Origin: Acidobacteriota bacterium
Lineage (GTDB): Bacteria; Acidobacteriota; UBA890; WLXD01
Direction of reading: 5' to 3'
Length of the DNA stretch: 64,000 nucleotides
Assembly: GCA_965205505.1 (NCBI GenBank)
Contig: CBDBHB010000009.1
Location: 2,848,001 to 2,912,000 of the forward strand
The notes beneath the pieces were generated by a model. It was given only the letters and a program-made list of their open reading frames with translations. It did not search any database and was not told the DNA's origin. How positions within the stretch are numbered: position 1 is the first letter of the stretch; every line of letters begins with the position of its first letter. Shown piece by piece: positions 1 to 64,000 of this stretch. The position numbers and the translations under genes are program-made.

Positions 1-2071
1 GACTGCGAACGCCAAGGTAGAGGTCGAGGCCAAGCGAGTCAGTGCGCTGCGCCTGTTGCAACAGCTCATCGAGCTGTCGGCCGACTTGCCGCCCGAGCTG
101 GAAGGGCTGGCACGCACGGCCACGCGGCCCGGCGCTATGGTCGACATCATCGCAGCGCATGTTGGTACGGCGGTCGAAGACAGGCAGCGGGTGCTTGAGA
201 CGTTGCCGCCAAACGAGCGGCTCACGGTGCTCCTGGGGCTGCTCGCGCAGCAAGTTCAGGTGCTCGAGCTGTCACAGAAGATCGAATCTGAAGTACAGGG
301 GGAGATCGACCGCGGACAGCGCGAGATGTACCTGCGAGAACGCTTGCGGGCCATCAAGCGCGAGCTCGGCGAGGAAGAGGACGACGCCGAGATCGAGGCG
401 CTTGGTCGGCGAATCAGCGAGGCCGCGATGCCCGACGACGTTCGGAAGATCGCAACCCAGGAGCTCGAGCGGCTTTCCCGGATGTCGCCTGCGGCAGCGG
501 AGTATCACGTTCTGCGCACGTACATCGACTGGATCCTCGACATGCCATGGGGTGTCTATACCGAGGACAACCTCAACCTCAAGATCGCGGCAGAGCTTCT
601 CGACAAGGACCACTACGATCTGGAGAAGGTAAAGAAGCGGATCATCGAGTACCTGGCGGTGCGCAAGCTCAAGCCGGACAAACGGGGCCCGATCCTGTGC
701 TTCATTGGACCTCCAGGGGTAGGGAAGACGTCTTTGGGTCGCTCCATCGCCGCCGCCCTCGGACGAAAGTTCGTGCGTCTGTCGCTAGGCGGAGTGCACG
801 ACGAGGCGGAGGTTCGGGGTCATCGTCGTACCTATGTGGGCGCCATGCCCGGCCGCATAGTCCAAAGCATCAAACGGGTCGGATCGATGAACCCGGTGTT
901 CATGCTGGACGAGATCGACAAGATCGGCCAGGACTTCCGGGGCGACCCTTCTGCCGCCTTGCTCGAGGTGCTTGATCCGGAGCAAAACGACACGTTCTCG
1001 GACCACTATCTCGAAGTCGCGTTCGATCTCTCTCGCGTGCTGTTCATCGCTACGGGGAACACGCCCGAGGGTATCCCTGCCGTCTTGCGCGATCGCATGG
1101 AAGTTCTCGAGCTACCGGGCTACACCGCCGAGGAGAAGGTCGAGATCGCACAACGCTATCTAGTGCCACGACAGCTCGACGATCACGGGCTTACTGCCGA
1201 GCAACTCAGCTTCGCCAGCGACGCTATCGGTGCAATTGTCCGCGACTACACGGAGGAGGCTGGAGTGCGTGGGCTCGAACGCGAGATCGCGGCGATTTGC
1301 CGTGCCCACGCCAGGCTGGTGGCGGAGCGAATCGATGATCCCGATGCCGCCCCCGCGGAGGCACTCGATGTGACTGTCGCGCATCTGCACCGCTTCCTGG
1401 GCCCGATAAAGTTCTTCTCCGATCTGGCGGAGCGAACCGCTGCTCCGGGTGTTGCGGTCGGCCTCGCGTGGACGGTCACCGGAGGCGACATCCTGTTCAT
1501 CGAGGCGACGCGAATGAAGGGGAAAGGCGAGCTGCGCCTGACGGGTCAGCTCGGTGACGTGATGAAGGAATCTGCGCAGGCAGCGATGTCGTACCTGCGC
1601 GGTCACGCTGTGCAGCTGGGAATCGCAGATAGTGCGTTCAGGAACCATGACGTGCACGTCCATGTCCCGGCCGGTGCCACTCCGAAAGATGGTCCGTCTG
1701 CCGGGGTTGCGATGCTCGTAGCCTTGGCCTCGTTGTTTACGGGGCGGCGAGTCGCGAGCGATCTGGGCCTCACCGGCGAGCTGACGTTGCGTGGGTTGGC
1801 GCTGCCGGTGGGTGGCATCAAGAACAAAGTCTTGGCGGCACACCGAGCCGGGCTCAAGCGAGTCCTCATGCCTCGAAAGAACGAGAAGGATCTCGAAGAG
1901 ATTCCGGAGCAAGCGCGGCGGGGCTTGGAGTTTGTGTTCATCGACCGGGTCGAGGAAGCACTGGAGCATGCATTGACGTCGCCGCCGCCGGCGCCGCGAA
2001 AAGCGGCAATCAAACCAGCACCTCGACGCAAGAAGAAGGCACCTCGCCGCCGGCCGGCAGGTTTGGGCTAG
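1..2071 (+). CDS. lon: ATP-dependent Lon protease (5'-truncated by window edge)
   Basis: Walker A GPPGVGKT, RRTYVGAMPG, catalytic DGPSAG Ser and GGIKNK Lys; frame open back to base 2. Confidence 0.97.
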   Translation, partial: TANAKVEVEAKRVSALRLLQQLIELSADLPPELEGLARTATRPGAMVDIIAAHVGTAVEDRQRVLETLPPNERLTVLLGLLAQQVQVLELSQKIESEVQGEIDRGQREMYLRERLRAIKRELGEEEDDAEIEALGRRISEAAMPDDVRKIATQELERLSRMSPAAAEYHVLRTYIDWILDMPWGVYTEDNLNLKIAAELLDKDHYDLEKVKKRIIEYLAVRKLKPDKRGPILCFIGPPGVGKTSLGRSIAAALGRKFVRLSLGGVHDEAEVRGHRRTYVGAMPGRIVQSIKRVGSMNPVFMLDEIDKIGQDFRGDPSAALLEVLDPEQNDTFSDHYLEVAFDLSRVLFIATGNTPEGIPAVLRDRMEVLELPGYTAEEKVEIAQRYLVPRQLDDHGLTAEQLSFASDAIGAIVRDYTEEAGVRGLEREIAAICRAHARLVAERIDDPDAAPAEALDVTVAHLHRFLGPIKFFSDLAERTAAPGVAVGLAWTVTGGDILFIEATRMKGKGELRLTGQLGDVMKESAQAAMSYLRGHAVQLGIADSAFRNHDVHVHVPAGATPKDGPSAGVAMLVALASLFTGRRVASDLGLTGELTLRGLALPVGGIKNKVLAAHRAGLKRVLMPRKNEKDLEEIPEQARRGLEFVFIDRVEEALEHALTSPPPAPRKAAIKPAPRRKKKAPRRRPAGLG

Positions 2072-2135
2072 CAGGCCGCCTTGCATCTGGCCCCAACTCG
2101 CCGTAACCAGACCCACCACACTTTCACTCATCTAG
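2068..2135. repeat. CTAG-bounded remnant of hairpin MITE/REP-like family between convergent lon and rarA
   Basis: ctagcaggcc...gtaaccagacccaccacactt...ctag resembles the termini of the element at 8853-9130; both flanking TAG stops lie in the CTAGs. Confidence 0.7.
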
Positions 2136-3511
2136 TCGGCGAGACCGGCTGCGCTGCGCCGGCGGCGGGCTGTATCGAAGTCTCGAAGTCGCTTGGCTAT
2201 CTCTATCTCGGCGCCGCGCTTGCCAGCGACATAGAAGCGGCGGTCGCTGATCTCCGCAGGGAGGCAGTCCATCGCGGCGACTCCGTCATCGAGATCGTGC
2301 GCATAGACATAGCCTGCACCATAGCCCTCCTCCTTCATCAGCCGCGTCGAAGCGTTGCGTAGCTGCATCGGTACGGCGAGGTTGCCGCTCGCCTGAGTCT
2401 CATCTACCGCAGCGCTGTAGGCGGTTTGGATGGTATTGCTCTTGGGAGCTGCGGCTAGGTAGATGGCCACCTCGGCCAGTGCCAGGGCGCCCTCGGGCAT
2501 GCCGATGGCGTGCATGGTCTGCATGCCGGCCACGGCGAGCGGTAGCGCTCCGGGATCGGCCAGGCCGACGTCCTCGCTCGCCATGCGCACCAGCCGTCGC
2601 GCCACGTAGAGTGGTGCCTCACCTGCTTCGAGCATGCGCGCGAGCCAGTAAAGCGCCGCATCGGCGTCGCTGTTGCGGATGCTCTTCTGCAACGCCGAAA
2701 TCTGGTTGAAATGCTCCTCGCGATCGTAGCGGAGATGGGGGCGTTGGAGCGCCTCTTTGACATCGTCGTCGCCTACCGAGAGCTGTCGCCCGCCCCGCTG
2801 GCGAGCCAGGCTTACGGCGAGCTCCAGTGCTGACAGAGCGGCGCGGGCGTCACCGTCCGCGAGAGCAGCGATCTGACGCAGCAGCCGTTCGGGAAACTCG
2901 ATCGCCGAGGCTCCTAACCCGCGCGGCAGCGACGTATCGAGGGCACGTCGAAGCAGTAGCTCCAGGTGCTCCGGAGTCAGCGCCGCGAGGCGAACGACGC
3001 GGCAGCGCGACAACAACGGTGGAATGACTTCGAAGGACGGGTTCTCCGTGGTGGCGCCGATAAGAATAATCGAACCGTCCTCAACCCATGGCAGCAGCGC
3101 GTCCTGCTGACCCTTGTGGAAACGATGAATCTCGTCGATGAACATGACGGTGCGGCCGCCAGAATGCTGGCGGAGACGAGATGCGTGGTCGGCGACTTCG
3201 CGTACCTGCTTGACTCCCGAAGAGGTCGCGGACAGCGTCACCAGCTGGCTGCCGGTAGCAATGCCGACGATGCGCGCCAGCGTCGTCTTTCCCACCCCGG
3301 CCGGGCCCCACAGGATCAGCGACGTCGGATGCCCTGACGCTACTAGCTGGCTCAGAAGCCGGCCCTCACCGAGCAGATGTTCCTGACCGAGAACCTCCTC
3401 GATGGTGCGCGGACGCATGCGCTCGGCGAGCGGCGAGCTCGGATCGACCTCGGCGGTCGTCGCCGACCCGTCGGCGGGGGCAAACAGGTCTCCGGATGCG
3501 GCGTCTGCCAT
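2132..3511 (-). CDS. rarA: Replication-associated recombination protein A (RarA/MgsA AAA+ ATPase)
   Basis: PLAERMRP, GPAGVGKTT, FIDEIHRF, GATTENP, SALQKSIR, MgsA C-terminal GYGAGYVYAHD; start taken at MADAASG. Confidence 0.95.
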   Translation of the reverse strand: MADAASGDLFAPADGSATTAEVDPSSPLAERMRPRTIEEVLGQEHLLGEGRLLSQLVASGHPTSLILWGPAGVGKTTLARIVGIATGSQLVTLSATSSGVKQVREVADHASRLRQHSGGRTVMFIDEIHRFHKGQQDALLPWVEDGSIILIGATTENPSFEVIPPLLSRCRVVRLAALTPEHLELLLRRALDTSLPRGLGASAIEFPERLLRQIAALADGDARAALSALELAVSLARQRGGRQLSVGDDDVKEALQRPHLRYDREEHFNQISALQKSIRNSDADAALYWLARMLEAGEAPLYVARRLVRMASEDVGLADPGALPLAVAGMQTMHAIGMPEGALALAEVAIYLAAAPKSNTIQTAYSAAVDETQASGNLAVPMQLRNASTRLMKEEGYGAGYVYAHDLDDGVAAMDCLPAEISDRRFYVAGKRGAEIEIAKRLRDFDTARRRRSAAGLAD

Positions 3512-3633
3512 ATCGAGGTTACCGGCGACTTGATCTAAGAGAAGTTGAACATGGCAACGGGGAGCGATGATGGGCAAGAGGTGGCGCAGCGCTCAGGTTA
3601 TCCTGAAACGGCCCGCCTGGGGCCGGAGGCGAG

Positions 3634-4269
3634 ATGCAGCGCTGGATCATTCGTTCGGACGCCGACCTCGATCTGGAGCTTGCGGCCATCGCCGCCGTCC
3701 TCGAAAAGGGCGGGATCATCGCTGTGCCCACCGGCAGCTTCTATGCTCTCGCCGCCGACGTGCGTTGTGGCGAAGCGCTCAACCGCCTGCAACGCCTCAA
3801 GGGCAGGGGCCTCGAGAAGCCCTTGCTGGTTCTTGTGGCTACGGCATCCGCCGCACGCGAGCTGGCGCCGTCTTCGCCGCCATTGCTCGAAGAGCTTGCG
3901 GCGCATTTCTGGCCGGGTCGACTAACGCTTCTTCTGCCAGCACGAGATGATTTGGCCGGGCCGCTTGTCGGCTCAACCAGGGCGGTCGCCGTGCGGGTAC
4001 CGAGTATCCTGGCGACGCGGCGAATTGCCGCTCGGGTGGGTGGCGTGACTGGTACCTCGGCAAACCGAACGGGCGAGGCGCCGGCCCGGGACCCCGAGAT
4101 GTTGGGGATTGACCACGCGGCGCTCGCCGGGATCGTCGATGCCGGACGGACCGCCGGGGGCAAGCCTTCTACTCTGCTCGATATCACCCAGGAGCCCGCT
4201 CGAATCGTCCGCCACGGGGCGTTACACGAGTCGGAGGTGCGGCAGTTCTTGGGCGCACGACTGGTATAA
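3634..4269 (+). CDS. tsaC: L-threonylcarbamoyladenylate synthase (TsaC/Sua5 YrdC domain)
   Basis: VPTGSFYAL, LKGR..KPL, FWPGRLT, TSANRTG, PSTLLD motifs. Confidence 0.9.
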   Translation: MQRWIIRSDADLDLELAAIAAVLEKGGIIAVPTGSFYALAADVRCGEALNRLQRLKGRGLEKPLLVLVATASAARELAPSSPPLLEELAAHFWPGRLTLLLPARDDLAGPLVGSTRAVAVRVPSILATRRIAARVGGVTGTSANRTGEAPARDPEMLGIDHAALAGIVDAGRTAGGKPSTLLDITQEPARIVRHGALHESEVRQFLGARLV

Positions 4270-4347
4270 TCCGCCTTTCACGACGCCGAATACGCGGTTT
4301 CCAGGCGCGGAGTCCTTCAGACCGAGCCACACCGGACAGCCCATCGA

Positions 4348-5769
4348 ATGACCGACCTTGACAGGCTGCGCATGTCTGAGACGAGCGTGAGTCCGTTGCG
4401 CAAGCCACGCTATTGGATCAAGACGTTCGGCTGTCAGATGAACGTGCACGATTCGGAGATCTATGCCGGCCTTCTCGATGGCATGGGGTACGAGGCCGCC
4501 GAGCAGGCATCCGACGCCGATCTCGTGCTGGTCAACACCTGCTCGGTGCGCGAACGTGCCGAGGACAAGCTCTTCTCGCAGCTCGGCAGGTTGCGCCAGA
4601 TCAAGGATGTGTTGTCGCGCGAGGGCGGTCGAGGCGGCGAGCCGCGCGAGTTGCTAGTGGGGGTTACCGGCTGCATCGCGCAGCAGCGTGGCGGGGAGAT
4701 CATCGATCGCCAACCCAGCGTGGACTTCGTCATCGGTACGCGTGCCATTCATAGCCTGGGCAGCGTTCTCGGTCGGGTACAAGCTGGCCTCGGCCCACAG
4801 GTCAATACCGAGGACCAGGTTCAGTTCGAAACTCCAGAAGCCCACCGCGCAGACCGCGTTCGCGCCTTCGTAACCATCATGGAGGGATGCAACAACTATT
4901 GCTCCTTCTGCATCGTTCCGAGCACCCGCGGCTTGGAGATCTATCGTCCGGCACACGCGATTGTGGACGAGATTCGGGGCCTTGGATTGCGTGGCTACCG
5001 TGAGGTGACCCTGCTGGGGCAGAACGTGAATTCGTGGGCCGACCCCGAGACCGGGATGGATTTCCCCGGACTCCTCGCGGCGATCGACGACATGCTGCAG
5101 GCGACTCCGAGCACGGAGCCGAGCGTTGAGCGCGTCCGCTTTCTCACGTCACACCCCAAAGATATGTCGTCGCGCCTCATCGAGGCGATGGCCGAGCGCC
5201 CGACCGTGGCCAACCATATCCACCTGCCGGTGCAATCAGGTTCCGACCGCATCCTCCATCAGATGAACCGCCACTACACGGTCGATACATATCGCGGCCA
5301 GGTCGAGGAACTCCGCCGCCGGATACCGGAGGTCGGGCTGTCCACCGATATCATCGTCGGTTTTCCGGGCGAGACCGACGCCGACTTCGAGGCCACCCTC
5401 GGTCTTGTACGCGACGTCGAGTACGACTCTTTTTTCTCGTTCGAATACTCGCCACGTCCTGACACGGCCGCGCTCAACTACGAGGACGACGTGTCTGCGA
5501 AGGTCAAGCGCGACCGCCTCCTTGAGCTCCAGGACGTCGGTCGCGAGATCCAAGAGCAGCACAACGCGTCGTGGCTGGGTCGTCGTACGGAGGTGCTGGT
5601 CGACTCCGTCAGCAAGCGCACCGCTGAGGACGTGTCGGGCCGCACCTCCTCGAACCACATCGTCAACATGCCCGGCGCCCACGAGCTAATCGGTAGCCTG
5701 GTCGATGTGAGGGTCACATCGTACGCGGCGCATAGCCTGTATGGCCGGGTGGTCGGCGATCCACAGTGA
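4348..5769 (+). CDS. miaB: tRNA-2-methylthio-N6-dimethylallyladenosine synthase
   Basis: TFGCQMNVHDSE, NTCSVRE, radical-SAM GCNNYCSFC, C-terminal TRAM domain. Confidence 0.96.
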   Translation: MTDLDRLRMSETSVSPLRKPRYWIKTFGCQMNVHDSEIYAGLLDGMGYEAAEQASDADLVLVNTCSVRERAEDKLFSQLGRLRQIKDVLSREGGRGGEPRELLVGVTGCIAQQRGGEIIDRQPSVDFVIGTRAIHSLGSVLGRVQAGLGPQVNTEDQVQFETPEAHRADRVRAFVTIMEGCNNYCSFCIVPSTRGLEIYRPAHAIVDEIRGLGLRGYREVTLLGQNVNSWADPETGMDFPGLLAAIDDMLQATPSTEPSVERVRFLTSHPKDMSSRLIEAMAERPTVANHIHLPVQSGSDRILHQMNRHYTVDTYRGQVEELRRRIPEVGLSTDIIVGFPGETDADFEATLGLVRDVEYDSFFSFEYSPRPDTAALNYEDDVSAKVKRDRLLELQDVGREIQEQHNASWLGRRTEVLVDSVSKRTAEDVSGRTSSNHIVNMPGAHELIGSLVDVRVTSYAAHSLYGRVVGDPQ

Positions 5770-5848
5770 CGATCGCGTCAGGTGCAGCGCGATGCTTGAT
5801 CCGATCTTCGATGCGCGCATATAGTCGTCTACAAGTGAGGAGCGCCGC

Positions 5849-6334
5849 ATGCAGGTGGAGATGAAGGTCATGGGGTTGATGGTCGACCCGGTGACGAACA
5901 TGCCGATCGTCATTCTCAAGGATGACTCGGAAAACCACGTCTTGCCGATCTGGGTGGGGATCTTCGAAGCCAACGCCATCGCCTTGAAGGTCGAGGCGAT
6001 AGATACGCCGCGGCCGATGACGCATGACCTGCTGTACAGCATGGTTGGAGCGTTCGGCGCCCGGGTTGACAAGATCGTAGTCACCGAGCTTCGCGAGAAC
6101 ACGTATTTCGCGCAGATCCACATGCAGATGAAAGGCAGCGAGATCACGGTCGATTCGAGGCCGAGCGATGCGCTCGCGTTGGCCCTTCGGACCGAGGCGC
6201 CGATCTTTGTCGAGGAGGCGGTGCTCAATCAGGCGCGCTCCGTCGACGACGGCCGGGACTTGTCGAACTCGGAGCGGTTGCGGCGCTGGTTTGAGAACTT
6301 GGACCCCGACGAGTTCTCGAAATACGAGATGTAG
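5849..6334 (+). CDS. Bifunctional nuclease family protein (DUF151)
   Basis: LPIWVGIFEANAIA, RPMTHDLL, DSRPSDALALALR. Confidence 0.92.
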   Translation: MQVEMKVMGLMVDPVTNMPIVILKDDSENHVLPIWVGIFEANAIALKVEAIDTPRPMTHDLLYSMVGAFGARVDKIVVTELRENTYFAQIHMQMKGSEITVDSRPSDALALALRTEAPIFVEEAVLNQARSVDDGRDLSNSERLRRWFENLDPDEFSKYEM

Positions 6335-6622
6335 GCGTGTCGAGGGCGAGATTCGGTTGCGCTCTCTGAGGTCCTCCTGCATGATGGGTCGTCCCGCGGA
6401 CAACGACGGGTTCGCAGCCGGTTCGGCGGGATGCGCAGCGCACGGGTTTGAGGCGAGCGCCGGCGCGTAGTGGGCGGGCATAGAACCCTGGCAGCCGGGA
6501 AAGCAGTCGCCGTGGGATGACCTCGTCGGGCACGGGGGCGGGTGCCGGCGCCGCCGCGGAAGGACTTGCTCAGGGTGGTATCTGGGAACGGCTATACGAC
6601 CAAGAAAGCCGGTCGCCCGACG

Positions 6623-7378
6623 ATGATCGTCTCGGTGGCGAACCAAAAAGGCGGCGTGGGGAAGACCACGACCGCGGTGAACCTGGCGGCGGCACTGGCG
6701 CTAAAAGGGCACCGCACGTTGCTCGTCGACCTGGACCCGCAGGCACACAGCACGATTTCCTACGTTGACTCGAGCGAGTTGGAGCTGACGATCTACGACG
6801 TTCTGGTCGATACAAGTATCGAGCTCGAGCGAATCGTGTGCGCGACGGGGCTCGAGAACCTCGACGTGGCCCCGGCTCGAATTGCGCTGGCTAAGCTCGA
6901 GATCAAGCTGTCGGGCGAGTTTGATGGTCACTATCGACTGCGGGACCATCTGGCTACTATTAGTCAGAAGTATCGTTTTATAGTCATTGATACGCCCCCG
7001 ACACTAGGACTGCTCACAATTAACGCACTTGTCGCATCTTCACACGTCCTCATCCCTATACAGTCGTCGTACCTAGCGATGGAAGGCACGGACGACTTGC
7101 TCGACACGGTGCAGCGCGTCCGACAGCGAGTGAACCCGAAATTGGAGCTGCTCGGAGTGTTGATCACGATGCTCGATCGCCGCACGGTGTTGGGACGTGA
7201 TGTGGTCGAGCAGGTGCGTCGCGTCTTCGGTGACAAGGTGTTCGATACGGTGATCAGCCGGAATGTAAGGTTGGAAGAGAGCCCTGCATACAAGGAAGCG
7301 ATCTTCACACATGCGCCGTCGTCGACCGGCGCGGAGCAATACGCAAAGCTTGGAGAGGAGGTATTGGCGCGTGTCTAA
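6623..7378 (+). CDS. parA: ParA/Soj family ATPase
   Basis: deviant Walker A NQKGGVGKTT, VDLDPQ, IDTPP, RNVRLEESP. Confidence 0.93.
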   Translation: MIVSVANQKGGVGKTTTAVNLAAALALKGHRTLLVDLDPQAHSTISYVDSSELELTIYDVLVDTSIELERIVCATGLENLDVAPARIALAKLEIKLSGEFDGHYRLRDHLATISQKYRFIVIDTPPTLGLLTINALVASSHVLIPIQSSYLAMEGTDDLLDTVQRVRQRVNPKLELLGVLITMLDRRTVLGRDVVEQVRRVFGDKVFDTVISRNVRLEESPAYKEAIFTHAPSSTGAEQYAKLGEEVLARV

Positions 7379-8234
7379 GCGACTTGGGCTGCCGGTCACG
7401 ACACGAATGCGGCATGACGCTCACTTTGTAGAGGAGTTGGCGGCGGAGCATACCCGTGCTCTCGGGCAATTCCTGTCTTTGGAGTTGATACGTCCGAATC
7501 CCAACCAGCCGCGGCAAGTGTTTGAGCGACTCGAGGAGCTCGTTGCCTCGATTCAGCGCGTGGGCATACTGGAGCCACTGCTGGTCCGACGAGCCGCAAG
7601 CGGTTACCAGATCATATCGGGCGAACGTCGCTTCCGGGCAGCCCGCGCTGCTCAGCTCAAGGAGGTCCCCTGCATAGTTCTCGATGTTGATGATGCGCGT
7701 GCGCTCGAAATTGCGCTAATCGAGAACCTGCAGCGCCAGGACCTATCAGCTTTCGAGGAGTCCGAGGCGCTCCAGGCGCTCATCGACCAGTTCGGATTCA
7801 CCCACGACGACGTCGCGGAGCGGATCAGCAAGTCCCGTTCGAGCGTTACGGAGTCCCTAAGCCTGCTGGTCATGCCACGCGAGGTCCGCGCGCAGCTGGA
7901 GGAGGCAGGGATCCGCGGCAAGTCACTGCTACTCGAGATCACCCGGTGCGACACGGCTAAGGAAATGGCAGCGCTCGCGCAGCGCGTCATCAACGAGGGG
8001 CTGACGCGAGACGATCTTCGCAAGATACGGCGGGCCGAACAAAAGGCAGCGGCGGCCGAAGAGGTAGCCAGCACCACGAAGCGGCGGGCGCCTCGACGGC
8101 TCACCTTCCGGTCCAAGGAAGGAGTGACCGTGAGTGTCTTCTTGGGAAACGACGAGGTTTCGCTAGCCGACGTCGAGCGATCGCTGCTCGAGGCGATCCG
8201 CAGCCTGAGATCCAACGGCATCCCCGCAATCTAG
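7371..8234 (+). CDS. parB: ParB/Spo0J family partition protein (divergent HTH)
   Basis: PNPNQPR, CTP-binding GERRFRA, IENLQRQDL, HTH; GTG start overlapping the parA 3' end. Confidence 0.9.
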   Translation: MSKRLGLPVTTRMRHDAHFVEELAAEHTRALGQFLSLELIRPNPNQPRQVFERLEELVASIQRVGILEPLLVRRAASGYQIISGERRFRAARAAQLKEVPCIVLDVDDARALEIALIENLQRQDLSAFEESEALQALIDQFGFTHDDVAERISKSRSSVTESLSLLVMPREVRAQLEEAGIRGKSLLLEITRCDTAKEMAALAQRVINEGLTRDDLRKIRRAEQKAAAAEEVASTTKRRAPRRLTFRSKEGVTVSVFLGNDEVSLADVERSLLEAIRSLRSNGIPAI

Positions 8235-8370
8235 GTACGCGGACGCTTTCCTTCCTTGCGCGTTACGGACCGGCGGCGCGCCCCGGACTACGGGAGGGGT
8301 GCCCGCCTGAATTGTCCTCGTGCAAGACCGGCCTCGACCGGACGGCATCAACCTAAAGTAACGTCTTAGA

Positions 8371-8392
8371 GAATGTCGGCGCGCCGACATTC
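8371..8392. promoter_or_regulatory. Perfect 22-bp palindrome, candidate non-canonical parS
   Basis: GAATGTCGGCGCGCCGACATTC equals its own reverse complement; 16-bp core TGTCGGCGCGCCGACA about 140 bp after parB. Confidence 0.5.
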
Positions 8393-8781
8393 GGCGCTCG
8401 CTGCGGAGGCAACTCACGTCCCTTGCAGGGTGGCCGCTCGCAGGAAAGCCGGAAACTGTTACTCGGCGAAGCGAGCCAGTTCGACGCGGCACTCCTACGT
8501 GCTGGACCTGGCGGCGCGGACAGTAACGATTATAGGAAGCGACTTATCGCTGACGGCAGGATCGAGGGGAGCCCTCGCTCGTGTGGCGAGGCGGTGCGGC
8601 CAATTGAGTCGTGGCGAAGTGGTCCGCGAGCAAGGCTGTCCTGATCAGGCGTTTCGCCGCCCCGGATGGCGCTTCCGGTCGGTGGCACGCGCAGGCATCG
8701 AGGCCGCGCCGTCTGTCTCGCAGGGTTGACGGCGGCACCGGCTGGATGCCTACTTGGCGGGGAGGGTGGGGCAGCGATGCC

Positions 8782-9322
8782 GTAACAGATGATCGTTGCA
8801 TATCGCAGATGGGATTTGCGGGTGAGATCAAGGCGCGGCGAGGATGTCGATGCTAGCAGGCCGTGATGGAAGTGTGGTGGGTCTGGCAAGTGGGACTCAC
8901 GGGCTAGGGCAAGGATCGACGACGAGGCGATGCTGGAGCCATCGTCGAGGAGAGAGACGCCGCCATCGCCCGTGACTCCCACTTGCCCTACGGGTTACGC
9001 CGCCAAGGGCGCGTCTCCGGCGTTGCCGCTCCTAGACGATGCGCACGGGCATCGCCGGCGACGCGGCGCCTTGGATCTGCGCCCTTGGCGGCGTAACCAG
9101 ACCCATCACACTTCCATCACGACCTGCTGGGGCATCGTCGACGAGGCGCAACGCCGATATCGCCCGCAACTGCCCATCTGTCCGCAGGATGGCGGCGAAA
9201 TCGGCCCGTCTGCGGCGTTGCTCCTCCTCCAAGATGGGCAAACATCGTCTCCTCGTCGCGCCTGGCATCCGGACCCATTTCGCCACCACGATACGCAACG
9301 ATCATCTGTTACAGGCCACTAG
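8782..9322. mobile_element. Nested MITE-like elements (outer 8782-9322, inner 8853-9130)
   Basis: outer IR 8782-8805/9289-9312 (23/24 match); inner IR 8853-8886/9097-9130 (31/34); inner hairpin arms 8885-8904/8968-8987 and 8993-9012/9079-9098. Confidence 0.8.
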
Positions 9323-9879
9323 GAGCCGGCAATCGCGAGGTCGCGTTCAATCGCAGCGCGTCCGCGATCGGTGATTCGGTACTCGTAGGCGCGACCGCGG
9401 CGCCGGCGGTCAACGAGCTCTCGCGCCGCACGTAGCGCGTTACTCACGTTCGTGCGGTATACGGACCGCACGCGGCCTCGCTCCGCCAGGAAGCGCTCGA
9501 TCTCGCGCGGGGTCATCCATTCGATTCCCAGTTGCACGCTCGTTGCCTCCAATGCGACGAGCGCTTTTAGAAGCATCTTTCCAGGCGTCGCCAGAACCGA
9601 CGCGTAACGCGCCAGCCGCAACCGCGAGGAGTCGGACCCAGCGCGCCGTGGCACGGCCGTACCCGGCTCACTTGCTGACTTTCCAATGGCGCGGGGGAGG
9701 AGGGCCCGGACAATTTCGATCCGATACGCCTCGGGTACCCGGTGCTCCACGATGGCAATCAATGAGAGGGCGCGATCCACTTCCTCGGAAATGTCCGGGT
9801 CATCCCGACGCTCGGCCTGCGCGGACGTGCTCCTGGCGCAAGATGTCTGGCTCGGAGCCGGGTCGTGTGGCTTGCTCAA
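9319..9879 (-). CDS. Hypothetical protein with C-terminal winged helix-turn-helix
   Basis: MTPREIERFL...RTNVSNALR...YEYRITDRG resembles wHTH recognition helix and wing; start uncertain. Confidence 0.55.
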   Translation of the reverse strand: MSKPHDPAPSQTSCARSTSAQAERRDDPDISEEVDRALSLIAIVEHRVPEAYRIEIVRALLPRAIGKSASEPGTAVPRRAGSDSSRLRLARYASVLATPGKMLLKALVALEATSVQLGIEWMTPREIERFLAERGRVRSVYRTNVSNALRAARELVDRRRRGRAYEYRITDRGRAAIERDLAIAGS

Positions 9880-9973
9880 CGCGCCATCCTATCTCGTTTT
9901 CCCAGAATCGGTGGCTACACCCGGGCACCTGTCGACGAATATCGTCGTCATACACCTTGGCGTCAGGGGTCGC

Positions 9974-10165
9974 TGTGGATAATCCGTGGTAGAAGCAGCA
10001 CGTTTTGCGCCGCGCCGAGGGTGAGGCGCCTATGTACAAAGGGCTTTCGGCGTATTACGTACGGAACGTCAGCCTCTTGGCGCTTGTGGAAAAACTGTAA
10101 ATTATTGTTAATACGATTTTAATACGATAACTATATCAAGAAAACGAGACACAAGCGCGTATAAT
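9974..10165. promoter_or_regulatory. Divergent regulatory region with DnaA boxes, AT-rich tract and TATAAT -10
   Basis: TGTGGATAA 9974-9982, TGTGGAAAA 10085-10093, TTAATACGAT twice (10108-10117, 10119-10128), TATAAT 10160-10165. Confidence 0.55.
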
Positions 10166-10172
10166 CCGCCGC

Positions 10173-10823
10173 ATGAACGTTCCGCAGGCGTTACTGCAGC
10201 GCTCGAGCCTCCGTTTCTGCAAGGCGTTCTTCGAGGTTACCGACAACGCGGCGACGCATGAATGCCTGCTCAGGCTGGGAGCGCAGGAGTTGTCGGAAGC
10301 GATAGGTGACGCCGCCACCGAGTGTTGGTATTGGTGGTACGGTGGGCGGGACGATGCCGATCGCCGCTACGACGCCTTCCTGCTCCGTCTGCGCCCCGCC
10401 CGACTTGTGCTGGAAGGAGCCACAGCGGCGTCGGTGGGTCGCGGTTGGCGCGTGCTGGATCAGCAATTGCGACCGCACGCCCGGGCGCGGGTCGCCGCGC
10501 GCGACGACTTGGCGCGCTTCGTTCCGGGCCGGCGACAGCACTCCGCAGACCGACCGGAAACGTGGAGCGCCGGCCACGAGGCTCGCGTGCTGGCCGAATT
10601 CTACGCCTCTTTCGCGGCGCGCTGGGCGCGGCAACCCCACTCGCGCCTTGGTGGGATGAGTCCGCTGGATGCCCTGCGGCATCCAGCGAAGCGGGCGTGC
10701 GTCGACGAACTATTGGCTCGCATGGAGCGCCTCGAAGAAGAGCGCCGGCAACGCGGCATGCAGAGTTTCGCAGTCGAGGATTTGCGACGTGCTGTCTTCG
10801 GCGTTGACGGAGACGCAGAGTGA
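10173..10823 (+). CDS. Hypothetical protein with C-terminal Xre/MbcA/ParS(DUF2384)-like motif
   Basis: W..QPHSRLGGMSPLDAL...VDELLARME resembles the W..P..LGG.TP motif of that domain. Confidence 0.55.
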   Translation: MNVPQALLQRSSLRFCKAFFEVTDNAATHECLLRLGAQELSEAIGDAATECWYWWYGGRDDADRRYDAFLLRLRPARLVLEGATAASVGRGWRVLDQQLRPHARARVAARDDLARFVPGRRQHSADRPETWSAGHEARVLAEFYASFAARWARQPHSRLGGMSPLDALRHPAKRACVDELLARMERLEEERRQRGMQSFAVEDLRRAVFGVDGDAE

Positions 10824-10843
10824 GGATCTTCTGGGGCCCGCGT

Positions 10844-12004
10844 ATGACGGCAAGCTTGACGCTCATCCTGTTCACAGCGACTGCTTTGGCAGTGGCGGCG
10901 CAAGCCCCGGAGACGCGCGGGCGTGCCCGCGACTTCGGGATTGCGCCAGGTGTTCTGGCTGCCGGGCCGCTGAACGCCATTACCGATGTGGCCGGCGTCC
11001 TCGTCGGCCACGTCACTCTCGTCGTACCGCCCACCACGAACACTGGGGTGACGGCGATTCTGCCGCACTCCGGTAACATATTCCGCGACAAGGTTCCCGC
11101 TGCGGTCTTCGTGGCCAATGGATTCGGGAAGCTGACCGGCATCAGCCAGATCCGCGAGCTCGGAACCATCGAGACGCCCATCCTGCTCACCGGTACGCTC
11201 AGTGTTCCGCGCGCCGCAGACGGGTTGATCTCGTACATGCTCGGCCTGCCGGGCAACGAAGATGTCCGCTCCATCAATCCGGTCGTAGGCGAGACCAACG
11301 ATGGTTACCTGAGCGACATCCGCGCCCGCCCGATCCGACCGGAGCATGTACGCGAGGCGATCGAGTCCGCCAGTTCCGGCGCCGTTGTGGAGGGCAACGT
11401 AGGAGCGGGCAGCGGGACGATCGCGTTCGGGTTCAAGGGTGGCATTGGCACCTCATCGCGGCGACTACCTGAGCGTCTGGGTGGCTGGACGGTAGGTGCC
11501 CTGGTGCAGACCAACTTCGGAGGCGTGCTCACCATCGCCGGAGCACCGGTCGGCGTGAAGCTCGGCCGCTACTACCTGCGCGATGTGCTGACGGGCTCGG
11601 CCGACGAGAGGGGCGGAGCCGACGGCTCCTGCATGATGGTAATCGCGACCGACGCGCCGGTGGATGCCGCCAATCTCGAGCGCCTGGCGCTGCGTGCTTT
11701 CATGGGCATGGCGCGCACCGGGGCGTCTGGATCGAACGGTAGCGGCGACTATGTGATCGTGTTCTCCACCCACTCGGGACTACGCTCCGGGCCGGATGGC
11801 GAGGCGCGCCCACGGGTCACCCCGCTGGCCGCCGAGCGACTATCGCCGCTGTTCATGGCTGCCATCGAGGCCACCGAGGAATCGATCTACAACAGCCTGT
11901 TTCAGGCGCGCACCACCGTCGGCGCTCGAGGCACCATAGAGGCGCTGCCTTTACAGAGGACGCTCGACATCCTCAGAGAGCACGGCGTCGTGGAACAGCG
12001 CTAG
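10844..12004 (+). CDS. DmpA/P1 (S58) family aminopeptidase with signal peptide
   Basis: NAITDVAGVLVGH, TGVTAILP, NGFGK, EGNVGAG, FKGGIGTSSR, autoprocessing DGS..VIATDAP. Confidence 0.9.
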   Translation: MTASLTLILFTATALAVAAQAPETRGRARDFGIAPGVLAAGPLNAITDVAGVLVGHVTLVVPPTTNTGVTAILPHSGNIFRDKVPAAVFVANGFGKLTGISQIRELGTIETPILLTGTLSVPRAADGLISYMLGLPGNEDVRSINPVVGETNDGYLSDIRARPIRPEHVREAIESASSGAVVEGNVGAGSGTIAFGFKGGIGTSSRRLPERLGGWTVGALVQTNFGGVLTIAGAPVGVKLGRYYLRDVLTGSADERGGADGSCMMVIATDAPVDAANLERLALRAFMGMARTGASGSNGSGDYVIVFSTHSGLRSGPDGEARPRVTPLAAERLSPLFMAAIEATEESIYNSLFQARTTVGARGTIEALPLQRTLDILREHGVVEQR

Positions 12005-12078
12005 CAGACCACCGCCCGGCCACGCCTGCTAATGTAGATGGTCTGTTTTCGCGACCGCGTCGCAGCCGGGAGCAAGAT

Positions 12079-12675
12079 GTGTTGAACTCCAGTGTCCTCG
12101 TTCTGAACCGCCTTTGGCAGGTGGTCAACGTGGTCAACGCGCGACGTGCAATCACGCTGCTTTACGTGGGGCGAGGGAAGGTCGTCGCCGACGACTTCGC
12201 TACCTACACCTGGGAGAGTTGGACGGAGGCCTCCGTGCTGGCGCCCGAGGATCTGGCCAACTGCATTTCGGGACCGTCGTTGCGCGTGGTCGTGCCGCGC
12301 ATCATTCAGCTGCTCGAGTACGACCGGGTGCCTCGTCCCCGGGTGAAGTTCACGCGTGCCAACGTGTACCTGCGAGACCGCAACCAGTGTCAGTATTGCG
12401 GCCGCGTCACACGGCCCTCGCAACTGACGCTGGATCATATTCACCCACGGTCGCGCGGTGGCCGCACCACGTGGCGCAACATCGTCGTCTCGTGCTTCCG
12501 ATGCAACGCCCGGAAAGCCAACCGAAGCCCGGAGGAAGCCGGCATGGAGCTGCTCCGTGAGCCCCGGCAACCGGCCTGGCACCCGGCGACCTCTCTGCTG
12601 CCCGCGATCGATCCGTACGACGAGTGGATCCCGTTCCTGGACTGGGGGCACGGGGTTAAGGCCGCGGCGCCGTAG
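12079..12675 (+). CDS. HNH endonuclease (McrA-like)
   Basis: VLVLN N-terminus, RDRNQCQYCG, TLDHIHPRSRGG, NIVVSCFRCNARK. Confidence 0.9.
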   Translation: MLNSSVLVLNRLWQVVNVVNARRAITLLYVGRGKVVADDFATYTWESWTEASVLAPEDLANCISGPSLRVVVPRIIQLLEYDRVPRPRVKFTRANVYLRDRNQCQYCGRVTRPSQLTLDHIHPRSRGGRTTWRNIVVSCFRCNARKANRSPEEAGMELLREPRQPAWHPATSLLPAIDPYDEWIPFLDWGHGVKAAAP

Positions 12676-12827
12676 TAGGCGCCGCGGAGCGCCTCTGTCG
12701 GCGAAACGCTATGCTACGCTTGGCTCACACGCGTCGCCCTCCACCGCGCGTCCGCAGATTGCTACGAGCCAGTCGAGCGTACCTCGACCGCATCCAGCAA
12801 CAGGCACCCCACGAGCTTTTGCGAACG

Positions 12828-13874
12828 ATGAGCCAGCGACCCATCCGTGCACTCGGGTTGATGTCCGGAGGACTCGACTCGACGCTCGCCGCGAGCATTC
12901 TTCAGCGCCTCGGTGTTGAAGTACTCGGATTGCACTTCTCGACCGGCTTCTGCGTCGCCGATCGCCATCGCATCATGGGGAACGCGAACAACCGGGACAA
13001 GCCGTACCGCAACGATGCGCTCCATGCCGGCGGGCAACTTCAAATCCCCGTAGAGATCATCGATATCAAGGACGACTACCTTCAGCAGGTCGTGCTGAAT
13101 CCCAAGCATGGCTATGGCTCGGGAATGAACCCGTGCATCGATTGCCGCATCTTCATGCTCAAGCGTGCCAAGGTGATGCTGGAGGAGGGCGGCTACGACT
13201 TCATCTTCACCGGCGAGGTGCTCGGGCAGCGCCCGATGAGTCAGCGGCGGCCACCGATGCAGGCGATCGAGCAGGAGACGGAGCTCGAGGGATTGCTGCT
13301 ACGCCCATTGTCCGCGAAGCTATTGGCGCCGACGATTGCGGAGCAGAAGGGTTGGGTTTGTCGCGACGATCTGTATGCAATCTCAGGCCGCTCGCGGCAC
13401 GAGCAGATGCGATTGGCGGACGAGTTCGGCTTGGTCGACTACCCGCAGCCGGCCGGCGGGTGCTGCTTCCTACCCGACGAGAACTTCGCACGTAAGCTTC
13501 GTGACCTGCTTGCTGACCGTGGCAACGTAGTCGACCCGGACGACATGATGCTGCTCAAGGTCGGCCGCCATTTTCGTCTCGGCGATGGCGTCAAGATCAT
13601 TGTCGGACGCCACGAGGCGGAGAACGACTTTCTCGAACGGTTCCGTGTCGGGCGAGGAGCCGTGTGGGTCGAGGAGTTCAGCTCACCGCTAACCCTCATC
13701 GAAGGGGCTCCGTCGGCCGAGCAGCTCGAGCTCGCCTGCAAGATCACTGCGAGATATTGCGCTGGTCGTACCGAGAACGAGGTACCGGTGCACTGGCGCC
13801 TCGACGATCATGCGGGGCAGTTGGTGGTCGAGCCCGTACGCGAGGATGTTCTGCTCGACGAGATCCGGATCTAA
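12828..13874 (+). CDS. ThiI/MnmA-like tRNA thiouridylase (PP-loop, no THUMP domain)
   Basis: SGGLDS, NPCIDCR, TGEVLGQRPMSQ, PAGGCC, GRHFRL. Confidence 0.8.
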   Translation: MSQRPIRALGLMSGGLDSTLAASILQRLGVEVLGLHFSTGFCVADRHRIMGNANNRDKPYRNDALHAGGQLQIPVEIIDIKDDYLQQVVLNPKHGYGSGMNPCIDCRIFMLKRAKVMLEEGGYDFIFTGEVLGQRPMSQRRPPMQAIEQETELEGLLLRPLSAKLLAPTIAEQKGWVCRDDLYAISGRSRHEQMRLADEFGLVDYPQPAGGCCFLPDENFARKLRDLLADRGNVVDPDDMMLLKVGRHFRLGDGVKIIVGRHEAENDFLERFRVGRGAVWVEEFSSPLTLIEGAPSAEQLELACKITARYCAGRTENEVPVHWRLDDHAGQLVVEPVREDVLLDEIRI

Positions 13875-13886
13875 GACGTTGGTGAG

Positions 13887-14210
13887 TTGAACATGTTGCG
13901 CCGCGCGCCGGACCGTCAGAAGATGCGGTTTCGCCGGCAGGTGCACGGTAGTGTCACCGACGATCAGCTGCGCTCGCTAATCGAAGTCGCCGAGGTTGCA
14001 GTAGACGCCCGAGGCACCTTCTGCCCGGAGCCCGTGATCCGCGTACAGGAGGCGGCTCGCGCGATGTGCCTGGGCGAGACGGCCATGCTGTTAGCCGACG
14101 ACGCCGGCGTCGAGTTGGACCTGCCCGCTTGGTGCATGAGCACCGGCAACGAGTACCTCGGCCTAGTGCGTGAAGACACCTTCCTGCGGGTCTTCATTCG
14201 TCGCGGCTAG
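13887..14210 (+). CDS. TusA family sulfur carrier
   Basis: VDARGTFCPEPV, LADD, DLPAWC; true start may be further downstream. Confidence 0.85.
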   Translation: MNMLRRAPDRQKMRFRRQVHGSVTDDQLRSLIEVAEVAVDARGTFCPEPVIRVQEAARAMCLGETAMLLADDAGVELDLPAWCMSTGNEYLGLVREDTFLRVFIRRG

Positions 14211-14240
14211 CAGGCCCGCCACACTTCCACCACGACCCCT
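14207..14240. repeat. Remnant of ctagcagg MITE/REP-like terminus
   Basis: ctagcaggcccgccacacttccaccacgacc resembles 9097-9130 and 46783-46830. Confidence 0.6.
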
Positions 14241-14551
14241 CAACCGTAGAGGTACGTGACCCCGTAGCCGCCCTGCGGGTTGTTCCACGTCGTGTAGCGG
14301 CGCGCCACCTGACAGGTGCCGCACTCGAGGCAATCCTCGTAGTTGACGATGCAGCTCGAGTCTTCGGCGTTGAGCTTGAATACCTGGGCCGGGCAGATGA
14401 AGAGGACCGCTTGGTCGGGGTCCTGACGGAACGCATCTTGATCTACGTGGATATGGCTCTCGTCAGCGAACCGCCGCTTTACGAGATCGAGGCGCTGAGC
14501 CATCGACAGCGACTTGTGGGGCGTCAAGTACTCGCGAACGTCGATTGCCAT
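14240..14551 (-). CDS. fixX: Ferredoxin-like protein FixX
   Basis: CPAQV, YEDCLECGTC, W.NPQGGYGV..YG. Confidence 0.88.
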   Translation of the reverse strand: MAIDVREYLTPHKSLSMAQRLDLVKRRFADESHIHVDQDAFRQDPDQAVLFICPAQVFKLNAEDSSCIVNYEDCLECGTCQVARRYTTWNNPQGGYGVTYLYG

Positions 14552-14558
14552 GAATGCC

Positions 14559-15863
14559 TCAGAGCATGGTTTTGCGGGCGCGCCACATTTGTCGCGCCGC
14601 CTTGAAGAAGCTGACCTCGTCGCGGATGACCCGCCAGAGCTCTCGAATCACGTCGTCCTTAGGCGTGTCGTCGATGGTGAAGTAGCGCCGGATCAGACGA
14701 ACGGTCAGGTCCGGATAATCGCTGACGAACTCTCGGTTCTCCAGCAAGAAATGAACCGTGTCGCGGTAACGCTTCAGGTCCTTCATGACCCAAGACTGCT
14801 CGAGGTGCTCGCGATAGGTTGCCAGCGAAGACTTCGAGAAATCGTTCTTCCTACGTGCCTCGAGCACGGCCTCCGCCGCCGCCACGCCGGATGCCATGGC
14901 CAAGTTCGTGCCCTCATGATGAATCGAAGGATTCACCAGGCCGGCACAATCTCCGATGAGCAGAAGACCGTCCTCATATAGATCGGACAGGTGGTCATAC
15001 GAGTCTTCAGGAATCATCTTGGTGGCGTATTCGACCGTCTCGCCGCCACGCAGCAGCGGTGCGACCATCGGATGCGCCTTAAACGAATCGAGCATCTCGT
15101 AGGGAGCAAGCCGCAGCCGCAGGTACTCGGCGATGATGCTACCGACGCCGACCGAGAGGCTATCGTGATTGGTGTAGATGAATGCGGAGCCAACGGTGCC
15201 TTTGACCGCGCCGCCGAAGTACTCGATCGCGGCACCCTGCTTGCCCTCGAGATGGAATCGATCCTCGATGATCTCGGACGGCAACGCGATTACTTCTTTG
15301 ACGGCGTTGACCCGGTTGGTCGGGCTCATCTTTGGCCGGAAACCGGCACGCTCGGCCAGCAGAGCGTTTGCGCCTTCGGCGAGGATGACGCAGTCCGCCT
15401 CGACATCGCCGTCATCCCGGCCGGTGCGGACACCACGAACCCTGCCGCGATCGACGATCAGATCCTCCACGTTGGTCTCGCAGATGATCATCGCCCCGGC
15501 TTCCTCGGCCTGGTCGGCGAACCACCGGTCCCATTTGGAGCGCAACGCCGTAAACGTGTTGTTGTAGGGCGGGACGTCGAACTTGGCGCTCTTCAGATCG
15601 AGGCCTACCTGCGTGTCGTCGTCGAGCGCCAACCAGCGGCGGTTGATGATGTGTCGCTCGATCGGCGCATCGTTCCAGAACTCTGGGATGAGCTCGTTGA
15701 CTACGCTGGTGTACAAGATGCCGCCAAACAGATTCTTGGCGCCCGGATAATCCCCACGCTCGAGGACGAGCACTTCGACACCATCGCGCGCCAGCGTCAG
15801 CGCTGCAGCAGCGCCGGCCGGGCCGGCACCGACGATCACTACCTCGAAGCGTTCGTCCGACAT
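14559..15863 (-). CDS. fixC: ETF-quinone oxidoreductase-like flavoprotein FixC
   Basis: GAGPAG, ERGDYPGAKN..GG, GDCAG, EGTNLAMASG; adjacent to fixX. Confidence 0.88.
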   Translation of the reverse strand: MSDERFEVVIVGAGPAGAAAALTLARDGVEVLVLERGDYPGAKNLFGGILYTSVVNELIPEFWNDAPIERHIINRRWLALDDDTQVGLDLKSAKFDVPPYNNTFTALRSKWDRWFADQAEEAGAMIICETNVEDLIVDRGRVRGVRTGRDDGDVEADCVILAEGANALLAERAGFRPKMSPTNRVNAVKEVIALPSEIIEDRFHLEGKQGAAIEYFGGAVKGTVGSAFIYTNHDSLSVGVGSIIAEYLRLRLAPYEMLDSFKAHPMVAPLLRGGETVEYATKMIPEDSYDHLSDLYEDGLLLIGDCAGLVNPSIHHEGTNLAMASGVAAAEAVLEARRKNDFSKSSLATYREHLEQSWVMKDLKRYRDTVHFLLENREFVSDYPDLTVRLIRRYFTIDDTPKDDVIRELWRVIRDEVSFFKAARQMWRARKTML

Positions 15864-16066
15864 CGTTCAAATCTCGTTTCGGCTGTCGGGCAGGCTACGC
15901 TGCTGCAACGTGCCCAACGCCCTGGATTGGCCTTCTGACGTCTCCGTGTAATCCAGTAAAACGTTTATCATCAGTTAGATACGCCGTATCTGGACAAGTA
16001 CCGTGAAGACGGGAGTGGGTACGCAAGCCCGGTTTCGAGCTTCGCCCCGATGCTATACTCGAACGC

Positions 16067-18868
16067 ATGATAGATGTCCGCAAGGAGTCTTGCCGCGCCG
16101 TGGCGTGCGTGGCGCTGGTGGCGATATCGGTGCCGAGTGTCTCGGGGGCGACGGCGCCATCAGCGGCGCAGGCGGCGACCCTGCACCTGTCCAACGCGCC
16201 GATTCGGCTCGAGTATCCCGAACCGTGGCGCGACTGGGCCATCAACCTGGCATCGTTCGCCGACGTGGCGGCAACACGCATCGCGAACCTGATCGGTGTG
16301 TCCGTGCCCGCGGGCACGATTCGCTGGGAGCCGACGGCTTCCGGGCCGGGCAGTAGCGCTGACGGAGTCGTGGAGGTGCGCGGCGAGGGCCGGCAGGCGG
16401 TCGTCGTCATGCACACCAACGTACCCCTGTTGCTGCGGGACTTCGGCGCTGCCCATGCGCTCGGCTACGCGCGTTGGCTCGGCGCCTACGTGGTGGCGCG
16501 AGTTGCCATGGGAGCGCCGGGCAGTGATGCGCCATGGTGGACGGAAGGCGCGGCGCTGTACCTCACCGACCTGATCTACCGCGATCTCAAGTCGACCACT
16601 CCGGTGCTATATGGCATCGAGGCGAACTTCACACGTGCTGCCCAGAGCCGGCGTCTGGTTGACCTGTCGGAGAGGGTGCTCACGGACGCCGCGCGGGGGA
16701 AGGCCTACGCCACCTTCAAGCTACTGGAGGGACTGTACGGTGCCGATGCCGTCACTTCTGCGATCGGGCAGATGGTTTCCCGACCCTCGGTGAACTTGGC
16801 GGCGATCATCGACGCCATCGGCCGCGAGCGTCAGCCGGACCCGGATATCGTGGTACGCGATTGGCTCAAGCCAACGGTGACCTTCGATGTGGGTATCGAC
16901 CGTGTCAGTCTTCGAGACGGAGATACACGGCTGCGAGCCCGGTTGCTACGCGAGGTGCCGTTCCCAGTGCCCCTGACGGTCCAGGTGCGCTGTCCCGGCG
17001 ACCAGGTCATTACTGAATCGGTGGCGGCAGGTACGGACGACGAGTCGTTCGAGATGGAGTTGCCCTGCGTTCCGGTCAGTGTGGCCGTCGATCCGAACCG
17101 ACTGATCCCCGATGTGAACCGCTCCAACAACAGCCACGGCTTTGGCGACGCCGACACGATCCGTCGGTTCTTCGCCTTCGACGAGCGCTTCACGGTCGGG
17201 GAGTTGCGGTTCTCGACCACGATGGCGCTGGACGAGGCACAGCAACGAGTCGAGCCGTTTCAGTTGAGGGTCACGAATCGTACCGATCGGGCCACCGGTG
17301 TCGGTGTGTTGATTAGTACCGAATGGTTCCATCGCCCAGAACGTGTGCAGCGTGCCTACTTCGTGAAGATGGGCCCGCGCGAAACGCGCCTGCTCGACGA
17401 GTCGCTGGGATACCCGAATCGCGGCACTGGCCACGCTCGGGTGGAAGCGAGGTTTTGGGAAGCGGCCAGCGTCGAGGACCTGACGGACAAGATCGTGGCG
17501 CGCCCGCCCGGTGCCATCAACTCCTACATCGTCGTGCGCGATGCACCGGAGGCGCCACGTCGGGCCCGACGTGGCATCTACCGTCTCCCGCCGACCATTG
17601 CCGAGACCACTGCCGTCTTGAGCGACAAGCCGGAGGAGCGGTCGACGGAAGCGGTGACCCGCTTCTCGAGCGGGTTGGGCACGCCGTCGAATGGCTCGGG
17701 CGTCGAAAGCGAGAGCGCCGCGGCGACCGAAGCGCCGGCCACCGCAGGAGATGTGTTCCGCGTGCGGATCCGGTCTCCTGCGCCGGGCACGTTGCCTATC
17801 GGGGACGTCGAGCTCGTCGCCGATGTGGTCGGAAACCGATCAGCCGAGCGAGTCGATTTCTATGTCAACGACCGCCGTGTCGGATCCGCGGAGGATGAGC
17901 CCTTCCGAGTTTCGTGGAGCTTCCCCGATGACGAAGAGGTCTTTGTCATACGGGCGGTCGCGGTGGCCGACGACCGCGTCGCCAGTGACGATGTGGTGCT
18001 CGACCGAGCCACGGTCTCCTTCGGCGCGACTGTCAACCTGGTGACCCTACACGCTACCGTGCGGGACTCCCAAGGGCGCCTCGTGCGCGACTTGACACCG
18101 GAGGACTTCCGGCTGACCGAAGACGGGGCGGACCAGGAGATCGTGCAGTTCGATTTCGGCGAAGTTCCAGTTTCGGCGGCCATCTCGCTTGATCAGAGCA
18201 GCAGCATGCTGGGCGGCGGCGTGCGCGCCGAGCGGGCCGGCGGGCTACGCCTTGTCGATGCCCTGGTGAGCGACATCAACCGAGCCATGATTCTCGGTTT
18301 CAATGATCGCCTTTGGCTCTACGCCGATTTCACGCATGACAAAGAGGCGCTGGCGGCGGCGCTGGAGGCGATCGACCCGGATGGCAGCACGGCGCTCTTC
18401 GATACGCTGGCCGAGTCGATTCGCAAGCTCGATCGGCGCACCGGAAAGCGTGCCTTGGTGGTGTTGTCGGACGGGCTCGACACCAACAGCAAGATGATCT
18501 ACGCGGATGTATTGGAGTTCCTCCGCCAGTCGGATGTTCTCGTCTATACCGTCGGCCTTCAGCTGATGCAGGAGGGCACCGAGTACGGCGATGCCAGCGG
18601 CGCGGTGAAGCGGGGCATCGAGCAGCTCCAGGCAATCGCCGATGCCACCGGCGGCGCCTCCTATTTCCCCATCGCCCTCCAAGAGCTCGAGGAGATCTAC
18701 GGTCTCATCGCCGACGAGCTCAACAGCCAGTACGCGCTCTCGTACTACCCCACCAATAGCCGCTACGATGGCAACTGGCGAAGGTTGGCTGTGGAGGTCA
18801 AGGGAAGGCCGGGAGTCTGGGTACAGGTGCGCGAGGGTTACTACGGCGTTGACCCCGACGGCCGCTGA
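16067..18868 (+). CDS. Large secreted protein: degenerate gluzincin/M1-like region, Ig-like domain, VWA domain
   Basis: signal peptide; WWTEGAALY and YxK..L.L motifs; VDPNRLIPDVNRSNN; RVDFYVND Ig; MIDAS DQSSSM, T.LFD, LSDGLD; QYALSYYP...WRRL. Confidence 0.75.
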   Translation: MIDVRKESCRAVACVALVAISVPSVSGATAPSAAQAATLHLSNAPIRLEYPEPWRDWAINLASFADVAATRIANLIGVSVPAGTIRWEPTASGPGSSADGVVEVRGEGRQAVVVMHTNVPLLLRDFGAAHALGYARWLGAYVVARVAMGAPGSDAPWWTEGAALYLTDLIYRDLKSTTPVLYGIEANFTRAAQSRRLVDLSERVLTDAARGKAYATFKLLEGLYGADAVTSAIGQMVSRPSVNLAAIIDAIGRERQPDPDIVVRDWLKPTVTFDVGIDRVSLRDGDTRLRARLLREVPFPVPLTVQVRCPGDQVITESVAAGTDDESFEMELPCVPVSVAVDPNRLIPDVNRSNNSHGFGDADTIRRFFAFDERFTVGELRFSTTMALDEAQQRVEPFQLRVTNRTDRATGVGVLISTEWFHRPERVQRAYFVKMGPRETRLLDESLGYPNRGTGHARVEARFWEAASVEDLTDKIVARPPGAINSYIVVRDAPEAPRRARRGIYRLPPTIAETTAVLSDKPEERSTEAVTRFSSGLGTPSNGSGVESESAAATEAPATAGDVFRVRIRSPAPGTLPIGDVELVADVVGNRSAERVDFYVNDRRVGSAEDEPFRVSWSFPDDEEVFVIRAVAVADDRVASDDVVLDRATVSFGATVNLVTLHATVRDSQGRLVRDLTPEDFRLTEDGADQEIVQFDFGEVPVSAAISLDQSSSMLGGGVRAERAGGLRLVDALVSDINRAMILGFNDRLWLYADFTHDKEALAAALEAIDPDGSTALFDTLAESIRKLDRRTGKRALVVLSDGLDTNSKMIYADVLEFLRQSDVLVYTVGLQLMQEGTEYGDASGAVKRGIEQLQAIADATGGASYFPIALQELEEIYGLIADELNSQYALSYYPTNSRYDGNWRRLAVEVKGRPGVWVQVREGYYGVDPDGR

Positions 18869-20598
18869 CGGGCCGCCGGATTCTGCATAACGCGGATATC
18901 GCCCGCGTTCTCGACGAGATCGCCGACATCCGTGAGATCCAGGGCGCTAACACGTTCCGCGTCCGCGCCTACCGCCTCGCCGGGGAGACCGTCCGCGGGC
19001 TTGGCCAGCCCCTCGAATCGCAGCGTCAGATCCACCCCGTTGCCGAACTACCTCATGTCGGCAAGGCCATCGCCGCGAAGATCGAGGAGCTGCTCGACAC
19101 AGGTGTTTGTCGAGAGCACACGGAGCTGCTCGCCAGTCGGGAGGGTGGCCTGGTGGAGATGGTGCGGCTACCGGGAATCGGCCCCAAGCGGGCTCGTGCG
19201 ATAGCGGAGACGCTGGACATCTGGTCGATCGAGGATCTCGAGCTGGCCGCTGCAAGCGGCGCCCTGCGCGACGTGCCAGGACTTGGTACGAAAACGCAGG
19301 CGCGTATCCTTCGGGCGCTCCAACGCCGTCGTACCGAGCACGGACGCATCTTGCTCGGTGATGCACTGTCGCGAGCAGAAGCTCTACAGCAGGAGCTCTC
19401 GAAACTCCCGGGCGTACAGCGCGTCGAGATCGCCGGTAGTGTGCGACGGGGTCTGGAGACCGTCATGGGCATCGACCTAGTGGCGGCATCGAGCCGGCCC
19501 ACCGAGATCGTCCCTGGGTTCGTGAGCCGCCCCGAGGTTGAGCAGATCCTGTCGCGCGAAAGCGACCGGGCGCGTGTGCGGCTCGACGACGGAACAATCG
19601 TCGATCTTCGCGTCACCAAGCCGGCGTCCTTCGGAAGCCTTTGGCACTTGGCTACCGGGCCCGACGAACACACGCGCGCCGTACGCCGCCTCGCAGAGCA
19701 GCGCCTGGTGCGCACAGCCGACAACACCGACCCAGCGGATCGCAGCGCCGAACCGGGCGAAGCGGCGACCGAGGAGGGAGTGTATGCGGCCGCTGGCTTG
19801 CCGGTTATCCCGCCGGAGCTCCGAGAGCAGGTGGGCGCTCTAGAGACAGCGGCGGCTGGCGACCTTGCGGCGCTCGTGGAGCTTGACGATGTGCGTGGCG
19901 ATTGCCAAATGCACACCACCGCGAGCGACGGGCGCGCTGATTTGGCGGTCATGGTCTCGACCGCAGTGCAACGAGGCTACGAGTATGCCGCGGTCACCGA
20001 CCATTCGAGGCGAATGCCCGGGGGACTGGATGCGCGTCAACTTGCCCGCCAGTGGGCCCAGGTGGAGAAACTCAACAGCCGGCTCGGAGCGTTCCGCATT
20101 TTGCGCGGGGTAGAGGTCGACATTCTCGATGACGGCACACTCGATCTCGACGACGCTTGTCTTGCAGATGCCGAGATCGTCGTTGCTGCGGTGCATTCGC
20201 AAATGGATCAGGAGCGCGAGGAGATGACCGGACGATTGCTACGAGCGCTCGACAACCGCCACGTGCACATCCTGGCGCACCCGACGGGACGCCGCCTGCT
20301 GCGTCGTGAGCCGTACGCCGTAGCCTTGGAGCGGGTCTTCGTCGGCGCCCGTGCTCGCGGCGTATTACTCGAGTGCAACGCCCATCCGCAGCGTCTCGAC
20401 CTGTGCGCCGAGCACCTCCGTCGAGCAGTGGAGGTCGGTGCGGGCGTGGTGATATCCACGGATGCCCATGACGTCGCCGGGTTGGGTCACATGCGTTTGG
20501 GGGTGGCGACGGCGCGTCGTGCGGGGCTGACCGCAGAACGGGTGGCGAATACGCGGAACGCAGATGAGTTCCTGACGCTGATAGGCGAGACTGGCTGA
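18865..20598 (+). CDS. polX: DNA polymerase X / PHP-domain protein (start codon non-canonical or lost)
   Basis: in-frame HNADIARVLDEIAD..FRVRAYR upstream of the first GTG (19153); GIGPK HhH, AGSVRR, PHP QMHT..SDG, TDHS, AHPTGR, STDAH. Confidence 0.88.
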   Translation: MTGRRILHNADIARVLDEIADIREIQGANTFRVRAYRLAGETVRGLGQPLESQRQIHPVAELPHVGKAIAAKIEELLDTGVCREHTELLASREGGLVEMVRLPGIGPKRARAIAETLDIWSIEDLELAAASGALRDVPGLGTKTQARILRALQRRRTEHGRILLGDALSRAEALQQELSKLPGVQRVEIAGSVRRGLETVMGIDLVAASSRPTEIVPGFVSRPEVEQILSRESDRARVRLDDGTIVDLRVTKPASFGSLWHLATGPDEHTRAVRRLAEQRLVRTADNTDPADRSAEPGEAATEEGVYAAAGLPVIPPELREQVGALETAAAGDLAALVELDDVRGDCQMHTTASDGRADLAVMVSTAVQRGYEYAAVTDHSRRMPGGLDARQLARQWAQVEKLNSRLGAFRILRGVEVDILDDGTLDLDDACLADAEIVVAAVHSQMDQEREEMTGRLLRALDNRHVHILAHPTGRRLLRREPYAVALERVFVGARARGVLLECNAHPQRLDLCAEHLRRAVEVGAGVVISTDAHDVAGLGHMRLGVATARRAGLTAERVANTRNADEFLTLIGETG

Positions 20599-20648
20599 GG
20601 CTCTGCCGCTCACCGGGGCCTGCGGTCGATCATCGGAGGTACGAGACG

Positions 20649-21101
20649 ATGCCGAACTGGACCTATCTGATACTCCATTTCTTGCACACTGCCGCTCTCG
20701 GCATCTGGATCGGTGGGATTGTGACCCTCGGTGCTGTTGCTGCGCCAGCGATATTTCGCGATGCGTCGAGCCGCCAAGAGGCCGGTCGCATCATGGCGGC
20801 GGTGTTTCGTCGTTTCGACGTCGTCGTGATGGGGTGCATACTGCTGTTGTTGATCACCAGCCCATTGTTGGTGGTTTGGTTTGGCCGGCTGTCTCCCTGG
20901 TACGCCATCGAGTACGTTTGCATCGCCATGATGAGCGCTAGCGCAGTCTATTCCGCACGCGTGGTCTCGCCGCGCATCCGCCGTCTGCGTGAAGAGGGTC
21001 ATGCCTCCGATAGTCCGCAGTTCGAGCAGCTGCATCGCGCTTCCGTAATGAGCATGCAATTCAACCTCGCATGCGGTTGTGTGGCGCTGTTTTTCTCATG
21101 A
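20649..21101 (+). CDS. DUF4149-like membrane protein
   Basis: GIWIGG...AAPAIF...AG..M..VF, FEQLHRASV; several hydrophobic helices. Confidence 0.75.
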   Translation: MPNWTYLILHFLHTAALGIWIGGIVTLGAVAAPAIFRDASSRQEAGRIMAAVFRRFDVVVMGCILLLLITSPLLVVWFGRLSPWYAIEYVCIAMMSASAVYSARVVSPRIRRLREEGHASDSPQFEQLHRASVMSMQFNLACGCVALFFS

Positions 21102-22153
21102 CCCGCCTGGTCGCCTGCATATTCGCTACGATCGCCTGCACCGCCGTTTCTGCGCAGACGAGCGAGGTCGCGTATCCAGCCGAGGACGAGAGTCGGCTAG
21201 GACGCGAGGTGCTAGAGCTGTTGAACGTAGCGCGCACCGCGGCGGGCGTTGCCGAGCTGGAGGGTCACCCGGATCTGGACCTGTTGGCCTACCAGCACAG
21301 TCGAGAGATGGCGGCCAGCGGCGTCGTTACGCACTACTCACATCGCTACGGCGTGAGCACCGAGACGCGTGTCAAATTGGCGTTCCCACGCGTGTTTCAG
21401 TTCGGCGAGAATGTCGCTCTCAACCGGACAGTCGAGGCGCTGCACGGGGGGCTGCAGGCGAGCGACGGACATCGCTTGAATCGTCTTGATCCGGCGTTCA
21501 CGCACGTTGGTCTCGGAGTCGCGCAGGTCGGCCGCTACCAGCTGTTTCTGACCGAAGTATTCGTGCGCGTGCTCCGACCAGCGCTCCTTGACGGAATCGA
21601 CACGCTCTATACAGAGGCTCCGCCCGAGTCCTTGCCGGAGGATGAGCCGCAGTACGGGTATTTTGTAGGCACTACGGTACGTGTCGGTGCACCGGAGCCC
21701 GACAATCCGGCGTACTGGACACACCGGGGTATCACGGCGTACTTGGACGAGCGCTACGCCGACGCGATTGGCGACTTCCGGCGAGCCGTGGATATTCAGC
21801 CAGAATACCGATTTGCACGCTATGACTTGGCGCGCGCCCTCATCGCGGATGACCAGCCGGCGAGGGCAGCCGAGGTGCTGGCTGACCACCTGAGCCGTCA
21901 TCCCGATGATCTGGATGGGTGGGTCACCAGCGGTACAGCGGCGCTTCTGCTACAAGACTACGAAGTGGCCGAACGGGTTTTCCGCCATGTGATCGAGCAC
22001 CGTGCCCGGGACGCTGGCGCTTGGTATAACCTCGGCTTGTCGCTGGAAATGCAGGATCGGTTGGCCGGGGCGGAGAAGGCCTACAGGCAAGCCCTTCACC
22101 TCGACAGCACATTGCGGGCCGTCGTCGTCGCCTTGGCGCGCGTCCGACGCTGA
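21098..22153 (+). CDS. CAP-domain plus TPR protein, secreted
   Basis: LNVAR, HSREM, GENVA, S.GHR.N.L...FTHVGLG; TPR repeats AWYNLG. Confidence 0.8.
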   Translation: MTRLVACIFATIACTAVSAQTSEVAYPAEDESRLGREVLELLNVARTAAGVAELEGHPDLDLLAYQHSREMAASGVVTHYSHRYGVSTETRVKLAFPRVFQFGENVALNRTVEALHGGLQASDGHRLNRLDPAFTHVGLGVAQVGRYQLFLTEVFVRVLRPALLDGIDTLYTEAPPESLPEDEPQYGYFVGTTVRVGAPEPDNPAYWTHRGITAYLDERYADAIGDFRRAVDIQPEYRFARYDLARALIADDQPARAAEVLADHLSRHPDDLDGWVTSGTAALLLQDYEVAERVFRHVIEHRARDAGAWYNLGLSLEMQDRLAGAEKAYRQALHLDSTLRAVVVALARVRR

Positions 22154-22230
22154 GCGAGCTGGCTCGCAACCTTACGGCTCGCGGACAGGCTGCCGAGTTC
22201 GAAACCTACTAGCCAAATCAGGACCCGCCG

Positions 22231-22713
22231 ATGGGCATTCGTGAAGACCTACTGAAGAGTCTCGCCGTTGAAGTGAGCGCCTTGGAGCGCGAGCTCAAGG
22301 TCGAGCTACCGCGCCAGCTGGCCGAGGCCGCCGCGCACGGTGATTTGAGTGAGAACGCAGAGCATGAAGCGGCCAAGGATCGTAAGGATACGGTCACCGC
22401 TCTGCTCCTGCGCCTCTACCAGAAACGGCAGGCCATCTCGAGCATGAACACCGAGATGATCTCTCGCGACACGATCGGTTTCGGCTCGACGGTGGAGTTG
22501 CTTGACCTCGACAACGACGAAGAGATCTCGTACGCGCTCGTTTCCGCTGACGAGACCGACCCGAAAGCGGGCCGTATCTCGATCACCTCACCAATCGGTC
22601 AAGCGCTCGCAGGCAAGGCGGACGGGGACGAGATCACCGTTCAAACACCCAGGGGCAGCCGCAACTACGAGGTTCTGAGTTTCCGCACGATTCACGATGG
22701 TGAGCTCGGCTGA
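22231..22713 (+). CDS. greA: Transcription elongation factor GreA
   Basis: HGDLSENAE, IGFGSTV, ISITSPIGQAL. Confidence 0.92.
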   Translation: MGIREDLLKSLAVEVSALERELKVELPRQLAEAAAHGDLSENAEHEAAKDRKDTVTALLLRLYQKRQAISSMNTEMISRDTIGFGSTVELLDLDNDEEISYALVSADETDPKAGRISITSPIGQALAGKADGDEITVQTPRGSRNYEVLSFRTIHDGELG

Positions 22714-23770
22714 AAGCTTGGATTCAACCGCGTCCCCCGGTGGTCGGCCGCCGTATAGTGCCAGCGACGTAGAGTACCGGCGGCGTCTGCAAGCAGCGCG
22801 CCTGGGCCTTGCGGCGATCGCCTTCATCCTGATCGTCGGTACCGTCGGGTATGTGCTCGTCGAGGGCTGGACGCTCGTCGACAGCCTCTACATGGTCATC
22901 TTGACGTTGAGCACCGTCGGCTTCCAGGAGGTGCGGCCGCTGAGCACCGGGGGGCGGGTCCTCACCATGGCCTTGATCCTTACCGGTGCGAGTGCCTTTC
23001 TGTACGTCGCCGCGATGTTCTCGCGACTGGCGATCGAAGGGGATCTGCGCCGTGTGGTCGGGAGGAGAAGGATGGACAAGGAGATCTCGCGCATCGCCAA
23101 CCACCACATCATCTGCGGCTATGGCCGAGTCGGACGTGAGGCGTGTCGGCACCTCTTGGCAGACGGGGTCTCTGTGCTGGTGATCGACATCAATGAGGAA
23201 GCTCTTGGTGATCTCGACGCCACGAGGGTGCCACACCTGCGTGGCGACGCGGTGAAGGAGAGCGTTCTGCGAGCGGCAGGCATCGAGCGAGCCGCCGGCT
23301 TGCTGCTAACGCTCTCGCACGAGGCCGACAACGTCTACGTGACGCTTCTAGCGCGGGATCTTTGCGTCGGACTGCAGATCATCGCGCGCAGTGTCACCGA
23401 GCAGGGTGAGCGGCGGCTGCTTGCCGCAGGAGCCGACCGAGTGGTGTCGCCAGAGCGTATCGGCGCCCGGTCGATGTCGAACTCCGTCACGCGCCCTCAC
23501 ACGGTGGACTTCACCGAGATCGTCACCGCCAGCACCGGGCTGGACCTGCAGCTAGAGGAGCTCAGCATCCCGACTGGCTCGGCGTTGATCGGCAAATCCA
23601 TCCAGGATTGCAACCTGCAGCGCGACTTTGGCGTGATCGTCGTGGGCATTCTGAGTACTGACGGTGAGATCTTGTTTGATCCGGCGCCCGAGTATTGCCT
23701 GGAGGCAGGCTCCACCTTGATCATCCTGGGCAAGCGAAACGATGTCATCCGCTTCGCGCGCTCCGCGTGA
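22697..23770 (+). CDS. Two-TM potassium channel with TrkA-N/TrkA-C (RCK) domains
   Basis: pore STVGFQE, ICGYGRVG, C-terminal TrkA-C. Confidence 0.88.
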   Translation: MVSSAESLDSTASPGGRPPYSASDVEYRRRLQAARLGLAAIAFILIVGTVGYVLVEGWTLVDSLYMVILTLSTVGFQEVRPLSTGGRVLTMALILTGASAFLYVAAMFSRLAIEGDLRRVVGRRRMDKEISRIANHHIICGYGRVGREACRHLLADGVSVLVIDINEEALGDLDATRVPHLRGDAVKESVLRAAGIERAAGLLLTLSHEADNVYVTLLARDLCVGLQIIARSVTEQGERRLLAAGADRVVSPERIGARSMSNSVTRPHTVDFTEIVTASTGLDLQLEELSIPTGSALIGKSIQDCNLQRDFGVIVVGILSTDGEILFDPAPEYCLEAGSTLIILGKRNDVIRFARSA

Positions 23771-23916
23771 GGTTGATTGCTATCCGCAACTCGACATGCC
23801 TCCGTATCGGCGCTTATAATGCGCCAGCCTCCAAATACCCCGCTGGCATCTCTGCCAGGGAAGACCAAAAGCTGGCAATCGCACGAACCCCGCACCACGT
23901 CCTGGGGAGCGGCCCG

Positions 23917-25011
23917 ATGGCGCTCAAGAAACTTCTGACAGATCCCCTCAACTGGCTCCTGCTCTTACTAGCGGCGGCCTTCGGCTACTACATCTTCGCG
24001 GTGCCGTACTTCACCAACTTCTACTTGAAGACACCGCAGCAGCTGACCTTGGCCGAGTACCTTGCGAGTCCGAGCCATCCGCGGCCGTTCATGCTGCACG
24101 CGCTGAGTGCCCCGCCGCCGAGCATCGAGGTGGTGGTCACCGGGCTGCGGGTCTCGCATGTTGACCAGGACTCGATCATGCTCGTGGATGCCGATGCGGC
24201 AGCGCCGGCGACGACGCCGGTCGCGGTCCCGTCGGCGACCTCGGATGAGGGGACGGACGGCGAGGACGCCGCTGAGGATCAAGGCGCCGCCGACGCCGAG
24301 CCGGTGCTCACGTTCCAGCAAGAGGGGTCGCCCCCTTCCGGGCAGATCATCATTCCCGGAGACAATCTCGATCTGCTAGCCATAACGGTCGGGCAGGAAA
24401 TCGATCTCCGGGTCAATGGCCTCTACGAGAGCCCACTTGGATGGGTACCGCAGAACCCGGCACTCGATCGCAACGACGAGGAGCTGTTTACGAAGGAGGA
24501 GCTCGACGCCCTCGAGTTCATGCGCGTGCTCGTGGATGGCAACGAAATCCAGATGCCGTACATTCCGGCGGATGACCTGCGCTTCGCCGCCAGCGTGCAT
24601 CCGTTGGGCACGCCGATGACCCTCGAGGAGTTGGCGAACGACACCACCTACATTCAGACCGTCCAGCGGTTGGCCGGCGGCACCGTCGATGTGTACGACG
24701 TGCGACTCACTGAGAAGCGTTTCATCGAGCGTGCTCCGTACTTCGTTGTCGAGGACGGGGAAGGCCGGAGGGCGCAGGTTTTCTTCAACTCGCGCTTGCT
24801 GTCGGAATGGTACTGGGCGCTCGATCGCCTGGGTGGCCAGGGCATCGTGGCCCGAGGTACGCTGCGTCCCTTCACCCCAAGTGATCTACGACAACTCGAG
24901 TCTGACGACAATATCCAGGTGGTCATGGACGGCTATGCTCTTCTGTCGCGCGACGGCACCACCGTGGTGAGCCTCGAGAACCCGCTCGGCGGCTTCGGCG
25001 CCAGCCAGTAG
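23917..25011 (+). CDS. Membrane-anchored hypothetical protein
   Basis: long ORF with N-terminal hydrophobic helix and acidic linker; TATAAT at 23815-23820. Confidence 0.7.
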   Translation: MALKKLLTDPLNWLLLLLAAAFGYYIFAVPYFTNFYLKTPQQLTLAEYLASPSHPRPFMLHALSAPPPSIEVVVTGLRVSHVDQDSIMLVDADAAAPATTPVAVPSATSDEGTDGEDAAEDQGAADAEPVLTFQQEGSPPSGQIIIPGDNLDLLAITVGQEIDLRVNGLYESPLGWVPQNPALDRNDEELFTKEELDALEFMRVLVDGNEIQMPYIPADDLRFAASVHPLGTPMTLEELANDTTYIQTVQRLAGGTVDVYDVRLTEKRFIERAPYFVVEDGEGRRAQVFFNSRLLSEWYWALDRLGGQGIVARGTLRPFTPSDLRQLESDDNIQVVMDGYALLSRDGTTVVSLENPLGGFGASQ

Positions 25012-25032
25012 CCTTTACCTCGATCGCGATCG

Positions 25033-25599
25033 ATGGTCCCGACGCGGCAGCAGGCCTGGGCGTTGCTCAGCGAGCACACGCAGAACGCCAACCTCGTCAA
25101 GCACGCGCTCGGTGTGGAAGCTGCCATGCGCGGCTACGCACGGCACTTCGAAGAGGACGAGGAGCTGTGGGGAGTCGTCGGGCTGCTGCACGACTTCGAC
25201 TACGAGGAGCACCCCTCTTTGGAGGAGCACCCCTACGTGGGTGCCAGGATCCTGCGCGAGCTCGGGTACGCGGAGGAGATCGTCCACGCGATTCTGGGGC
25301 ACTCGGATCATACCGGCGTCGAGCGGACGAGCCGCCTAGACCAGACGCTTTATGCCGTGGACGAGCTCGTAGGGCTTATCGTCGCGGTGGCGCTCGTGCG
25401 TCCGAGCAAGTCGGTGGTCGATCTTCCGGTAAAGTCGATCATCAAGAAGTTCAAGGACAAGGCGTTCTGTCGCGCCATCGATCGCGAGCACCTGCGCGCC
25501 GGCGCCGCCGAGCTCGGTGTTGACATGAAGGAGCACGTGGCCTGCATCGTCGAGTCGCTGCGCTCCATCGCCCCCGAGCTCGGCCTGGCAGGGCGCTGA
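25033..25599 (+). CDS. HD-domain (HDIG-like) phosphohydrolase
   Basis: KHALGVE, GLLHDFDYE, AILGH, AVDELVG, KDKAF. Confidence 0.88.
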   Translation: MVPTRQQAWALLSEHTQNANLVKHALGVEAAMRGYARHFEEDEELWGVVGLLHDFDYEEHPSLEEHPYVGARILRELGYAEEIVHAILGHSDHTGVERTSRLDQTLYAVDELVGLIVAVALVRPSKSVVDLPVKSIIKKFKDKAFCRAIDREHLRAGAAELGVDMKEHVACIVESLRSIAPELGLAGR

Positions 25600-25650
25600 A
25601 GAACTCGGGCCGGTCGGGTGCAGGCGCCCCACCAGAGTTCTTCAGCACCC
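25591..25650. repeat. 60-bp inverted-repeat element between convergent genes
   Basis: gggcgctgaagaactc (25591-25606) / gagttcttcagcaccc (25635-25650), 15/16 match; related ggggtgctgagaaactc at about 42957. Confidence 0.7.
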
Positions 25651-25671
25651 CTCCGAGAGCAAACGGTGCCG

Positions 25672-26985
25672 TCAGCCTTCGTGGTCTCTTCCGAGCACCA
25701 GTCCGGCGCTGGCGGCGAAGGGCAATGTGGTCGCGAAGAGCAGAACCATGAGTACTTCCGAGTCAGAAAAGTTGTACTCGAACAGCCCCATCGTGAGGAA
25801 TGCCCCGAGGGCGGCCAGGGCAGCGCGGGCCTCCGGCCCACCTTCGGCGAAGGGCCCCGTGTAGCGCAGAACTCGCCAGGCGCCGACGGCGAATGCGGCC
25901 ATGAGCCACAGCCAAGTCGCCAATCCGAGCAAGCCGCGCTCGGCCGCCAGGTGCAGCGCGTCGTTGTGCAAGTGAGGGTTGGTCTCTTTCGCCGCCCATT
26001 CCACCCGCCAGGCGGGGTAGACGCGGGGAATCAGCCCTGGCCCGACACCGAGAAGAGGATGCGCCTGGATGATGCGCAACCCGGTTGCTGCCATCGCCAG
26101 CCGATCGAGGTTCGTCGGGTTGTCGAGGGTGAAAATGCTCGCGCCACGCTCGTACAGTGCTTCCGGACCGGCGAGCATCAGCAATACCACGCCTCCGACG
26201 ACGACACCGATGAGCAGCAGCACTACGTATGCGGCCCATCGGCGAGGCGGCGGGCCGCCGCCGGCTGAGCGGCTGGGCACGAACCGCAAGCCGAACCAAA
26301 GTGCGAGGCCGACCAAGCAACCGATCCAGGCAGAACGCGTCATCGTGAGACCAATGACGACGAGCGCTCCCAAGGCCAGCGCACGGTGGAGCATGCCGAC
26401 CCATCCGTCGCGCAGCACCAGAAGCGTCGGAATCGCCAACATCAATGCTCCCGCATACGTCATGTAGTGCCCGAGCGTGCCATCTGGACGATACGCTCCC
26501 GGGAACTCGCCTCGTTGAACCGCCAGCACGGTGCCCAACAGCCCAACGACGATCGCTATCAACACGCCGATTCCGAGAGCGCGCAATCCGAGCCGGCGCA
26601 TCGATGGGTGCCGGTAAGCAAGGTAGGTGACCATCGGGGCCGCGAATAGGAATACCTCTCGCAAGGACCAGAGGCTCTCGACAGGTGCGCGCGACGCCAG
26701 GGCGGAGATCATCGAAACCCCCCAGAACGCCATCAGAGGGGTACCGACAAGAGAGAAAACGTCACCGGCGGGGCCGCGCGCCGGCGGCTCAGGTACGGAG
26801 CCGGCGCGCGCCAACTCCAACCGGAGCCAGTTGGCGCACCACAGGACCAGGGAGGTCCACAGCGCGATCTCCGCCACGGCAATCGAAAGCGGAATCGCCA
26901 GTGCCCACAGCAGCGCCACGCCGAGAAAGACCTGGCCCCAGGGATCGCGACCGACCCGTGAGCTGGCAAACGCGGGGAGTCGAAT
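25672..26985 (-). CDS. O-antigen ligase family (Wzy_C) membrane protein, probable ATT start
   Basis: TMTRSAWIG, HPLLGVGPG, HLHND.L.LAAERG; SD AGGAGGT 6 nt before in-frame ATT at 26985. Confidence 0.85.
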   Translation of the reverse strand: MRLPAFASSRVGRDPWGQVFLGVALLWALAIPLSIAVAEIALWTSLVLWCANWLRLELARAGSVPEPPARGPAGDVFSLVGTPLMAFWGVSMISALASRAPVESLWSLREVFLFAAPMVTYLAYRHPSMRRLGLRALGIGVLIAIVVGLLGTVLAVQRGEFPGAYRPDGTLGHYMTYAGALMLAIPTLLVLRDGWVGMLHRALALGALVVIGLTMTRSAWIGCLVGLALWFGLRFVPSRSAGGGPPPRRWAAYVVLLLIGVVVGGVVLLMLAGPEALYERGASIFTLDNPTNLDRLAMAATGLRIIQAHPLLGVGPGLIPRVYPAWRVEWAAKETNPHLHNDALHLAAERGLLGLATWLWLMAAFAVGAWRVLRYTGPFAEGGPEARAALAALGAFLTMGLFEYNFSDSEVLMVLLFATTLPFAASAGLVLGRDHEG

Positions 26986-27054
26986 GGCTACACCTCCTGA
27001 TGAGGCTCGATACTACCGTCGCTAGCGCGCCGTTGTCGGTAGAATGGTCGTTCG

Positions 27055-27339
27055 ATGAGCATGGTTCAACGCGTTCGCCTGAGAATTCGAGGGCGGGTAC
27101 AGGGAGTGTATTACCGCGCCCACGCGCGTACCGCAGCGACACGACTCGCTTTGCGAGGGTGGGTGCGCAACTGCGACAACGGGGCCGTGGAAGCTGTGGT
27201 GGAGGGACCACCCGCAACAGTGGAGGACTTCATCGCGTGGTGCCATCAAGGCTCGCCGACCGCACGGGTAGATCGGCTCGAAGTGAGCGACGAGCCTGAC
27301 GAGGCTGCGCTGGCGAGCAGTTTTGACGTCGTATTCTAG
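27055..27339 (+). CDS. acyP: Acylphosphatase
   Basis: GRVQGVYYR, GWVRN..NG.VE. Confidence 0.93.
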   Translation: MSMVQRVRLRIRGRVQGVYYRAHARTAATRLALRGWVRNCDNGAVEAVVEGPPATVEDFIAWCHQGSPTARVDRLEVSDEPDEAALASSFDVVF

Positions 27340-27441
27340 ATGAGAAGGCCAACCTCCTTGGGCTTCGAGCCCGTTGCGTTTGCTTAAACGTTTGCAGAGC
27401 CGTCAGGCTACTGCGTCAGGAGGTTGGCCTTCTCATCTCAT
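27340..27441. mobile_element. Miniature non-autonomous derivative of the IS1111-group element
   Basis: near-identical to 34670-34767; IR atgagaaggccaacctcct/aggaggttggccttctcat; CTAG on both sides (27336-27339, 27442-27445). Confidence 0.85.
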
Positions 27442-27477
27442 CTAGGTCTTGGACGAGGAAAAGGCGGGGGCGGGCGG

Positions 27478-29244
27478 ATGGCGCAACGGCGGAGTACCTG
27501 GACATGGGTGATCCTGGGGTTCCTGTTGTTGGTATTGCTGTTCTGGTGGGCGACCCAGTTTCTCAATCGCGCCGTCCTCGGACAGCGGGGGAGTCTAGGC
27601 ACAGACAATGTGCTAGAGGTCAGTCTGGTGGGGCAGGTCGTGGAACGACCAGCTTACCTCTGGGGCAGCCGCTCGATCGGTCCGCTGTCGGTTCGAGAGA
27701 TCGATAACGCGCTGCGGCGAGCGGCCGATGACCCGCGCGTCTCCGCCGCCGTGTTGCGCGTCGGTCCGATGCTCGGCGGCTTCGCGAAAGCGCAAGAGAT
27801 TCGTTCTGCTGTGCACGCGTTCCGCGACTCAGGCAAGCCGGTGGTGGCGATGCTCGAGCTCGGCACGCTGATCGATCTGTACGTCGCTTCAGCTGCGGAC
27901 ACGCTGGTTCAGGTGCCGACCGGTAGCTTCGTGCTGGGACTGGCCGCCCGCACGCAGTACTACCGAGAGTTGCTCGACAAGCTCGGGATAGAGTTCGAGA
28001 CGTTCGCCACCGGGCCCTATAAGTCGGCGATGAACCCGTACACGAAGACCGGCATGAGCGACGAAGAGCGGGAGGTGTTGGAGAGCCTGCTCGATAGCAT
28101 CTATGGCCAGATCCTCGACGGCATCGCCGAGGATCGGGATCTCGACCGGGGAACAGTGCAGGCGGCGGTCGACCGCGGCATCCTCCCGGCAGCTGCGGCT
28201 CGGGAGCTGGGCCTCGTCGACGAGCTGGGCTTCCACGACAGCCTCGCCGATGTCCTTGCGGGTGGCGACGCTCAACGCGTCAGCGTTCGCGATTACTGGG
28301 AGCTTGCCGGACCCAGCGGATGGAGCCTGGGGCGTCCGGCCATCGCTCTGGTTCACGTCGACGGGCTGATCCTGCCAGGCGACGTCACCAACGATCCGTT
28401 CGGTGGTGCGGTTGCCGGTGGCGATACGATCGCCCGGGCCATCCGGAGGGCGCGTCAAAGCGCTAGCGTGCGCGCGATCGTCGTGCGAGTTGACAGTCCG
28501 GGAGGGGCGGTCACGGCGTCGGATGTGATCTGGCGCGAAGCAGCGCTGGCGGCGGAGTCCATGCCGGTTATCGTGAGCATGTCCGACGTCGCCGCGTCGG
28601 GCGGGTATTGGATTGCCACTGCCGGAACTCGCGTCCTTGCCGACGGTGCTACCTATACCGGCTCGATCGGCGTGACCATGGGTCGTTACAACCTGGCTGG
28701 CGCCTACGCCAAGCTCGGCATCGCCAATGATGCCGTCACGCGTGGTGCTAACGCTGGCCTTTTTCTCGACTCGCGGAGGCTGTCGTCGTCAGAGCGCGAG
28801 GTTATCGAGGCTTCCATCGCGGAGACCTACAACACCTTCCTCGAGAAAGTGGCTGACGCCCGCGATCTGAGCTTGGCCGAGGTTGAACGGCTGGCCGCTG
28901 GGCGAGTATGGACCGGCCAGCAGGCTCTCGAAGTGGGCCTGGTCGACGAGATCGGCGGACTGCGCGCAGCCCTCAGCGCCGCCCGGCGCGCTGCAGGCAT
29001 CGATGCTCGCACCGAGGTGGATGTGCAGGTATATCCGCGACAACGCACCATGTTCGAGCAGATCGGCGGTCTTCTGACCGGCGCTGGCGCGGCGGCGGCT
29101 CCCGTTTGGACGGTCGACGAACTCTCGATCGTCATCCCAGATCCCGCAGCCCTGGCCCGCCGAATGGCGTTGCTGCGCTTGATGAGCTCGGGCAGCGCGC
29201 GGTGGGCGCTGATCGACGGACCCGTCCCAACTCCGGTTCACTGA
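27478..29244 (+). CDS. sppA: Signal peptide peptidase SppA (67K type)
   Basis: GPYKSA, RVDSPGG, AASGGYW, TGSIGV, GRVWTG. Confidence 0.92.
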   Translation: MAQRRSTWTWVILGFLLLVLLFWWATQFLNRAVLGQRGSLGTDNVLEVSLVGQVVERPAYLWGSRSIGPLSVREIDNALRRAADDPRVSAAVLRVGPMLGGFAKAQEIRSAVHAFRDSGKPVVAMLELGTLIDLYVASAADTLVQVPTGSFVLGLAARTQYYRELLDKLGIEFETFATGPYKSAMNPYTKTGMSDEEREVLESLLDSIYGQILDGIAEDRDLDRGTVQAAVDRGILPAAAARELGLVDELGFHDSLADVLAGGDAQRVSVRDYWELAGPSGWSLGRPAIALVHVDGLILPGDVTNDPFGGAVAGGDTIARAIRRARQSASVRAIVVRVDSPGGAVTASDVIWREAALAAESMPVIVSMSDVAASGGYWIATAGTRVLADGATYTGSIGVTMGRYNLAGAYAKLGIANDAVTRGANAGLFLDSRRLSSSEREVIEASIAETYNTFLEKVADARDLSLAEVERLAAGRVWTGQQALEVGLVDEIGGLRAALSAARRAAGIDARTEVDVQVYPRQRTMFEQIGGLLTGAGAAAAPVWTVDELSIVIPDPAALARRMALLRLMSSGSARWALIDGPVPTPVH

Positions 29245-29248
29245 CGCG

Positions 29249-31354
29249 GTGGCGCGGAAGTTTGTAATCCCACGCCGTGCCGGCCCTGAGCTCGATGTGG
29301 ACTTCGAGGGCGACCTCAACGAGCAGCAATACAACGCCGTAAGCAGTGGCGACGGTGGGAAGCTGGTAATCGCCGGCGCCGGCACGGGCAAGACGCGTAC
29401 GCTGACCTATCGCGTCGCCTGGCTGCTTGCTCGCGGCGTGCCCGCCGATGCGATCCTTCTCGTCACGTTCACCAACAAGGCGGCACGCGAAATGGTGGGC
29501 CGGGTCCGCGAGTTGACAAGCGTGGAGACCGACCGTCTATGGGGCGGGACATTCCACTCCGTGGGAGCAAAGGTCTTGCGGCGGCACGGGGCATTGCTCG
29601 GCTTCACCGACTCGTTCTCCATCCTCGATGAGGGTGACCAGCGCGATCTCATCCGACTGTGCATCACAGACGTCGGTGTGGAAGTCGAGCGGCGACGTTT
29701 TCCATCTCCGAAGGTGCTGGGATCGCTGATTTCGCTGCACGTCAACTCGCGCACGGAGCTGTCCGATCTGTTGGCAGAGCGTTTTCCGCGCTTCTTTGAC
29801 TGGGAAGAGCAGATCACAGCGGTCTCTCGAAGGTACGCAGAGCGCAAGCTGGCAGCAAACGCGATGGATTATGACGACCTGCTGGTGATGTGGCTGCGCC
29901 TACTCCGTGAGGTGCCAGAGGTGCGCCGCCGCTACGGTCAGCAGCTGCGATACGTGCTCGTCGACGAGTACCAGGACACCAACCTGATTCAGGGCGAGCT
30001 TGTAGAGACGCTGGCGCGTGAGAACGGCGGCAACCTGATGGTCGTGGGCGACGATTGCCAGAGCATCTACTCCTTCCGCGGTGCTCACTACGACAACATC
30101 CTCGGCTTTGCGGAACGTCATCCGAACGCCGAGGTCTTCAAGCTGGAGATCAACTACCGCTCGACTCCGGAGATCCTGCGGCTGACCAACGCGAGCATCG
30201 GCTTCAACACCGGCCAATATCAGAAGGAGCTACGGGCACGACGCCAGTCAGGGCAACTACCCGCCGTGGTGCCGTGCAACTATGCCGAGCAGGAGGGCGC
30301 CTTCGTGGCGGAACGCATCCTGCAGCTGCGCGACGAGGGGACGCCCCTGAACGGCATCGCGGTGCTGTATCGAGCGCATTCGCACCGGCTCTCTGTCGAG
30401 ACCACACTGCTCCGCTACGACATCCCTTATGACGTTCGTGGCGGCGTGCGCTTTTTTGAGCAGGCGCATGTGAAGGACGTCACGGCGCATCTGCGGCTGG
30501 TCGACAACCCACGCGACGAGATCGCGTTTCGGCGTGCCCTCATGCTTCAAAGAGGAATCGGCAACGTCACCGCCCGCCGCTTGTGGGAGGCGCTGACAAC
30601 GGCGAGCTCGGCCGACGAGCTGATTGTCCAGCTCTGTTCGGAACGCATTGGTCGTCTGCTGCCACGACGTGCCCACGACGCCTGGGACGCCTTTGTTGCG
30701 CGACTGCAGACGGTGGCCGCGTACCCAGCCGAGCCAGAGGCGGCTATCCGTGCCGTGATCGAGGGCGGCTACGACGAGTTCGCGGCCACCCAGTTCACCA
30801 ACTACGAGTCGCGAGTCGAGGACCTCGAGCAGCTGGCCCTGTTCGCAGCGCAGTATGAGTCGATCGGCGCGTTCCTGGAGGAGCTGGTCCTGCTCGGGGA
30901 GCTTTACGGACAAGATGTGCGCAGCGGCGGCGAACCGACCGAGGCGCGGGTGGTGTTGTCGACCGTCCATCAAGCCAAGGGGCTCGAGTGGTGTGTGGTG
31001 TTCGCCATTCACCTGGTCGAGGGTGCGCTACCGAGCCCGCGATCGCTGGACGAAGCGGGCGGGGAAGAGGAGGAGCGTCGGATCTTCTACGTCGCCATGA
31101 CGCGAGCCCGCGACGAGCTATATCTGAGCTATCCGATCGTGCGGCCGGGCGGAACGGGCGGTGCGTTGCTGCAGCAGCCTTCGCGGTTCCTTCAGGAGTT
31201 GCCGCGTGAGCTACTGGAACCATGGGAGCTGTTCGAGGCAGACAGCACCAGGCAGATCGCGCCCAATACTCCAGACTCCGTGGCCAAGACGGTCAGCGAC
31301 GAGTACGACCCCAACGTCGACCCGCTGTGGGACGACGAAGACTACCCCCAATGA
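29249..31354 (+). CDS. UvrD/PcrA family helicase
   Basis: AGAGTGKT, TFTNKAA, DEYQD, VGDDCQSIYSFRG, NYRS, STVHQAKGLEW, EERRIFYVAMTRA. Confidence 0.95.
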   Translation: MARKFVIPRRAGPELDVDFEGDLNEQQYNAVSSGDGGKLVIAGAGTGKTRTLTYRVAWLLARGVPADAILLVTFTNKAAREMVGRVRELTSVETDRLWGGTFHSVGAKVLRRHGALLGFTDSFSILDEGDQRDLIRLCITDVGVEVERRRFPSPKVLGSLISLHVNSRTELSDLLAERFPRFFDWEEQITAVSRRYAERKLAANAMDYDDLLVMWLRLLREVPEVRRRYGQQLRYVLVDEYQDTNLIQGELVETLARENGGNLMVVGDDCQSIYSFRGAHYDNILGFAERHPNAEVFKLEINYRSTPEILRLTNASIGFNTGQYQKELRARRQSGQLPAVVPCNYAEQEGAFVAERILQLRDEGTPLNGIAVLYRAHSHRLSVETTLLRYDIPYDVRGGVRFFEQAHVKDVTAHLRLVDNPRDEIAFRRALMLQRGIGNVTARRLWEALTTASSADELIVQLCSERIGRLLPRRAHDAWDAFVARLQTVAAYPAEPEAAIRAVIEGGYDEFAATQFTNYESRVEDLEQLALFAAQYESIGAFLEELVLLGELYGQDVRSGGEPTEARVVLSTVHQAKGLEWCVVFAIHLVEGALPSPRSLDEAGGEEEERRIFYVAMTRARDELYLSYPIVRPGGTGGALLQQPSRFLQELPRELLEPWELFEADSTRQIAPNTPDSVAKTVSDEYDPNVDPLWDDEDYPQ

Positions 31355-31427
31355 GTCGAGCTTGGGTTGCGCGCAAGGTCCCCGCGGTACTTTGACCCTC
31401 GGGCAGCGACCATGCTAGCTTCGACTC

Positions 31428-31874
31428 ATGGGGTTGGGCAGTTGGTTCTCTGTTGCTCGGGGCCGGGCGGCTCGGCGAGCGCCGACAAGCGTGGCACGCT
31501 CGTCGAGGACGTGTCTCGCAGGCGTGTTGGTGCTCGGCGTACTTCTAGCGCCCCTGGTTGGATCGGTCCTGGCGGCACAGGATCTTCGCCTGGGTGAGCA
31601 CGAATTCGATTGGAGTGCGGTCGAGCAAGAGCGGGCTCACTTCCGTTGGTCTGCCGAGGTCATCAACGACACGACCCGCGCGTTCGACGTCGAGGTGGCG
31701 ATCGATTTACTCGACGACGACGACGGCGTGCTGCACACCGACAGCGGAACAGTGACGGTGGTGGCGGGCGAGGTCGTAACCGTTGACCATGAGGGTTCGA
31801 TGCCCTTCGATGGCGCCGCCGACGTGGTGTCGTTTCGGTTTCGACTGCTGCCGAGCCCGCCTGCGTCTCGCTGA
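31428..31874 (+). CDS. Small secreted hypothetical protein (Ig-like/FxLYD-like)
   Basis: hydrophobic signal region then beta-rich domain with IDLLD.D; start uncertain. Confidence 0.55.
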   Translation: MGLGSWFSVARGRAARRAPTSVARSSRTCLAGVLVLGVLLAPLVGSVLAAQDLRLGEHEFDWSAVEQERAHFRWSAEVINDTTRAFDVEVAIDLLDDDDGVLHTDSGTVTVVAGEVVTVDHEGSMPFDGAADVVSFRFRLLPSPPASR

Positions 31875-32038
31875 CCGACGTAACAAAACGCGAAATTCGA
31901 CCTCGTATGACCTCGAACCGTCGCCAGAGCCATGAGTCGGCTGGCGGCCGCTGGCGCTTCTTGCTATAAACGCGCCTCTATGTCGGCACGTCGTTCATCT
32001 CGTCTTTCTGGCCGTTCTGCTCCCGGATCCACCGCCCG

Positions 32039-33127
32039 ATGAGGAATGCAAGCGAGGTACGTTCCTACTTCCTGGGCAACTGGCGAGAGGTCGTCCCCGA
32101 AATTCTGGTAACCGGCGTGCGCGTCGGGACCGCGCCCGACGACCAAAGCATGATCGAGGTGGAGCTTCTCGGTCAGGCCGGTGCGATCCGCAGACTTCTG
32201 TACCTCCCGCTGGCCTCGGGCGAGCCTCGTCAGCTGCGCGGATTGTTGCCCCGACTGCGTCGAATCGCCGCCAAGCCGGGCACCGGGGCCGGGCTCATCG
32301 TGCCGCATATGGGGGCGGCCGGCGCGCGTCTGTGTCGAGAAGCGGGCATCGGGTATCTCGATTGCTCCGGTAACGCGTATTTGCGGTTCAACAACGTCTT
32401 CGTACAGATCATTGGCAACCGGAATCGCTTCACGCAGCGTAAGCAGATCCGCACGTTGTTTCACGACAAGGCCACGATCCCGCTCCGCATCATGATGCAG
32501 CGGCCGGGTGATTGGCTCACCACACGCGAGATTGCTGAACATGGTGATCTGAGCCTCGGCTGGGTTTCGCAGATCCTCCAGCAGATGGCCGCGGATGGCT
32601 ACATCGAGCGCCAGCGTGGTGGCGGCTCGAGGCTAGTACGGCCGCAGCGGTTGCTGACCGACTGGCTCGCCGAGTACGCCTTCGAGACGAACGAGGTGTT
32701 TCCCTACCAGTTGCGTGACAAGGATCCCGAGGCTGCGCTGCACCGTCTCCGGACGGTAGACGCAGACCTGTCGGATCGCTACGCCCTGACGCTCGAGTCG
32801 GCCGTACATGCCCTGCAGTTGAAGCCACACCAGCGGCGACTGCCCTTCGAACTACACGTGTACGTTCCCGATCTCAACGAAGACCTGGAGAAGACGCTGG
32901 ACTCCTGGCGTCGGGTGCTGGGTCTTCGCCCGGCCGGTCATGGTGCCAACTGTTTTCTCGTAAAGCCGGCGTATCGGCATGCCGTGTTCTTCGACACACA
33001 GGCAAGCCAGGGTCTGCGGACCGTCTCGGATCTTCAGCTATACCTCGACCTGTATCATTCGCCAGGAGAGGGTCGCGTGCACGCCGATAACTCGGTGGCG
33101 TCGCGACTGCCCTTCGAGGTGGGCTGA
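32039..33127 (+). CDS. AbiEi-like (type IV toxin-antitoxin antitoxin) wHTH protein
   Basis: GIGYLDCSGN, HTH TREIAE..LSLGWVS, LLTDW, YALT, VSDLQLYLDL...GRV..A. Confidence 0.72.
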   Translation: MRNASEVRSYFLGNWREVVPEILVTGVRVGTAPDDQSMIEVELLGQAGAIRRLLYLPLASGEPRQLRGLLPRLRRIAAKPGTGAGLIVPHMGAAGARLCREAGIGYLDCSGNAYLRFNNVFVQIIGNRNRFTQRKQIRTLFHDKATIPLRIMMQRPGDWLTTREIAEHGDLSLGWVSQILQQMAADGYIERQRGGGSRLVRPQRLLTDWLAEYAFETNEVFPYQLRDKDPEAALHRLRTVDADLSDRYALTLESAVHALQLKPHQRRLPFELHVYVPDLNEDLEKTLDSWRRVLGLRPAGHGANCFLVKPAYRHAVFFDTQASQGLRTVSDLQLYLDLYHSPGEGRVHADNSVASRLPFEVG

Positions 33128-33159
33128 GGCCTTTCTGGTGTCACGAACGGCACCTTGAC

Positions 33160-33362
33160 CACGACCTGCTGGGGCATCGTCGACGAGGCGCAACGCCGAT
33201 ATCGCCCGCAACTGCCCGTCTGTCCGCAGGATGGCGGCGAAATCGGCCCGTCTGCGGCGTTGCTCCTCCTCTAAGATGGGCAAACATCGTCTCGTCGTCG
33301 CGCCTGGCATCCGGACCCATTTCGCCACCACGATATGCAACGATCATCTGTTACAGGCCACT
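33160..33362. repeat. 203-bp near-identical copy of 9118-9320 (right half of nested MITE)
   Basis: direct repeat from cacgacctgctggggcatc to ctgttacaggccact with a few substitutions. Confidence 0.92.
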
Positions 33363-33412
33363 TCTATGAGAAGGCGTAGTTCGGTCAAGGGCAATGTGGT
33401 GCCCAGCGAAGA

Positions 33413-33575
33413 ATCGATCTGCACGCCATGCTCCTATTCGCACTCTGGTGGACGAGGATTCAGGTCGTCCGGTGCATTCTGGGGTCCGTCCCGATTCGAG
33501 GCGCTGCAATCTAGCTGCCGAGCTCGAAGCTCGTAGTGACCTTCGCAGTCGCCCGGACCGGGCGGTCAGATCGAT
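33413..33575 (-). ncRNA. Predicted bridge/seek RNA of the IS1111 element
   Basis: 9-bp closing stem ATCGATCTG/CAGATCGAT; internal loop with AGGUCACUA and GCAGCUAG matching the target; AUAGGAG resembling the element end ATAGAAG. Confidence 0.72.
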
Positions 33576-33622
33576 AACCGTTGGGTCGCGTCGCCCTACC
33601 GACCTCCTGGTTGCGGGTTAGT

Positions 33623-34668
33623 TCATGCTGCTGAAACCTCTACAGGTGCGCGCAACGGTTCGTACTCGTCTCCACTCAGCCACAGTCGGTGCAGCACAAC
33701 GGCGAGCTTACGGGCGACAGCAACTGCTGCCTTTTTGTTGCCATGAGGACCACCGCGTCCGGCCAGCTTGAGCCCCCAGCGTCTGAGCTCAGTATCGGGC
33801 CCGAAGGGGCCCAGGATGTAATGCGCCGAGCCCACCAACAGGCGTCGGAGCATTTTGTCGCCCGCCTTGGTTATTCGTAGCGCAGGGTCCTTGTCCCCCG
33901 ACTGCCGTTTCTTCGGTCTCAGTCCCAGGTACGGGCCCACGGCTCTGGAGGTATTGAACCGCTCCGGCTCCTCGAGCGTCAGCACATACGCCAGTGCGGT
34001 CAGAGCTCCGACCCCGGCCACTTGCTGGAGCTGCTGTGTCTCCGGGTATCGCCCCTGGCACAGCTGCACGATCTGACGCTCGTATTGCTGGATGTTGCCC
34101 GTCAGCATGGCGATCGTTTCAAGCACCGGCTCGAGCGCTCCCTTGAGCCGCTCCGGTATGTGCTCTGGCGCGGTGCGCGCGAACGCCGGCGTCGAGCACC
34201 TGGGAATACGACAACCGGCCGACTTGACCGCACCACGCACATGGCTCACCAACTGCGTGGGCTCTTTACCAGAGCATCTCGGCTCCGAATCACGGCTAGA
34301 TCCGCTCGCGCTTGTCTGCCTCGATGCTGCACCGTCTTAAGCAGCTTTGGGTCCATTCTGCCCACTCGTGCCAGGTGCTCGGCATCCAACCGGTCGGTCT
34401 TGTCGTGCTCGCCATAGATCAGCTTCAGCCGCCTCGGGTTAGCCACCAGCACCTCATGACCCAGTTGCTTCAACTGCTCACTCATCCACGGCGAGTGCGT
34501 TCCAACCTCCAGCACTACTCGAGCGGGCTCCTCGCACCCGAACCGCCTCGCCAGCCCCTCCGGGCTCGTCCTCACCCGCCCTTCCTCCATCACCCTGCCC
34601 TTACTGTCGAGCACGCACATACGGCTGTACCGGTCGCTTACGTCCAGTCCAATCGTTACACTCCTCAT
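33623..34668 (-). pseudogene. IS110 DEDD/Tnp recombinase with one frameshift near 34260
   Basis: IGLDVS, LEVG, KTDRLDA in 34246-34668; GVGALTA, YLGL.P..RQSG, AVARKLA in 33623-34252. Confidence 0.9.
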
Positions 34669-34761
34669 CGGCCAACCTCCTTGGGCTTCGAGCCCGTTAC
34701 GTTTGAAGAAACGTTTGCAGAGCCGTCAGGCTACTGCGTTCAGGAGGTTGGCCTTCTCATC

Positions 34762-35914
34762 TCATCTAGAAGGCGTCCCCAGCGCTGATCCCATGCTCCC
34801 CATTCGTGTGCCGAACAACGAGGGGCTGAAATGCGGTGTGGGGCCTGCATACCATGTCGGCGATTGGCTCAGCATCCCTTCGAACATCTTCGCCCAGTGG
34901 TCGGCGACGCCGAAAGCCATCGCGTACGGAAGGTAGCGCTCGAAGGCGGTCTCGGAAATGCTGAGGGCCTTGAAGCGGTTGGCCTCGGTACGGCCGAGGA
35001 ATTCCTCGAAGCCCTTCAGTGCAACGAAGGTCTCACGCCCCTTCACGGTTCGGGCCGGCATGAACGGCGCGAATACGCCAATGGCCAGCGCCACAAACGG
35101 GGCGGCGAAGGCCATCGCCGGCTTCTGCAGGGAGACGGCGAGCAGGATCATCGGCAACAGCGACACAACCGCTATGGCAATCCAGGTCGTGCGTGCGCGA
35201 TCAGGTCGCGAACGAAACAGACCACGCTTGGTCATGCTCCCGTAAAGCTCGTTCTTGATGCCGCTAATGCGGGTGTAGAAAGGCCCTCGAGCACCGACTT
35301 CTCGTAGGAACGTAGCGCCTCGTCGGGCAGCTTCAACCGCTGGAAGGTGGTCTTCGTGGTATCGCCGAGGTCCATGGCGGTTGGCGGAGGCCTTCAGGAA
35401 GGCTGATCTGCGCCGTTGCCGACAGAATCGGCACCGTCCAACCCATGCCGGTCACATTCCAATAGAGCTGGTCGTGTGACTCGAAGCCCTCTTCCGTGTC
35501 CGGAAATCGCAGCGCCCGACCAACGCGGTAGCGCAGGACGACGGTTCGAGACGCGTTGTTGGCGTCTGGAACCCAAACTTTGAAGCGAAAGTCGTCGCCC
35601 TCGACGCCGGCCTCGTGGCGTAGGGCGGCCCCGGTCGCCGCGGTGACCGACACAGGCTCCAAGCGGAGCCCGTAGTCAAGTCCCCACGGGGTCTCGTACT
35701 TGATCGGAATGTCTCGATAAATACCGTTGAACGAACCCTCGAAATGAAACGTGAGGCGCTCGGTGACATCGATCTCGCCGCTCTCCAGCACGCGGATGTC
35801 GGCTTCGAAAGACTCGACCCAGTATTGTCGCCCCTGAGCCTCCACGGCGCCCGGTGCGATGTACGAGACAAGCACCATGAGGACTACCGCTGAGGCCGCG
35901 CTCCGCCTACTCAT
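34762..35914 (-). pseudogene. DUF2207 membrane protein, internally deleted, frameshifted and 3'-truncated by the IS
   Basis: FNGIYRDIP, LYWNVTG..W, FERYLPYAMAFGV..W in different frames; lies after lemA; Gly-rich C-terminus missing. Confidence 0.82.
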
Positions 35915-36476
35915 CCAGATCCACCCGTACCGCCTGCCGCTCTCGAGGGCTGTCCACTTCGAAAAACTCGCGTGCTGCGAACCCCATGGGCGAAGCCACT
36001 AGCATTGCCGGAAAGCTCGCGATCGCGGTGTTGTGGTCACGAATCACGGCGTTGTAATAGCGTCGCGCCGACTGCAGGTCGTCCTCGATCTCCGAGAGCT
36101 GTCGCTGCAGCGTTCCATACCGTTCGCTGGCCCGGATCTCTGGATAGGCCTCGGCGAGCGCGAACAGGCCACGTAGGGCCCCCACGAGGCCGTTCTCGAT
36201 CTGTGATGCATCAGCGTCAGGAAGGCGTCGTCCCTCGACATGCTGCTGGGCCTCCGTACGCATTCGAGTGACCGCCTCGAGGGTGCCCTTCTCGTGCGCC
36301 GCGTAACCCTTCACGACTTCGACCAGTGAAGGTACGACATCGTGGCGACGTTTGAGCTGGGCGTCGATATCGCCCCAGGCGCCCTCGGCACGTTTCTGCA
36401 GTCCGACGAGGCGGTTGTATAGAATTACCGGCCCGGCTACCAGCAAGGCTACGAGGAGGCCGAACGCCCACAGCAC
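35907..36476 (-). CDS. lemA: LemA family protein
   Basis: YNRLV, W.DIDAQLKRRHD..P.LV..VKGYAAHE, AEAYP, ARRYYN. Confidence 0.93.
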   Translation of the reverse strand: MLWAFGLLVALLVAGPVILYNRLVGLQKRAEGAWGDIDAQLKRRHDVVPSLVEVVKGYAAHEKGTLEAVTRMRTEAQQHVEGRRLPDADASQIENGLVGALRGLFALAEAYPEIRASERYGTLQRQLSEIEDDLQSARRYYNAVIRDHNTAIASFPAMLVASPMGFAAREFFEVDSPRERQAVRVDLDE

Positions 36477-36540
36477 GACTCAGTCCCCTCCGGGTTGCTC
36501 GGCCCAGGCGTGGGATTGGCGCATCGCGAGGGTCCAGTGC

Positions 36541-37944
36541 TCAGCCCATGCCCTCGGTCAGCGTCTCGAGGAAGTCACGATTGCTCTCGGTTTGCCGCAG
36601 ACGCTTGAGCAGCAGCTCCATGGCTTCGTCTGCCGGCACCGCCGCCAGCGCTTTGCGTAGCATCCAGATGCGCTGCAGGTCGACGGAGTCCAGTAGTAGC
36701 TCTTCCTTGCGAGTGCCTGACTTGTTGAGCTCGATGGCCGGAAAGATGCGTTTGTCGGCGAGCTTGCGGTCCAACACGATCTCGCAGTTACCGGTGCCTT
36801 TGAACTCCTCGAAGATCACTTCATCCATGCGGCTGCCGGTCTCGATCAGCGCGGTCGCGACGATGGTCAACGAGCCCCCCTCCTCGACTGCGCGCGCCGA
36901 GCCGAAGAACTTTTTCGGTTTCTCCAAAGCGTTGGCGTCGACGCCACCGGTCAGCACACGGCCCGACGACGGGGTGACCGTGTTGTGGGCGCGGGCCAGC
37001 CGTGTGAGCGAGTCCAGGAGGATCACCACGTCGTGTCCGCTCTCCACCATTCGGCGAGCCTTTTCGAGCACAATCTCGCCAACCGCCGTATGACGACTGG
37101 CAGGCTCGTCGAACGTCGAGTACACGACCTCGCCGCGTACCGACCGGCGCATATCGGTGACCTCTTCGGGTCGCTCGTCGAGCAGCAAGACGATGAGCTT
37201 TACGTCGGGGTGATTATGGGCGAGCGCCTGGGCGATGGCCTGCAGCAGAATTGTCTTGCCCGCGCGCGGCGGCGAGACGATCAGCGCCCGCTGCCCGAAT
37301 CCCAACGGACTCAGCAGGTCGATGACGCGGCCGATGAGGTCATCGCCAGGTATCTCGACCTTGATTTGGCGCTCCGGATGATAGGGCGTCAGGCTCTTGA
37401 ACAGAGCGCGCTCGAGCGCTTTGTTCGGGGTGTCGTAGTTGATGGAATCGATCTGCACCAGCGCGAAGTACTTCTCACCTTGCTTGGGTGGCCTGATGCT
37501 GCCGGCGAGCGTATCCCCGGTAAGCAGATTGAAGCGCCGGATCTGGGTAGGGGAGACGTAGACGTCCTCAGGCCCGGGCAAGTACGAGTGTTCCGCGGAA
37601 CGGATGAACCCGTAGCCGTCGGGCAGGCGCTCAAGCACGCCTTGCTTGTAAACCAGGCCGTTCTCTTTCGCTTGGGCGCGCAGGCAGGCGTCGATCAGCA
37701 CCTCGGCCTCGAGCTCGGTGGGGTTCTCCACCTTGAGCTCGCGGGCAATCTCCAGAAGCGCCGCCGGGCGCGCCTCCATCAGATCGTCGACGCTATGCGC
37801 GTCCTGCAGCAGCAGCGCCGTGTCCTCGTCGCGCGGCGGGGTGAAATTCTGTGGTTGGTTTGGTTGGTCGCGACGCCTTCCACGTCCACCGCGGGAGCGC
37901 CGCCGACCGCGCCGCCGGCGCTGCCGTTGTTGCTGGTCTGTCAT
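36541..37944 (-). CDS. rho: Transcription termination factor Rho
   Basis: [58 protein letters not shown]. Confidence 0.97.
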
Positions 37945-38208
37945 GGAGTGAAGCCCCAGTTGGGAGAAAGTCGAGTCGCGCTCCTCTCGTGATTCGCGGA
38001 AAGCTCAGCGACCCGATCGCGCTCGGACACACTCGATCCGGGCGAGCAGTGACTCGGGGGGGCCGGCGCCGACCGTGTTGAGAAAACTGGGCGCCTGGCC
38101 GATTGAGGTCATTGTGTTCGCCACCATATGGGACTGTCAAGACCCATTGTTCGGAGGTCAGGTACGGCCAGCCGCCGTCGACGCGCCAAGACGACCAGTC
38201 TCAGGACA

Positions 38209-38640
38209 CTAGCGCGACTCTTCCTCAGCGAAGGCTTTCAGAACGAAAGCGGCGACGTCGAAGATCTCGTCCTCGGTGAGCAACTCCTCGAATGGCTCCA
38301 TGTCGGTGTCGGGGACACCCTTCGCGGTTGCCGCAATCATCTCTTCGAGGGTGGTCGATTCCATTTGGGTCCAGACGCCAGCGGTGAGGTCGCGCGGTGG
38401 TGTCGCTAGGAACCGGGCCGCCGGGCCGTTGCCCTTACCGTCGTCACCGTGGCACGGCTGGCACTGGTCGGCGTAGAGCTCTTGTCCGCGCTCGAGCACC
38501 TGGGCGTCGATCTGTTGGTAGGCGACACGCAGCGGTGGCGCCGGATTGCCGGTGGTGCCGAGTAGCAGTGTGGAAGCCGCGAGCAAGATGAAACCTCCGA
38601 CATCGATCCATGTCCTTCGAACTGTGCGTAACCGCATCAC
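38209..38640 (-). CDS. Monoheme c-type cytochrome
   Basis: CQPCHG..GKGNGPAA, PRDLT, distal Met in TDMEPF. Confidence 0.88.
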   Translation of the reverse strand: MMRLRTVRRTWIDVGGFILLAASTLLLGTTGNPAPPLRVAYQQIDAQVLERGQELYADQCQPCHGDDGKGNGPAARFLATPPRDLTAGVWTQMESTTLEEMIAATAKGVPDTDMEPFEELLTEDEIFDVAAFVLKAFAEEESR

Positions 38641-40106
38641 TCCTGCCCCTTGTCGAGATTGATATTGCCATTATGCCAGCCGCCCGAGCGCGCTCGCACC
38701 TCGACGGCGATGGCGGCAGCGAGGCCCACATAGGCGGCGTCGAGCTCGTCGTGCTGGCTCGTAGTCAGGTCCCGCCATCCGATGTGCGGGTAGCCGGACC
38801 CCGGTTGCAAGAAGGCCGCGAAGGGCTCGATGGTGCGATGCTCGGCACGCGTGGTCAGCTTCCAGAGTGTGAAGCCGCGTAGTGTCTGGAAGCCGCCTTC
38901 GCGTACCACGTCCGCGAGCGCCTGCAACGCTGCCACGCGCTCGCCAGCGTCTACGGGCTGCGACTCCCAATAGACGCAGGTCCGCTGATCGTCTGTACCT
39001 GCGGTTTCGAGCACCTCGACGCGATCGTAGGAGTACGGGCGTACGGTACTGCCGAGACGGCGGGTCCACCCCAACTCGATCAAGACCACGGGTCGGGAGT
39101 CGCCAAGAAGGGTCAGGTCGGCCGCGATGCGGCGCCAGGCACTCGTCATACGGTCGACGCGTGCCGCAGCCTCGAGGCCATAGACGCTCAGCGGGAAGTA
39201 GGCATTGACGGCCACGAAGTCGAGAGCGTCCCAGAATCCGACCTCCTCGAACTGATCGAAGTTGGCGCCGTAGCTCACCAAGCCGTCGTAGCGCCGGCGC
39301 ACGTGGGTCACGAGATCGCGCCAGAAGGCCTCGTAGCGCGCTCGGCGGGCGTTCAGAGGCTCGAGCCCCACGCCGGAGCCCCCGAGCGTCTGCAGCGTCC
39401 AGGCGCGGCGTACACGCTCCTCGTCGCGGAGAACGGTCTCGAGATCGCCAGCCCCTCCCTCGAGATGCGCCAACGTGCCCGCCTCATCACGCGCTGCGCA
39501 GCGAAGAAGCTCGTTGCGTACGGCCCCCACGCTGACCGGGTCGAGAAAGTACGCGTATAGCTGGGGGAGGGCCTCGAGCGGCGTCGTGGACGACAGCGAG
39601 CTGAGCTCATTGCCGATAACGAACAGGTCGACATTCTCTCGCGCGGCGAGGTCGGCTCCCCAGAGCACGAACTCGGAGTAGCCTTCAAACCAAGCCTGTA
39701 GCTGATCGTCGCGTGGCCAGATCATCCCGTGCCACAGATGGCGATTGGCTGCGAGACCGTGTTCGAGGGCGACACGCATCACCAGCATGACCCGCAACCC
39801 GGCGCGCTTCGCGGCGCGGATTTCGGAGACCACCCAGGGGGCCTCACGATCCCAGTAGAGCGCCGCCTCGTCCCAACGCTGGTGTCGGGCGTAGAGGGTG
39901 ACCTGGACAGAGTCGAGGCCGGCGTCGGCGAGCGCTGCCGCCCAGCGGTCGTGGTCGGGCTCGTTGACCTGGATGCCGCCGAAGAACGTCGGTGGCGCTT
40001 CCTGGGCCATCAGGGGAACCGTGAACACCAGCGTCGTGGCGGCCATGAGGGTGGTGATGCGGGATGGCCAGGAACGGTAGGCCGCCTCGAATCTGTTAGT
40101 TTCCAT
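38637..40106 (-). CDS. Secreted glycoside hydrolase, GH113/GTA TIM-barrel-like
   Basis: signal peptide; IGNEL, SYGANF, FWDALDFVAVNAYFPL, LIELG. Confidence 0.65.
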   Translation of the reverse strand: METNRFEAAYRSWPSRITTLMAATTLVFTVPLMAQEAPPTFFGGIQVNEPDHDRWAAALADAGLDSVQVTLYARHQRWDEAALYWDREAPWVVSEIRAAKRAGLRVMLVMRVALEHGLAANRHLWHGMIWPRDDQLQAWFEGYSEFVLWGADLAARENVDLFVIGNELSSLSSTTPLEALPQLYAYFLDPVSVGAVRNELLRCAARDEAGTLAHLEGGAGDLETVLRDEERVRRAWTLQTLGGSGVGLEPLNARRARYEAFWRDLVTHVRRRYDGLVSYGANFDQFEEVGFWDALDFVAVNAYFPLSVYGLEAAARVDRMTSAWRRIAADLTLLGDSRPVVLIELGWTRRLGSTVRPYSYDRVEVLETAGTDDQRTCVYWESQPVDAGERVAALQALADVVREGGFQTLRGFTLWKLTTRAEHRTIEPFAAFLQPGSGYPHIGWRDLTTSQHDELDAAYVGLAAAIAVEVRARSGGWHNGNINLDKGQE

Positions 40107-40199
40107 AAGGTTCCTTATCATAAAACCAAAGAAGAGAGCAGGCAGCCGAAGAAGGCGCCACTTTGGCGATTGGCCAGGACAATGCAATGGTGGTCAAAG

Positions 40200-41335
40200 C
40201 GGGCGGCCGAAAGGAAGGCGTGCTGCTCCCTACCTTCCTCGCCCAGATTCTCGCCCCGAGTGACGCGATGGACGACGTAGGCGGGCTGCGCCGGAACAAG
40301 TTCGCACGCGTAGCAGCGTGCCGGGGATGACGGTTTGGCTCCACAGCCCGTTGTCGCGCACGAGGCGCCACGGGCTGGAGTCCTGATCCTCGGCAATCTC
40401 GGCCAAGGTCTCGTTCGGTTTGACCTCGTATACCTTGTGATCGCTTTCCCAGCTGAGCGGGATCCTGAGCAACGTTCCGACGGCAAGCGTTTGCAGGTGC
40501 CAGAGCGAATTCTCCGCCCGCAGCTCGTCGAGGTCGATGTCGAGCGTGAAGGCGATGTTGAAGTAGTTGTCGCCGAGCCGTGAGCGATACTCCAGGAAAG
40601 TGCCGTCGACCCGGTAGAGGTTGTTGCGAGGTGCCTGTGGGTAGGCGATCAGCTGCCCTTCGCGCGGCCTTCGCCGCGCCAGGTACGGGTTGTGCAAACG
40701 CAACTGCAGAAGGGTGAGACCGAGCCGCTCCGAGAGCGCCCACCAGTCCTCCCCTTCTGCCACCGTAGTGAGCCTCAATGCCGAGGCATGTCGTCGAATG
40801 GAGCGCTCGTGGAGCTTCAACATGGTGCGGTAGTAACCCACGCCGAGCACGTACTGCAGCGACTCGAGTCGCATCGGTCGACTGCGACCGACCGTGGTCG
40901 GACCGCCGTTGTAGGCCGCCAGCGCGTAGTCCTCGCGGTCGAACCGCTCCACCATCTGGCCGATGTACTTGATGCCGGCCTCGATGTTGGTCTCCACGCG
41001 AAGCGAACGGAAGGTCGCGGGCATCACCTGGAAATAGCCCTTGGCGCCCGCCCAGGAGGTCAGGTTGGCGTTACCGCCCGACTCGTACATGCAGGTTGCG
41101 CGGGCTAGCTCGTAGTCCACCCCGTAGCGGTCGGTGTGCTGCTTGATCACATCCTCGATCTCCATCATCTTGCGGTAGATACCGAGGAGGGACGGTGAGA
41201 AGTCGTCAAGCGGTAGCAGGTCCTCGAAACGGCTGCCGCCCTCCTGCACGAGGGCGGGCTGCGCAGTGACATTTCCGGCGACTCCCAGGGTAAGCGCGAA
41301 GCCGGCCACACCCGAGCTATTGTCCGTGCTGACAC
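40200..41335 (-). pseudogene. Lytic transglycosylase (SLT) plus LysM protein with frameshifts and truncated last LysM
   Basis: YESGG, GYFQVMP, LAAYNGG, LysM YEVKPNETL; signal peptide and final HRVTRGENLG lie in other frames. Confidence 0.75.
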
Positions 41336-41620
41336 GTCTTGAACCTCTCGCTCGCAGGAAGAACTCGCTGTTACATATGCCATTGAAGCAACTCCGGCGT
41401 GGGAGAAGCAATCCCCCCCGCGCTCTCCGCCTGAACTCGCTTGCACTCGAGCACTAGTCGAACGGGCGTCGCCCTCAGAGTTGCGTGTCGTCGGCGCAAT
41501 CATATAATTGGTGCCGCGATTTGCAACGCAGCGCTCACCGCTTGCATCGGCTGGGTTCACTTGCCTTCACCTCAACGCCAGAACCTGAAATTGCGCCTGA
41601 CGATCGAAGCGTTCAAATAC

Positions 41621-42955
41621 GTGCGCGTGCGTCTACCGTACGAGTCCACCAACGACCTGCCGCTGCGCTGGCCGGTAGCTACGCTGGGCGCGGTGCTTCT
41701 CGGCTGGGCAGCGCTGTTGGTGCTGCCTGCCGAGCCGATCTGGTCGCCGTACGCGCAGTTGACCAGCGCAACCTTCCCTGCGCCCGAGGTGCCACGCCCA
41801 TGGCCGCAGTCGGTTGCACTCACGGCCCAGCGTGTAGTGCATGACCGGTTCGCCACCGGCAACACGCTCGATGGAGAGCTACGGCGCGCCGGGGTCAGTG
41901 CCAACACCTCTGCCGCGGTGGTCCGCGCGGCGGCCGATTCGATCAACCTGCGTCGTATCCGTCCAGGTCAGGAGTACCACCTTTATTTCGACGCCGACGA
42001 CACACTCGCTGCGATGCGCTATCAGGTCGATCGCCAGACGGCGTGGTTCGTGGCGCGCGAGGACCAGGTGTGGACGACCAGCAAGGTGGTCATTCCCGTC
42101 GAGATCCGTCCGGCATTCGTCAGCGCGGAGATCGTCAACGACCTGCACTCGGCGCTTGCTCACAACGCTCCGCCCGGACGCTCGATCAACGACCTGTTGC
42201 TGAAGATCGGCGACCTCTATGGATGGGACGTCGACTTCAACTACGACCTGCAAGTCGGTGACCGGCTCGACCTGGTCGTCGAGGAGCGCTTCGTGGAGGG
42301 TCAGTTCCTCGGCTATGGGCGAGTTCTTGCGTCGGAGTTCAAGGTCGGCGGCCGTACGCTCCGCGTAGTGCGATATCTCGATGCAGAAGGTGCCGACCAG
42401 TACTTCACGCCAGAGGGCGCTTCGTTACGCCGTGCGTTCCTCCGTTCTCCGGTGCGGTTCACGCGCATCAGCTCTCGCTTCAGCCCGCGACGCGTTCACC
42501 CGGTGACCGGCGTGGCGCGCGCCCATCGCGGTGTGGATTATGTCGCGGATCCGGGGACGGAAATTGTCGCCACCGCGGATGGCGTGATCCAGGAGGCCGC
42601 ATACGGCCGCGAGCCAGGACGCTACGTGAAGATCAGACATGGCGGTTCGTACAGCTCGGTCTATATGCACATGTCGCGAATCCACAGCGGCATCAAGCGG
42701 GGCGTCGAGGTCAAGCAGGGGCAGACCATCGGTTATGTCGGCAAGAGCGGCAACGCTACCGGGTACCACCTGCACTACGGCCTCGAGCAGGGCGACCGCT
42801 ACGTTGATCCGGTGAGACTTCAGCTGCCATCCGCTGATCCCATTCCTCCGGCTAACTGGGACGGGTTTGTCGAGCAGCGCGATCGTTGGTTCAACAAGCT
42901 GCGTGCCGGACAGGCAGCCCGCACTGCCGTAGTCGCTGGCGGCGGCGGCCCATGA
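41621..42955 (+). CDS. M23 family peptidoglycan DD-endopeptidase (MepM-like)
   Basis: RISSRF..RVHPV, HRGVDY, YMHMS, TGYHLHY; start uncertain. Confidence 0.88.
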   Translation: MRVRLPYESTNDLPLRWPVATLGAVLLGWAALLVLPAEPIWSPYAQLTSATFPAPEVPRPWPQSVALTAQRVVHDRFATGNTLDGELRRAGVSANTSAAVVRAAADSINLRRIRPGQEYHLYFDADDTLAAMRYQVDRQTAWFVAREDQVWTTSKVVIPVEIRPAFVSAEIVNDLHSALAHNAPPGRSINDLLLKIGDLYGWDVDFNYDLQVGDRLDLVVEERFVEGQFLGYGRVLASEFKVGGRTLRVVRYLDAEGADQYFTPEGASLRRAFLRSPVRFTRISSRFSPRRVHPVTGVARAHRGVDYVADPGTEIVATADGVIQEAAYGREPGRYVKIRHGGSYSSVYMHMSRIHSGIKRGVEVKQGQTIGYVGKSGNATGYHLHYGLEQGDRYVDPVRLQLPSADPIPPANWDGFVEQRDRWFNKLRAGQAARTAVVAGGGGP

Positions 42956-43104
42956 CGGGGTGCTGAGAAACTCTGATGGGCCTCGCTTCGGCGGGGGCCA
43001 GATGCAAGGTGGCGCGGCGCTTCGGCGACTGAGGTAGCTCCCCGCGCGGGCGTTGCACGGGGTTCTGTTGCGACGTTCCCCCCGGTTGGTTAGAGTGCGC
43101 GCCC

Positions 43105-44733
43105 ATGCGTGCTTTGGCCTTGACGCTGGAGACCATCTCCGGCCACGCTTCGACTGACGCCAAGGTACAGTCTGCGGCTGCGTATCTGGCGAGCCAGGAC
43201 GCACTACGGGTCGCCACCGCAGCTCGCTTTCTTGCCGGTGCTCCCCTACCCCCTCGTACGCCGGCGACGCGCGTGGGTCGCTCGACGCTGATCGATCTGG
43301 TGGCAGCGTTTGCCGGCGAGGACCGGCGTGAGCTGCTGCGGCGGGCAACCGTGGAGGGTGACCTCGGAATTGCGGTAGGCTCGCTTCTCGAGGGGCACCG
43401 GCGCGCCGCCGGCCCTCGTCTGACACTGACGGAGGTCGCCGAGGCACTGCAGCAGCTCGGCGAAGTAGGCGCGGCGCGGCGCACAAAACTATTACAAGCG
43501 CTGCTGGCGCGCGTCACCCCGCTGGAAGCCAAGTACCTCGTCAAGCTCCTCCTCGGATCGCTGCGTACCGGTGTGCAGGCGGCGCGTGTCGAGGAGGCAA
43601 TCGCGCTGGCATTCGACCAGCCTGCTGCGGCGGTGCGACGGGCGCATATGTTGCTGGGGGATATCGGGTCCGCCGCCGAGCACGCCGCGTCCGAGATGCT
43701 CGATTCCGTAACCCTGCAGGCTCAGCGCCCGGTACGAGTCATGCTCGCGCACCCCTGCAACAGTGTTGCCGCGGTGCTCGAGATCCTCACTCCGCCGGTC
43801 GTCGCGGAGGACAAGTTTGACGGAATCCGCGCTCAACTGCATGTCTCCTCCGGGCAACAGCGGCTCTACTCTCGCGCCTTGGAAGATTTCACCCATTTCT
43901 TTCCCGAGCTGCGCCGCGGGATCGATGGATTGGAGGGCGAGTGGATCCTCGACGGCGAGGTTGTCGCCTGGCTCGACGATCGCTGCCTCTCGTTTGCCAT
44001 GCTGCAAAGTCGACTGGGTCGCAAGCAAGTGCCACTGACCCTACTGCTCGACGCCCCGGTCGTCTTTCTGGCGTTCGACGTGCTCCGCGCCAGCAGCGAG
44101 GACCTGATCGACGCACCGTTGCTGCGTCGCAAGGAGGCGTTGAGCAGGCTGCCCATCGACGGACGTGTCCGGCGCGCCCCCTGGGAGCTGCTGCGTACCG
44201 AGGGTGAGATCGCTGCGTGGTTCGCCGCCGCAGTAGCGCGTGACAACGAAGGGGCGGTCTTCAAGGACCCCGAGAGTCGCTATGTGCCCGGAAGGCGCGG
44301 TCGCTCCTGGGCGAAGCTGAAGCGACCGGTGGGTACGATCGACGTCGTGGTCACTGGCGCCGAATGGGGGCGCGGCAAGCGTGCCGGGATGTTGTCCGAC
44401 TTGATCTTCGCGGTACGCGGCGAAGATGGTTTGGTCGACTCCGGTCGCGCTTACAGCGGACTCACAGACGACGTCATACGCGAGTTGACTCGCCGCTTCC
44501 GCAAACAGACGCTATCGAGCGAGGGCTCGATCCGGCGCCTCGCCCCGGAGGTCGTTCTCGAAGTTGCCTTCGATGAGATCCGGCGGAGTCGCCGGCACCC
44601 GAGCGGCTTCGCCTTGCGCTTTCCACGCATCGTAAGACGTCGAGTCGATCTGACGCCGGACGATATCAGCACCATCGAGGATCTCGAGGAGCTATGCAAT
44701 CAAGGCCGCGGCGACAGCCCGGAACTCGCCTGA
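43105..44733 (+). CDS. ATP-dependent DNA ligase
   Basis: motif I EDKFDGIR, LDGEV, AFDVL, EGAVFK, WAKLK, LRFPRI..RR.D. Confidence 0.93.
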   Translation: MRALALTLETISGHASTDAKVQSAAAYLASQDALRVATAARFLAGAPLPPRTPATRVGRSTLIDLVAAFAGEDRRELLRRATVEGDLGIAVGSLLEGHRRAAGPRLTLTEVAEALQQLGEVGAARRTKLLQALLARVTPLEAKYLVKLLLGSLRTGVQAARVEEAIALAFDQPAAAVRRAHMLLGDIGSAAEHAASEMLDSVTLQAQRPVRVMLAHPCNSVAAVLEILTPPVVAEDKFDGIRAQLHVSSGQQRLYSRALEDFTHFFPELRRGIDGLEGEWILDGEVVAWLDDRCLSFAMLQSRLGRKQVPLTLLLDAPVVFLAFDVLRASSEDLIDAPLLRRKEALSRLPIDGRVRRAPWELLRTEGEIAAWFAAAVARDNEGAVFKDPESRYVPGRRGRSWAKLKRPVGTIDVVVTGAEWGRGKRAGMLSDLIFAVRGEDGLVDSGRAYSGLTDDVIRELTRRFRKQTLSSEGSIRRLAPEVVLEVAFDEIRRSRRHPSGFALRFPRIVRRRVDLTPDDISTIEDLEELCNQGRGDSPELA

Positions 44734-44741
44734 GCAGCGGC

Positions 44742-44975
44742 GTGCTGGCACGGATCGGTTTACCAGCGACACTCGGGATGATGTTTCTTCGCGGGGGCGG
44801 CATTCTCGGCGGCGCCGCTGGGGGTGCGTTTGGCGGAGATTCCGAGCGAGACCCTCGCCGCCTTCGAGCGCTACGCCGACGTTGCCGCAGATGCGGCAAC
44901 GTCGGAGCTGCACGATCCAGATGTTTTTCTGAACATCCGAACGCTCGAGAAGCGTGAAAGGGCGACCGCAGCACT
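44742..44975 (+). pseudogene. 5' fragment of a secreted hypothetical protein
   Basis: signal-peptide-like start split across two frames, then AEIPSETLAAFERY...DPDVFL; runs into the etfA stop at CTAG. Confidence 0.45.
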
Positions 44976-45930
44976 AGTCCGCCTGGAGCGCCTCGATCAG
45001 CGCCGGTACCACCTTGAAGAGGTCATCGACGATGCCGTAGTGCGCGTACTCGAAGATGGGAGCCTGGCCATCCTTGTTGATGGCGACGATCACGTCGCTC
45101 TCCCGCATGCCGACGATGTGCTGGATGGCTCCGGAAATCCCCAGCGCGATGTAGAGCTGCGGTCGTACCGTCGTACCGGAGGAACCGACCTGACGATCAT
45201 GCGGCACCCAGCCCTGGTCGACCACCGGACGCGAAGCTGCCATGACGCCGCCGATCGCCTCCGCCAGCTTCTGCACCAGCGGGAACCTGTCAGCCTCGCC
45301 GAGGCCGCGGCCGCCGGCCACGACGATCTTGGCGTCGGTGATGTCTTCCTCGCTGGGCGCTGCGTGATCCAACGACACGAGCCGGGTGCGTACCGCGGAG
45401 CCATCGATAGCGCCATCGATGCGTTGCACGGGCGCGGCGTCGGCCGCGGGCGCAGCTAGGAACGCTCCGCGCTGGACCGTGGCGATGGCTGTTCCAGATG
45501 TGGTGACGCGCTCGCGTGACACGAGCTTGCGGCGGTATACGGAGCGAGTTCCCACCAGTCCGGCGTCCCACTCGAGTGCGAAGCAGTCGCTGATCATCCC
45601 CGTCGACAGGCGGGCGGCGAGCATCGGTCCGAGGTCACGCCCGAGGGGGGCGTGAGGTAACAGAATCACGGCCGGCGAATGCGTTTCCGCCAGAGCCACG
45701 ATGACCTGCGCATAGCCTCCTGCCGTATAGCCCGCAAGGCCCTCGTCTTCGATCAACAGCACGCGGTCGACGAACGGCGCCAACTGCTCGGCGATTCCGC
45801 TTTCCACGCCGGCACAAACGACGGCCACGACCTCGTCCCCAACCGCGCGGCCGGCCGATGAGAGCTCCGCCGCGCCACGATTCAGCTGGCCTTCCTGATG
45901 CTCCGCTATGATCCAAACGGTCCGGCTCAC
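44974..45930 (-). CDS. etfA: Electron transfer flavoprotein alpha subunit
   Basis: VAGGRG, ASRPVVD.GW, QVGSSG..V.P.LYIA.GISGAIQH..GM. Confidence 0.95.
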   Translation of the reverse strand: MSRTVWIIAEHQEGQLNRGAAELSSAGRAVGDEVVAVVCAGVESGIAEQLAPFVDRVLLIEDEGLAGYTAGGYAQVIVALAETHSPAVILLPHAPLGRDLGPMLAARLSTGMISDCFALEWDAGLVGTRSVYRRKLVSRERVTTSGTAIATVQRGAFLAAPAADAAPVQRIDGAIDGSAVRTRLVSLDHAAPSEEDITDAKIVVAGGRGLGEADRFPLVQKLAEAIGGVMAASRPVVDQGWVPHDRQVGSSGTTVRPQLYIALGISGAIQHIVGMRESDVIVAINKDGQAPIFEYAHYGIVDDLFKVVPALIEALQAD

Positions 45931-46718
45931 AGCACCTTCTCCTCTTGGCGCAAGATACGGACCAACTCGGTGGCCGCCTCGGCCGCCGTGCCTTCGATTA
46001 CGCGGGCGCGCTGCCGCGCTGGTGGCGTTGCCAGGTCCAGCGTTTCTACGCGCGGCGCTAGTGCCTCCTCCGCGACTGCGAGGTCGGCCGGTGTCACCAC
46101 CCGAAGCTCCTTACGCTTGGCTGCCATGATGCCTCTGAGGCTGGGATAGCGCGGTTCGTTGATGCCTGTTTGGATCGTAAGCACTGCGGGCAGCTCGATT
46201 TCCACCTGAGCGTGGTCGCCGCCCTCGAGCTCTCGCCGTACCGACATCTTGCCGTCTACGCTCGGCGAGGTACCGACGACGAGCGTGGTGGACGCGAAGC
46301 CCAGCGCCTCCGCGAGCAGCACCCCAACCTGCGAGGTGCCGACGTCGTCCGATTCGACTCCGGCCAGCACGAGGTCGAAATTGCCCCCCGCCAGTGCGGC
46401 GGCCAGGAGTGTCGCGGTTCCGTGGGCGTCGAGTCGATCCCCGTCGCAATCCACGTGGATGGCCACCTCGGCCCCCATGGCCAGGCCCTTGCGAAGTCCC
46501 TGTATGGCGCCCGCGCTGCCGAGTGTGATGGCCGTGACATCACCCTCACTCGCCTCGGCGAGGCGAATCGCTTCCTCGACGGCGTAGAGGTCATATTCGT
46601 TGACCTCGTAACTCAGGTTGTCGGTGCGTAACCGCCCGTCCGCGTCGAGCTCGACGCGAGCTTGGGGATCGACCACCGCCTTCATGCACACCGCGATACG
46701 CACTTCTTTCCTCCTCAA
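45927..46718 (-). CDS. etfB: Electron transfer flavoprotein beta subunit
   Basis: VCMKAVVD, NEYD.YAVEEA, LAMGA, INEPRYPSL.GIMAAK. Confidence 0.94.
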   Translation of the reverse strand: MRRKEVRIAVCMKAVVDPQARVELDADGRLRTDNLSYEVNEYDLYAVEEAIRLAEASEGDVTAITLGSAGAIQGLRKGLAMGAEVAIHVDCDGDRLDAHGTATLLAAALAGGNFDLVLAGVESDDVGTSQVGVLLAEALGFASTTLVVGTSPSVDGKMSVRRELEGGDHAQVEIELPAVLTIQTGINEPRYPSLRGIMAAKRKELRVVTPADLAVAEEALAPRVETLDLATPPARQRARVIEGTAAEAATELVRILRQEEKVL

Positions 46719-46782
46719 CGGTCAACCTGGAGACCGCCCCGTGCTCGAAGACACCGAGCCGGGCGGTGCGAGGGGCGTGAGT

Positions 46783-46830
46783 CTAGCAGGCCCTTCGCAG
46801 GCCGTGGTGCAAGTGTGGTGGGCCTGCTAG
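46783..46830. repeat. ctagcagg...cctgctag MITE/REP-like remnant
   Basis: ctagcaggccc/gggcctgctag IR enclosing gcaggccgtggtgcaagtgtggtggg, similar to 8856-8882. Confidence 0.7.
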
Positions 46831-46870
46831 TGGGCGCGAGTGCCGCTTCAATGATCGCTGAACGGGGCCC

Positions 46871-47392
46871 TTAGGGGTTGTCATGGTGAGCAAGCCGCTT
46901 GCGGCGCCGCCGCGTGGCCTCCGACATCAGCTGGCGTTGCTCGTCGGTCTCCGCGACGAGGTTCGGGACGGCGGCTGGCCGGCCGTCGTCGTCGAGGGCG
47001 ACGAAGGTGAGGTACGCGGTGGTTGTTTGCCTTACATCTCCGGTGATCGGGTTCTCGCCGTGCACGACTACGCGCACCTCCATCGACGTGTTGCCAGTGC
47101 AGGTGACCATGCCATCCAGGATCAAGATATGCCCCACCGGCACAGGAGCGACAAACGCCATGTCGTCGAACGACGCGGTAACCACTTTGTGCCTGGCATG
47201 GCGAACGGCGGCGACGGCGCCGCAAATGTCGATCAGGTGCATGACGCGACCGCCGCTCACTGTGCCGTGCGGGTTGCTGTCGTTCGGCATGACGATTAGT
47301 GTCATCCGTACGGCGGTGGCCTGCATCGTGCCGATCGGTCGGCGCTGATCGGAGGGACTCCGCGACGCGTTGGCTTGCGAATCCTCGCTCAA
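46871..47392 (-). CDS. Acyl-CoA thioesterase (hotdog fold, YciA-like)
   Basis: MPNDSN.HG.V.GG, VVTAS.D, TSMEV, TFVALD. Confidence 0.9.
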   Translation of the reverse strand: MSEDSQANASRSPSDQRRPIGTMQATAVRMTLIVMPNDSNPHGTVSGGRVMHLIDICGAVAAVRHARHKVVTASFDDMAFVAPVPVGHILILDGMVTCTGNTSMEVRVVVHGENPITGDVRQTTTAYLTFVALDDDGRPAAVPNLVAETDEQRQLMSEATRRRRKRLAHHDNP

Positions 47393-48291
47393 AGGACGAT
47401 CTCCATCAGGTCGCTGGCGATGGTGGTTTCGGCGAAGACCGCAGTGGCTTCGGCGAGCAACGGCCTCGCATCGTGGTAACGCGCCGATACGTGGGTGAGC
47501 ACCAGGCGCTTGGCGCCGGCCTTCGTAGCCATCTCCGCTGCTTGCGCAGCGGTACAGTGCCCTCGCCCATGCGCTTCTTCTACGAGCTCACTACCGAATG
47601 TCGAGTCACAGAGGAACAAGGTGGAGTTGCGGGCTAGCTCCACAGCGGCGCGGCATGGTCGCGTATCGACACAATAGGTAACCCGCCTGCCGGGTCGCGG
47701 CGCTCCCAGCACCTGGTTCGGCATGATCACCCGGCCGTCGCCGAGCACGACGTTCTCCCCATCCTGAAGAGTTCCAAACAACGGACCCGGCTCCACTCCG
47801 AGCGCCGTCGCCGCCTTCACGTCGAAGCGTCCGGGCTTGTCGGACTCCACGAGAGCGAAGCCCAGCGTCGAGATCCCGTGGTCCAGGCTAGCCGATTCGA
47901 TACGGTGATTGGTGGCTTCGAGGAGCCGACCCCCCTCAGCCTCGACGATCTTCAGCGGGTAGCCTAGTCGGACTCCCTGGAACCGGCCGAGGGCCGCCCA
48001 GTAGTCGGCGATGCCTGGTGGTCCGAATAATCGTAGTGGTTCGGAGCGGTCATTCAGAGATAGCGTCTGCAGCAGTCCGACGAGGCCATTGAGGTGATCC
48101 CCGTGCAGGTGCGAGATGAAGATCCCTCGCAGGCGCCCGAAGCGCAGACTGGCGCGGCGCCATTGTAGCTGGGTGCCTTCGCCACAGTCGAACAGATAAA
48201 CATCCCCTTCGAACTGGACGGCGACCGCAGCGGGCTGCCGGTAAAGGGTGGGCAGCGACGCACCGCTCCCAAGAATCACGACGCGGAACAT
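47389..48291 (-). CDS. rnz: Ribonuclease Z
   Basis: FDCGEGTQ, SHLHGDH, GVEPGP exosite, DTRP, THVSARY. Confidence 0.93.
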   Translation of the reverse strand: MFRVVILGSGASLPTLYRQPAAVAVQFEGDVYLFDCGEGTQLQWRRASLRFGRLRGIFISHLHGDHLNGLVGLLQTLSLNDRSEPLRLFGPPGIADYWAALGRFQGVRLGYPLKIVEAEGGRLLEATNHRIESASLDHGISTLGFALVESDKPGRFDVKAATALGVEPGPLFGTLQDGENVVLGDGRVIMPNQVLGAPRPGRRVTYCVDTRPCRAAVELARNSTLFLCDSTFGSELVEEAHGRGHCTAAQAAEMATKAGAKRLVLTHVSARYHDARPLLAEATAVFAETTIASDLMEIVL

Positions 48292-48474
48292 GGGATCGGA
48301 TGGTATCCCAGCCCCATGACCGCCGCTAATGACGCGCCGAGCGAGCGGTCCCCGATCGGCGGATTCGGAGTAGCGCTTCGGTGCGCTGAGATACACTGGA
48401 CGGGCAGAGTGCTCCTGCAACCAGCGTGCACCTCACCGAGGTGCCGGTCATCCTCCTTGGCTGTCAAAGCTCAC

Positions 48475-49158
48475 GTGCGCCTGAGTGTCATCGTACCGGT
48501 TTGGAACGAGGAGGCGGTCCTACCCTCCCTGTTGGACCAACTCCGCAAGCAATGCGCCGAGCCCGGCTGCGAGCTAGTGTTCGTGGATGGCGGTAGCACC
48601 GACGGCACCAAGCGTCTGCTGCGTGAATCCGGTGTCGCCTGGATCGCCTCGGCGCGCGGTCGGGCCGCGCAAATGAATGCCGGTGCCGCCGTTACCGCCG
48701 GGGACGTACTTCTGTTTCTGCATGCGGATACGCGACTACCAGCGAGCTGGCGGGTCGTCGTTGTCCAGGCGATCGAGTCCGGCCACGTTGGTGGGTTCTT
48801 TCGCCTGCACCTCGCCTCGCCGCGTTGGATCTTGCGTGTCGTGGGGCACTTGATCACACTACGCAGTCGATTGACGGGCGTGGCAACCGGCGACCAAGGG
48901 CTCTTTGTCACCCGACAAGTATTCGAGTCCACCGGTGGTTTTGCACCCTTGCCGCTTTTCGAGGACGTCGAGTTTACGCAGCGTCTGAAGCGGTTCGGTA
49001 GCTTGGCGCCCGTGGAGGCTACCGTGGTGACGTCGGCGCGGCGGTGGGACCAGCTGGGGCCCTGGCGCACGATCGTGCGTATGTGGGTACTCCGCGCGAT
49101 GTACGCGTTAGGAATGCAGCCCGATCGCCTGGCGCGCTACTACGGGATCGCCAGATGA
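48475..49158 (+). CDS. GT2 glycosyltransferase (TIGR04283-like)
   Basis: SVIVPV.NEE, VDGGS.DGT, GRA.QMNAGA, FLHADT, GDQGLF, EDVE, TSARRW. Confidence 0.85.
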   Translation: MRLSVIVPVWNEEAVLPSLLDQLRKQCAEPGCELVFVDGGSTDGTKRLLRESGVAWIASARGRAAQMNAGAAVTAGDVLLFLHADTRLPASWRVVVVQAIESGHVGGFFRLHLASPRWILRVVGHLITLRSRLTGVATGDQGLFVTRQVFESTGGFAPLPLFEDVEFTQRLKRFGSLAPVEATVVTSARRWDQLGPWRTIVRMWVLRAMYALGMQPDRLARYYGIAR

Positions 49159-51530
49159 GCACGCTGGCACACGAGGCTCCGGCCAGCGGTTTCAGCCGCG
49201 CGGCAGCTCGGTTCAGGCCGGCGTTCATCCTGTGGCGGCACGTTATCCAGGAGATGATCGCCCCCACGCTGCTTGGCTTCGGAGTGTTTACGTTCCTCAT
49301 GCTGATGCGTTTCCTGTTGCGCATCTCGCAGATCTGGATTCAGTACGGTGCCGAGCTGGCGACGGTGCTGTGGGCGATCGTCTACAGCCTGCCGTTCATC
49401 GTTGTGCTGACCCTTCCGATGGGCCTGCTCGTCGGCGGTCTGATCGCGTTCGGTCGCATGTCGTCGGATTTCGAGATCGTGGCGCTGAGGGCTTCGGGGG
49501 TCAGCCTTCTGCATCTGATGCCTCCGGTGTTGATTCTGGCCGGCATCGCTTGGGCGGTGACCAGCTACGTCTTCATGGTGTCGCTTCCGTGGGGCAATAC
49601 GAGCTTGCGGGAGATGAACTGGGAAACGATCACCAAGCGCGCTTTCTCCGGCGAGATCAAGCCACGCGTGTTCATCGAGGACTTCCCCGGGCTGGTGCTG
49701 TACATCGAGGACATCGTCGACGACGGCCGCGAGTGGCGTGGAGTTTTCGCGGCGCGGACCGACAACGACCCGCCGAACATCGTGCGTGCCGAGCGCGGCT
49801 TCCTCCGTATCGACGACGATACGCGTAAGACCTATCTGCTACTCGAGAACGGCACCCTGATCGGGTCGGCCGAGGATCCGCTCGAAGCCACGGTGACACG
49901 CTTCGACCGTCAGACGATGTTGATCTACTCCGAGGAAGAGGATGGGTCGGTACTGGGGCAGCTTGGCAAGGACGGGCGTTCGATGACGTTGACCGAACTG
50001 CGACGGACCATAACGGACCGTCAGCAAGTCGGCGATCCTGCCTACGACCTGCAGGTCGAAGTTCACAAGAAATACGCCTTTCCGTTTGCCTGCATCATCA
50101 TGGGTCTCATCTCACTGCCGCTCGGCATATCGACCCAGCGACAGACCACGGCGGCCGGTTTTGGCATCGGCACAGCGGTGATCGTCGTCTACTACTTCTT
50201 CCTCCAGAACGGCGAGCAGCAGGGCGATGTGGGCAACATCCAGCCGTGGTTGGGAATGTGGGCCGGCAACTTGATCATGGGTACGGTCGCGCTAGTGTTG
50301 TTGTGGAAGAAGAGTCGCGAGGTCGACTTCGGCATCGTTCGCGGAGTGCAACCGTTGCTCGAGCGCCGCAGCGCCCTGGTACATCGCCTCCGCCGCCTGC
50401 TCCGCCGGCCGGCACGGCGCGCCGGACGTCGCCGCGGTGCCAGTTTTCCACGACTCCTCGATCGTTACGTGCTGCGTAGCTACGCTGCCATCTGGATGCT
50501 TACGTTCGCCGCCTTCGTGACGATCTTTGCTACCACGACATGGATCGACAAGGCCTCGTATGTGGCCCATCCGGAGATGATCCCCACGTACATGAAGTTC
50601 CAGATCTGGGAGATCGTCTTCAATGTTCTGCCCATGTCGGCAGTGGTCACGGTGCTCGCCACCTTCAGCCTTATGGCCAAGCGCAACGAGGTGGTGGCGG
50701 CGCTCGCAGGCGGTGTCAGCCTTTATCGGCTGATGTTGCCGATCCTGCTGCCGGCAGTGGCGCTGACTGCTGCCCAGTACGGCGTGCAGGACTACGTACT
50801 ACCTACTGCAGCTCAGCAGGCGGCCATTGTCGAGGAGCAGATGCACCCCACCGGCGCCGTCAGCTTGCAGCGCGATCAGACCTGGGTCTTTTCCGAGGGT
50901 GGTCGGGTCTTCCACTTCGCCGAGTACGTGGCCGAGCCACCGCAGCTCCTCGGACTGCGGGTCTATTACCTCAACGACGGCACAGGCGGAATTGCGCGGA
51001 TGGAGTTCGCCGAGCGCGCTGAGTTCACCAATGACCGCTGGGAAGGCCACGATGGCTGGCGACGCTACTTCATCGCCGAAGACCAGTCCGCCAGACTGTC
51101 GCCTACCGAACTCGAAGAGTTCCGCTTCTCCGTATTGCCAATCGAGCTCACCCCGTCCTACTTCGGAGAGAGTCCTCTCCAGCCCGAGCAGATGTCGACG
51201 CTCGAGCTGCAACAGCACGTCGAGCTGTTACAGCAGCGGGGTTACGAAACACATCGAGCTCTCGTCGACCTGAACATGAAGGCCGCTACCCCGGCGATCG
51301 TTTTCGTGATGACCGTCGTCGGCATACCGTTCGCCTTCCGGATGGGCAGACAGGGCGCTCTCACCGGCGTTGGGATCGCCATCGGCCTGGTGGCCGTCTA
51401 CTGGATCGCCTTCGGAGTGTTTCGTGCCCTTGGCTATGCCGGCCAGCTGCCGCCCGGGTTGGCAGCCTGGGCGCCGCATTTGTTGTTCCTGTCGCTCGGC
51501 GGTTACCAGGCGCTCGGAGTCCGCACCTAA
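49155..51530 (+). CDS. Fused LPS export permease LptF-LptG
   Basis: two tandem YjgP/YjgQ domains (SDFEIVALRASG; KRNEVVAALAGG). Confidence 0.88.
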   Translation: MSTLAHEAPASGFSRAAARFRPAFILWRHVIQEMIAPTLLGFGVFTFLMLMRFLLRISQIWIQYGAELATVLWAIVYSLPFIVVLTLPMGLLVGGLIAFGRMSSDFEIVALRASGVSLLHLMPPVLILAGIAWAVTSYVFMVSLPWGNTSLREMNWETITKRAFSGEIKPRVFIEDFPGLVLYIEDIVDDGREWRGVFAARTDNDPPNIVRAERGFLRIDDDTRKTYLLLENGTLIGSAEDPLEATVTRFDRQTMLIYSEEEDGSVLGQLGKDGRSMTLTELRRTITDRQQVGDPAYDLQVEVHKKYAFPFACIIMGLISLPLGISTQRQTTAAGFGIGTAVIVVYYFFLQNGEQQGDVGNIQPWLGMWAGNLIMGTVALVLLWKKSREVDFGIVRGVQPLLERRSALVHRLRRLLRRPARRAGRRRGASFPRLLDRYVLRSYAAIWMLTFAAFVTIFATTTWIDKASYVAHPEMIPTYMKFQIWEIVFNVLPMSAVVTVLATFSLMAKRNEVVAALAGGVSLYRLMLPILLPAVALTAAQYGVQDYVLPTAAQQAAIVEEQMHPTGAVSLQRDQTWVFSEGGRVFHFAEYVAEPPQLLGLRVYYLNDGTGGIARMEFAERAEFTNDRWEGHDGWRRYFIAEDQSARLSPTELEEFRFSVLPIELTPSYFGESPLQPEQMSTLELQQHVELLQQRGYETHRALVDLNMKAATPAIVFVMTVVGIPFAFRMGRQGALTGVGIAIGLVAVYWIAFGVFRALGYAGQLPPGLAAWAPHLLFLSLGGYQALGVRT

Positions 51531-51532
51531 GC

Positions 51533-51575
51533 AGGCCACTAGTGTCCTGAGCTCTGCTCTGTTACCGGCCACTAG
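51533..51575. repeat. Cluster of MITE ends / candidate IS target sites between lptFG and metK
   Basis: AGGCCACTAG, CTAGTGTCCT and ctgttaccggccactag within 43 bp. Confidence 0.65.
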
Positions 51576-51587
51576 CGAGAGAACGCC

Positions 51588-52742
51588 TCAGTCCGCCGCC
51601 AGGCCCAGCAGCGAGCGCACGTCACCCGCGAGTGCCGTCGACTCCCAAGGAAACTCATCGCGACCGAAGTGGCCGTAGGCTGCTGTCGCAAGATAGACGG
51701 GGCGGCGCAGGTCGAGGTGTTCGATCATGCCCTTCGGGGTCAACGGGAAGATCGCTCGAATGGCTTCGATGATGCGTGCCTCAGGCACCCGCGCGGTGTT
51801 GCGTGTCTGGACCATGATCGAGATCGGGTCGGCCACGCCGATCGCATATGCGAGCTGTAGCTCGATGCGCTCCGCCGCTCCCGCTGCTACCAGATTCTTG
51901 GCGATATAGCGCGCCATGTATGAGGCGGTGCGGTCGACCTTCGTGCAGTCTTTGCCCGAGAACGCCCCGCCCCCGTGGCTGCCGACGCCGCCATAGGTGT
52001 CGACGATGATCTTGCGTCCGGTAAGGCCGCAGTCACCCTGCGGGCCGCCGGTCACGAACCGGCCGGTCGGATTGATGTGATAGACGGTCTTGTCGTCGCG
52101 CCACTCATCCGAAACTACCGGGTAGATCACCTTCTCCAGGATGTCGTCGCGTATGACGCTCGTTTTCACGTCTGCGGCGTGTTGCGTCGAGATCACCACG
52201 GTGTCAACGCGCGCTGGACGGCCGTCCACATATTCGACGGTAACCTGAGACTTGCCGTCGGGCCGTAGGTAGTCCAAGACTCCGTCCTTGCGAACTTCGG
52301 CAAGCCGGCGGCATAGCTTGTGTGCCAACGTGATTGGCATCGGCATGAGCTCGGCGGTCTCGGTGGAGGCATAGCCGAACATCAGACCCTGATCACCCGC
52401 TCCGCCAGGGTCGACGCCCATCGCGATGTCAGGTGACTGTTCATCGATGCACGTAATGACCCCGCAGGTCGCGTAGTCGAAACCGTACTCTGCGTTCGTG
52501 TAGCCGATGTCGCGGATCGTCTGGCGCACGATGCGCGGGATCTCGATGTACGAGCTGGTCGTGATCTCGCCGGCGACAATCGCCAGTCCGGTGGTCACCA
52601 TCGTTTCGCAGGCGACTCGCCCTGTGGGATCGTTGCCCATGATCTCGTCGAGAACAGCGTCGGAGATCTGGTCGGCGATCTTGTCCGGATGACCCTCGGT
52701 CACCGACTCCGAGGTAAGGAGATAGTGTCGTTTTGCTTCCAT
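51588..52742 (-). CDS. metK: S-adenosylmethionine synthetase
   Basis: [31 protein letters not shown]. Confidence 0.97.
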
Positions 52743-52902
52743 TGGATCCCTCTAATCGTTGCCGCAGAGCCGGCGTCGAGAGCGGTTCGCGTGTGCGCGG
52801 GGCGCGGCGTCGAAAGCGGAATCGGAATCGGCCGCGCTGAACATACCGCGCGAGGGCGAGTCGCCAGCCGTCAAGAAGAGTTGCAGAAACCGACGCACGC
52901 TA

Positions 52903-54204
52903 TCATGGGCCTCTCAGACGGTCAATTTCAGCACGCTGTTGTGAGTGGGCCTCGATGAGGCGCCGCGCCAGGCGCTCCTCGCCCGACCTGTCAAGAACCT
53001 CCTCGTTGATGCGCGCCACGCGCAGGGCGCGCAAGATCTCCCCAACCGCGGGCCCTTCCGGACAGCCCATGTCCTGCAACCCTGTCCCGTCGAGCGTCGC
53101 GGTCACGTCGCGATCATGGTCCAGATACCGGCGGATGGCGCCGCCGAGTTCACCGTCGACCCCCGCGCTGGTTGCGATCACAACGCGAAGGCTCTCTGGA
53201 GCGAGTTGGTCGAGTACGGTGGCGCGCTCGCCAGGACTATGGAACTTCGCCAGCGCCGCGCGGGCTCGTACCCAGGCCGCCCCGGAATCCATCAGAGCCT
53301 GCCTCCCCGACCGTGACAACCTCAATCGGCGTACCAGGTCGCATCTTTGCTGCGGCTTCAGCTCGGTCGCCGTAGCCGCCAGCACCAGCGACCAGGGCTC
53401 TGCCTGGCCTTCTGCAGGCGCCCGCTCCAGTTCGGCCGACAACGCTTCGAGCGCGTCACGACGGGCCTCCAGGTCCGGCTGGATGGGCTCCAGGAGGCCG
53501 GCTTCTGCCAGCGCCAGTGGACCCTCTACCGGTGCCTCGGTGTAGAGTTTGCGCAGCTCGCGGCGCAAACGGTCACCTGAGATCGAGTCGAGGTAGCCGC
53601 CGCGAACGCCCTCGGCGAGTGCCCTCGCCGTGTCGACCTCTAGCTGGTAGTGAAGTCGGAGCCGGAACCGGATGGCTCGCAGCATCCGCGTCGCATCATC
53701 GGCGAACGAACCGGCGTGCAGGATGCGCACGAGGCCGGCGTCGAGATCGGCGCCGCCTCCGAACTCGTCAATCAGCTCACCTGCCGCATCGGGGTCGAGC
53801 GACAATGCCATCGCATTGATCGAGAAATCGCGGCGCGCGAGATCCTCATGCAGCGTGCCCCCCTGTACTTGGGGTAGCTCCCCGGGGCTCGTGTAGCACT
53901 CGCGCCTGGCACTGGCGAAATCGACCGCGCGCCCGTCGTCAAGGTCGACGCGCGCGGTTCCGAAGCTGTGGTACCGGGTCAACTTTCCGCCGTCATGCCG
54001 CGATAGCGTCTGCGCGACGGCCATGCCGTCGCCAACGACCACAATGTCGATGTCCATTGAATCGCGGCCAAGCAGCAGGTCCCGAACGCGTCCACCCACC
54101 AGATAGGCTCGCTCGCCGCGCTCCGAAGCGAGATGACCACAAAGACTCAGCAGCTCACGCGTGGGCGCGTCGAGGCGCTCGAGCAAGCTGCCCGTGACGG
54201 TCAT
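52903..54204 (-). CDS. CCA-adding enzyme / poly(A) polymerase family nucleotidyltransferase
   Basis: LVGG.VRDLLL, DIDI, DLARRDFSINAMA, SFADD.TR.LRA.RF. Confidence 0.9.
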   Translation of the reverse strand: MTVTGSLLERLDAPTRELLSLCGHLASERGERAYLVGGRVRDLLLGRDSMDIDIVVVGDGMAVAQTLSRHDGGKLTRYHSFGTARVDLDDGRAVDFASARRECYTSPGELPQVQGGTLHEDLARRDFSINAMALSLDPDAAGELIDEFGGGADLDAGLVRILHAGSFADDATRMLRAIRFRLRLHYQLEVDTARALAEGVRGGYLDSISGDRLRRELRKLYTEAPVEGPLALAEAGLLEPIQPDLEARRDALEALSAELERAPAEGQAEPWSLVLAATATELKPQQRCDLVRRLRLSRSGRQALMDSGAAWVRARAALAKFHSPGERATVLDQLAPESLRVVIATSAGVDGELGGAIRRYLDHDRDVTATLDGTGLQDMGCPEGPAVGEILRALRVARINEEVLDRSGEERLARRLIEAHSQQRAEIDRLRGP

Positions 54205-55112
54205 CGCGCGCGCGGATGATGGCGGTCGTACACGCTCCGCAGCCGGCGTCGATTCACGTGCGTATAGACCTCGGTAGTGGAGATCCGCGCATGCCCGAGC
54301 ATTGCCTGCACCGCCCTCAGGTCGGCGTCTGCCTCGAGCAGGTGGGTGGCGAAGCTGTGACGCAGGACGTGTGGGCTGACCCGCTGCGAGGCGATCCCGG
54401 CCTGCACGGCATATCGCTTTAGCAGCTTGGCAAACCATTGGCGAGTTAGCGGGCGACCACGGCGGGTAAGGAAAACTGCGCCTTCGGCGGCAGTCTTTGC
54501 CGATCGCTCCCGGCCTCCTTCCAGGTAGCGATCAAGCCAGTGCGCGGCTTCGTCGCCGATGGGAACCAGGCGCTCCTTTCCGCCCTTTCCACGGCACCGC
54601 ACGATTCCCTCTTCCAGATCCAGGTCAACGATGCGCAAGCCCACGAGCTCCGACACTCGCAAGCCACAGCCGTACGCGACCTCGAGCATGGCGCGATCAC
54701 GTAGACCGTCGGGGATCTCCGTGTCTGGCTGCGCCATCAGCTGCTCGATTTGTTCCGGTTCGAGCGTACGCGGCAACGATCGTCGGCGCTCGCGTGCTCG
54801 TAGCAACTCGCTGGGGTCGCTGTCGATGCGCCCCGCCTCGACCAAGTGACGATAGAGGCCACGCAACGCCGACAGCTTGCGCGCCCGTGAGCGGGCGCTG
54901 ATGCCGCTGGTCTCCAGACTTCTGAGCCAATCGCGCAACGATCGCACGTCGACGCCGAGGGCACTGAGCTGTCGACTCCTGCACCACTTTTCGAATTGGG
55001 CCAGGTCCGAAGCGTACGCTTCGACGGTGCGCGCCGAACGGCCGCGCTCGACCCGAAGACGCTCCAGGTAGTCAAGCTCCCAGCCACCTAGCCCCGATCC
55101 GACGTCAGGCAT
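54201..55112 (-). CDS. xerD: Site-specific tyrosine recombinase XerD
   Basis: RDRAMLE..Y.CGLRVSEL, GKGGKER, SPH.LRHSFATHLL, LGHA.ISTTE.YTHV. Confidence 0.88.
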   Translation of the reverse strand: MPDVGSGLGGWELDYLERLRVERGRSARTVEAYASDLAQFEKWCRSRQLSALGVDVRSLRDWLRSLETSGISARSRARKLSALRGLYRHLVEAGRIDSDPSELLRARERRRSLPRTLEPEQIEQLMAQPDTEIPDGLRDRAMLEVAYGCGLRVSELVGLRIVDLDLEEGIVRCRGKGGKERLVPIGDEAAHWLDRYLEGGRERSAKTAAEGAVFLTRRGRPLTRQWFAKLLKRYAVQAGIASQRVSPHVLRHSFATHLLEADADLRAVQAMLGHARISTTEVYTHVNRRRLRSVYDRHHPRAR

Positions 55113-55590
55113 TGTCGCGATCCGCCAGCCGCTCGCTGGCGCGCCGTTGCTGATGCGAATCAAGCAGGAGGGTTACCGGTCCGTCGTTTACCGAGTGGAC
55201 CTGCATCTGGGCGCCGAAGATCCCGGTTTGAACCTCAAGCCGGTCTTTTCGTAGGCGCTCGGCCAACTTGATGATAAGCGCCTCTGCCGTGTCTGGCGGC
55301 AGTGCTCGGCTGAACGATGGACGGCGGCCCTTGCGCGTGTCGGCAGCGAGGGTGAACTGTGAGACCAGGAGCACCGAGCCATCGACGTCGTGCAGCGAGA
55401 GGTTCATGCGTCCTTGTGCGTCGGGAAACACGCGCAGGGTAGCGAGACGCCGCGCCAGATACTCAACATCTCGTTCGCTGTCGCCGCGAACCGCGCCCAC
55501 GAGCACCAAGAGCCCGGGACCGATGCGGCCGACCTCTTGCGCCTCGGCAATCACGTGTGCGGAGCGTACACGCTGCACGACGGAGATCAC
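55105..55590 (-). CDS. dtd: D-aminoacyl-tRNA deacylase
   Basis: VQRV, SQFTL, KGRRPSF, NDGPVT. Confidence 0.95.
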   Translation of the reverse strand: MISVVQRVRSAHVIAEAQEVGRIGPGLLVLVGAVRGDSERDVEYLARRLATLRVFPDAQGRMNLSLHDVDGSVLLVSQFTLAADTRKGRRPSFSRALPPDTAEALIIKLAERLRKDRLEVQTGIFGAQMQVHSVNDGPVTLLLDSHQQRRASERLADRDNA

Positions 55591-55620
55591 GAGTCGCTAG
55601 CGCCCAGGCCGAAACATGAG

Positions 55621-57279
55621 TTACTCCCCCCCGGAAGCCTCTCCTCGATTGTTGAGGGTATCAGGTACGCCGCCCCGAGTGACCGATCGAAGCTCCCGGA
55701 CCTCCGGTGCGCGGATGGCCGCCAGTGCGGCCAGGTACGTGAGGATACCGATGGCGATCACTGCCAGCAGCTTGCCGAGATCGAAGATGCCGCTGCCTGC
55801 GCCGTTGTGCCAGGCGACGTGTCGGAGCGCGTCCACAACCCAGCCCATGACCGCAGTGGCGGCCGCGATGCGCGCCAGGCTTGCTGCGAGACTCCACAGG
55901 CGCAACGCGCCGGCGCGGCGTCGAAACAGGATCAGAAGCAGCGCCGCGTTCACGGTTGCAGCGATCGAATTGGCGAGAGCGATTCCGGCGTTGCCGAGCG
56001 CAGAGCGCAATGCGAGGCAAGCGCCGATGTTCACCAGCATGGCGACGGCGGCCACCCGAACGGGCGTCGCGGTGTCGCGCAGCGCGAAGAACGCCGGGGC
56101 CACGACGCGCACGATGGCTACACCCACCAGACCGATGGCGTACCCCCACAGAGCCGCGGCGGTAAGCCGGGTCGAATCTACATCGAATTGGCCGCGCTGG
56201 TAGAGCACCTCTACGATCTCGTGGCGCAGCAGAATCATGCCCACCGCCGCCGGTATTGTCACGAGGCTGATTTGCCGCAGCGCGAACAACAGCGTGTCGC
56301 GAAGTGCCGCGAGGTCCTTAGTTGCTCCCTGGCGCGACATGAGGGGCAGCACCACCGTCGCTACCGAGATGGCGAAGACACCCAACGTCAGCTCGTTGAT
56401 GCGCGCCGCGTAGTCGAGCGACGCCACGGCTCCTTCACCGAGCTGACTCGCCAGCGTGCGCCCTACGATGATGTTGATCTGGATGATTCCGACGCCGAAC
56501 AGGCCCGGCACCATCAGGCGGCCGATCTCGCGTAGTGCAGGATCCCCCGTCGGGCGACGTGGCCGAATGCGCATACCCAGCCGGCGGGCGTAGGGAACCA
56601 GAAACACATACTGGGCTGCTCCACCCAGCACCGCAGCGCCGGCCACAACCCAGACCGCGCGGACAGGGTCGGTGATGCCGGCCCACCAGGCAGTCAGCCC
56701 CGCACCCACGATGCTGATGTTGAGGAGTACAGGAACGAACGCAGCCGCCGCGAAGCGGTCGCGAGAGTTGAGCACCGCCACCAGGACGGCAGCCATCGAG
56801 ATGAACACGAGATACGTGAATACGAATTGAGTCAGCTGGACGGTGAGCTCGATCTTGCCCGGGACGGCCGCGAAGCCCGACGCCAGCCAGCGCACCAGGA
56901 AAGGCGCGGCCAGGGCGCCGGCGAGGGCGAGGACGACCGCCGCGATGGCGACTGCAGTGTGAAACCGCTGCGCCAGCTCCCAGGTCCTGGTCTCGTCGCG
57001 CTGACGCCCCAGGCGGGTGAATATGGGCACGAACGCAGCCGAGATGTTCCCTTCGCCCACGAGGCGTCGTAGCGAATTGGGCAGCATGAAGGCGATTGCC
57101 CAAGCATCGGCGGCGCTTCCCGTTCCGAGCAATGCGGTGATTACCGCCATGCGCAGCAGACCGAATACTCGCGACAGCAACGTCAGGCCGCCGACAGCTC
57201 CTGCGGACCGCAAGAGACGGTTGGTTTCCAAGGCGCCAGAGGGTGTTTGACCGTCGGCGTCCGGCGGCCTAACCTTCAT
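55621..57279 (-). CDS. murJ: Lipid II flippase MurJ
   Basis: SRVFGLLR, PN.LRRLVGEG, FFALRDT.TP; many TM helices. Confidence 0.93.
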   Translation of the reverse strand: MKVRPPDADGQTPSGALETNRLLRSAGAVGGLTLLSRVFGLLRMAVITALLGTGSAADAWAIAFMLPNSLRRLVGEGNISAAFVPIFTRLGRQRDETRTWELAQRFHTAVAIAAVVLALAGALAAPFLVRWLASGFAAVPGKIELTVQLTQFVFTYLVFISMAAVLVAVLNSRDRFAAAAFVPVLLNISIVGAGLTAWWAGITDPVRAVWVVAGAAVLGGAAQYVFLVPYARRLGMRIRPRRPTGDPALREIGRLMVPGLFGVGIIQINIIVGRTLASQLGEGAVASLDYAARINELTLGVFAISVATVVLPLMSRQGATKDLAALRDTLLFALRQISLVTIPAAVGMILLRHEIVEVLYQRGQFDVDSTRLTAAALWGYAIGLVGVAIVRVVAPAFFALRDTATPVRVAAVAMLVNIGACLALRSALGNAGIALANSIAATVNAALLLILFRRRAGALRLWSLAASLARIAAATAVMGWVVDALRHVAWHNGAGSGIFDLGKLLAVIAIGILTYLAALAAIRAPEVRELRSVTRGGVPDTLNNRGEASGGE

Positions 57280-57313
57280 GTCTCACGCGGCCGATCAAGG
57301 AGTTTTTCTGAAT

Positions 57314-57580
57314 ATGCCGAACAACGCATCTGCCAAGAAGCGCATGCGCCAAAACGAGGTCCGGAGGGGTCGCAACCGGGCACGTCGGTCACGCCTGCGC
57401 TCCGCGCTTCGCCTGCTCGACGAGGCCATCGAAGCGGGCGACCTCGAGCGCGTACGCGAACGCTGGACCGAGACCCAAACGCTGCTCGATCGAACCGCCC
57501 AACGCGGGGTCATTCATCGCAACCTCGCAGCGCGAAAAAAGTCGCGCCTGGCCCGAAGAATTCGGGCGATCGGTACATAG
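57314..57580 (+). CDS. rpsT: 30S ribosomal protein S20
   Basis: SAKKRMRQ, GVIHRN.AARKKSRL. Confidence 0.95.
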   Translation: MPNNASAKKRMRQNEVRRGRNRARRSRLRSALRLLDEAIEAGDLERVRERWTETQTLLDRTAQRGVIHRNLAARKKSRLARRIRAIGT

Positions 57581-57622
57581 GGCGATAGCGATAACTGGCG
57601 TCGGCGCCTTCACCACGGCCTG

Positions 57623-58678
57623 CTAGGCGGCACAGATCTGACGGCAAAGCGCCTCCAGCTTCCCCCGGGCTGGCCTCAGCCTGTCCGCTCCGTGGCGTAC
57701 ATCACGTAACCGCTTGATGAACAGATCGGTGTCCGCGCAGGCGCCGATCGCGTCCGTGAGGGGCCCGCGCGCCGCGCGCCGGGCCCGGTCCAATACGGCG
57801 CCTCGTTGCTGCCAGCGACCGCCGATGGCTTCCATGCTTTGGCGCCTCGAAACGCCGGTGGCGGCGACGTCGTGCGCGATCACCAGCTGTCGTGTGATCC
57901 AGGCAATCATTGCCAGCACCCTCGACGGCTCCTCACCATCATCCAACAGCACGTTGAGTAGTCGCAGGGCCCCTTCAGGATCGGCTCGTACCAGGGCGTC
58001 GGTCAGCTCGAACACCGAGTACCCCCGGCTGCGCCCCAACAGCCCCTCGAGATCGTTGGCGTGGATCTGGCCACCATCACCGACATACAACATCGCCTTT
58101 TCGAGCTCCTGCTCGAGCGCCGTGATGCTCGTTCCGGCCATCGCGATCATGTACTCGAGCGCATCGGCAGCAATCTCGTGCCCACGCGCGCGTGCGCTCC
58201 CTTCGAGCCAGCGGCGTACGTCCGACTCTCGGCGCGGCGGCTCACAGTCGACCACAGTAGCCGCTGCCGCCACGGTCTTGTATGCGAGCTTGCGCTTGTC
58301 GAGCTTCGAGGCCTCCAACACGAGGCAAGTCGTGTCGACCGGATGGCTCAGGTAGGCGGAAAGCTCGTCGATCTGCGCGAGATCCATGTGTTCGAAACGT
58401 GACACCCAGACGAGACGAGCGGGGCCGTCCGCCGCCATCGCGAACAACGACAGTGAACGTGCCGCGTCGATCATGTCGGCGAGCGAAACGCTCGCCCCAT
58501 CGATCCGGTCTATGGTGCCGGGACCGTCACCGCGCTGCTCGAACGCATCGACGAAAGCCTCAGCCACGTGGCGACGAAGCGCGTCTTCCTGCCCCAGCAC
58601 AAGGTACACGGGCGCGATGCGATCCTCGCTCAGGGAACGGCGGACCTCCGGGATCGTCGTTGGCTTCCTGCTGGCCAC
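57623..58678 (-). CDS. holA: DNA polymerase III delta subunit
   Basis: PVYLVLGQE, SLFA, QELEK, VFELTDA; in leuS-lptE-holA-rpsT synteny. Confidence 0.88.
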   Translation of the reverse strand: MASRKPTTIPEVRRSLSEDRIAPVYLVLGQEDALRRHVAEAFVDAFEQRGDGPGTIDRIDGASVSLADMIDAARSLSLFAMAADGPARLVWVSRFEHMDLAQIDELSAYLSHPVDTTCLVLEASKLDKRKLAYKTVAAAATVVDCEPPRRESDVRRWLEGSARARGHEIAADALEYMIAMAGTSITALEQELEKAMLYVGDGGQIHANDLEGLLGRSRGYSVFELTDALVRADPEGALRLLNVLLDDGEEPSRVLAMIAWITRQLVIAHDVAATGVSRRQSMEAIGGRWQQRGAVLDRARRAARGPLTDAIGACADTDLFIKRLRDVRHGADRLRPARGKLEALCRQICAA

Positions 58679-58693
58679 GCCGGCGATTCGCCC

Positions 58694-59242
58694 TCAGAAG
58701 CCCTCGAGAATGCTCGACACCACCGCGCGGGCGAACTCCACCGAGATCTCGTCGATCGACGACACCTCGATATCGACCTGCCCCTCCGATGACGCCGGGA
58801 ACTCGAACTGCTCCTGGTACTGGAAGGCACTGTTAGTAAACAGCACCTCGTTGGCGACGAGGTCGGTGAAGGTGACTCGTGCTCGAATCGTTACCTGCCA
58901 CGTATCGGCCCGGTCGCGTGGATTGATCCCAATCGGGGTTACGGTGAACGATTGGATCTCGCCCTGCAAGACGCCGTCAGCGCCCGTTTGGCTACCCACT
59001 ATGCGGTAGTTGCCGCGCGAGACGAACTCGCGGGTCACCGCGTCGGTCACGCGTACCTCTAGTTCGAAACGCGGCGTCAAGTTCACGAACGTCGGAATAG
59101 CGACGACACGGATGTAGTCGGGAAGAAACGCACCTGACCCAACCAGGGTGTATCCGCACGACAGGCACGCCCCCAGCGTCACTATGGCTGCCACGCGGGC
59201 GAGCCCGGCCGGTCGTCTGCGGTTGCGTTGCCTACCCTTCAT
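58694..59242 (-). CDS. lptE: LPS assembly lipoprotein LptE family
   Basis: lipobox LSCGY, P.F.N.T; position between leuS and holA. Confidence 0.8.
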   Translation of the reverse strand: MKGRQRNRRRPAGLARVAAIVTLGACLSCGYTLVGSGAFLPDYIRVVAIPTFVNLTPRFELEVRVTDAVTREFVSRGNYRIVGSQTGADGVLQGEIQSFTVTPIGINPRDRADTWQVTIRARVTFTDLVANEVLFTNSAFQYQEQFEFPASSEGQVDIEVSSIDEISVEFARAVVSSILEGF

Positions 59243-59259
59243 CTCCCAAACCCATGTCC

Positions 59260-62033
<2,774 letters not shown>

Positions 62034-62037
<4 letters not shown>

Positions 62038-62504
62038 GCGCCGGTTGCCTTGCTTCGACCAGGTTGTGGCTCGAGGCCTACGTCGCCGTTGGCTGGCGAC
62101 TGTTGGAGCCGTCGATAGATTCCATCGAGCACGCCGTTGACGAACGTACCCCCCTGCTCGCCGCTGTAGCGCTTCGCCAGCTCGATCGCCTCATCGATCA
62201 CCACCGCCGCAGGGGTTTCGGACTGATCGAGAAGTTCATAGACCCCCAGCCGCAGGATACCGCGATCGACGCACCCCATACGCTCGAGACGCCAGTTCTC
62301 CGCCTGCTGCTCGATCAGTGGGTCAATGCGGGGCACGGCGTCTACCGTGCCTCTTACCAACACCTCGGCAAACTCGCGCACTCGCCGCGGTTCCGGCTGT
62401 GCCCTCCAGAATCGGTCGAGAAGCCCGTCGAGCTCGGCACCAGTGCTCTCCCATTGATAGAGGCACTGCAATGCACGCTCGCGAGCACGATGGCGGTATC
62501 CCAT
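62034..62504 (-). CDS. nusB: Transcription antitermination factor NusB
   Basis: RARERALQ.LY, W.LERM..VDR.ILR, IDEAIELAK.Y, FVNGVLD. Confidence 0.95.
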
Positions 62505-62508
62505 TGAC

Positions 62509-62994
62509 CTATCGCTCGGCGTCGGCGCTGAACAGGACCGCCATCTCGATCGCTGCGACGGCGGCGTCGACCCCCTTGTTTCCGTGCTCGCCACCGGCGC
62601 GCGCCGCGGCCTGTTCAACGGTGTCGCAGGTCAGGACGCCAAACGTGATCGGTAATCCACTTCGGCGTGCGACGTCCTGCAATCCGGAAGCGGTGGAGTG
62701 GGCCAGCACGTCGTAGTGGGTTGTTTCGCCACGGATGAGGGCGCCCAGGCATACGATGGCGTCGAAACGATTCGTCGAAGCCAGGTGCGCCGCGGCGATC
62801 GGCAGCTCGAAGGCACCCGGCACCCAGGCCGTTGTGATGTCGGATCGGGCAGCCCCGTACTCGAGCAAGGCGCTTAGCGCCCCCTGCCGCAGCCGGGCGG
62901 TGAGCGTCTCGTTGAACCGACTGACCACCACCGCGAAGCGCAGACCGCTAGCGGCGTTGCTTCGCAGCCGGCTGTTGGCACGGGCCTGGCTCAT
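62509..62994 (-). CDS. ribH: 6,7-dimethyl-8-ribityllumazine synthase
   Basis: SRFN, VPGAFELP, IRGET.HY, FGVLT, NKG. Confidence 0.96.
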   Translation of the reverse strand: MSQARANSRLRSNAASGLRFAVVVSRFNETLTARLRQGALSALLEYGAARSDITTAWVPGAFELPIAAAHLASTNRFDAIVCLGALIRGETTHYDVLAHSTASGLQDVARRSGLPITFGVLTCDTVEQAAARAGGEHGNKGVDAAVAAIEMAVLFSADAER

Positions 62995-62997
62995 AGC

Positions 62998-64000
62998 TCA
63001 CCTCTGGTAGCGGGCAACAAGCTCGTTGTGCTCTGCAAGCGTTTGCGAGAAGGCATGTGTGCCGTCATTACGCGATACGAAGTACAAGAAATCGACATCG
63101 GCCGGATAAAGCGCGGCGTCGACGCTCGTCCATCGTGGATTCCCGATCGGCCCGACCGGTAACCCAGGGTAGAGATATGTATTGTATGGAGAATCTCGAC
63201 GCAGGTCTGACTGATAGATGGTGCGGCCTTCGCGGCCCGCCAGGTGTCGGGCGTAGATTACGGTCGGGTCCGTTTGCAGCAACATGCCGCGCGCCAGTCG
63301 GTTGTGGAACACTCCCGAGACCACGGGGCGCTCTTGCGCCGTTTGTGTCTCGGCCTCGATCAACGACGCCAGGGTCACCACCGCGCGCACGCTCATCTCC
63401 AGCTCGGCCGCGCGGCGTCGGTAGGCCGGTGTCCAGGCCTCGTGGAATGCCTCGACCATACGGACGACCAGGTCCTCGGCATGGTCGCTCCGCGGCGCCA
63501 GGTAGGTTTCGGGAAACAGGTATCCCTCGAGCGTGTCCGCCATCGGGTCGAGATCTTCAATCAAGTCGATGCGGCCGGTAGCTGCCAACGCCGCCTCGTA
63601 GGAGTCGAAGCCTGCGACGGCGATCGCTTCGGCCACCTGCCAGCGGGTGGATCCCTCGGTGATCGTCACCGCGTAGAGCCGTACTCGACCGGACGTGACG
63701 ACTTCGGCCACCTCGACCACCGAGTGAATCCCGATAAAGCGGTACTCTCCTGCCTGCACGTCGCCGCTTCTTTCGGTCCACCACAACCAGCCAGTCAGTA
63801 GCGCCGCTGACTCTACGACCCCGGCCTCCTCCATCATGTCGGCGATCTGGCGCGCCGCCATTCGGGGACGGACGACCACGTCCACGTGGTCCCCCTCGTA
63901 GCCTTGGAACGGCGCCCGCACTTGGCGCTGTAGGGTCACCACTGCGATCGCGGCCGTTGCGACGGCGAGCAGCGCCGCCGCTGCGGCCAGCAGCGGGAGG
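62998..64000 (-). CDS. mltG: Endolytic transglycosylase MltG (5'-truncated by window edge)
   Basis: LEGYLFPETY, LASLIE.E, LQTDPTV.Y, SPYNTY..PGLP.GPI.NP, H.FS.T..EH. Confidence 0.94.
   Translation of the reverse strand, partial: LPLLAAAAALLAVATAAIAVVTLQRQVRAPFQGYEGDHVDVVVRPRMAARQIADMMEEAGVVESAALLTGWLWWTERSGDVQAGEYRFIGIHSVVEVAEVVTSGRVRLYAVTITEGSTRWQVAEAIAVAGFDSYEAALAATGRIDLIEDLDPMADTLEGYLFPETYLAPRSDHAEDLVVRMVEAFHEAWTPAYRRRAAELEMSVRAVVTLASLIEAETQTAQERPVVSGVFHNRLARGMLLQTDPTVIYARHLAGREGRTIYQSDLRRDSPYNTYLYPGLPVGPIGNPRWTSVDAALYPADVDFLYFVSRNDGTHAFSQTLAEHNELVARYQR

Follow-up and report, generated by a model that had tools for sequence, protein, structure and literature searches.

A 102-bp hairpin element between acyP and sppA derived from the left end of a resident IS1111-type insertion sequence

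Structure of the acyP-sppA locus

In this genome, acyP and sppA are separated by a strong inverted repeat that is bounded on both sides by CTAG and sits on the acyP stop codon. The locus raises the question of what this small element is, how it arose next to a family of full-length insertion sequences (IS), and whether it can still move. The window referred to below is the whole stretch of DNA that was analysed, 64,000 nucleotides in length. The features of the locus, with the mini-element body placed by reading of the sequence, are as follows.

27055..27339, plus strand: acyP (acylphosphatase), 94 aa; Pfam Acylphosphatase, E 1.8e-25; its stop is the TAG of the left CTAG
27336..27339, no strand: left CTAG, which contributes the acyP stop (TAG, 27337-27339); the empty site of congener G001 also has CTAG here
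27338..27358, no strand: left arm of the 21-bp inverted repeat, including the subterminal inverted repeat ATGAGAAGGCC at 27340-27350
27340..27441, minus strand: mini-element body, 102 bp; left-end positions 1 to ~103, then TTCTCAT
27418..27438, no strand: right arm of the 21-bp inverted repeat, with GGCCTTCTCAT at 27426-27436; an extra CTCAT unit follows at 27437-27441
27442..27445, no strand: right CTAG; with CTAG counted once, the flanks are colinear with the G004 empty site and of equal length
27478..29244, plus strand: sppA (peptidase S49); Peptidase_S49, E 1.1e-69

Read on the minus strand, the mini-element has the structure CTAG-ATGAG-ATGAGAAGGCC…(cloverleaf)…GGAGGTTGGCC-TTCTCAT-CTAG. 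The part that corresponds to the IS left end (LE) begins with ATGAG-ATGAG-AAGGCC and ends with GGAGGTTGGCC; the transposase start is missing, replaced by GGCC-TTCTCAT. The mini-element thus defined is small, has terminal inverted repeats and no ORF of its own, as a MITE would, and holds the full left tip, the leader and both 11-nt subterminal repeats. A repeat search gave a perfect inverted repeat of 21 bp with 59 nt between the arms. The RNA fold of the hairpin was calculated at -65.7 kcal/mol (z = -7.6), and none of 200 shuffled sequences was as stable. The ATG at 27478, conserved in all five aligned sequences, was adopted as the sppA start; a longer ORF with a TTG start (from 27424) begins within the mini-element.

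The mini-element closely resembles the end of an IS copy located 7.3 kb away in the window. Positions 27347-27416 match 34670-34739 at 94% over 70 nt, and positions 27416-27445 match 34740-34769 at 100% over 30 nt, with a 1-nt indel between the two blocks. By BLAST, about 95% identity over about 100 nt was found to every LE in the genome, and the orientation of the loop puts the LE of the mini-element on the minus strand. Compared with the majority LE, the mini-element carries four substitutions, clustered in the middle small hairpin, and a 1-nt indel, a missing A that is shared by one full IS copy and by the related IS of genome G011. An inversion of the loop was considered as the origin of the four clustered substitutions; comparison by eye with the aligned LEs showed no fit. 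As the full copies are 98.6-99.9% alike, this amount of change per 100 nt indicates that the mini-element is older than, or separate from, the current burst of the IS.

These results agree with a preliminary description of this DNA on several points: the near-identity to the IS end at 34670-34769, the CTAG on both sides with the left one on the acyP stop, and an origin from the left end alone, with neither recombinase nor guide RNA, were all confirmed by the sequence and the LE comparison. The inverted repeats that it gave as perfect over 19 bp are indeed perfect, and measure 21 bp.

Public sequencing data contain the same structure. In four of four runs, each from a different study, contigs link acyP to the interior of the mini-element and carry letters specific to it, and contigs of the same four runs join its right arm to sppA; one contig of 361 nt spans 27084-27444. 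The mini-element is therefore not an assembly artefact, and it is fixed.

The parent insertion sequence, its target and its putative guide

The copy in the window that served as reference, and the sites that relate to its insertion, are the following.

33361..34765, minus strand: full-length reference IS copy, 1405 bp; transposase split into 34668-34246 and 34252-33623
34669..34765, minus strand: LE, or 5' leader, of the IS; three small hairpins and a closing 12-bp stem
33534..33542, minus strand: putative guide segment AGGTCACTA, within the non-coding DNA 3' of the gene; complement of the target TAG/TGGCCT at 8 of 9 positions, the ninth being a G-U pair
33509..33518, minus strand: second guide-like segment GCAGCTAGAT, in the same sense as the left junction CTAG/AT
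9313..9322, minus strand: unoccupied canonical target CTAG/TGGCCT, at the end of another high-copy repeat

BLAST detected about 30 copies of this IS in the genome at 98.6-99.9% identity, plus three truncated ones. The transposase of the window copy is split by a frameshift. An intact ORF of 348 aa is present in 10 of 29 copies, and recurrent stops limit others to 122 aa (10 copies), 140 aa (4 copies) or 63 aa (3 copies). The protein has the domains PF01548 (DEDD_Tnp_IS110, E 1.3e-15) and PF02371 (Transposase_20, E 3.3e-17). The IS bears subterminal inverted repeats of 11 nt, ATGAGAAGGCC located 5 nt inside the left tip and GGCCTTCTCAT 5 nt inside the right tip, and its non-coding DNA amounts to about 260 nt 3' of the gene versus 97 nt 5' of it. 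Subterminal inverted repeats, a long 3' non-coding region and a transposase of 330-350 aa are described as marks of the IS1111 group (PMC11187229), and the parent element belongs to this group of the IS110 family. Its 5' leader folds at -51.5 kcal/mol (z = -5.4), and the closing 12-bp stem pairs the AGGAGG ribosome-binding site. A search for loci related to the intact transposase returned one relative at 43% identity, too distant to help in comparing the ends, and a relative IS that is 69% alike overall retains the LE at 85%. An Rfam search of 27200-34900 gave no match to a bridge-RNA family; the sole match on the mini-element was the mir-3150 miRNA hairpin, a chance hit scoring 33 bits against a gathering score of 100.

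The left flanks of the IS copies vary and end with CTAG in 27 of 28 cases and with TTAG in the other, followed by ATGAG-ATGAG-AAGGCC. At the opposite side, the right end (RE) reads …GGCCTTCTCAT-AGAAG (…TTCTCAT-AGAAG) and continues into TGGCCT in 30 of 31 copies and TGACCT in one. The target is thus CT-AG/TGGCCT. Unoccupied sites of this kind (CTAGTGGCCT) number 109 in the genome, 60 of them at the end of another high-copy repeat, and the site of the window copy itself is empty in G004, G003 and G001 (…AGGCCA/CTAG/AAGGCG). AG is all that the two IS junctions have in common, which makes it the crossover dinucleotide; AG is likewise reported as the crossover dinucleotide of ISPpu9 (PMC12288879).

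The 69% identical IS of G011 carries CGGACTCTA at the position of the putative guide, and this matches its own flank TAG/AGTCCG at 9 of 9 positions. Such covariation of guide and target between this genome and G011 supports the assignment of the putative guide. The CTAGAT of the second guide-like segment is invariant in this genome and in a fragment in G004, and is GTAGAT in G011. From these sequence comparisons, insertion of the IS appears to be site-specific and set by complementarity to a predicted element-encoded RNA.

The mini-element sits at a different kind of site. Compared with the guide-implied TAG/TGACCT, its flank matches at one of six positions in the minus orientation (AATACG) and at none of six in the plus orientation (GTCTTG), so that CT-AG is the only part shared with the normal CT-AG/TGGCCT target. 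The preliminary description had noted this mismatch, and had proposed that a sibling with a different guide could have moved the element. No candidate for such a sibling was found: 38 of 38 PF01548 matches in the genome lie inside copies of this one IS, which indicates a single IS110-family lineage.

Distribution, right tip and origin of the mini-element

The mini-element was found once in this genome, the LE giving no other BLAST match outside the full copies. Among 26 genomes of the order, the closed-form two-arm pattern matched in this genome and in none of the 25 others. Scans of public genome contigs and of metagenome contigs with the exact pattern each returned no match, these being searches with 28 exact letters that diverged relatives would escape and from which records of the window's own genome may have been excluded. 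Assembly-wide, neither head-to-head LEs nor circle-type RE-LE junctions were present. Solo subterminal repeats were represented by 91 one-mismatch 11-mers outside IS copies, all apparently chance occurrences in unrelated sequence; one candidate solo end, CTAGATGAGAAGG at C9:2258404, was rejected as it lies within coding sequence and has no further similarity to the LE. The MITE family suggested in the preliminary description, which would have copies with the same internal junction at several loci, did not materialize. The empty acyP-sppA site that it had proposed to look for was found.

In all four congeners, acyP and sppA are adjacent and colinear without the mini-element, which is therefore an insertion relative to them and shows the presence/absence polymorphism with a clean empty site that a MITE would show. 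In G004, whose flanks are 92-94% identical, the site reads GTATT-TTGA-GTCCTGG, compared with GTATT-CTAG-[102 bp]-CTAG-GTCTTGG in the window. Counting CTAG a single time makes the flanks colinear and equally long, and among the congeners CTAG occurs at that place only in G001. The nearest empty site, that of G004, differs from CTAG in three of its four letters, so that a CTAG at this place before the insertion is presumed. Full IS copies are absent from the congeners. No empty-site or excision joint was seen in contigs of the four public runs, which come from near-identical strains and as contigs cannot show rare forms.

The right tip sets the mini-element apart from every full copy. It reads CAT-CT-AG, versus CAT-AGA-AG in the conserved RE. 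In this genome, 31 of 31 right ends read (T)CTC(A/T)T-AGAAG-TG(G/A)CCT, and the IS relatives of G011 and G018, whose targets differ, also read CCTTCTCAT-AGAAG. The sequence TTCTCATCTAG is absent from all right ends; its one other occurrence in the genome lies within a coding region and looks like a chance match. What the right tip matches is a left tip with a single ATGAG unit (CTAG-ATGAGAAGGCC), of which it is the exact reverse complement: …GGCC-TTCTCAT-CTAG reverse-complements CTAG-ATGAGAA-GGCC, which has one ATGAG unit less than the mini-element's own left tip. The number of these units is variable, with three in one of 28 LEs. As a result, the inverted repeat of the mini-element extends 2 nt (AG/CT) beyond the subterminal repeat, and through CTAG if one ATGAG unit is allowed for; this extension is explained by copying from the LE and not by an origin from the RE. 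A true right end of the IS extends 5 nt past the far-end inverted repeat. The change therefore goes beyond the terminal spacer, where the preliminary description had placed it: the spacer does differ, and with it the entire RE tip is missing. A MITE would carry both ends of its autonomous partner; here the LE is present and the RE tip AGAAG is not.

Two other relics of the family in this group of genomes bear on the origin of the mini-element. At C8:861042 of the same genome, CTAG+ATGAGATGAG substitutes 13 native nt at a stop codon, and the AAGG common to the joint indicates a microhomology deletion that removed the IS together with some flank. In G004, a decayed LE fragment immediately follows the rnhB stop TTCTAG. 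The mini-element included, three of three LE relics are located at a CTAG that forms the TAG stop of a gene, and the native flank, readable in two of them (the mini-element and C8:861042), matches the guide poorly in both. The relics at off-guide CTAG stops suggest that the family decays into LE-proximal remnants that mark off-target sites. A further fragment in G004 comes from the 3' (RE) non-coding region; it has the internal CTAGAT as its starting point and adjoins a typical left flank. The motif TACGACGT, common to the flanks of the mini-element and of the G004 relic, is native in both and was judged a coincidence.

The mini-element is best read as a non-autonomous remnant of the resident IS1111-type element, fixed and present once, with no proliferating MITE family behind it. 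As to how it formed, we give about an even chance to one off-target insertion of the IS followed by a collapse in which the LE hairpin served as template for the right arm, leaving an element that can no longer move. Once this lineage had separated from the nearest congener, an IS copy would have integrated off-target at the CT-AG of the acyP stop. During a later replication, synthesis may have passed through the right arm of the 12-bp stem, after which the nascent strand folded back and paired with the left arm. With the left tip as template it would then have added TTCTCAT and CTAG, slipping by one ATGAG unit, and rejoined at the AG of the right junction, so that everything else was deleted and the acyP stop preserved. 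This collapse would have removed the transposase along with the guide RNA and the true right end; the left tip with its subterminal repeat and the cloverleaf of three hairpins would have been kept.

A fold-back collapse of this kind would account for a breakpoint that falls exactly where the stem ends, for the 2-nt extension of the pairing, and for both the duplicate CTAG and the survival of the acyP stop. The presence of CTAG on both sides, and flanks exactly colinear with the empty sites, argue against a random deletion end and for an event tied to the CT-AG chemistry of the element. For ISPpu9 with altered ends, recombination at unexpected AG dinucleotides has been described (PMC12288879). 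All 31 full or 3'-bearing IS copies are on-target, so off-target integration must be rare. Of possible intermediates, neither a full IS at the acyP site nor a two-unit palindrome was seen. Of the two options offered in the preliminary description, a MITE or a collapsed copy, the collapse is thus the better one, by a route other than that proposed there.

The fold-back route requires a return on 2 nt (AG) and a slip of one repeat unit. A related process is known from mutagenesis in E. coli, where intramolecular template switching corrects quasi-palindromes, turning an imperfect hairpin into a longer perfect one by copying the flank of one arm. Classical correction alters a few bases and involves no kilobase deletion, whereas for the mini-element a distant return on 2 nt must be assumed.

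The main rival, unlikely but mechanistically possible, is that the mini-element is a true MITE-like mini-IS, that the resident transposase moved its small circle into CT-AG, and that cut-and-paste movement keeps it at one copy. Both subterminal repeats are present, CT-AG is found at both junctions as it is at the IS left junctions, and the site is empty in four of four congeners. The intact transposase ORFs could act in trans, as in the engineered mini-ISEc11, reported to be mobile with transposase and seekRNA supplied in trans (PMC11187229), and MITEPpu9 offers a natural precedent (PMC12288879). Because IS110-type elements move by excision and reinsertion, a single copy is in itself compatible with mobility. 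Nevertheless, one copy is all that was obtained in everything searched, the conserved AGAAG is missing, and the subterminal repeats would be spaced 9 nt apart across the circle junction instead of 10. A competent donor for a bridge or seekRNA would have a canonical right tip and a matching flank; the flank of the mini-element fits the guide at 0-1 of 6 positions, and an alternative guide is lacking from the genome. Compared with collapse in place, such a history also takes one additional event, and it offers no explanation for the CT of the right tip. Lacking the canonical right tip, a guide-matching flank and a guide of its own, the mini-element is probably immobile.

A plain internal deletion of a canonical copy, through GGCC microhomology joining the LE, where its stem ends, to the right subterminal repeat and with point changes later altering the tip, appears rather improbable. 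It uses the junction of the preliminary description, a join at the GCC shared with the far-end repeat. GGCC is indeed common to the LE (…GGTTGGCC/GATG) and to most right ends (…CTAGGCC/TTCTCAT), and the AAGG joint at C8:861042 documents a microhomology deletion in another copy. A join of this kind, however, predicts …TTCTCAT-AGAAG-AATACG, with the AGAAG seen in 31 of 31 right ends and in the two relatives, whereas …TTCTCAT-CTAG-AATACG is observed, which amounts to one deletion plus two substitutions within 5 nt. The predicted form would moreover lose the acyP stop, its ORF running far into sppA, and the changes happen to lengthen the palindrome, which points to templating.

Whatever its origin, the relic might be retained for a role as RNA, either as a stable 3' hairpin or read-through barrier between acyP and sppA, or as a 100-nt antisense RNA to the transposase leaders; we consider such retention improbable. 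The plus strand, if transcribed from acyP, would be antisense to these leaders, and a co-fold of the plus-strand RNA with the IS leader was computed at -203 kcal/mol versus -113 for both apart. The stability of the hairpin (-65.7 kcal/mol) and the fixation of the mini-element in four studies also fit a role of this kind, and in ISPpu9 the sense and antisense leader RNAs Ssr9 and Asr9 are proposed to tune transposase translation (PMC12288879). Any likeness of a mini-element antisense RNA to Asr9 and Ssr9 is speculative. Against retention, an intrinsic terminator would show a U-tract after the stem, where CTCATCTAGGTC follows the 21-bp stem instead; the terminator scan reported only the small inner hairpin, and no promoter-like site was detected in 26900-27700. 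In addition, a neutral insertion can become fixed in one lineage without a function, and the tight self-fold would slow pairing in trans.

Still less probable, in our estimate, is that the two LE-type tips allow the resident recombinase to excise the mini-element and reinsert it at a bare CTAG, regardless of the right half of the guide, in an "LE-LE", guide-relaxed mode of bridge recombination, and/or that it is retained because the acyP-sppA transcript would bring along an antisense to the roughly 30 transposase leaders, damping or tuning transposition. CTAG is palindromic, and the left junction read backwards therefore mimics a right junction, with a subterminal repeat, a short spacer and AG.

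Finally, the palindrome could be an independent REP-like host repeat that the IS targeted or captured, the IS "left end" then being a split target, which a single comparison cannot tell apart from the other readings since the IS is flanked by two halves of the mini-element (GGCC / TTCTCAT), and for which IS1111 in the QMITE2 palindrome of Coxiella is a reported precedent (PMC5896051); this has next to no probability, however, given that 28 of 28 intact-tip LEs carry the 100 nt beside unrelated left flanks, that there is just one solo copy, that the empty sites of full copies read CTAG/TGGCCT with no trace of a palindrome, and that the LE is 85% conserved in a relative IS only 69% alike overall.

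Significance and comparison with known systems

Bridge and seekRNA recombinases are under development as programmable genome editors, so natural records of off-target events are useful. The main value of the mini-element may lie here: it would document, from nature, how an element with an RNA-guided recombinase inserted off-target and then decayed. Together with the two shorter relics, it suggests that the IS occasionally lands at sites sharing just the CT-AG core, and that off-target copies are not maintained as full elements, their structured left end surviving. If the mini-element were still mobile, the palindromic core would let two left ends act as a donor pair. At the locus itself, a very stable hairpin and a segment antisense to the IS now lie within the acyP-sppA transcription unit. 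In open-access papers and preprints, we found no account of an element that consists of the LE alone and is closed by its left tip copied in inverted form.

A transposase-less derivative in the IS110 family already has a named precedent, the MITEPpu9/ssr9 module of ISPpu9 in Pseudomonas putida KT2440. As described in PMC12288879, MITEPpu9 is, like the mini-element, small, without transposase and built of sequences resembling the ends of a resident IS; it too recombines at an AG dinucleotide and gives an RNA related to the structured transposase leader. Its circles are reported to form only in the presence of the transposase (PMC12288879). MITEPpu9 has an A'-type left box and a B'-type right box, eight copies, and mini-circles detected at the canonical REP target, in contrast to the single copy, the off-guide site and the missing genuine right tip of the mini-element. 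The parents differ as well, that of the mini-element being of IS1111 type, with subterminal inverted repeats and a 3' guide, and that of MITEPpu9 of IS110 type (PMC12288879).

A repeat-associated site is also known for IS1111 itself, which in Coxiella burnetii inserts into QMITE2, at its GTAG palindrome (PMC5896051). As with the IS studied here, the association is between an IS1111-type element and a (C/G)TAG site at a repeat. QMITE2 is, by that account (PMC5896051), the target of the IS and no derivative of it, whereas the mini-element is derived from an IS and is no insertion point for one.

The engineered mini-ISEc11 consists of 84 bp of LE and 71 bp of RE around a cargo, and demonstrates that IS1111-type ends alone suffice as a donor when protein and RNA are provided from elsewhere (PMC11187229). 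Unlike the mini-element, it has a full right end and guide-matching flanks (PMC11187229). In the mini-element, at most 7-11 nt could come from the RE and the flanks are mismatched.

Guide-like segments and coding capacity of the IS

The 3' non-coding region of the IS, the IS1111-type parent of the 102-bp hairpin element (the mini-element) between acyP and sppA, contains two guide-like segments, one on either side of a small conserved hairpin (window 33509-33542, minus strand). Comparison of two related IS shows these segments changing together with the insertion site, which is TAG/TGGCCT for the window copy and TAG/AGTCCG for the copy at locus L017 of genome G011 (the slash marks the insertion point). 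Moreover, the motif TTGAC(C/A) is conserved 16-17 nt upstream of the right-tip TAGAAG in this genome, G011 and G018 (window 33371-33400, minus strand; loci L017 and L019). It could be an outward or junction promoter.

Only 10 of the 29 IS copies in the genome carry an intact 348-aa transposase gene. Early stops recur among the other copies at fixed points, after 122 aa (10 copies), 140 aa (four copies, the type to which the window copy belongs) and 63 aa (three copies). They reflect frameshifts passed on by inheritance or, alternatively, systematic homopolymer errors in the assembly.

Flanking genes and relics of IS ends

The longest sppA ORF begins at a TTG within the mini-element (window 27424), while the conserved ATG start lies at 27478; automatic annotation may therefore overextend sppA into the mini-element. 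The full IS copy also adjoins an ORF:

34762-35235, minus strand: ORF adjoining the full IS copy, compared with loci L035, L036 and L037 (window 34762-34800)

In three congeners the gene has a Gly-rich 3' region, of which about 95 nt are missing from this ORF. The ORF stops at a TGA within the IS left tip, and its congener counterparts stop at the TAG of the target CTAG.

At C8:861042 of the genome that holds the window (L030, ca. 403-420), a 10-nt left-tip relic, ATGAGATGAG, directly follows a CTAG stop codon and stands in place of 13 native nt present in the nearest congener, G004. Microhomology (AAGG) at this joint suggests that a deletion removed an IS. G004 itself has no full IS copy and has kept two relics, at L028 (ca. 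1500-1600, minus strand) and L018 (ca. 1490-1620):

G004: decayed left-end fragment adjoining the rnhB stop TTCTAG
G004: piece of the 3' non-coding region, beginning at an internal CTAGAT, next to a typical left flank

This arrangement suggests that the left junction and the guide-region CTAGAT recombined, or that the stretch between them was deleted.

A high-copy repeat at the IS target sites

8782-9322 and 33151-33362, also genome-wide: modular high-copy repeat family

Individual parts of this family occur about 50-185 times genome-wide, and the repeat, also found in all four congeners, ends in CTAG/TGGCCTGTAACAGATGATCG. Since 60 of the 109 genomic CTAGTGGCCT sites lie at such repeat ends, the IS inserts mostly at a repeat edge. 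This location resembles that of IS1111 with QMITE2 (PMC5896051).

Follow-up and report, generated by a model that had tools for sequence, protein, structure and literature searches.

An insertion sequence at the end of a MITE

The window, a stretch of 64,000 nucleotides from an Acidobacteriota bacterium, contains an insertion sequence (IS) inserted at the end of a MITE copy. The features of the element and its insertion site are:

33158..33362, plus strand: the MITE copy that is hit, left-truncated and one-ended, about 205 bp; the same form is found unoccupied at 9118-9322
33355..33362, plus strand: target half-site AGGCCA-CT, the MITE inverted-repeat tip plus core; conserved in 26-27 of 27 copies
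33361..34767, minus strand: insertion sequence including both 2-nt core copies; body 34765-33363; about 1.4 kb
34767-34766 and 33362-33361: the core copies, AG on the transposase strand and CT on the opposite one
33363..33376, minus strand: right end, subterminal inverted repeat (C)GCCTTCTCAT, then extension AGA
33383..33388, minus strand: TTGACC, candidate -35 box, conserved near the right end in most aligned relatives
33623..34252, minus strand: C-terminal part of the transposase with the GLRPKKRQSG motif (PF02371, E=3.3e-17)
34246..34668, minus strand: N-terminal part of the transposase, DEDD/RuvC-like, frameshift-truncated (PF01548, E=1.3e-15)
34750..34765, minus strand: left end, extension ATGAG (34765-34761), then subterminal inverted repeat ATGAGAAGGCC (34760-34750)
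34766..34769, plus strand: target half-site CT-AG, the core plus what remains of the CTAG that flanks the MITE; kept in 25-27 of 27 copies

The transposase gene is broken by a frameshift, a 1-nt deletion at 34259/34260 relative both to intact paralogues and to contigs of all four sequencing runs compared with it. There are 28 near-full copies of the element in the genome, and ten of them have an intact gene of 348 aa. One such paralogue (P0001) scores 205.5 bits against the NCBIfam model NF033542, 'IS110 family RNA-guided transposase' (cut-off 140), and the transposase distantly matches the recombinases of the solved ISCro4 and IS621 structures. Since the window copy combines a broken transposase with intact ends and an intact guide, it could be mobilised by the ten intact copies.

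Assignment of the element to the IS1111 group of the IS110 family is supported by several features. PF01548 and PF02371 match one half each of the broken gene, and insertion is sequence-specific, with a 2-nt core at both junctions and without a longer target duplication. The subterminal inverted repeats (ATGAGAAGGCC/GGCCTTCTCAT) are 11 bp long and are followed towards the outside by the short extensions ATGAG and AGA; repeats of this group span 7-17 bp (PMC11208160). Of the two non-coding regions, the downstream one is the longer (263 nt, compared with about 100 nt upstream), and the intact transposase of 348 aa carries GLRPKKRQSG. These agree with a downstream long non-coding region, a transposase of 330-350 aa and the motif GL-P----S(t)G, given as characteristic of IS1111 in PMC11187229. 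The first-pass annotation, which had called the protein an IS1111-group recombinase, is thus borne out by Pfam and NCBIfam scores, repeats, gene layout, length and motif alike. Among plasmid-borne transposases, identity does not exceed 36% even for the best relatives, whose label is simply 'IS110 family transposase'.

The two ends deserve a further comment. The left subterminal repeat is kept in those relatives for which a left end could be located. In the right one, the window copy has C at 33376, where most copies have G, and it therefore matches in 10 of 11 positions; the G>C change is supported by nearly all of the covering contig depth in four sequencing runs. The nearby TTGACC is a candidate for the -35 box of a promoter that would be completed only in an excised circle, by analogy with ISPpu9 and ISPpu10, which form circular intermediates and in whose family a promoter formed at the junction can take its -35 box from the right end (PMC12288879). 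A promoter scan of the linear copy found no sigma-70-like promoter.

Target site and its relation to the MITE family

We analyzed the flanks of 27 copies, the 28th running off a contig end. In 25-27 of them the context reads CT-AG, then the IS, then AG-TGGCCT; CTAG is conserved in 25-27 and AGTGGCCT in 26-27. The target half-site is AGGCCA in 26 copies and AGGTCA (TGACCT on the transposase strand) in the remaining one, and further out the 5′ flanks comprise 26 distinct strings. Unoccupied CTAGTGGCCT occurs at 109 sites, against about 13 expected from base composition. Moreover, in another genome of the same genus (G004) the orthologous place holds a contiguous empty site, AGGCCACTAG. The IS boundaries given above were set from these three sources: full copies with variable 5′ flanks, unoccupied words and the orthologous empty site. 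The flanks AGGCCACT (33355-33362, plus strand) and CTAG (34766-34769) had been read correctly in the earlier annotation, and the target AGGYCA-CT-AG that it had proposed is upheld by the 27 insertions and the empty site, a comparison of flanks being one of the checks that it had named.

That annotation had also described the flank as the terminus of a MITE family, with an identical uninterrupted end, ctgttacAGGCCACTAG, at 9313-9322. The end is indeed present there, and a genome-wide repeat survey established the family. A 24-nt repeat (up to four substitutions allowed) occurs at 143 ends, 106 of which are preceded by CTAG and 13 by an IS end. The ends form 38 paired elements, most commonly of 270 bp and never longer than 614 bp, and 18 of them have CTAG at either side. 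These are the properties of a MITE: small size, terminal inverted repeats, a flanking direct repeat and many copies. Eleven of the paired elements are occupied by the IS at one end and none at both; conversely, 13 of the 27 full IS copies adjoin a canonical MITE end, and the orientation is constant, the RNA-encoding end always adjoining the MITE. At least eight copies occupy a CTAGTGGCCT word that is not followed by MITE sequence. The 10-bp target word is for the most part the junction of the CTAG flank and the MITE inverted repeat, which is why the element accumulates at MITE tips.

Two more repeats adjoin CTAGTGGCCT (ends ...GATCAGGAGCA and ...CACCACGGCCTG). They were first considered as further IS1111-type elements sharing the target, a reading dropped when they proved to belong to other CTAG-flanked MITE-like families.

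A predicted bridge RNA downstream of the transposase gene

The non-coding region 3′ of the gene contains a predicted bridge RNA (seekRNA), whose parts are:

33413..33575, minus strand: predicted bridge/seekRNA, about 163 nt; folds, with a consensus structure of 22 relatives showing compensatory changes
33499..33554, minus strand: target-loop arm, closing helix GGGCG.ACUGC (33554-33545) / GCAG CGCCU (33507-33499)
33534..33542, minus strand: left target guide (5′ loop strand) AGGUCA-CU-A, complementary to (T)AG-TGGCCT with one G:U wobble and perfectly to TGACCT
33519..33533, minus strand: inner hairpin of the target loop, CGAGCU-UCG-AGCUCG; 3 of 4 base pairs with compensatory changes
33511..33514, minus strand: right target guide (3′ loop strand) CU-AG, in the same sense as the 5′ flank CT-AG
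33480..33484, minus strand: candidate left donor guide CCCCA, just 5′ of the conserved helix GCAC (33475-33472) / GUGC (33443-33440)
33431..33437, minus strand: right donor guide AUAGGAG, in the same sense as the element's 3′ end ATAGA plus core AG, with one G:T wobble

On the minus strand, the 9-bp outer stem proposed in the first-pass annotation is formed by AUCGAUCUG (33575-33567) and CAGAUCGAU (33421-33413), and within it lies the motif CUGCGA-[AGGUCACUA]-CGAGCUUCGAGCUCG-[GCAGCUAGA]-UUGCAG, with AGGUCACU at 33542-33535 and CUAG at 33514-33511. Folding of the region, which had been named as a check, recovered all three of stem, internal loop and inner hairpin, whether the minimum-energy or the centroid structure was taken. 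The folding-energy z-scores, -2.1 and -1.6, are weak relative to shuffled sequences and were set aside as evidence; support beyond chance comes instead from comparison across copies and relatives and not from a single fold. The consensus structure has 17 pairs, 10 of them with compensatory changes, and 94.4% of cells are paired, a level reached by none of 500 shuffles and well above the slid controls (26-49%). For the closing helix of the target loop, six of nine pairs changed on both sides and 98% of cells are paired. Inspection by eye shows the outer stem preserved, with quite different sequences, in three relatives (G011, L067 and L069). The loop strands, on the other hand, vary freely while the surrounding helices are kept by compensatory changes.

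A scan of 33000-35100 against Rfam 15 (E up to 10) returned two chance-level matches and no bridge-RNA family; the RNA stands as a prediction. Two metatranscriptome runs yielded contigs that cover the element; being assembled, they show neither transcription nor strand nor ends. One contig, from a single run, skips from 33362 to 34670 with 21 nt on its short side, too weak for a reading.

Predicted target guides change together with target sites

The two strands of the internal loop, AGGUCACUA and CUAG, correspond to one target half each, across the 2-nt core. They would pair with opposite target strands and overlap at the core, as expected of a bridge RNA, and they are identical in all 28 copies. 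As the earlier annotation had it, AGGUCACU matches its flank with one mismatch that allows a wobble and CUAG matches the other flank. The match to the abundant target is thus imperfect, a G:U wobble being required, and the guide's perfect complement, CTAGTGACCT, occurs just four times in the genome, twice occupied. CUAG, a 4-nt palindrome, would mean little alone; only its two nucleotides outside the core are target-specific. For a longer right guide, GCAG-CUAG, the comparison of occupied with unoccupied sites pointed both ways (A at -2 enriched, p=0.002; G at -4 depleted, p=0.018), and an extension of this element's right target guide beyond CU is not supported.

Of close relatives, none was found in four genomes of the same genus, the 26 genomes of the order gave a single one, and a scan of genome contigs yielded one locus, 43% identical. 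The comparison set was taken from a phylum-wide search. These relatives have the same internal ends and different flanking words. The nearest relative, in G011 (63-68% protein identity), is flanked by GAGT-AG ... AG-AGTCCG, and its loop strands CGGACUCUA and GAGUAG match its own flanks in 9/9 and 6/6 positions. The same holds more generally for 16-17 relatives with distinct guides (47-68% protein identity). The mean longest match of left guides (n=16) is 7.25 to their own 3′ flanks and 3.24 to those of others; beyond the core, right guides (n=17) match their own 5′ flank over 3.76 nt on average, compared with 0.32 for others. Neither value was reached in 20,000 permutations, figures that overstate independence because the elements are related by descent and some share targets. 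Covariation of loop and target among homologues, whose absence had been named as a refuting outcome, is therefore seen. Core positions of the left guide mismatch in several relatives.

Donor strands

AUAGGAG (33437-33431) had been noticed for its closeness to the element's own end, ATAGAAG, and this is confirmed. The right donor strand equals the last five nucleotides plus the core, 7/7, in 17 of 19 elements (variants ATAGAAG, ATGGAAG and ATAGAAA). Its partner had been left unassigned in the first-pass annotation. The strand CCCCA may be that partner, for which comparison of sequences gives partial support: in four relatives the corresponding strand covaries with the 5′ extension (ATAAGG/CCUUA, ATGGT/ACCA, ATGGA/UCCA and ATGAG/CUCA), and in both the window element and the G011 element the extension ATGAG faces CCCCA with one mismatch. 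Another candidate, CUCGUCC, was rejected, since it belongs to a hairpin (GGACGA/UCGUCC, 3′ side) that relatives maintain as a stem despite sequence differences.

A model for RNA-guided insertion and its alternatives

We consider it highly likely that the element is an IS1111-group recombinase guided into MITE tips by a bridge RNA (seekRNA) encoded 3′ of its gene; RNA production, protein binding and the circle are steps that we infer. The recombinase (DEDD/serine) would take its guide from RNA of the 3′ non-coding region, folded as an outer stem around two arms, the first of which would hold the target internal loop. In this loop, AGGUCA-CU would pair with AG-TGGCCT on the transposase strand and, at the left half-site, CU-AG with the other strand; the pairings would share the 2-nt core. 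Of the donor strands around the second arm, AUAGGAG would correspond to the 3′ end plus core and CCCCA probably to the 5′ terminal extension. The element most likely excises as a circle joining ...CATAGA-AG-ATGAG..., which would then recombine at the core into CT-AG-TGGCCT. The claim of RNA-guided insertion into the ends of another mobile repeat, made in the first-pass annotation, is accordingly supported by the target consensus, the empty sites and the covariation, with guidance itself as the deduced part.

Could the transposase alone read the 10-bp word, the resemblance between non-coding region and flanks being incidental or serving another role? A dimeric protein could read the palindromic CTAG part, long subterminal repeats suggest that the ends are recognised by protein (PMC11187229), and expression of the RNA and its binding by protein are here predictions. 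However, a protein acting alone would leave unexplained why both loop strands of the G011 element change together with its flanks, why guides and flanks covary in 16-17 distinct cases (0 of 20,000 permutations) and why the helices are kept by compensatory changes around loop strands that are free to vary. RNA guidance has, moreover, been demonstrated in the same family (PMC11187229, PMC11208160). We regard recognition by protein alone as very unlikely.

Spread of the copies by carriage with the MITE, or by duplication of a block of MITE plus element, would dispense with independent targeted insertions, and it could account for the 13 of 27 full copies that adjoin a canonical MITE end, for several 3′ flanks that are identical over 50 nt and for two pairs of copies that share one flank. 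The 26 distinct 5′ flank strings in 27 copies, the eight or more copies at CTAGTGGCCT without MITE sequence beyond and the copy at the guide's perfect complement, TGACCT, do not fit such a history. Furthermore, the element separates the MITE inverted repeat from its CTAG flank, is thus external to the repeat, and would be left behind if the MITE itself transposed. Carriage or duplication in place of targeted insertion is highly improbable. The last alternative takes AGGCCACT and CTAG for the element's own termini, its boundaries having been drawn too narrowly and target specificity being absent. BLAST matches of the 1415-nt query do reach its very ends in nearly all copies, yet there are 109 CTAGTGGCCT words without the element, AGGCCACTAG is contiguous at the orthologous site in G004, and relatives with the same internal ends have different flanking words. 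These observations already refute it, and we give it practically no chance.

Relation to known systems

IS4321 and IS5075 already target the ends of Tn21-type transposons. They are likewise of IS1111 type with subterminal repeats, and they insert at one set place, and in one direction, within another element's terminal inverted repeat. Here, by contrast, the target is the tip of a MITE, most often 270 bp long, together with the adjoining CTAG and not a 38-bp transposon repeat, and the host belongs to an environmental lineage; the likeness is one of element type and target habit.

For ISEc11, ISKpn4, ISPa11 and ISPst6, members of the IS1111 family, seekRNAs have been shown experimentally, with the top-strand match 5′ of the bottom-strand match and the two overlapping in the target (PMC11187229). 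Our element shares with them the downstream guide region, the order of segments, the overlap in the target, the transposase length and GL-P----S(t)G. It differs in its guides and target, in that its RNA is predicted, and in the assignment of donor-side strands, which the available sections of PMC11187229 do not include.

In IS621, of the IS110 group (solved structures 8WT6 and others), the 5′ loop strand has 8-9 nt and the 3′ strand 4-7 nt, both including the core (PMC11208160). The window element resembles it in having a target loop and a putative donor loop, a 5′ strand longer than the 3′ one, pairings that take in a 2-nt CT core and a repeat as target (REP in IS621). In IS621, however, the RNA is upstream and the gene runs along the CT-core strand, whereas here the RNA is downstream and the gene lies opposite that strand; the donor strands here are placed in a predicted three-way junction rather than in a second internal loop. 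By sequence, only the C-terminal domain matches that of IS621 (E=5.9e-8). ISPpu9 and ISPpu10 of Pseudomonas putida also have a repeat present genome-wide as target (REP in their case) and an invariant AG at both junctions in transposase orientation (PMC12288879). According to the same source, ISPpu9 differs in belonging to the IS110 group, in having no subterminal repeats and in targeting REP rather than a MITE terminus. The supplements of PMC11208160 and PMC11187229 tabulate predicted bridge RNAs and targets of ISfinder elements and may include relatives of this clade.

Significance

The locus is a well-documented new example of an already known mechanism, and knowledge of that mechanism is unchanged by it. 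A wider proposal appears doubtful to us. According to it, the guide would read a word that exists only at MITE insertions, coupling the spread of the IS to the past spread of an unrelated transposon, so that MITE tips would serve as renewable safe landing sites and each insertion would part a MITE end from its flank; it would also entail an undescribed layout, with donor strands in a three-way junction, a left donor guide of 4-5 nt and subterminal repeats taking over most of donor recognition.

What the genome does offer is an unusually complete natural data set on the targeting rules of IS1111-type bridge RNAs, which are under development as programmable recombinases: one guide, 27 independent insertions, 109 unused sites, an orthologous empty site and 16-17 naturally reprogrammed guides. 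It suggests that the left guide can work with a G:U wobble, that a right guide of two nucleotides plus the core can suffice and that core pairing differs between relatives. The element also adds to the cases in which one mobile element homes to another's end, in this instance that of a MITE, a habit that keeps an element of 28 copies out of genes.

The element and its copies

A frameshift divides the transposase gene of the element into two ORFs, and the non-coding region 3' of the gene folds into a predicted stem:

33361-34767, minus strand: insertion sequence, 1.4 kb
34668-34246, minus strand: transposase ORF 1, Pfam PF01548 (DEDD_Tnp_IS110)
34252-33623, minus strand: transposase ORF 2, PF02371
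33575-33567 / 33421-33413, minus strand: outer stem, 9 bp, predicted fold

One base is missing from the window copy at 34259/34260; it is present in contigs of all four public runs compared. The genome (5.98 Mb, nine contigs) holds 28 near-full copies at 98.7–100% identity, besides fragments, and ten of them carry an intact 348-aa gene. An intact paralogue, P0001, scored 205.5 bits against NCBIfam NF033542, 'IS110 family RNA-guided transposase' (cut-off 140), with the solved ISCro4 and IS621 recombinases among its distant matches. Plasmid-borne relatives of the transposase reach at most 36% identity, and the element was not found in the four same-genus genomes searched.

Some copies depart from the common form. 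Three (window 33376, C9:817508 and C8:237496) carry C at a G position of the right subterminal repeat, which reads CTACGCC, not CTAGGCC, and so matches at 10/11; six others have the extreme end CTCTTAGAAG in place of CTCATAGAAG. Copies C6:423088 (+) and C6:512424 (−) of the window's genome, in opposite orientation, have a common 50-nt 5' flank and unlike 3' flanks, and the pair C6:11743 / C6:189955 has its 3' flank in common; recombination between copies, causing an inversion or rearrangement, would leave this pattern. A mini-element of about 105 bp (window 27337-27446, minus strand), with CTAG on either side, joins the first ~97 nt of the IS (95% identical) directly to GGCCTTCTCAT, the subterminal repeat in inverted form. 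This near-perfect hairpin has neither gene nor guide RNA, and BLAST found it once in the genome.

Boundaries and target site

Flanks were compared for 27 full copies, the 28th being cut by a contig end. On the transposase strand, the sequence upstream of CTAG differs in almost all 27, CTAG itself is kept at the 5' side in 25–27, and AGTGGCCT follows the 3' end in 26–27, which bears out the target AGGYCA-CT-AG proposed in the first-pass annotation. The junctions read CT-AG|ATGAG...CATAGA|AG-TGGCCT, with the 2-nt AG (CT on the other strand) as the sole ambiguity; this core is duplicated on insertion, as in the IS110 family. Unoccupied CTAGTGGCCT words number 109, where base composition predicts about 13. 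The orthologous site of G004, a genome of the same genus, lacks the element and reads ...CAGGCCACTAGAAGGCG..., where the window has AGGCCACT[IS]CTAGAAGGCG. The variable 5' flanks, the unoccupied words and this empty site together show that the conserved flanking words belong to the target and not to the element. A neighbouring 157-aa ORF (34762-35235, minus strand) reads across CTAG to a TGA stop within the element's first 5 nt; relative to same-genus orthologues, its glycine-rich, repeat-coding stretch near the 3' end is shorter by about 100 nt.

MITE termini as landing sites

The flank had been taken for a MITE terminus, and the genome agrees: the 24-nt inverted repeat TGGCCTGTAACAGATGATCGTTGC occurs at 143 ends (at most four substitutions), 106 preceded by CTAG and 13 by the element's 3' end. 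Facing ends define 38 MITEs, most commonly 270 bp long, with CTAG at both sides in 18, the IS at one end in 11 and at both ends in none. The MITE adjoining the element in the window is truncated on the left and measures about 205 bp; its unoccupied twin has its end at window 9322. Since at least eight insertions lie at CTAGTGGCCT words without MITE sequence beyond, the 10-bp word suffices as a target.

At the orthologous place in genome G001, CTAG is present and the MITE end absent, a state that fits CTAG as the target or duplication of the MITE itself. At least two other MITE-like families also end beside CTAG (e.g. C8:68284, C6:327261), one ending ...CGTACTTATGATCAGGAGCA|CTAG with 63 exact ends, another ...CACCACGGCCTG|CTAG with many. 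CTAG is scarce genome-wide (5,853 occurrences, ~19,700 expected), and a large part of its occurrences may therefore be flanks of transposons.

Predicted RNA and target guides

Folding reproduced the structure described from the sequence alone, namely the outer stem and, inside it, an arm with the predicted internal loop CUGCGA-[AGGUCACUA]-hairpin-[GCAGCUAGA]-UUGCAG. The guide–flank matches claimed for this loop also hold. AGGUCA-CU, on its 5' strand (left target guide), would pair along its whole length with AG-TGGCCT, given one G:U wobble, and without any wobble with AG-TGACCT, which flanks one copy; CU-AG, on the 3' strand (right target guide), matches the other flank, the left half-site, and reads in the same direction. 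In the window's element, a right guide longer than CU-AG is not supported. The loop strands are identical in all 28 copies. No Rfam family matches the RNA; contigs from two metatranscriptome runs cover the element, coverage that alone does not demonstrate RNA.

A single-copy relative in the same-order genome G011 (63–68% protein and 69% DNA identity) has the same ends and different flanks, ...GAGT-AG| and |AG-AGTCCG. Its loop strands CGGACUCUA and GAGUAG match these flanks at 9/9 and 6/6 positions, and its inner hairpin differs from the element's by two double compensatory changes. It is the only close relative outside the window's genome, and an insertion of ~2.7 kb interrupts its transposase gene (loci L037 / L033, G011:C1:3908607-3911306).

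Covariation across the phylum

Relatives were found in 20 of 401 genomes of the phylum, these two included; those from the search are 47–58% identical and have the same architecture. The suggested comparison of guide loops with relatives' flanks favoured the own flank for both strands (counts exclude one locus from an unpublished genome). For 16 distinct left guides, the longest exact run within the core and 10 nt of 3' flank averaged 7.25 nt for their own flank and 3.24 nt for others'. For 17 distinct right guides, the number of 5'-flank nucleotides matched past the core averaged 3.76 for their own flank and 0.32 for others'. Neither own-flank value was reached in 20,000 permutations, which overstate independence because some relatives are kin with common targets. 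Aligning 22 RNAs gave a consensus structure of 17 pairs, ten with compensatory changes, and 94.4% of cells paired (26–49% in slid controls); none of 500 shuffles reached any of these measures.

Predicted donor strands and element ends

The strand after a conserved GUGCG (AUAGGAG here) equals the element's last 5 nt plus core in 17 of 19 elements, across three variants, one with the core changed from AG to AA; in the window's element, one position would require a G:T wobble. For the donor partner guide, absent from the first-pass annotation, CCCCA (33484-33480) is a candidate. The strand at this position varies with the 5' terminal extension in relatives (ATAAGG/CCUUA, ATGGT/ACCA, ATGGA/UCCA, ATGAG/CUCA); one mismatch in both the window's element and the G011 relative makes the support partial. 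CUCGUCC was ruled out for this role, being half of a covarying hairpin.

Near the right end, TTGACC (33383-33388, minus strand) is conserved in most aligned relatives. In an excised circle, 18 nt would separate it from a following GAAGAT, a hexamer created only by the circle junction (GA-AG-AT), and the two would be consistent with the IS110-family junction promoters described in PMC12288879. In the 5' leader, on the minus strand, GGCCAACCTCC (34740-34753) and GGAGGTTGGCC (34673-34686) are inverted complements of each other, and the second holds the ribosome-binding site AAGGAGG immediately before the start codon. A hairpin between them could block translation of read-through transcripts, and many relatives have a similar GGCC...CTCC.

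Relation to known systems

Homing of the IS110 family to repeats, such as REP sequences and integron attC sites, has long been known, and IS4321/IS5075 home to terminal repeats of Tn21-family transposons. From the latter to MITE tips the conceptual step is small; a limited literature search on IS110 and MITEs found no description of an IS110-family element homing to MITE termini. IS110/IS1111 elements have been known since 2024 to find their targets by RNA guidance (PMC11208160, PMC11187229). IS1111-type seekRNAs have the top-strand match 5' of the bottom-strand match, the two overlapping in the target, and the element's loop strands are arranged in the same way (PMC11187229); their lengths and core overlap agree with the IS621 bridge RNA (PMC11208160). 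The original observation is confirmed, and the sequence comparisons support the reading of an IS1111-group element that would be guided by its RNA to MITE tips. The element offers a clean natural data set on guide–target rules.
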